From an uncultured virus (IMG/VR IMGVR_UViG_3300021135_000008) (Duplodnaviria > Heunggongvirae > Uroviricota > Caudoviricetes): a DNA stretch of 20,000 bases. The notes below the pieces were generated by a model, which had not been told where the DNA came from, did not search any database, and worked only from the letters and a program-made list of their open reading frames with translations. Shown piece after piece: positions 1 to 20,000 of the stretch; the stretch's first letter is position 1; every line of letters begins with the position of its first letter. The position numbers and the translations under genes were made by a program. The stretch is taken from the IMG/VR virus record IMGVR_UViG_3300021135_000008; one strand, 5' to 3'.

Positions 1-223
1 AGTCCTCGCTCAGCTTCTTCTCTGATTTACCGAAAACGTCACCGTTCTCTAAATCACTACCAAATTCGTCGATGAAGTCTGTGCACTCCTTGACGATCAG
101 CTCAGCGAACTCACGCGCCCAGATCTCACTGGGCATTCTAATTTCTAATTTCTCACCGGTGAAATTCTTTGCCGCGGCATTAATTGCAGCCTGCTCAGCC
201 AACTCCCTGATCTTTAAGTTCAT
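1..223 (-). CDS. Phage hypothetical protein, runs off the window edge
   Basis: Hand translation MNLKIRELAEQA...EFAELIVKEC..., a pattern common in small phage proteins; ATG directly follows the stop of the upstream ORF. Confidence 0.75.
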   Translation of the reverse strand, partial: MNLKIRELAEQAAINAAAKNFTGEKLEIRMPSEIWAREFAELIVKECTDFIDEFGSDLENGDVFGKSEKKLSED

Positions 224-224
224 A

Positions 225-800
225 TCACATCACTCCCAGTTCGCGGAGGTCGAGACGCTCATCCTGCTCCTCGATGGCGTCGAAGGAGGGGAGGACGTCC
301 TGCTCGTCGCCCTTGAGCCGAGCCGAGACCTTCTTCATGAGCTCGAGGTTGCGGGCGCGGATGGCCTGCTTCTCCGAGAAGTTCTTGCCGACCACCTTGA
401 GGATCGACGTCATCTTGACCGTCTTGGGAGCGGCGGCCTTGGGAGCCTTCTCCTTAGGGGCCTTAGCGGCCTTAGCCTTGAAGGGAGTCACCGCGCCGAC
501 CTCGTGGGCCAGACGGATGAACGAGGCGACGACCTCAGACGAGCCCGAGACGCCCATTGCAGGGATCGCGATGACCGTCCAGCCCTTGTTGCGGGAGACG
601 ATCGTCCAGTCCGTCAGGGCGTCCGTGATGGCTGCCAGTGGGGCGCCGGCGATGACCTTGAACGTACCGGAGTTGCAGTTGAACTCGACCTTGACCGAGC
701 CGACCTTGACGAAGTAGATGGAGTCCGACTGCTTGACGGGGGTGAGGCCGGCAGCGATGACCTGATCCGCGAAGAGGGAGTAGGGGGTGGAGAGCTTCAT
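225..800 (-). CDS. Early hypothetical protein with Lys/Ala/Pro-rich segment
   Basis: ORF 225-893; start MKLSTP at 800 chosen because it follows the promoter at 829-857 and SD AAGGA. Confidence 0.8.
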   Translation of the reverse strand: MKLSTPYSLFADQVIAAGLTPVKQSDSIYFVKVGSVKVEFNCNSGTFKVIAGAPLAAITDALTDWTIVSRNKGWTVIAIPAMGVSGSSEVVASFIRLAHEVGAVTPFKAKAAKAPKEKAPKAAAPKTVKMTSILKVVGKNFSEKQAIRARNLELMKKVSARLKGDEQDVLPSFDAIEEQDERLDLRELGVM

Positions 801-828
801 GGGGTAGTCCTTTCCTTGATTATGATTT

Positions 829-857
829 AATATACCATGGATCTGGTTATTTGTCAA
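829..857 (-). promoter_or_regulatory. sigma70-type early promoter P1
   Basis: TTGACA-17-TATATT with extended -10 TG. Confidence 0.85.
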
Positions 858-889
858 CCCATTCTGGGCATGGGAGGTATACCGAAAAG

Positions 890-1054
890 TCATACCTCGA
901 TCTTCAACCAGTCGACGTGGTAGCGGATGAGGGTGGCGACCATGGGCTCAGTCAGGGGACCACCCTTGAGAAGCCCCTGGACGTAGTACTCGAGGTCGAG
1001 GTTGCGGGAGGCGCAGTAGTCCACCACGAGCTCGGCTAGACGGTCGTAACCCAT
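890..1054 (-). CDS. Small hypothetical protein (54 aa, MGYDRLAELV...)
   Basis: ATG overlaps the upstream stop (TGATG). Confidence 0.7.
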   Translation of the reverse strand: MGYDRLAELVVDYCASRNLDLEYYVQGLLKGGPLTEPMVATLIRYHVDWLKIEV

Positions 1055-1215
1055 CACTTGCCCCTCAGCGAGACGACGATGGAGACGAGCACGCCCGCTA
1101 CGAGGAACTCGATCCAGATGGGGGCCAGCACCCACAGCCACGACCAGTCGACGTACCCTACGAGCTTGAGGGTGATGAACACTATGGCTAGGAGGCTTGT
1201 GAACGTGAGCTTCAT
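1054..1215 (-). CDS. Small membrane protein (53 aa)
   Basis: Hand translation MKLTFTSLLAIVFITLKLVGYVDWSWLWVLAPIWIEFLVAGVLVSIVVSLRGK; the LKL.G..DWSW.WVLAP.W motif is typical of small phage TM proteins; SD AAAGGA. Confidence 0.85.
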   Translation of the reverse strand: MKLTFTSLLAIVFITLKLVGYVDWSWLWVLAPIWIEFLVAGVLVSIVVSLRGK

Positions 1216-1245
1216 GCTGATTCCTTTGTCACTGCTGATAGATCT

Positions 1246-1273
1246 ATTATACCACAGTCTGGGTATTTGTCAA
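1246..1273 (-). promoter_or_regulatory. sigma70-type early promoter P2
   Basis: TTGACA-16-TATAAT. Confidence 0.8.
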
Positions 1274-1434
1274 CCCACGACCGCGTTCCAGCGGTCGTCG
1301 AAGTCGAGGACCATCATGTGGCATGAGCTCGGGGTGGCCCCGCTCGAGCGGTCGTGGTAGATGACCAGACCGTAGTTGTACTCAGGCCCGTACCACGGGG
1401 TGAAGGGGATGAAGGAGGTGCGGTAGCGGTTCAT
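1270..1434 (-). CDS. Small hypothetical protein (MNRYRTSF...)
   Basis: Follows P3 and SD AAAGGA; stop lies inside the -35 box of P2. Confidence 0.7.
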   Translation of the reverse strand: MNRYRTSFIPFTPWYGPEYNYGLVIYHDRSSGATPSSCHMMVLDFDDRWNAVVG

Positions 1435-1460
1435 AGGGAGTCCTTTTCTGATCATGATTT

Positions 1461-1489
1461 AATATACCATGGGATCGAATTATTGTCAA
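1461..1489 (-). promoter_or_regulatory. sigma70-type early promoter P3
   Basis: TTGACA-17-TATATT; nearly identical to P13. Confidence 0.85.
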
Positions 1490-1737
1490 TGGGCTGTCTC
1501 GTCCATCAAGACCGTCAGGAAGAGGTACGCCCCCTTCTGCTTGAACTTGAGGGACTCCATACCCGCGAAGTTCGTGACGGCCACGAGCTCGAAGGGGTTG
1601 CCGTTGGTCCCGAGACCGTCGACCTCGACCAAGTCGGGCTGAAAGTCAGGGTTCCAGTTGAGCTCGGAGGCGAGGGCCGCGAACTGAGCGTAGCCCGTGG
1701 TCCGGACCGCGGTCATAGGGATGGCTGTCTTGATCAT
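1486..1737 (-). CDS. Hypothetical protein (MIKTAIPMTAV...)
   Basis: Follows P4 and SD AAAGGA; stop lies inside the -35 box of P3. Confidence 0.8.
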   Translation of the reverse strand: MIKTAIPMTAVRTTGYAQFAALASELNWNPDFQPDLVEVDGLGTNGNPFELVAVTNFAGMESLKFKQKGAYLFLTVLMDETAH

Positions 1738-1767
1738 CTGTTTTTCCTTTGTCTTTATCATAAGAAT

Positions 1768-1796
1768 AATATACCACGCCCACCATTAAATGTCAA
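1768..1796 (-). promoter_or_regulatory. sigma70-type early promoter P4 (left member of divergent pair)
   Basis: TTGACA-17-TATATT. Confidence 0.85.
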
Positions 1797-1805
1797 CCCC
1801 CTAAC

Positions 1806-1837
1806 GGTATACCTCCTATGACAAAAAGTCATGGCTC
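1806..1837. promoter_or_regulatory. Operator-like element ATGAC-N5-GTCAT plus half site, between divergent promoters
   Basis: Same element at 867-898, 2599-2630 and 4195-4226 at a fixed distance from -35 boxes. Confidence 0.65.
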
Positions 1838-1842
1838 AGGGG

Positions 1843-1871
1843 TTGACAAATATCCCATCCCATGGTATATT
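1843..1871 (+). promoter_or_regulatory. sigma70-type early promoter P5
   Basis: TTGACA-17-TATATT. Confidence 0.85.
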
Positions 1872-1897
1872 AAATCATGATCAGAAAGGAACCTCAA

Positions 1898-2098
1898 ATG
1901 TCTCAGACCGCCATGTCCGCCATCTACTCCGACCCCACCCTCCTCGTCTCCTACCGGATCGGGGTCATCGACACCCGCCTGACCGCCCTCGACACGTACT
2001 CCCGTCCCACCGAGGCCCAGATCACCGAGATCAACTGCCTCGACGACGAGCTCACCACCCTCTTCCTCCTCCGCGACCTCCTCACGAAAGGTAAGTGA
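1898..2098 (+). CDS. Hypothetical protein (MSQTAMSAIY...)
   Basis: ORF after P5 with SD AAAGGA; C-ending codon bias like neighbouring genes. Confidence 0.8.
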   Translation: MSQTAMSAIYSDPTLLVSYRIGVIDTRLTALDTYSRPTEAQITEINCLDDELTTLFLLRDLLTKGK

Positions 2099-2101
2099 CC
2101 A

Positions 2102-2230
2102 ATGGTTAAGATCTTCATCGCCGTCAGCATCCTCGCCTCCGTCTACCTCGTCATGCAGGACGACGTCGCCATGTCCCAGTGCGAGGTCAGCCACTCCCAT
2201 GGAACGTGCCTCTACTCGCTCTCGCGATAG
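2102..2230 (+). CDS. Small membrane/secreted peptide (42 aa)
   Basis: Hand translation MVKIFIAVSILASVYLVMQDDVAMSQCEVSHSHGTCLYSLSR; hydrophobic N-terminus, two Cys. Confidence 0.65.
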   Translation: MVKIFIAVSILASVYLVMQDDVAMSQCEVSHSHGTCLYSLSR

Positions 2231-2290
2231 AACGCAGGGTTCTACACGGGCTAGCCATGGTACCCTACCCAAAGCACTGCAATGCAGGGT

Positions 2291-2404
2291 TTCTGGACTT
2301 GCCTCAAAAATGGCCTAAAAACTGCCCTCGAAACCCTGCTTTCAGGGCGACAAGTGGGCTTTTCAGGGCTGTTTTCTGACGATTTTTGAGGCCTCTCTCC
2401 AGAA
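2291..2404. repeat. Long imperfect inverted repeat with phased A/T tracts
   Basis: TTCTGGA/TCCAGAA, GCCTCAAAAAT/ATTTTTGAGGC, AAAACTGCCCT/AGGGCTGTTTT. Confidence 0.75.
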
Positions 2405-2427
2405 CACATTCTATCGCGTGGGTGGGG

Positions 2428-2669
2428 TTGACATTTAATCGTTTCTGTGATACTATAATCTTAATCCAAAGAAGGAAAGACGAGGATAAGAACGCTGGAC
2501 CTGCGCGCTTCACGAACTGGCACCATCCACCGCACCGGCTCTGGCCCCATTGACAAATATTCTTTCTTATGATATAATGGTTCTGATGCGCGCTTCCGGA
2601 GCCATGACAAAAAGTCATACCACCTATGCCCAAAAGGTGGTTTACATTTAATGAGAACCGTGATAGATT
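2428..2669 (+). promoter_or_regulatory. Three tandem sigma70 promoters P6, P7, P8
   Basis: TTGACA(2428)-17-TACTAT; TTGACA(2550)-17-TATAAT; TTTACA(2641)-17-TAGATT. Confidence 0.8.
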
Positions 2670-2696
2670 TAATCATAATCAAGGAAAAGATTACCC

Positions 2697-2915
2697 ATGA
2701 AGCTCGACTTTACTCTCTCCGTCTCCATCCCCGTCCACGTGAGTACTCTGACTATTCACAACGACGCCAAGTATAACTTCGACGACTACTATGAGGAGCA
2801 CCTAAGGGAAACCCTCGAAGACATGGTCAAAGCTTTCCTCACAGAGAAGATGCACAGTATTGTCGTAGAAGCCTCCAAAGAGGTCGAGGAAAATATGTCT
2901 GAGATGATGGGTTGA
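2697..2915 (+). CDS. Acidic hypothetical protein (72 aa)
   Basis: ORF track; SD AAGGA; stop lies inside the -35 box of P9. Confidence 0.8.
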   Translation: MKLDFTLSVSIPVHVSTLTIHNDAKYNFDDYYEEHLRETLEDMVKAFLTEKMHSIVVEASKEVEENMSEMMG

Positions 2916-2939
2916 CATTTATTCCAATCCGTGTATAAT
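2912..2939 (+). promoter_or_regulatory. sigma70-type early promoter P9
   Basis: TTGACA-16-TATAAT. Confidence 0.8.
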
Positions 2940-2969
2940 AGCTATATCGAACAAACAAAGGACACACAC

Positions 2970-3311
2970 ATGGCCAATCGTACACCTGCATACCGCTTCA
3001 CCGCGGCCACTGACGAAGACGCCCGCATCGCCGAGCTTCGAGTCAAGGCCCGTCTCATGGGTCTCGAGCAGAAGGCCACTGAGATAGTCGCCGAGTCGAA
3101 GGGTAAGCCCAAGATGTACACCAAGCGGTTCCGTGTAGTAGTGCGGGCTCGTCTCGGCAAGGACTCTCCCTATGCCTCGCTCTACCGTCGTGGTGGTCAG
3201 TACTACCGCTGGTCTTCTCAGTGTATTCGCGCGGAGCACGGCTCTCGGTTCGACGTATACTTGCAGGAAGTCTTGGCCCCTACCAAGTACTCGAAGTACT
3301 ACCGCCGCTGA
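2970..3311 (+). CDS. Basic phage early hypothetical protein
   Basis: Start MANRTPAY after SD AAAGGA; Arg/Tyr-rich, RVVVRARLGK...FDVY segment. Confidence 0.8.
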   Translation: MANRTPAYRFTAATDEDARIAELRVKARLMGLEQKATEIVAESKGKPKMYTKRFRVVVRARLGKDSPYASLYRRGGQYYRWSSQCIRAEHGSRFDVYLQEVLAPTKYSKYYRR

Positions 3312-3314
3312 TCT

Positions 3315-4058
3315 GGTCGGACTCTAGGTAACGCTAGTCAGCTCAGGCTGCTGGCCGCTATATAGGTGTGCTCTCTGGCGGCCAATTTGGCTCTGGGCTG
3401 CCGCAGGCATAGTCATACTAGTATTACAAACTTTGGCCTTTTTTAATAAATAGGTCGGAGAATAGGCCCAACTGTAGGTCTCTATACTGGTCTAATGGCT
3501 GGTATTGATGCTGGTCTATACTCTGATCGTTTAATCCTTTACTATCGAATGGAAGACTATATGCGTAAGAGGGAAGATAAGCCTAGGAAGCATCGAAAGC
3601 ACGACGAGGCTACTACTTTCTATACTAATAAGAGAGGTATGGAGAATAGGATCGTATCCTTTAGAATGAACGAGATCTTGTACGAGAGGCTGTATGACTA
3701 TGCGGTGTCTATTGGTAAGGATCCTTCTGCTTGTATTCGTGAAGCTGTCGGTGTATATCTTCGGGAAAGGTACAGTGCAGGTCGTGAGCCGGGTAGTGTT
3801 CCGGGTCGATTGTCAGCTCCGCCGGTAGGTCATACTCGTAGGTCGGAAGACCTGATGGGTTGGACTGCAGTCAGTAGGAAGCTCTTAGATGAGTAGTCTA
3901 CTGGTAGTGAGTCACCTGATGCTGGTCTTCTACTTGGTCACTACTCTGGTCAGGGGCTAGGTCATGGTACAGGTGCTTGAGTGTATGCTGGTCTTCTTGC
4001 TGGTCGTGGTATTGGTCATAGGGTAGGTCGAGATGAAGAAGAAGAGATTGGTCAGGTC
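3315..4058 (+). repeat. Degenerate GGTC motif arrays with 12-bp period
   Basis: GGTC or a 1-mismatch variant at 3453,3465,3477,3489,3501,3513,3525; 3780,3792,3804,3816,3828; 3924,3936,3948,3960,3972; 3990,4002,4014,4026,4050. Confidence 0.7.
3561..3896 (+). CDS. Ribbon-helix-helix (CopG/Arc-like) DNA-binding protein
   Basis: RIVSFRMNEILYERLYDYAVSIGKDPSACIREAVGVYL fits the RHH strand-helix-G-x-S-helix pattern; start uncertain (3495/3549/3561). Confidence 0.7.
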   Translation: MRKREDKPRKHRKHDEATTFYTNKRGMENRIVSFRMNEILYERLYDYAVSIGKDPSACIREAVGVYLRERYSAGREPGSVPGRLSAPPVGHTRRSEDLMGWTAVSRKLLDE

Positions 4059-4203
4059 TAGGGATACGTTCACGGAGGCTCAGGGTCATGCCTACCTTGC
4101 GATGCTCATCCGTAAGTATAACGTCAAGCCGCTGACACTACCTACCTACATGGGGAAGCCCAGCCCTGTCGGGTACTGGGTGTTTACGTTCGAGGAGCCA
4201 TGA
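4033..4203 (+). CDS. Small basic hypothetical protein (56 aa)
   Basis: Hand translation MKKKRLVRSRDTFTEAQGHAYLAMLIRKYNVKPLTLPTYMGKPSPVGYWVFTFEEP. Confidence 0.55.
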   Translation: MKKKRLVRSRDTFTEAQGHAYLAMLIRKYNVKPLTLPTYMGKPSPVGYWVFTFEEP

Positions 4204-4235
4204 CTTCTCGTCATGGCAGGTATGCCTAGAATGAG

Positions 4236-4264
4236 TTGACAAAAAATCGTTCTCATGATAATAT
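4236..4264 (+). promoter_or_regulatory. sigma70-type early promoter P10
   Basis: TTGACA-17-TAATAT. Confidence 0.8.
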
Positions 4265-4293
4265 AATATCATAATCAAGGAAGGGCTACCGAC

Positions 4294-4488
4294 ATGACCT
4301 ACTACATCCTCACGTTCCACAAGATCGGCACCGACCGGTCGTTCGGCCGCATGATCGGTAAGCCGATGGTGTTCGACTCATGGGCTGGTGCCCACGACTA
4401 CGGCCGTCACCACGTCGACTATACCCGCACGAACTTTCGCATCACCGAGACGGTGCTCTTCTCGTCGCCAAGGACGGTTGACATTTAA
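4294..4488 (+). CDS. Hypothetical protein (64 aa)
   Basis: ORF track; follows P10 and SD. Confidence 0.8.
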   Translation: MTYYILTFHKIGTDRSFGRMIGKPMVFDSWAGAHDYGRHHVDYTRTNFRITETVLFSSPRTVDI

Positions 4489-4506
4489 TCCTACCTGTGA
4501 TAATAT
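4478..4506 (+). promoter_or_regulatory. sigma70-type early promoter P11
   Basis: TTGACA-17-TAATAT. Confidence 0.8.
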
Positions 4507-4536
4507 ATTCTTATGATGACAACTAGGAAAAACACC

Positions 4537-4851
4537 ATGACCGACTTCAATACCGTTCTCTCCTTCGTCACCCTCGACGCCACCCATGACCAGATCCAGA
4601 CACTCGTGGAGGCGATGAAGTTCCGCCGCGAGTGTCTCGCTAAGCTTGCAAAGTACTCCTTCAAGGCCGGCATGACCGTCGTCTTTACTCACAAGGGCGT
4701 CACCTACAACGGTACCCTTAAGTCTGTCAAGGTAAAGAAGGCCGTGGTCGAGTGTCTCATGCCCAACACTCGAGCATACAACTCCAAGATGCAGCCGGTC
4801 CCTGCGACTGTACTGTACAACGTTCCCCTCAACATGCTGAAGGCTGCCTGA
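4537..4851 (+). CDS. Phage hypothetical protein (possible SH3/KOW-like beta domain)
   Basis: Start MTDFNTV after SD AGGA; FKAGMTVVF...YNGTLKSVKVKKAVVE...YNVPLNML. Confidence 0.8.
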   Translation: MTDFNTVLSFVTLDATHDQIQTLVEAMKFRRECLAKLAKYSFKAGMTVVFTHKGVTYNGTLKSVKVKKAVVECLMPNTRAYNSKMQPVPATVLYNVPLNMLKAA

Positions 4852-4853
4852 TC

Positions 4854-5270
4854 ATGTCAACACGCTCGATGATTGCTTTCGACAACGGCTCGAACATCAC
4901 CGCCATCTACTGCCACTTCGATGGATACATCGAGGGCGTAGGCATGACGCTCCTCCGCCACTGGAACACACTCGAGAAGGTCGAGTCCCTGATGGAGCTC
5001 GGCGACCTCTCCGTCCTAGGTTCCGAGATAGGTCAGAAGCAGGACTTCAACCTGCCGACCGACAAGACTTGGTGTCTGGCCTACGGTCGCGACCGAGGTG
5101 AGTCCAACGTCGGCTCTCGAGACTTCCACTCCCTCCACTATGCCGAGGGTAACTACGGGGACGTCGACTACCTCTACGTGTTCGACGGTACTTACTGGTC
5201 GTTCAAGCGCAGGGGAGCCAAGGAGTACACCGACCTCGGTCAGTACGCTCTCGAGGAACTATTCGGTTGA
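4854..5270 (+). CDS. Conserved phage hypothetical protein (MSTRS...IYCHxDGY family)
   Basis: MSTRSMI...IYCHFDGYIEGVGMTL...LGDLSVLG...DYLYVF motif pattern. Confidence 0.85.
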   Translation: MSTRSMIAFDNGSNITAIYCHFDGYIEGVGMTLLRHWNTLEKVESLMELGDLSVLGSEIGQKQDFNLPTDKTWCLAYGRDRGESNVGSRDFHSLHYAEGNYGDVDYLYVFDGTYWSFKRRGAKEYTDLGQYALEELFG

Positions 5271-5295
5271 CATTTAATTCGAACTGTGGTACTAT
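5267..5295 (+). promoter_or_regulatory. sigma70-type early promoter P12
   Basis: TTGACA-17-TACTAT. Confidence 0.8.
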
Positions 5296-5322
5296 CTTCT
5301 TATGATGATGAAAGGACAACAG

Positions 5323-5544
5323 ATGAGCAGATACTCAGACCTCACGGTGGACCAGATCCGCTACTCCCTCTCCTTCATGGAGAAGTCCTACGGGATAGCC
5401 ATGGAGGCCGAGGCCTATGGGTTGGCCAACGCCCTCATGGACAAAGTCGAGGGCCTCCGTGAGGCTCTGGTGAGCCGCATCCGTGCCGTGGATCCCTACA
5501 CGTCCGAGGCCGACATCCGCTTCTTCGAGGGATTGGCCTATTGA
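5323..5544 (+). CDS. Hypothetical protein (MSRYSDLT...)
   Basis: SD AAAGGA; stop lies inside the -35 box of P13. Confidence 0.8.
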   Translation: MSRYSDLTVDQIRYSLSFMEKSYGIAMEAEAYGLANALMDKVEGLREALVSRIRAVDPYTSEADIRFFEGLAY

Positions 5545-5569
5545 CAATAATTCGATCCCATGGTATATT
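5541..5569 (+). promoter_or_regulatory. sigma70-type early promoter P13
   Basis: TTGACA-17-TATATT. Confidence 0.85.
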
Positions 5570-5597
5570 TAATCATGATCAGGAAAGGGATAACGCA

Positions 5598-5804
5598 ATG
5601 ACAGTCAATGAAGCAGTGGACGTCGCCGAGCGTCTCGAGTCTCTCGTCCGCCGCTCACGTACGTACTTCTACGATGTGGACGACCTCCGCTATGAGATCC
5701 GCAAGATCGCGAGCGAGTACCGCAAGATCGCTGACGAGCTTGACCTCGAGATGTCGACGTTCGCCGAGGAACAGTACCTCGATAAGATGGTGGCCGCCGC
5801 ATAA
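5598..5804 (+). CDS. Hypothetical helical protein (MTVNEAVDV...)
   Basis: ORF after P13 with SD. Confidence 0.8.
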   Translation: MTVNEAVDVAERLESLVRRSRTYFYDVDDLRYEIRKIASEYRKIADELDLEMSTFAEEQYLDKMVAAA

Positions 5805-5809
5805 AGGGG

Positions 5810-5838
5810 TTGACAATAATTCGTTCTTATGATAAGAT
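5810..5838 (+). promoter_or_regulatory. sigma70-type early promoter P14
   Basis: TTGACA-17-TAAGAT. Confidence 0.8.
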
Positions 5839-5867
5839 CTTAATATAGTCAATCAGGAGTCTATCTC

Positions 5868-6701
5868 ATGCCACGTGGTGTCTACGCTCGCAAGTCCCAG
5901 TCCAAGTCGGTTCCGTCCTTCACCAACGTCGTCAAGTTCGAGTCTGACGAACAGATCTCAAAGCGTATCGGTGAGCGGTTCGAGGTTCTGTCGACCTTCA
6001 CCGAGGCCTGTGCCATGGGCTCCTGCCGCTCCATGATCGTCTCGGGTCCGGCCGGCCTCGGCAAGTCCCACACGGTCGAGCAGGTCCTCAACGAGATCGA
6101 CCCTACTGGCGAGCGCTACACCTTCGTCAAGGGCTTCGTCCGCGCCACCGGCCTCTACAAGCTCCTGTACCAGCACTCCAACGAGGGTCAAGTGTTGGTG
6201 CTCGACGACGCCGACTCGGTGTTCTTCGACGACATCAGCCTCAACCTGCTCAAGGCGGTATGCGACACCACCGGTGTCCGCCGTGTCGGCTGGCGCGCTG
6301 AGGGTTCCCTGATCGACGAGGATACCGGTGAGCGCATGCCTCGGTCGTTCGCTTTCAACGGCACCGTGGTGTTCATCACCAACCTCGACTTCGATGCCCT
6401 GATCGACAAGGGCCACAAGCTGGCCCCTCACCTTCAGGCCCTCGTGTCTCGGTCGCACTACATCGACTTGGCCATGAAGACCAAGCGTGACTATCTGGTC
6501 CGCATCAAGCAGGTCATCGATGCAGGTCTCCTGTCAGGTCTCGACGCTGGTCAGCGGTCCGACGTCGTGTCCTTCATCGAGGAAGAGCAGGACCGCCTCC
6601 GCGAGCTCTCGCTCCGGATGGTCATCAAGATCGCCGACGTCCGTAAGATGGGCGCCGCCAACTTCCGCAAGGTGGCCCGAGTCACCTGCTGCAAGAACTG
6701 A
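5868..6701 (+). CDS. Phage AAA-type P-loop ATPase
   Basis: Walker A GPAGLGKS, Walker B VLVLDD, sensor-like VFITN; SD AGGAG. Confidence 0.9.
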   Translation: MPRGVYARKSQSKSVPSFTNVVKFESDEQISKRIGERFEVLSTFTEACAMGSCRSMIVSGPAGLGKSHTVEQVLNEIDPTGERYTFVKGFVRATGLYKLLYQHSNEGQVLVLDDADSVFFDDISLNLLKAVCDTTGVRRVGWRAEGSLIDEDTGERMPRSFAFNGTVVFITNLDFDALIDKGHKLAPHLQALVSRSHYIDLAMKTKRDYLVRIKQVIDAGLLSGLDAGQRSDVVSFIEEEQDRLRELSLRMVIKIADVRKMGAANFRKVARVTCCKN

Positions 6702-6712
6702 GGAGAGAGAAG

Positions 6713-6955
6713 ATGAGTGAAGAGTACAAAGACGGGTACCGCGACGGGTTCAAGGACGGGTATCTCGAGGGCTTGGGTATAAAGCCACAGCTCCCTCCAG
6801 TTCCCTTCCCGAGCATCCCTGCCTATCCGACCAGCCCTGAGATGCAGGCCTGCTGTCGGGTATGCGGCAAGTCGTTCACTGACTCGATGGGTCGTACTAT
6901 TGCTTTAAGCATGGTGTGTAACCACTCACGGTGTCCTAGCGCCGTCACCTGCTGA
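6713..6955 (+). CDS. Hypothetical protein with GYxDG repeats and a Cys-rich (possibly Zn-binding) C-terminus
   Basis: YKDGYRDGFKDGY; CRVC...CNHSRC; SD GAGGAG. Confidence 0.75.
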   Translation: MSEEYKDGYRDGFKDGYLEGLGIKPQLPPVPFPSIPAYPTSPEMQACCRVCGKSFTDSMGRTIALSMVCNHSRCPSAVTC

Positions 6956-6956
6956 G

Positions 6957-6964
6957 TATAAATA
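6957..6964 (+). promoter_or_regulatory. T4-type late promoter
   Basis: Exact TATAAATA. Confidence 0.8.
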
Positions 6965-6969
6965 AAATT

Positions 6970-7125
6970 ATGTCGGACCTAAAGAGCCGACTAGCTAGAC
7001 TGCTGCACTCCCTAGCGGCTGTCTGGGACCTGGGCCCGCCCAGCTTGTCGGGGAGTGCTGTGCGGCTGCGTGGGGGTCGTGCTTAAGACAACGGGAGTCT
7101 CCAGAGACGAGCGTAGCCCACGCCA
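6970..7125 (+). ncRNA. Structured late transcript (ncRNA and/or 38-aa leaderless ORF 6970-7086)
   Basis: Stems GTCGG/CCGAC, GCACTCCC/GGGAGTGC, GCGTGGG/CCCACGC ending in CCA. Confidence 0.45.
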
Positions 7126-7144
7126 AATTAGATAGGTGGTGAAG

Positions 7145-7432
7145 ATGAAGAAGTTCTTATTGGTTACTACATTGGTGTCTACTCTGGTCACCTCTCAGGC
7201 CGCCCATGCAGGTGGTAACCCTTGGCCGTTCGTAGGTGGTCTGTTCGCAGGTGCCATCCTCAATGAGGCAATCAACCACCCTAGGTACGATCACTACCAG
7301 CGCTACAACAACTATCAGCGCTACGACTACCCGATGGACCAAGACGGTCCGGTCGTCATCTGCTTCAAGCGTCCGGTGTACGACGAGTCAGGTTATCAGG
7401 TAGGTTGGCGTCGAGTGTGTCAACAGAATTGA
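7145..7432 (+). CDS. Secreted/periplasmic protein with signal peptide
   Basis: MKKFLLVTTLVSTLVTSQAAHA signal with AxA site; GGLFAGAIL segment; paired C-terminal Cys. Confidence 0.8.
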   Translation: MKKFLLVTTLVSTLVTSQAAHAGGNPWPFVGGLFAGAILNEAINHPRYDHYQRYNNYQRYDYPMDQDGPVVICFKRPVYDESGYQVGWRRVCQQN

Positions 7433-7438
7433 GTTCAT

Positions 7439-7511
7439 TGCGGGGTAGTGGAAAAGTGCCACGCTAGCCTCATAAGCTAGAGAACTGGAGCGTCACCAGC
7501 GACCGCAACCA
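7439..7511 (+). tRNA. tRNA-Met(CAT), atypical T arm
   Basis: Anticodon arm CTAGC-CTCATAA-GCTAG; encoded CCA; T loop AGCGTCA. Confidence 0.75.
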
Positions 7512-7531
7512 AATTTACTGGAGACTTTGCT

Positions 7532-7939
7532 ATGAAGATCGGTTTCACCTGTAGTACGTTTGACCTGTTACATGCCGGACACGTGGCTATGCTGCGTGAG
7601 TGCAAGGAGAACAGTGACTGGCTGATCGTAGGTCTCCAGACAGATCCCACTATAGATCGACCCGACACGAAGAACAAGCCGGCACAAAGTGTGTACGAGC
7701 GGTTCGTTCAGCTTCATGGCTGTAAGTTTGTCGACGAGATCGTTCCCTACTCTACCGAGAAGGACTTGATGGACATGCTGGCCACCATCCCGATGAACGT
7801 CAGGTTCGTGGGTGAGGAGTACCGTCCGGTCGAGTTTACTGGTAAGCAGTACTGCCTCGACAACGGCATCGAGATCTTCTACAACCAGCGCAGGCACGGT
7901 TGGTCGACGACTGAGCTTCGCAAGCGAGCAAAGATATGA
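7532..7939 (+). CDS. Cytidylyltransferase family protein (TagD/glycerol-3-phosphate cytidylyltransferase-like)
   Basis: TFDLLHAGH (HxGH) motif, LIVGLQTD, C-terminal RxxxxSTT. Confidence 0.9.
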   Translation: MKIGFTCSTFDLLHAGHVAMLRECKENSDWLIVGLQTDPTIDRPDTKNKPAQSVYERFVQLHGCKFVDEIVPYSTEKDLMDMLATIPMNVRFVGEEYRPVEFTGKQYCLDNGIEIFYNQRRHGWSTTELRKRAKI

Positions 7940-8664
7940 TCAAGTATCGAGCCGTCTTCATCTCCGACGTACACCTCGGGACCAAGATGAGTCGACCCGA
8001 CTTACTTCTTCAGTTCTTGAAGACGTTCGAGTGTGACCAGCTCTACCTAGTCGGTGACATCATCGACGGCTGGGCACTCTCTCGGAACTTCTTCTGGCCA
8101 CAGGAGAACAACGACGTAGTACAGAAGATCTTGAGGCGCGCTAGGAAGAACACGCACATCACGTTCATTCCTGGGAACCACGACGAGTTCCTTCGGTCCT
8201 TCTGTGATAACCAGTTCGGCAACGTCTCTCTTCTTAAGAACGACGTGTACGTGTCTGGTACCGGTAAGAAGTACATAGTGATGCACGGCGACGAGTTCGA
8301 CGCGGTCATAACCAACGCCAAGTGGCTGAGTCACATGGGCAGCTGGGCATACGACCAGTCCATCGCTCTCAACGTCTTGCTGACTAGGATAAGGAACATC
8401 TTTGGCCTGCCGTACTGGTCTCTGTCGAAGTGGCTCAAGTACAAGGTCAAGGAAGCGGTCAACTTCATCGGCAGCTACGAGGAGAACCTATCATCATATG
8501 CGAAGGCTAAGTCTGCTGATGGGATCATATGTGGTCATATCCATCATCCAAATATTCGTAAGGTTGGTGAGATTGACTACATGAACTGCGGTGACTGGGT
8601 CGAGAGCTGCACGGCTCTGGTAGAACACATGGATGGTACTTGGGAGATCATCTACTGGAAATAA
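7936..8664 (+). CDS. Metallophosphoesterase, UDP-2,3-diacylglucosamine diphosphatase (LpxH/YbbF)-like
   Basis: ISDVHLG, LVGDIIDGW, PGNHD, MHGD, CGHIH, NCGDWVE motifs. Confidence 0.9.
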   Translation: MIKYRAVFISDVHLGTKMSRPDLLLQFLKTFECDQLYLVGDIIDGWALSRNFFWPQENNDVVQKILRRARKNTHITFIPGNHDEFLRSFCDNQFGNVSLLKNDVYVSGTGKKYIVMHGDEFDAVITNAKWLSHMGSWAYDQSIALNVLLTRIRNIFGLPYWSLSKWLKYKVKEAVNFIGSYEENLSSYAKAKSADGIICGHIHHPNIRKVGEIDYMNCGDWVESCTALVEHMDGTWEIIYWK

Positions 8665-8674
8665 ATAACAACAC

Positions 8675-8758
8675 GGAGGTATGCGAGCAAGGTGCTCAAA
8701 GAGTCTTGAAAACTCTGCCACCGCAAGGTTGATGGTTCGATTCCTTGTACCTCCGCCA
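8675..8758 (+). tRNA. tRNA-Ser(TGA)
   Basis: AGAGT-CTTGAAA-ACTCT, long variable arm, GCCA end. Confidence 0.9.
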
Positions 8759-8764
8759 ATTCAC

Positions 8765-8791
8765 GGTCACGTAGCTCAGCTGTATAGAGCA
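8765..8791 (+). repeat. 27-bp direct repeat of the tRNA-Arg(CCT) 5' end
   Basis: GGTCACGTAGCTCAGCTGTATAGAGCA identical to 9156-9182. Confidence 0.95.
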
Positions 8792-8795
8792 TAGG

Positions 8796-8803
8796 TATAA
8801 ATA
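8796..8803 (+). promoter_or_regulatory. T4-type late promoter of HNH gene
   Basis: Exact TATAAATA. Confidence 0.8.
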
Positions 8804-8830
8804 AACCGATGCTACTGCATAGGAGTTAAT

Positions 8831-9178
8831 ATGCCGAATCAATTTACAAAAGCTAAACACCTTGGGCTTCCTCAACCAAAAGTATATCATTCTAAATCTT
8901 TAGAAGAAGTATTCAAGAAAGATTCTACTTATCTTCCACAAAAACTAAGATCTAGGTTTCTAAAAGAGAATTTAGTTCCGTATGAATGTACAGAATGTGG
9001 TAACACTGGTGAATGGAATAACAAGCCTTTAGTTTTACAGTTAGATCATATTAACGGAGTAAATACGGATAATAGGATTGAAAATCTTAGATGGCTTTGT
9101 CCGTCTTGCCATACACAACAACCAACGTATGGTAAAAAGAACTACACATATCAGAGGTCACGTAGCTCAGCTGTATAG
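8831..9178 (+). CDS. HNH endonuclease (free-standing homing type)
   Basis: CxxC...LQLDHINGVNTDNRIENLRWLCPSCH; AT-rich; SD AGGAG. Confidence 0.92.
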   Translation: MPNQFTKAKHLGLPQPKVYHSKSLEEVFKKDSTYLPQKLRSRFLKENLVPYECTECGNTGEWNNKPLVLQLDHINGVNTDNRIENLRWLCPSCHTQQPTYGKKNYTYQRSRSSAV

Positions 9179-9232
9179 AGCACGAATTTCCTAAATTCGG
9201 GGTCGCAGGTTAGAGTCCTGCCGTGATCACCA
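9156..9232 (+). tRNA. tRNA-Arg(CCT)
   Basis: CGAAT-TTCCTAA-ATTCG; full cloverleaf; CCA. Confidence 0.9.
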
Positions 9233-9237
9233 ACGAC

Positions 9238-9312
9238 GGTCCGATGGCGCAGCGGTAGCGCAGCTCCTTTACACGGAGAAGGTCGGGGGTTCGATCCCCT
9301 CTCGGACTACCA
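9238..9312 (+). tRNA. tRNA-Val(TAC)
   Basis: CTCC-TTTACAC-GGAG; TTCGATC T loop; CCA. Confidence 0.93.
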
Positions 9313-9329
9313 ACAACTGAGGATATAAG

Positions 9330-9494
9330 ATGAAGCTTATCGAATACAAAGACAAGTTCGTTACTGAGCCGTTCTGGCTCTGGGTAAACGACAAGGACAA
9401 GGCACTCTCTCCCTCTTTCTCTTCTCAGAAGAAGGCCGAGAAGTGGATGGACCGCATCCTCCTCGAGATCAGGAAGAAGGTCAAGAGGGGTTGA
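9330..9494 (+). CDS. Small hypothetical protein (54 aa)
   Basis: Hand translation MKLIEYKDKFVTEPFWLWVNDKDKALSPSFSSQKKAEKWMDRILLEIRKKVKRG; SD GAGGA. Confidence 0.75.
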   Translation: MKLIEYKDKFVTEPFWLWVNDKDKALSPSFSSQKKAEKWMDRILLEIRKKVKRG

Positions 9495-9519
9495 CAAATA
9501 ATCCAACCTGTGGTATGAT
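9491..9519 (+). promoter_or_regulatory. sigma70-type promoter P15
   Basis: TTGACA-17-TATGAT. Confidence 0.85.
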
Positions 9520-9541
9520 ATATCATAATGAGGATTTAGCC

Positions 9542-9946
9542 ATGTCAATGCACCTAGCACCAGTCTACTTCACGACCACCGGCTCGACCAAGCGCAAGCC
9601 GTCCAAGAGCAAGAAGCTCGCTGAGTCTACCGCCAAGCATGAGCAGTGGCTGCGCGACCGCGGCCTGCATCCCGAGCAGCGTAACCTGCAGCGAGCATTC
9701 AAGGGCAAGCACAGTATCGCCCTGCCTGACCTGCGAGTCGAGACCAAGTACGAGCTGTCCAACGGCATCGGCAACGGCTTCAAGCGCGGCATCATGGAGA
9801 ACCTACACAAGGAGTCGCCTGAGGTTCAGAAGGCTATCCTTGAGAAGGCTCAGCGTACCACGGTAGCCTATAACAAGGGACCTATACAATATTTTAGTCC
9901 CGAGTCAGACAAGACGAGCCTCGGCTCGGGATCGCGGAGGGGATGA
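9542..9946 (+). CDS. Basic phage hypothetical protein
   Basis: Start MSMHLAP after SD GAGGA; C-terminal AYNKGxxQY motif. Confidence 0.8.
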   Translation: MSMHLAPVYFTTTGSTKRKPSKSKKLAESTAKHEQWLRDRGLHPEQRNLQRAFKGKHSIALPDLRVETKYELSNGIGNGFKRGIMENLHKESPEVQKAILEKAQRTTVAYNKGPIQYFSPESDKTSLGSGSRRG

Positions 9947-10122
9947 TGGACTACGTCGACATTCAAGCGTGTGACCCTACGGGCATCTGGCGTACGTACA
10001 GCAACACCCCAGCTGGTAACTCACAGCGTATCCGTCAGCTCATGCAGGAGCTCAAGGGCTCTAAGAACTGGCAGGTGCGTGCAGTGGATAAAAAAGGAAA
10101 TATCGTCGACTTTTTATGTTGA
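9946..10122 (+). CDS. Small hypothetical protein (58 aa)
   Basis: Hand translation MDYVDIQACDPTGIWRTYS...VRAVDKKGNIVDFLC; overlaps the upstream stop; SD GGAGG. Confidence 0.75.
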   Translation: MDYVDIQACDPTGIWRTYSNTPAGNSQRIRQLMQELKGSKNWQVRAVDKKGNIVDFLC

Positions 10123-10127
10123 TGCTG

Positions 10128-10135
10128 TATAAATA
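10128..10135 (+). promoter_or_regulatory. T4-type late promoter of the tRNA-array leader
   Basis: Exact TATAAATA, 5 nt before an ATG. Confidence 0.85.
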
Positions 10136-10140
10136 AAACT

Positions 10141-10248
10141 ATGAACAAGACAGTTAAACATCCTCTTCCCTATAATATGCCGAGCGCGTTCTGCGTCATT
10201 GCCCAGACATGGGATAATGGTCGCGAACCAACGCGAGGGCGATCTTGA
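10141..10248 (+). CDS. Putative attenuator leader peptide (35 aa, contains all 20 amino acids)
   Basis: MNKTVKHPLPYNMPSAFCVIAQTWDNGREPTRGRS; stop region is complementary to the terminator 5' arm. Confidence 0.7.
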   Translation: MNKTVKHPLPYNMPSAFCVIAQTWDNGREPTRGRS

Positions 10249-10273
10249 ATATCTGACTCAGAAGAGTAAGTTC

Positions 10274-10316
10274 AAGGGGCGCCCACAGTAAAGAGTGAGG
10301 CGCCCCTTCTCTTTTT
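10274..10316 (+). terminator. Intrinsic terminator (attenuator)
   Basis: AAGGGGCGCC-CAC/loop/GTG-A-GGCGCCCCTT then CTCTTTTT. Confidence 0.85.
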
Positions 10317-10318
10317 AG

Positions 10319-10347
10319 TTGACAAATAACTCAGACTATGGTACTAT
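10319..10347 (+). promoter_or_regulatory. sigma70-type promoter P16 for the tRNA array
   Basis: TTGACA-17-TACTAT. Confidence 0.85.
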
Positions 10348-10400
10348 CTTAATATAATCTGAGTGGCTGATTGACATTGTTAAACGAAAGACAACTTCGG

Positions 10401-10493
10401 TTGTCTCTCCATGGATACACCAGTGGCCGTCCGTGTCTTAAAGTACGGCGTAATCACGTGTGACACCAATCTGGTGTATCCTTGTAGAGACAA
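10401..10493 (+). ncRNA. Structured RNA unit 1, closed by a 23-bp stem
   Basis: 10401-10423 pairs with 10471-10493, two mismatches. Confidence 0.65.
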
Positions 10494-10496
10494 TTG

Positions 10497-10654
10497 TTGT
10501 CTCTCCACAGATACTACACGGGGTACCGTGCATGGACGCATGCACTATGGATGATAGGGCCATCTTGCCATCCTGAGACAACCCGATCAATGGCTAAGGA
10601 AGGGAAGCACCCGACTCCGAAATTCGATTCTATGTAGTATCTTTGCAGAGACAA
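10497..10654 (+). ncRNA. Structured RNA unit 2, closed by a 22-bp stem homologous to unit 1
   Basis: 10497-10518 pairs with 10633-10654; internal GTGCATG-GACG-CATGCAC hairpin, GGATG/CATCC stem. Confidence 0.65.
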
Positions 10655-10655
10655 T

Positions 10656-10838
10656 GGAATTTGGACGGTACTGGCCAGCGCGCTGGTATCTGTGTCCTCT
10701 GGCAGGGACACGAACGAGGGATGCCAGTCCCACTAGTAGCCAAACAACTAATCGTGGCAGCGTGGCACTGCCGGTGAAGCACCTACGGAGATGGTAGGAA
10801 TGCGGTTGATCATCGATCATCAAACAGAACAAATGCCA
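10656..10838 (+). ncRNA. Multibranched structured RNA ending in CCA
   Basis: GGAATTTG/CAAATGCC closure; CTGGTATC/GATGCCAG, GTGTCC/GGACAC, GGCAG/CTGCC, CCTAC/GTAGG, TTGAT/ATCAA. Confidence 0.55.
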
Positions 10839-10846
10839 ACTAATTC

Positions 10847-10922
10847 GATCACTTAGCTCATTAGGTAGAGCAGCGGTCTTTTAAGCCGTAGGTGCTGGGT
10901 TCGAGTCCCAGAGTGATCACCA
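10847..10922 (+). tRNA. tRNA-Lys(TTT)
   Basis: Cloverleaf; loop CTTTTAA; CCA. Confidence 0.93.
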
Positions 10923-10931
10923 ATAGATAAC

Positions 10932-11006
10932 GCATCCTTAGCTTAGCGGTAGAGCGCTACGTTGACATCGTAGAGGTCGTAGGTTCAATCCCTGCAGGAT
11001 GCACCA
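10932..11006 (+). tRNA. tRNA-Val(GAC)
   Basis: CTACG-TTGACAT-CGTAG; CCA. Confidence 0.93.
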
Positions 11007-11011
11007 AGTTT

Positions 11012-11116
11012 GTATGAGACGATTCGAGTACTCGACTGCCAATTCGTTGAACCCAGAATCGAAAGGTGGAAAAGACTCTGGTCTACTATCCTCGTCGTGC
11101 CACCTTAACATCATAC
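11012..11116 (+). ncRNA. Structured inter-tRNA RNA
   Basis: GTATGA/TCATAC closure; CGATTC/GAATCG and AAGGTGG/CCACCTT arms. Confidence 0.5.
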
Positions 11117-11134
11117 GATGATATTTATGAATAA

Positions 11135-11211
11135 GCGGCGTTCTTCTAATGGAATAGGAATCCTCCCTTTCAAGGAGTTCAATATCGGTTCGAGTCCGAT
11201 ACGCCGCGCCA
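11135..11211 (+). tRNA. tRNA-Glu(TTC)
   Basis: CTCC-CTTTCAA-GGAG; acceptor GCGGCGT/ACGCCGC; CCA. Confidence 0.9.
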
Positions 11212-11217
11212 GTATAA

Positions 11218-11292
11218 CAGGGTGTAGCTCAATGGTAGAGTGCTGTGTTTGGAACGCAGATGCTGGAGGTTCGAGTCCTCTCACCCTGACCA
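11218..11292 (+). tRNA. tRNA-Pro(TGG)
   Basis: CTGTG-TTTGGAA-CGCAG; CCA. Confidence 0.93.
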
Positions 11293-11298
11293 ATACCC

Positions 11299-11374
11299 GC
11301 TCCCATCATCTAGCGGCTTAGGATACCCGCCTCTCACGCGGATCACACCGGTTCGAATCCGGTTGGGAGCACCA
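11299..11374 (+). tRNA. tRNA-Glu(CTC)
   Basis: CCGC-CTCTCAC-GCGG; CCA. Confidence 0.92.
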
Positions 11375-11384
11375 ATCTTTCTAG

Positions 11385-11413
11385 TTGACAAATAATCTAA
11401 ACTATGGTAGTAT
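11385..11413 (+). promoter_or_regulatory. sigma70-type promoter P17
   Basis: TTGACA-17-TAGTAT. Confidence 0.8.
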
Positions 11414-11447
11414 TAGATAGTGGGAAGAGCCCACGGATTAAATCGTA

Positions 11448-11705
11448 ATGGAGAACATGGTAATGACGACTTCTGCAACACAGCGCGTACTCGAAGCATT
11501 CAAGTCCGGTGAAGAGCTTACATCGAAGCAGATCGCTTCTCGCTTCAAGGTAGCCAACCCGACTGCGACTGTCTCGACACTTCGTATGCAGGGTTATCCG
11601 ATCTATCTCAACAAGTCAGGCAAGACGTCACGCTATCGTCTCGGCTCGGCTTCACGTAAGGTCATCGCAGCCGGCTACAAGGCACTAGCTGCTGGTCTCG
11701 TCTGA
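11448..11705 (+). CDS. Winged helix-turn-helix DNA-binding protein
   Basis: VLEAFKSGEELTSKQIASRFKVANPTATVSTLRMQGYPIY...YRLG; true start may be 11457 or 11463 (SD GGAG). Confidence 0.85.
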   Translation: MENMVMTTSATQRVLEAFKSGEELTSKQIASRFKVANPTATVSTLRMQGYPIYLNKSGKTSRYRLGSASRKVIAAGYKALAAGLV

Positions 11706-11735
11706 GCTACTCAGAGGGGATCATAAATAAGCTAT

Positions 11736-11812
11736 GGTCCCCTAGCTCAGTTGGTTAGAGCGTCTGACTCTTAATCAGAATGTCCTTGGTTCGATTCCAA
11801 GGGGGATCACCA
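11736..11812 (+). tRNA. tRNA-Lys(CTT)
   Basis: TCTGA-CTCTTAA-TCAGA; CCA; preceded by CATAAATA late-promoter variant at 11722. Confidence 0.95.
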
Positions 11813-11814
11813 AT

Positions 11815-11926
11815 ACAGCGGACTCATCGGCGCTCCATGTGCTGCTTCCGCTTCCGCGACCGACGAAATGTGAGATGGGCTGTCGGTTCGGGGTTTGAGG
11901 GTCATCCTGACACAACAAAACCCTCA
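11815..11926 (+). ncRNA. Structured inter-tRNA RNA
   Basis: Nested stems ACAGC/GCTGT, CTCA/TGAG, TCGG/CCGA, then TGAGGGT/ACCCTCA. Confidence 0.45.
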
Positions 11927-11935
11927 CTAGTTTAT

Positions 11936-12010
11936 TCCGCGATAGCTCAACGGTAGAGCTCTCGACTGTTAATCGAACGGTTCCTGGTTCGAATCCAGGT
12001 CGCGGAGCCA
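11936..12010 (+). tRNA. tRNA-Asn(GTT)
   Basis: TCGA-CTGTTAA-TCGA; GCCA end. Confidence 0.95.
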
Positions 12011-12012
12011 AA

Positions 12013-12106
12013 CACGATCTAGGTACCTTTAGCCCACCCAGTGTCGACCATGTTGGTGGTGCCCGTCGCAATCCTAGACGTATACGGTAGCCAAGACGTG
12101 AGGCTC
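12013..12106 (+). ncRNA. Structured inter-tRNA RNA
   Basis: TCTAGG/CCTAGA enclosing CCACC/GGTGG; AGCC/GGCT hairpin. Confidence 0.4.
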
Positions 12107-12117
12107 ATCTTATTCGA

Positions 12118-12191
12118 GGCAGTGTGCAGGAATGGCTACTGCGAGGTCTGCAAAACCTTCTATCCGAGTTTGATTCTCGGTCAAGCCTCCA
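12118..12191 (+). tRNA. tRNA-Cys(GCA), weakly paired acceptor stem
   Basis: GAGGT-CTGCAAA-ACCTT; U73-CCA; only GGC/GCC pairs well in the acceptor stem. Confidence 0.75.
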
Positions 12192-12197
12192 ACTAAT

Positions 12198-12299
12198 CGC
12201 TTGAACATTCGAGACAGGGACCTCTGAAGTCCTACCTAGCTAGTAACGGAGTTAGCTACCGTGAAGACATGAGGTTAGACGAATGTTTCGGCGGCGCCA
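12198..12299 (+). ncRNA. Structured RNA with long closing stem, ending in CCA
   Basis: CGCTTGAACATTCG/CGAATGTTTCGGCG; GGAC/GTCC and TAGCTA/TAGCTA hairpins; loop ACGG can pair with adjacent CCGT. Confidence 0.55.
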
Positions 12300-12303
12300 A
12301 TAC

Positions 12304-12378
12304 GGCCCGTGAATCAGCTGGTGTAGATACTCGTCTGTCTAACGAGGTAGAGGGGTTCAAAACCCCTACGGGTCGCCA
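12304..12378 (+). tRNA. tRNA-Asp(GTC)
   Basis: CTCGT-CTGTCTA-ACGAG; GCCA. Confidence 0.9.
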
Positions 12379-12385
12379 ATACAAT

Positions 12386-12478
12386 GGGTGAGTTGATGCT
12401 ACGGCGTGTGCATCCCCGGACTGTAAATCCGGTCCTTATAGGTAAACACTGTTGGTTCGAATCCAACCTCACCCACCA
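12386..12478 (+). tRNA. tRNA-Tyr(GTA)
   Basis: CCGGA-CTGTAAA-TCCGG; long variable arm; ACCA. Confidence 0.9.
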
Positions 12479-12489
12479 TAAATATCGAC

Positions 12490-12615
12490 ATGGCAAAGAA
12501 GTTATCAGAGAACAAGAACCACAAGCTAGTCCAGTACAAGAATGGACAGGTCGCGTCTTACAACAAGATCGCCGGCAAGTGGAAGGCTGCTAACAAGCCA
12601 TCTCGTAAGAAGTAA
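12490..12615 (+). CDS. Small highly basic peptide (41 aa), leaderless late gene
   Basis: MAKKLSENKNHKLVQYKNGQVASYNKIAGKWKAANKPSRKK; CATAAATA 5 nt upstream; fills the gap between two tRNAs. Confidence 0.65.
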   Translation: MAKKLSENKNHKLVQYKNGQVASYNKIAGKWKAANKPSRKK

Positions 12616-12690
12616 GCCGGATTAGCTCAGTGGTAGAGCAACCGCCTTGTAAGCGGTAGGTCGTCAGTTCAATCCCGACATCCGGCACCA
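12616..12690 (+). tRNA. tRNA-Thr(TGT)
   Basis: ACCGC-CTTGTAA-GCGGT; CCA. Confidence 0.95.
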
Positions 12691-12691
12691 G

Positions 12692-12786
12692 AATGTAGTG
12701 AAAGGGTGGCGTCCACCGTTCAGACCTCTATGCCCTATGCTGGCCAGCATCTATCGGGAGTGATTAGAGAAAAGAGCCGCTACATT
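12692..12786 (+). ncRNA. Structured inter-tRNA RNA
   Basis: AATGTAGTG/CGCTACATT closure; GGTGG/CCACC, CTCTA/TAGAG, ATGCTG/CAGCAT. Confidence 0.5.
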
Positions 12787-12788
12787 GA

Positions 12789-12857
12789 GTCGCTGTCAGT
12801 ACTGTGGGAAGTGCAGATGGTCAACACTAGGACACCGTTCGAATCGGACCAGCGACA
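12789..12857 (+). pseudogene. tRNA-like element with degenerate anticodon arm
   Basis: Acceptor GTCGCTG/CAGCGAC, D-like stem, CCG-TTCGAAT-CGG; no 7-nt anticodon loop, no CCA. Confidence 0.55.
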
Positions 12858-12861
12858 ATCT

Positions 12862-12924
12862 CGGGAGAGCTGTTTGGAAACACTCAGCAATATCTTGAAG
12901 GTTCAAATCCTTCTCTCCCGCCCA
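12862..12924 (+). pseudogene. Truncated tRNA-like element (Pro-like, one arm missing)
   Basis: Acceptor CGGGAGA/TCTCCCG, T arm GAAGG-TTCAAAT-CCTTC, CCA; 63 nt; contains TTTGGAA. Confidence 0.6.
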
Positions 12925-12930
12925 GTTCAT

Positions 12931-13004
12931 TGTCCTATAGCTCAATGGGAGAGCACGCGACTGATAATCGCGAGACCTTGGATCGTAACCAAGTAGGACA
13001 ACCA
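12931..13004 (+). tRNA. tRNA-Ile(GAT)
   Basis: CGCGA-CTGATAA-TCGCG; T loop ATCGTAA; CCA. Confidence 0.88.
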
Positions 13005-13005
13005 T

Positions 13006-13075
13006 GACGCGAAAGCTCACGTGAGCACCGCACTGATAAGGCGGAGGAATGGTTAAATTCCATTTAGCGTCGCCA
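13006..13075 (+). tRNA. tRNA-Ile(GAT), atypical second copy
   Basis: CCGC-A-CTGATAA-G-GCGG; 4-nt D loop; T loop TTAAATT; G73. Confidence 0.65.
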
Positions 13076-13151
13076 TGCTGTCTAAGTGTTAAAGGTTGCA
13101 CACGAGTTTGTGGCACTCGTAGAACTGGATCGATACCAGTAGACAGTACCA
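13076..13151 (+). tRNA. tRNA-His(GTG)
   Basis: CGAGT-TTGTGGC-ACTCG; T loop ATCGATA; ACCA. Confidence 0.85.
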
Positions 13152-13156
13152 ACAAC

Positions 13157-13231
13157 GCAGGTAGGTCGGCAAGGTGTCGAGGAGTCCTCATAAGGCTTTC
13201 AAGGTTGGTTCGACTCCAACTTCCTGCACCA
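13157..13231 (+). tRNA. tRNA with CAT anticodon (Met or lysidine-modified Ile2)
   Basis: GAGTC-CTCATAA-GGCTT; TTCGACT; ACCA. Confidence 0.85.
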
Positions 13232-13272
13232 ATATATAAACTAGTGACGACAACGCTAGACGAGGATTGATC

Positions 13273-14025
13273 ATGAAGGCCTACATCTTATACATTGACA
13301 AGGGTGACTCCAAGAAGTACGCTCTCGACACGCTCGCCTCATGCGAGGAACACGGTGTCGATGCTGAGCTCTTTCGCGGAGTGCACGGACTACTCAACGC
13401 CGACATCACGAAGAAGTACGGGTACACCATGGGTCGTCCCGGAACCTTCGACGACGATCGTCAGTATCATAGAGAGTTCTGCTGCTCACTCGGTCACATG
13501 TTTATCTGGATGAAGATCATTCAAGAGAACCAGCCAGCAGTGGTACTCGAGCACGACGCGGTGGTCAAGGCACCACTCAACGACATCAAGGTCAACGACG
13601 GCGAGATCCTATGGCTGGGACCGCGCGTATGGAACCGAGACGACTACTCAGTACCTAACGAGAGGGTATCTTTCAAGAAGGTAGACCACTTCGAGGGTAC
13701 ACACGCCTACGCCATCACGCCTATGACGGCTAGGAAGATGCTCGGCGCTATATTCTACACCAACCACATCACTATGAACGTGGACGGTCTTATGGGAGTC
13801 AACAACTCCTTCGGCATGAACCTCATGGCAGTCGACCCTCCACTGGTCGTCGCCGAGGTAGGTGACAGGGATACGTATGCTCAGGCCCCCGAGAAGGGGA
13901 ACGCTGAGACGAACTGGGAGAACCTTCCTGGATTCTTGAGAGGTCTTAGACAGGGTGTCAAGCCGTTCAAGACTACCAGCGAGGCGGTGAAGAAGCAGTC
14001 ACCGGTGTTCTCCTACAAAGCTTAA
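13273..14025 (+). CDS. Glycosyltransferase family 25-like protein
   Basis: CSLGH..IW..I....VVLEHDA and GTHAYAITPMTARKML motifs. Confidence 0.82.
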   Translation: MKAYILYIDKGDSKKYALDTLASCEEHGVDAELFRGVHGLLNADITKKYGYTMGRPGTFDDDRQYHREFCCSLGHMFIWMKIIQENQPAVVLEHDAVVKAPLNDIKVNDGEILWLGPRVWNRDDYSVPNERVSFKKVDHFEGTHAYAITPMTARKMLGAIFYTNHITMNVDGLMGVNNSFGMNLMAVDPPLVVAEVGDRDTYAQAPEKGNAETNWENLPGFLRGLRQGVKPFKTTSEAVKKQSPVFSYKA

Positions 14026-14100
14026 ATCGGTCAGGGAAAGTGGTAATCCGCAGGTCTCCAAAACCTTGAGAACTCAGTTCGATTCTGAGGACCGGTGCCA
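14026..14100 (+). tRNA. tRNA-Trp(CCA)
   Basis: AGGT-CTCCAAA-ACCT; GCCA. Confidence 0.88.
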
Positions 14101-14121
14101 GCATCTTAAACAGAGAACTAT

Positions 14122-14778
14122 ATGAACAAGAAGATCGCGCTATTCATAGACCATCCATACTGCTCGATCCACGGTGTCAACGGCATACTGAACGTGCTTC
14201 AACCGTACTACCAGTTTAAGATCTTTACTAGACAAGATATTCTCTATGATGACTGGTTCGACGACGTCGAGATGATAGCAGTTCCTGGAGGTCTAGGCGA
14301 CGCGTCTAAGTTCAGCATGATCATGAGGTGGCATATACCGGTGATAAGAGACTTCATCTTACACAGAGGAGGTCGCTACCTCGGCATATGCATGGGTGCC
14401 TACTGGGCCGGAAAAGAATACCTAGACATCCTAGATGATCGCGACTGCGTACAGTACCTTGCTCGTCCTAATACGGATACGAGAAGGCCGCATGCCAAGC
14501 ATCTAGAAGTCACGTGGAAAGACGAGAAAGAGAAGATGTTCTGGTACGACGGCTGCAGCATCGTCGGCGACGGCAGGTTCGACGTGGTCGCTAGATATGG
14601 AAACGGTGACGTGATGGCCGGCTATCAAGACAGGATAGGTCTCATAGGTTCCCACCCTGAAGCTCAGAGGCACTGGTACACCGAGTACGGCTGGATGAGG
14701 AAGGAATGGGACGAAGACAGGGAGAAGAAGAACCACGGTCTATTGCTAGACTTTGTAGAGGAACTAATGAAGAGATAA
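14122..14778 (+). CDS. Class I glutamine amidotransferase-like protein (BPL_N-like)
   Basis: VPGG, GGRYLGICMGAY nucleophile elbow, HPE. Confidence 0.85.
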   Translation: MNKKIALFIDHPYCSIHGVNGILNVLQPYYQFKIFTRQDILYDDWFDDVEMIAVPGGLGDASKFSMIMRWHIPVIRDFILHRGGRYLGICMGAYWAGKEYLDILDDRDCVQYLARPNTDTRRPHAKHLEVTWKDEKEKMFWYDGCSIVGDGRFDVVARYGNGDVMAGYQDRIGLIGSHPEAQRHWYTEYGWMRKEWDEDREKKNHGLLLDFVEELMKR

Positions 14779-14854
14779 GCTTGGGTAGCTCAGTTGGTAG
14801 AGCAGTGGTTTGAAGAACCACGTGCCGGCGGTTCGATCCCGTCTCCAAGCACCA
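14779..14854 (+). tRNA. tRNA-Phe(GAA)
   Basis: GTGGT-TTGAAGA-ACCAC; ACCA. Confidence 0.93.
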
Positions 14855-14858
14855 TAAC

Positions 14859-14935
14859 GGACACGTAGCTCAACTGAATAGAGCGCCGCGCTACGAACGC
14901 GGAGGTTAGGGGTTTGAGTCCTCTCGTGTCCACCA
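14859..14935 (+). tRNA. tRNA-Arg(ACG)
   Basis: CCGCG-CTACGAA-CGCGG; ACCA. Confidence 0.93.
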
Positions 14936-14956
14936 TATATAAGACAGGAGGCAGCA

Positions 14957-15442
14957 ATGAAGAAGATCGACGTCAACGAAGTGAAAGAGTTCCTAGATAC
15001 TATGGGACCTGAGACGAAGATCTACATCGGCTGCGACTCCGAGAGGTTCCCCATCAAGGGTCAGTGGCACGCCGACTACACGCTGGTAGTGGTGGTGCAC
15101 ATGGACGGTAAGAGGGGATGCAAGATATTCGGAGAGATCCAACGTGAGCGCGACTACGACACCATAAAGGGTAAGCCTAGGCTGCGTCTCATGAATGAAA
15201 CTTTTAAAATTGCTGATCTTTATATGAAGTTAGCTGAAGTTTTAGAAGATCGACATGTAGAAGTGCATTTGGATATTAATCCTGATGAACATCACGGTTC
15301 ATCATGTGTAATTAATGAGGCTACAGGGTATATTAGAGGTATGTGTAACGTGATTCCTATGGTAAAACCAAATGCTTGGGCTGCCAGCTACGCCGCAGAC
15401 CGCATGAAAGAAATTTTATACAACCAACAAAAGACAGCATAA
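14957..15442 (+). CDS. RNase H-like protein, YkuK/DUF458 family
   Basis: IYIGCDS, RLMNE, EVHLDIN...GSS, KPNAWAASYAADR motifs. Confidence 0.88.
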   Translation: MKKIDVNEVKEFLDTMGPETKIYIGCDSERFPIKGQWHADYTLVVVVHMDGKRGCKIFGEIQRERDYDTIKGKPRLRLMNETFKIADLYMKLAEVLEDRHVEVHLDINPDEHHGSSCVINEATGYIRGMCNVIPMVKPNAWAASYAADRMKEILYNQQKTA

Positions 15443-15447
15443 TCAAA

Positions 15448-15488
15448 ATCAGCATTCTTATAAATAAAATATAAGAATGCTGATGGAG
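15448..15488 (+). promoter_or_regulatory. Late promoter inside a 15-bp hairpin adjoining the RBS
   Basis: ATCAGCATTCTTATA/TATAAGAATGCTGAT perfect inverted repeat; TATAAATA at 15459-15466; GGAG follows. Confidence 0.85.
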
Positions 15489-15494
15489 ATATAA

Positions 15495-16100
15495 ATGAAT
15501 TATTTAAAAATATATAGTCAAATAATTGATAGGGCAAAAAACAATTTAAGAGAAGGTTATTTAGAAAAACATCATATTGTTCCAAAGTGTATTGGTGGTG
15601 ATGATACTTTATCAAATTTGGTTCTTTTAACTGCAAGAGAACATTATATTTGTCATTGGTTATTAGCTAAACATTATAAATTAAAACCTCTATGGGCTGC
15701 TTTTGCTATGATGAATGTATCATCGATTAAACATAATAGATTAAATGGTAGTCGATATTTTGAAAGAGCTAGAATAGCTAGATCTTATGCCATGTCAGGT
15801 GAAGGTAATCCTAGATTTGGCACTCCTTCTTCGTGTATTAAACATACCGAAGAAACAAAACAAAAAATTAGAGAATCAAAATTAGGTAAAAAGAGAGCTC
15901 CTTTTAAAAGATCATCACCTAATGAAGAAACTAGAAATAGAATATCACAAGCCAATAAAGGTAAAGCAGCTTGGAATAAAGGTATAGAAACTGTTAAAGA
16001 AGAATGTCCGCATTGTAATAAAATGGTTGATAGGTTAAATATGAAAAAATGGCATGGTGATAAATGTAAACTATCACCTCTTAATAGGAGTATATTATGA
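15495..16100 (+). CDS. HNH homing endonuclease with NUMOD3-type DNA-binding repeats
   Basis: EKHHIVPKCIGGDD..SNLVLLTAREHYICHWLL; HTEETKQKIRES, NEETRNRISQANKG; C-terminal CPHC; very AT-rich. Confidence 0.92.
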   Translation: MNYLKIYSQIIDRAKNNLREGYLEKHHIVPKCIGGDDTLSNLVLLTAREHYICHWLLAKHYKLKPLWAAFAMMNVSSIKHNRLNGSRYFERARIARSYAMSGEGNPRFGTPSSCIKHTEETKQKIRESKLGKKRAPFKRSSPNEETRNRISQANKGKAAWNKGIETVKEECPHCNKMVDRLNMKKWHGDKCKLSPLNRSIL

Positions 16101-16312
16101 CATTGATGTCACCGGAAGATGTTGAATATCACCAAACCAAACTTGATCGTATTATTCAAAAAGATACGATTGATTCTTGGACTTATGTTAAAGTTCTTCA
16201 ACATGAAATTGAATATCTAAAAAGTCAATTTCAAGATCATGATACAGGTCATCTTAGGACAGCAGTCAGTGTTCTCGAGAACCGTGTAAGAGAACTACGT
16301 ATACATATGTAA
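16097..16312 (+). CDS. Hypothetical protein (71 aa)
   Basis: ORF track; SD AGGAG; ATGA overlap. Confidence 0.75.
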   Translation: MTLMSPEDVEYHQTKLDRIIQKDTIDSWTYVKVLQHEIEYLKSQFQDHDTGHLRTAVSVLENRVRELRIHM

Positions 16313-16320
16313 TTATAATT

Positions 16321-16395
16321 GCGGGTGTAGCTCAGTGGTAGAGCTTCAGTTTTCCAAACTGACTGTCGAGGGTTCGATCCCCTTCGCCCGCTCCA
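16321..16395 (+). tRNA. tRNA-Gly(TCC)
   Basis: TCAGT-TTTCCAA-ACTGA; TCCA. Confidence 0.95.
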
Positions 16396-16396
16396 G

Positions 16397-16915
16397 TTAC
16401 TGTTCGTTAGTAGACGGGTTGTCGTCGTCGGCACTGAGCTGGACGGGACCCGTATACTGAAGATCATAGTCGGAAGGCCAGCGAATAGAGTGAAGCCTAC
16501 TCTTCGACACCCTAGCCCTGCAGACCATGTTGTTCTGGTTTCCACCTAGGATGTGGTAGGCTTCCTCGTCGTCCTCGCCGAGGTAGAACCCTACGTGTCC
16601 GCCGCCGTTCCTAGTGAACACCATGACTGCGCCGACCGACGGTTCAGAGAGCCCCTGTCCCCAGTTACCGTACTCGAGCGCGCTCAGCGGGTTCTTAGGT
16701 ACCATGAGACCGTTCTCGGACATGCAGTGGGCAATGAACAGTCCACACCAAGGAATGTCGTCGTGCTGGTAGTACTTGGCAGCGTATCCGCCCAGTGCCT
16801 CTGCCCAGCTGATGATCTGCGGGTTGCTAGGCTCATCGGGATGGTGCCTAAGGTCGACTCTGAAGCGCTCGACGCCGATCAGACTCTCAGCGGTATTCAT
16901 CCATGGTAGAGACAT
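16397..16915 (-). CDS. TIGR02594-like NlpC/P60-CHAP superfamily peptidoglycan peptidase
   Basis: N-terminal LPWM, PWCGLF, GGHVGFY, LGGNQ motifs; SD GAGGAG. Confidence 0.88.
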   Translation of the reverse strand: MSLPWMNTAESLIGVERFRVDLRHHPDEPSNPQIISWAEALGGYAAKYYQHDDIPWCGLFIAHCMSENGLMVPKNPLSALEYGNWGQGLSEPSVGAVMVFTRNGGGHVGFYLGEDDEEAYHILGGNQNNMVCRARVSKSRLHSIRWPSDYDLQYTGPVQLSADDDNPSTNEQ

Positions 16916-16959
16916 GTTTTCCTCCTATGCTCTCTCCTACAAACATATATATCTTTAAT

Positions 16960-17034
16960 GCGGACGTAACTCAGGGGTAGAGTTTTTGCTTGCCAAGCAA
17001 AATGTCGTGGGTTCGAATCCCATCGTCCGCTCCA
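16960..17034 (+). tRNA. tRNA-Gly(GCC)
   Basis: TTTGC-TTGCCAA-GCAAA; TCCA. Confidence 0.93.
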
Positions 17035-17053
17035 ATCTTTTGGAGTGTTCGTT

Positions 17054-18022
17054 ATGAAGAGACTACTGTACGTCGTACACAGGTACGCGCCGTTTCCTGG
17101 AGGCTCTGAGAACTACGTCAGGGATATGGCCGAGGAGTCGGTAAGGAGAGGCCATGAGGTCTGGGTCTTCACCGGCACTCACAAGGGAAACAACATCAAC
17201 GGAGTCAACGTCACCAGTGACTCAAGCATCCTCGGCACACCTTTCGACCTGATCATCGTACACGGCGGCGACGTCGGTGTACAAGACTTCGTGCTCAGAC
17301 AAGCACAGCACATACCCTCTCCCATCCTCTTCATGCTCATCCTACCGTCGAACAGCGACCTATACAAGCGGGCCAGTAAGAACGTCGCTTTCGTTGGATG
17401 CTCTACTGAAGAGGACTGGGAGTGGGTAGACGCCAACTGTCAAGGCAGGGGCGTGCAGGTCCGCCACGGCATCGACATGAAGAAGGCAATCGGCGTCGAC
17501 GGCTTCAAGAAGAAGTTCGGCATCGACACGGAGTACATGTTCCTGTCGTGCGGAGGGTACTGGCAGAACAAGGCCATGAAGGAGCTGGTCGACCTGTTCA
17601 ACCAACTCGGTCGCACAGACGTCACCATGGTGACCACGGGGTACGCCCTCGACCCGAGCCTGATACCACAGGACTCTAGGTACGTCAAGAACCTAATACT
17701 CGACGACCGTCAAGACGTACTCAACGCCCTCTTAGAGGCTGACTTATACGTCATGCACTCCTTCAAGGAGGGATTCGGTCTAGTACTGCTCGAGGCTATG
17801 GTCAACCTTACGCCTTGGGCTGCTAGGTACAATGCAGGCGCTCGACTCATGCGTGACTACGGCTTCACCTACAAGGAAGACCAACAGCTGCTGCAGTTCA
17901 TGCGCGACTACAGGACACCAAAGAACTACGACGTCCTGATACCTCGCAAGCGATACGCCATGGAGAACCACCTTATAAGTAACACTGTGGACGATATTAT
18001 GAGGTTGATAGATGACAAATAA
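17054..18022 (+). CDS. Glycosyltransferase family 4 (GT-B)
   Basis: YAPFPGGSE N-terminus; EGFGLVLLEAM motif. Confidence 0.9.
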   Translation: MKRLLYVVHRYAPFPGGSENYVRDMAEESVRRGHEVWVFTGTHKGNNINGVNVTSDSSILGTPFDLIIVHGGDVGVQDFVLRQAQHIPSPILFMLILPSNSDLYKRASKNVAFVGCSTEEDWEWVDANCQGRGVQVRHGIDMKKAIGVDGFKKKFGIDTEYMFLSCGGYWQNKAMKELVDLFNQLGRTDVTMVTTGYALDPSLIPQDSRYVKNLILDDRQDVLNALLEADLYVMHSFKEGFGLVLLEAMVNLTPWAARYNAGARLMRDYGFTYKEDQQLLQFMRDYRTPKNYDVLIPRKRYAMENHLISNTVDDIMRLIDDK

Positions 18023-19385
18023 GCTGCTGATACTGGACCTCGATGGGACGCTCATCGAGTCACGCGACATCCACTTTGAAGCGCTCAACGACGCGCTCAG
18101 GGAAGTCGGAGAGGAGTACGTCATATCAAGGGACGAACACCTCAGCACGTACGACGGACTAAACACTACCAAGAAGCTTGAGATGCTCTCGACTAGGAAG
18201 GGTCTCGACCGTAGGTACTTCGACCAGATCTGGAAGAAGAAGCAGGAGGCTACGTTCCACCACCTGTCTAGGCTCGGTCCAAACTACGCTGCACAGTCCA
18301 TCATCACTACCGCAAAGGGTCGTGGGTGGAAGGTAGCAGTGGCGAGTAACTCTATACGTGAGACCATCCGCATCGCACTCAACGCGATCGGAGTCCTCCC
18401 GATGGTTGACTATATAATGAGTAATGAGGACGTCAAGTATACCAAGCCGTTCCCCGAGATGTACTGGCGCTGCATGATAGCGCTGAACGCCCTGCCGAAG
18501 AACACCCTCATCATAGAGGACTCTCACATCGGTCGCAGGGGTGCTCTCGACTCAGGCGGTCACTTGCTTCCCGTGGAAGACTCATATGATCTCAGCGTAG
18601 AGAAGGTGATTAACAAGATGAACGAACTCGAGAGTGAATTTACAGAAGTCAACGTGCCGTGGCGCGACTCAAAGCTCAACGTACTCATCCCAATGGCTGG
18701 TGCGGGTTCTAGGTTCGCAGCTGCTGGCTACACGTTCCCCAAGCCGCTCATCGAGGTGCACGGCAAGCCGATGATCCAAGTGGTCGTCGACAACCTGAAC
18801 ATGCAGGCCAACTACGTCTTCATCGTCCAGCGCGAACACTACGAGAAGTACAACCTCAAGTACGTGCTCAACCTCATCGCCCCTAACTGCAAGATCGTTC
18901 AGGTCGATGGGTTGACCGAGGGAGCTGCGTGTACTACGCTCCTTGCCAAGGAGTTCATCGACAACGACGAGCACCTAATCATCGCCAACAGTGACCAGTT
19001 CATTGAGTGGGACTCCAACGAGGCCATGTACGCCTTCGGTGCCGACGACATCGACGCGGGCATCTTGACTTTCAAGTCTACCCACCCTAAGTGGTCGTAC
19101 GCGAGCCTAGACGAGAACGGCTTCGTCGCCGAGGTAGCAGAGAAGAAGGTCATCTCGGACCACGCTACTGTCGGCGTGTACTACTGGAACAAGGGATCCG
19201 ACTACGTCAAGTACGCAGAGCAGATGATCGCCAAGGACATCAGAGTCAACAACGAGTTCTACGTGTGCCCGGTGTTCAACGAGGCCATTCAAGACGGCAA
19301 GCGAGTACGCATCAAGGAAGTAAAGAAGATGTGGGGCATCGGTACGCCTGAGGACCTCGGCTACTTCTTGGAGCACCACAAATGA
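18012..19385 (+). CDS. HAD phosphatase fused to sugar nucleotidyltransferase-like domain
   Basis: DLDGTL, KPFPE, IEDS (HAD); PMAGAGSRF...PKPLI, NNEFYV, GTPEDL (NTP transferase). Confidence 0.9.
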   Translation: MTNKLLILDLDGTLIESRDIHFEALNDALREVGEEYVISRDEHLSTYDGLNTTKKLEMLSTRKGLDRRYFDQIWKKKQEATFHHLSRLGPNYAAQSIITTAKGRGWKVAVASNSIRETIRIALNAIGVLPMVDYIMSNEDVKYTKPFPEMYWRCMIALNALPKNTLIIEDSHIGRRGALDSGGHLLPVEDSYDLSVEKVINKMNELESEFTEVNVPWRDSKLNVLIPMAGAGSRFAAAGYTFPKPLIEVHGKPMIQVVVDNLNMQANYVFIVQREHYEKYNLKYVLNLIAPNCKIVQVDGLTEGAACTTLLAKEFIDNDEHLIIANSDQFIEWDSNEAMYAFGADDIDAGILTFKSTHPKWSYASLDENGFVAEVAEKKVISDHATVGVYYWNKGSDYVKYAEQMIAKDIRVNNEFYVCPVFNEAIQDGKRVRIKEVKKMWGIGTPEDLGYFLEHHK

Positions 19386-20000
19386 ACAACCTATACAACA
19401 ACAAGTCGAGCATCCACTCTAACCAGAACATCTACGACGCGTTCAACAACTTCATCTTCAGTCAGGACCGCAACGTATTCAACAAGCTGGTCTCGAAGAT
19501 CGAGTTCTACAAGATGACTCAGCACCTCAACGGCGACATCGTCGAGTGCGGCGTGTTCAAGGGTTCGGGCATGCTGGCGTGGCTCAAGCTCATCGACCTC
19601 TTCGAACCCAACTCACTCAAGAAGTGCGTAGGCTTTGACTTCTTCGGTGATGAGTTCGTCGACGAGCTGAAGAACGACATCGACCGTGAGACCATGAGAC
19701 AGGTGTTCACTCGCGACAAGAACATCAAGCAGGACGACGTCTCGATTGAAGGCATCAGGAACAAGATCCTGTCTGCCGGAATCAAGGAGAACAAGTTCGA
19801 GCTCATCGGCGGCGACATCGGCGAGACGAGCTTTACAGCTACCAAGGAGCGTCCTGGATTCAGGATCAGCGTACTGAACCTAGACCTAGACCTCGAGGAG
19901 CCTACCTACGCTACCCTCGTCAACCTATGGGACAACGTGGTCTCGGGCGGCGTGGTGATCTTTGACGAGTACGGCTACCACAGCTGGAGCGAGTCGAACG
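19382..20000 (+). CDS. TylF/MycF/NovP-family O-methyltransferase (partial)
   Basis: Hand translation GDIVECGVFKGSG, GFDFF, DLDLEEPT...GGVVIFDEY; runs off the window. Confidence 0.88.
   Translation, partial: MNNLYNNKSSIHSNQNIYDAFNNFIFSQDRNVFNKLVSKIEFYKMTQHLNGDIVECGVFKGSGMLAWLKLIDLFEPNSLKKCVGFDFFGDEFVDELKNDIDRETMRQVFTRDKNIKQDDVSIEGIRNKILSAGIKENKFELIGGDIGETSFTATKERPGFRISVLNLDLDLEEPTYATLVNLWDNVVSGGVVIFDEYGYHSWSESN

Follow-up and report, generated by a model that had tools for sequence, protein, structure and literature searches.

We propose that a compact cassette preceding the tRNA genes of an uncultured T4-like phage works as a transcription attenuator under ribosome control and would gate transcription from a late promoter into the tRNA array, and we consider this reading likely. 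The stretch of DNA analyzed here (20,000 nt, hereafter the window) is part of the phage contig and has a G+C content of 51.6%. All features of interest lie on its plus strand. A T4-type late promoter box is followed at once by a short leader ORF that contains all 20 amino acids, the end of this ORF can pair with the 5' arm of an intrinsic terminator, and beyond the terminator lie a second promoter and the tRNA genes. The evidence seen directly consists of these parts, the exclusive pairing of the two hairpins, the recurrence of the arrangement with different sequences in other phages, its linkage to tRNA genes, and an excess of amino-acid diversity in the ORFs.

The larger proteins encoded in the window have their nearest counterparts in Synechococcus myoviruses, at ∼63% identity, and the record to which the window belongs (G001) is a 43.6-kb fragment (24%). 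When DNA was compared with that of isolated phages, the window and one related locus (L049) gave matches to tRNA genes only, and a second related locus (L008) gave no match. A search of the whole window against Rfam at the gathering score returned tRNA matches only. With the threshold relaxed to E values of up to 5, the region from 9900 to 11000 gave nothing meaningful, and no T-box or other described cis-regulatory RNA was detected there.

The late promoter octamer of the cassette, TATAAATA (10128–10135), is present in four copies in the window, all on the plus strand, compared with 0.28 expected. An ATG at 10141 begins five bases 3' of the octamer, a distance that gives a Shine–Dalgarno (SD) element no room. 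The promoter, the closely spaced ATG and the lack of an SD had been noted in a first-pass annotation of this DNA, and all of them are found at the coordinates given there. We predict from sequence that the box is a promoter of the gp55 type, based on the position of the box and on gp55 homologues encoded by two relatives, G002 (E = 6e-22) and G003 (E = 1e-21); the G001 fragment has no gp55 match. Cyanomyoviruses are described as having a late-promoter motif together with g55, g33 and g45 (PMC2984593). In the numbering reported for T4, the first base of the late box is –13 (PMC2988020), so +1 falls on the A of the leader ATG. Judged by this numbering and the five-base spacing, a late transcript probably begins with the leader ORF itself and is thus leaderless.

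The leader ORF (10141–10248) comprises 35 codons plus a stop. By direct count it has 20 amino-acid types, 10 of them single-copy. It uses 31 distinct codons, and the complete codon sets of Pro (four), Lys (two) and Asn (two) are among them. These counts confirm the length and composition first annotated. All 20 types are reached within the first 29 codons, and a test for regulatory codons showed no run or enrichment of any particular amino acid. The probability that 35 residues include all 20 amino acids is 0.2% given the protein composition of the window and ∼1% given a uniform composition, and the leader is one of 32 ATG-initiated ORFs of 30–40 codons in the window. A single all-20 ORF in a single window carries little weight on its own. 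The further claim of maximal codon diversity did not hold. Given the leader peptide, 31 or more distinct codons would arise with a probability of 0.14 under uniform synonymous choice and 0.054 under the codon usage of the window, and codon diversity over the leader peptides was 579 observed versus 566 expected. Codon-level diversity beyond what the peptides themselves predict was therefore rejected. A second late box followed by five bases and an ATG is present at 6957–7086 of the window, and forms a contrast to the leader: its 38-codon ORF has 12 amino-acid types, and there is no terminator.

Folding predicts two hairpins around the end of the ORF. The 5' arm of an antiterminator (10237–10250) is made up of the final three codons and the stop plus the next two bases, and its 3' arm lies at 10270–10284 (13 pairs, –19.9 kcal/mol; z = –3.2 versus 300 shuffles). 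This 3' arm overlaps the 5' arm of an intrinsic terminator (10274–10317), which has a G+C-rich stem (10274–10283/10299–10308), a 15-nt loop and a T-rich tail, and a predicted energy of –25.3 kcal/mol, or –29.6 kcal/mol with an A/U extension. A simple terminator scan missed this element because the loop limit of the scan was 8. Nucleotides 10274–10284 are common to both predicted folds, which are thus mutually exclusive, and the pairing of the ORF end with the terminator arm stands as first annotated. The unit from promoter to terminator, ∼175 nt in length, gave z = –3.65.

To follow the competition between the hairpins, we folded nascent RNA ending at 10290, with the ribosome footprint masked for each A-site codon in turn. 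The 13-bp antiterminator formed when there was no ribosome or when the A site was at codon 28 or earlier. It was cut to 8 bp with the A site at codon 30, and was lost with the A site anywhere from codon 32 to the stop. As codons 1–29 already include the full set of 20 amino acids, every type in the window leader sits where a stall would leave the antiterminator free. In full-length RNA at equilibrium, the terminator was preferred at every ribosome position (–25.3 versus –19.9 kcal/mol). This means that antitermination must be kinetic, depending on trapping of the earlier fold. Kinetic switching is accepted for classical attenuators too. Within the ORF, codons 15–32 of the window leader can form a hairpin with z = –1.2. 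Across nine members of the family described below, z values ranged from –0.1 to –3.3, and no consistent ORF-internal pause or anti-antiterminator (1:2) hairpin was found; a conserved pause hairpin is hence unsupported. Lacking such a hairpin, an untranslated message should read through, unlike the trp case.

Directly after the terminator is a sigma-70-type promoter (10319–10347), termed P16 in the first-pass annotation. It matches the consensus at 10 of 12 positions, has a 17-bp spacer and a TG, and is conserved in three relatives of the window (L001 and L002/L003). ARAGORN identified 21 tRNA genes on the plus strand between 8675 and 17034, three before the cassette (8675–9312) and 18 after it (10847–17034), the latter interspersed with small ORFs and homing-endonuclease genes. 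Together with one tRNA-like Rfam match, this makes 19 downstream genes rather than the twenty first counted. The tRNA-like element (13006–13072; Rfam, 36.5 bits) lies directly after tRNA-Ile, has an anticodon of the Ile type (GAU), is missed by ARAGORN, and is probably a decayed tandem copy. Two genes inside the array, encoding an HNH endonuclease (8796–9178) and a homing endonuclease (15459–16100) by PHROG match, have a late box each of their own. With P16 lying between the terminator and the array, the switch could do no more than supplement the output of this promoter with late transcription. This promoter, the three tRNA genes 5' of the cassette, and the absence of the cassette from some synteny relatives (below) weigh against the proposed gating.

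Longer records show how complete such arrays can be. G001 adds one further tRNA gene (Ala) beyond the window. In G002, the record of the window's 94% relative (91% complete), 25 tRNA genes covering all 20 amino acids lie behind the leader. G003, a complete genome of 170 kb with terminal repeats, has a leader that abuts a 25-tRNA array, again for all 20 amino acids, and no tRNA gene upstream of the leader. The idea that a leader mirrors its array was rejected: Gln and Gly are missing from the leader of G007, Ala and Asp from that of G008, and Cys from that of G011, and the arrays of these phages hold tRNAs for those amino acids.

To find relatives of the cassette, we used the 135-residue protein encoded 5' of it (9539–9946) in a synteny search, which led to 20 viral contigs. 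The closest relative (L001, 94% identity) has kept the complete cassette, with two substitutions at non-unique residues and still 20 amino-acid types; by eye, its ORF varies in the 5' third and is the same as that of the window over the other two thirds. In L008 (67% identity), a cassette of unrelated sequence occupies the same place. It consists of a late box, a five-base spacer, an ATG and a 42-codon ORF with 20 amino-acid types. Its terminator is a different one, and the 5' arm of that terminator pairs with the region of the stop; further on come a sigma-70-type promoter and tRNA genes. A consensus –35 hexamer was seen by eye 17 bases 5' of the late box of L008 (3780–3820). This late box could double as the –10 element of an early promoter, in which case both starts would fall on the ATG. 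Other synteny relatives (L002/L003, L004–L006 and L007) do not have the cassette. The early promoter directly follows the upstream gene in L002/L003, and a late box lies directly 5' of the downstream structured RNA in L004–L006. Presence in some synteny relatives and absence from others indicate a module that comes and goes.

Additional members were sought with sequence patterns that ignored ORF content and amino-acid composition. The late box, five-base spacer and ATG alone matched at least 118 loci and yielded two new members of the cassette family among the short ORFs listed. When a C-rich word 115–145 bases from the late start was also specified, 21 viral loci were found, nine of which are members; in metagenomes the same pattern matched at least 120 loci, with six member loci among the 121 matches listed. 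A third pattern, comprising the late box, any five bases, an ATG and a terminator-like pair of words 110–140 bases further on, matched 23 viral loci. In all 23, an ORF of 29–36 codons ends at the helix, and 20 of the 23 have a same-strand tRNA gene no more than 600 nt away. The 14 unique peptides from this search contain 16, 16, 18, 16, 20, 16, 20, 19, 17, 20, 20, 19, 20 and 16 amino-acid types, respectively, all 20 being present in five. All-20 content is thus frequent, not universal.

In total, the family consists of 22 distinct mini-ORFs of 29–42 codons from uncultured T4-like phages, nearly all directly 5' of same-strand tRNA genes, and 12 of the 22 have all 20 amino acids. In every one of the 22, the pairing partner of the terminator 5' arm is either the final codons of the ORF or the region of the stop, and the distance from the stop codon to the terminator stem is 24–33 nt. 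Folds of 20 members have z values of –2 or lower versus 300 dinucleotide shuffles, the exceptions being L312 (–1.4) and L318 (–1.05). The helix sequences are unlike between lineages, a difference read from per-sequence folds; MAFFT alignments of the members left the helices out of register. Two look-alikes that fit the formal pattern of the cassette and have no downstream tRNA gene (L215 and L216) contain 15 and 11 amino-acid types, and their folds (z = –0.6 and –0.2) are no better than those of shuffled sequences. Divergent T4-like phages hence carry a mini-ORF of high amino-acid diversity, headed by a late promoter and a five-base spacer and followed by terminator pairing and tRNA genes. This is the outcome of the comparison of relatives proposed with the first-pass annotation, and it supports the reading of an all-amino-acid attenuator, the function of which we infer from these shared features. 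Whole-record pattern searches did not find the cassette in the cultured phages S-CRM01 (searched with a 7-base box), B3, S-PRM1, S-CAM9, S-SKS1 and KVP40. Three sites with a five-base spacer and an ATG were found in these six records; the two whose start is annotated or heads an ORF of mini-ORF size proved to be ordinary gene starts. A related arrangement was seen in the viral contigs L360–L362 (301–459), where a late box with a four-base spacer precedes a 30-codon ORF with a very high Leu content (13 types), then a terminator and a tRNA-Leu gene. This ORF may represent an amino-acid-specific version of the same switch.

The spacing between late box and ATG was compared by varying it in a pattern otherwise identical. 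Five bases gave the 23 loci described above, six bases gave seven loci (with two member-like ORFs among five unique peptides), and four bases gave five loci (with one candidate). The preference for five bases fits a transcript that would start on the ATG. Spacing of this kind is not particular to the cassette. Two cultured cyanophages, S-CRM01 and B3, have annotated start codons of real genes exactly five bases 3' of a late box. Moreover, in 62 of the 118 matches listed for the late box, five-base spacer and ATG, an ORF that is at least 61 codons long, or runs off the locus, begins at the ATG, and so this layout is an ordinary late-gene start. Recognizable structural genes occur among these ORFs of at least 61 codons in the matches listed (L022–L139). 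These data suggest that such phages routinely make late messages that lack a 5' leader.

We assessed amino-acid diversity with one ORF per group of related sequences. The tRNA-linked ORFs were clustered at 50% identity, giving 14 clusters, and the least diverse member of each was used; one ORF in this set, overlapping a tRNA gene, is spurious. Three null models were simulated, based on the protein composition of the window, the pooled composition of the leaders, and a uniform composition. The amino-acid types of the 14 clusters sum to 252, compared with 218–228 under the nulls (sd about 5), and a sum this high was never reached in 30000 simulations, whichever of the three nulls was used (P < 1/30000). 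Five clusters have all 20 types versus 0.03–0.1 expected, and again none of 30000 simulations reached five. ORFs of 21–57 codons with the same promoter layout and no detected tRNA gene have mostly 11–17 types. Four of these exceed 17 types, and include family members whose flank is too short to show a tRNA gene.

Comparison of related leaders gives a view of how diversity is maintained. L217 and L149 differ at 10 of 32 residues, yet both have all 20 types, with the single-copy Cys, His and Gln moved to new positions. Retention of all 20 types through these changes has a probability of 0.024 if substitutions fall at random positions and 0.007 if they fall at the observed positions. L328 is a counter-example, having lost its only Leu. 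In members of 31–32 codons, three or four types are found only in the last codons, on the antiterminator arm. A stall at these residues cannot free the arm and would still favor termination. The tail supplies exactly the types missing from the rest, which suggests selection over the full length of the ORF. Retention of the tail residues is unexplained by a simple occlusion model.

From the arrangement described above, we infer a start site, translation of the leader, a kinetic competition and a physiological trigger, which would act together as follows. A late polymerase of the gp55 type would start at the A of the ATG, give or take one base, and produce a leaderless RNA. A 70S ribosome would load at once and trail the polymerase through the 35-codon ORF, needing every kind of aminoacyl-tRNA on the way. 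If it kept pace, it would cover the last codons and the stop, and with the 5' arm of the antiterminator blocked, the terminator would form and transcription would end at ∼10316. If instead the ribosome lagged or stalled at the first ∼29 codons, or never initiated, the antiterminator would form first, and the polymerase would read through, pass the early promoter region and enter the tRNA array. The outcome would be feedback, with slow decoding giving more phage tRNA. A more specific possibility, which we raise only tentatively, is a pan-tRNA alarm: late in infection, loss of any one host tRNA would stall the leading ribosome, and the full tRNA set of the phage would be transcribed. Triggers would include anticodon nucleases, other tRNA-cleaving defense or toxin systems, and host tRNA decay. 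The cassette would then be a self-tuning counter-defense, widespread in uncultured T4-like phages.

The same parts could also serve as a general sensor of transcription–translation coupling, with logic like that of pyrBI, reading ribosome initiation and average speed and not particular tRNAs. Such a sensor would report ribosome supply, host shut-off or the translation blocks of abortive infection, and the balanced content of the ORF would simply make it a fair sample of an average message. Several observations are compatible with it, namely the lack of a consistent anti-antiterminator, owing to which a ribosome that never initiates has the same effect as one that stalls, the confinement of some residues to the blind tail, the mismatch between leader content and tRNA array, and codon diversity that is not in excess. 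But a fair sample does not need all 20 amino acids in 31–35 codons, and the diversity seen beats even the uniform null. The preservation of single-copy residues through 10 substitutions and the linkage to tRNA genes in 20 of 23 loci also speak against a general sensor, and we regard this alternative as rather unlikely.

Two other explanations give the leader ORF no regulatory part. One holds that the ORF is a small late protein gene with a terminator of its own, the hairpin only stabilizing or terminating the mRNA, with no regulatory link to tRNA. The start is indeed a normal one for genes of these phages, and the ORF is open in every member, but the peptides cannot be aligned across lineages (14 clusters at 50% identity), the window leader peptide has no PHROG match, and the 42-residue peptide of L008 has no homologue among proteins of 23–74 residues. 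What is conserved is length, composition, the position of the stop relative to the helix, and the downstream tRNA genes, and a protein gene is accordingly improbable. The other holds that the product of the cassette is a late small RNA that is not translated, or that its terminator simply insulates, keeping late transcripts out of the early tRNA operon, and that the ORF is incidental. An incidental ORF would not, in all 23 loci found irrespective of frame, remain open for 29–36 codons and stop at the helix, nor would its ATG stay five bases from the promoter box, and excess amino-acid diversity would be unexpected. In favor of this explanation are the compact, stable fold of the unit, the preference for the terminator in every fold at equilibrium, and the comparison of the window with L001, in which by eye the ORF differs in the 5' third and is identical in the 3' two thirds; we nevertheless find it improbable as well. 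We therefore retain attenuation governed by the translating ribosome as the preferred reading.

Well-known enterobacterial attenuators include trpL, hisL and the multivalent thr and ilv leaders. Ribosome-mediated attenuation by leader peptides has been treated as a general mechanism in enterobacterial amino-acid operons (PMC1183508). Like trpL and hisL, the phage cassette has a short 5' ORF upstream of the regulated same-strand genes (here tRNA genes), an intrinsic terminator between the two (10274–10317), and an exclusive antiterminator that, by the predicted folds, could be removed by a ribosome at the end of the ORF. The output proposed here also has the same sense, a ribosome at the ORF end causing termination and a lagging ribosome read-through. 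Unlike trpL and hisL, the leader has no runs of regulatory codons and uses nearly every amino acid once or twice, the regulated genes are tRNA genes and not those of biosynthetic enzymes, and transcription is from a phage late promoter, with an RNA that is probably leaderless. In addition, no consistent 1:2-type hairpin was found, so that absence of translation should give read-through and not super-attenuation.

Leaderless polycysteine short ORFs of mycobacteria are described as cysteine-responsive attenuators (10.1101/834739). These resemble the phage cassette, according to that report, in having a sensory short ORF at a leaderless 5' end and a stalled ribosome that alters the downstream RNA. 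As presented there, the mycobacterial system responds to one amino acid via a Cys tract and frees a ribosome-binding site, acting by translational control, whereas the phage leader samples all amino acids and its competing structure is a transcription terminator. In both the phage leader as proposed and the pyrBI leader of E. coli, what is read is how near the ribosome trails the polymerase. The pyrBI attenuator senses this closeness and not one amino acid, and a close ribosome blocks the terminator hairpin itself, giving read-through. In the phage cassette, unlike pyrBI, the stop codon lies 24–33 nt before the terminator stem, so a ribosome keeping pace would lead to termination. Genes of the translation apparatus are controlled by tRNA charging in T-box systems and by a Phe leader in the pheST attenuator. 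Here, too, decoding machinery would be regulated by decoding capacity; unlike T-boxes, the phage leader has no T-box or other Rfam match. The pheST attenuator responds to a single amino acid and has a synthetase as its target, whereas the phage leader would gate tRNA genes. Overall, the element is best described as a variant of ribosome-mediated attenuation and not a classical member, being driven by a late promoter, probably leaderless, sampling all or nearly all amino acids, and gating tRNA genes. A literature search of open-access papers and bioRxiv, in which work in subscription journals could be missed, returned no leader-peptide attenuator before phage tRNA genes and no all-amino-acid leader.

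Phage tRNA arrays are usually viewed as aids to codon usage or as replacements for host tRNAs that have decayed or been cleaved. To our knowledge, hardly anything has been established about how expression of these arrays is controlled. If our reading is true, an all-20 leader in front of an all-20 array would form a feedback loop on overall decoding capacity, and the idea of attenuation, classically tied to single amino acids, would take in the tRNA pool as a whole. It would also provide a testable link between phage tRNA genes and host defenses that target tRNA, and a compact natural part with which to sense translation stress.

Other features around the tRNA genes were seen in the window and its relatives. 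In L078 (601–700) and in G011 (L340, 2224–2315), late boxes immediately adjoin a tRNA gene, neither leader nor terminator intervening, and may allow ungated expression of tRNA genes late in infection. Two related phage contigs, L018 (452–841) and G003 (L337, 9145–9482), carry permuted tmRNA genes with tag peptides. In the window, ∼470 nt between the early promoter and the first downstream tRNA gene are non-coding (10385–10650, extending to ∼10840). This stretch has two stem-closed modules, at 10411–10481 (z = –2.9) and 10507–10646 (z = –2.2), separated by small hairpins with a common 7-base motif (z = –3.9 and –3.3). It has no Rfam match, and its first small hairpin is identical in L001–L006. 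The structured modules of 10385–10840 may be processed small RNAs that are co-transcribed with the tRNAs.
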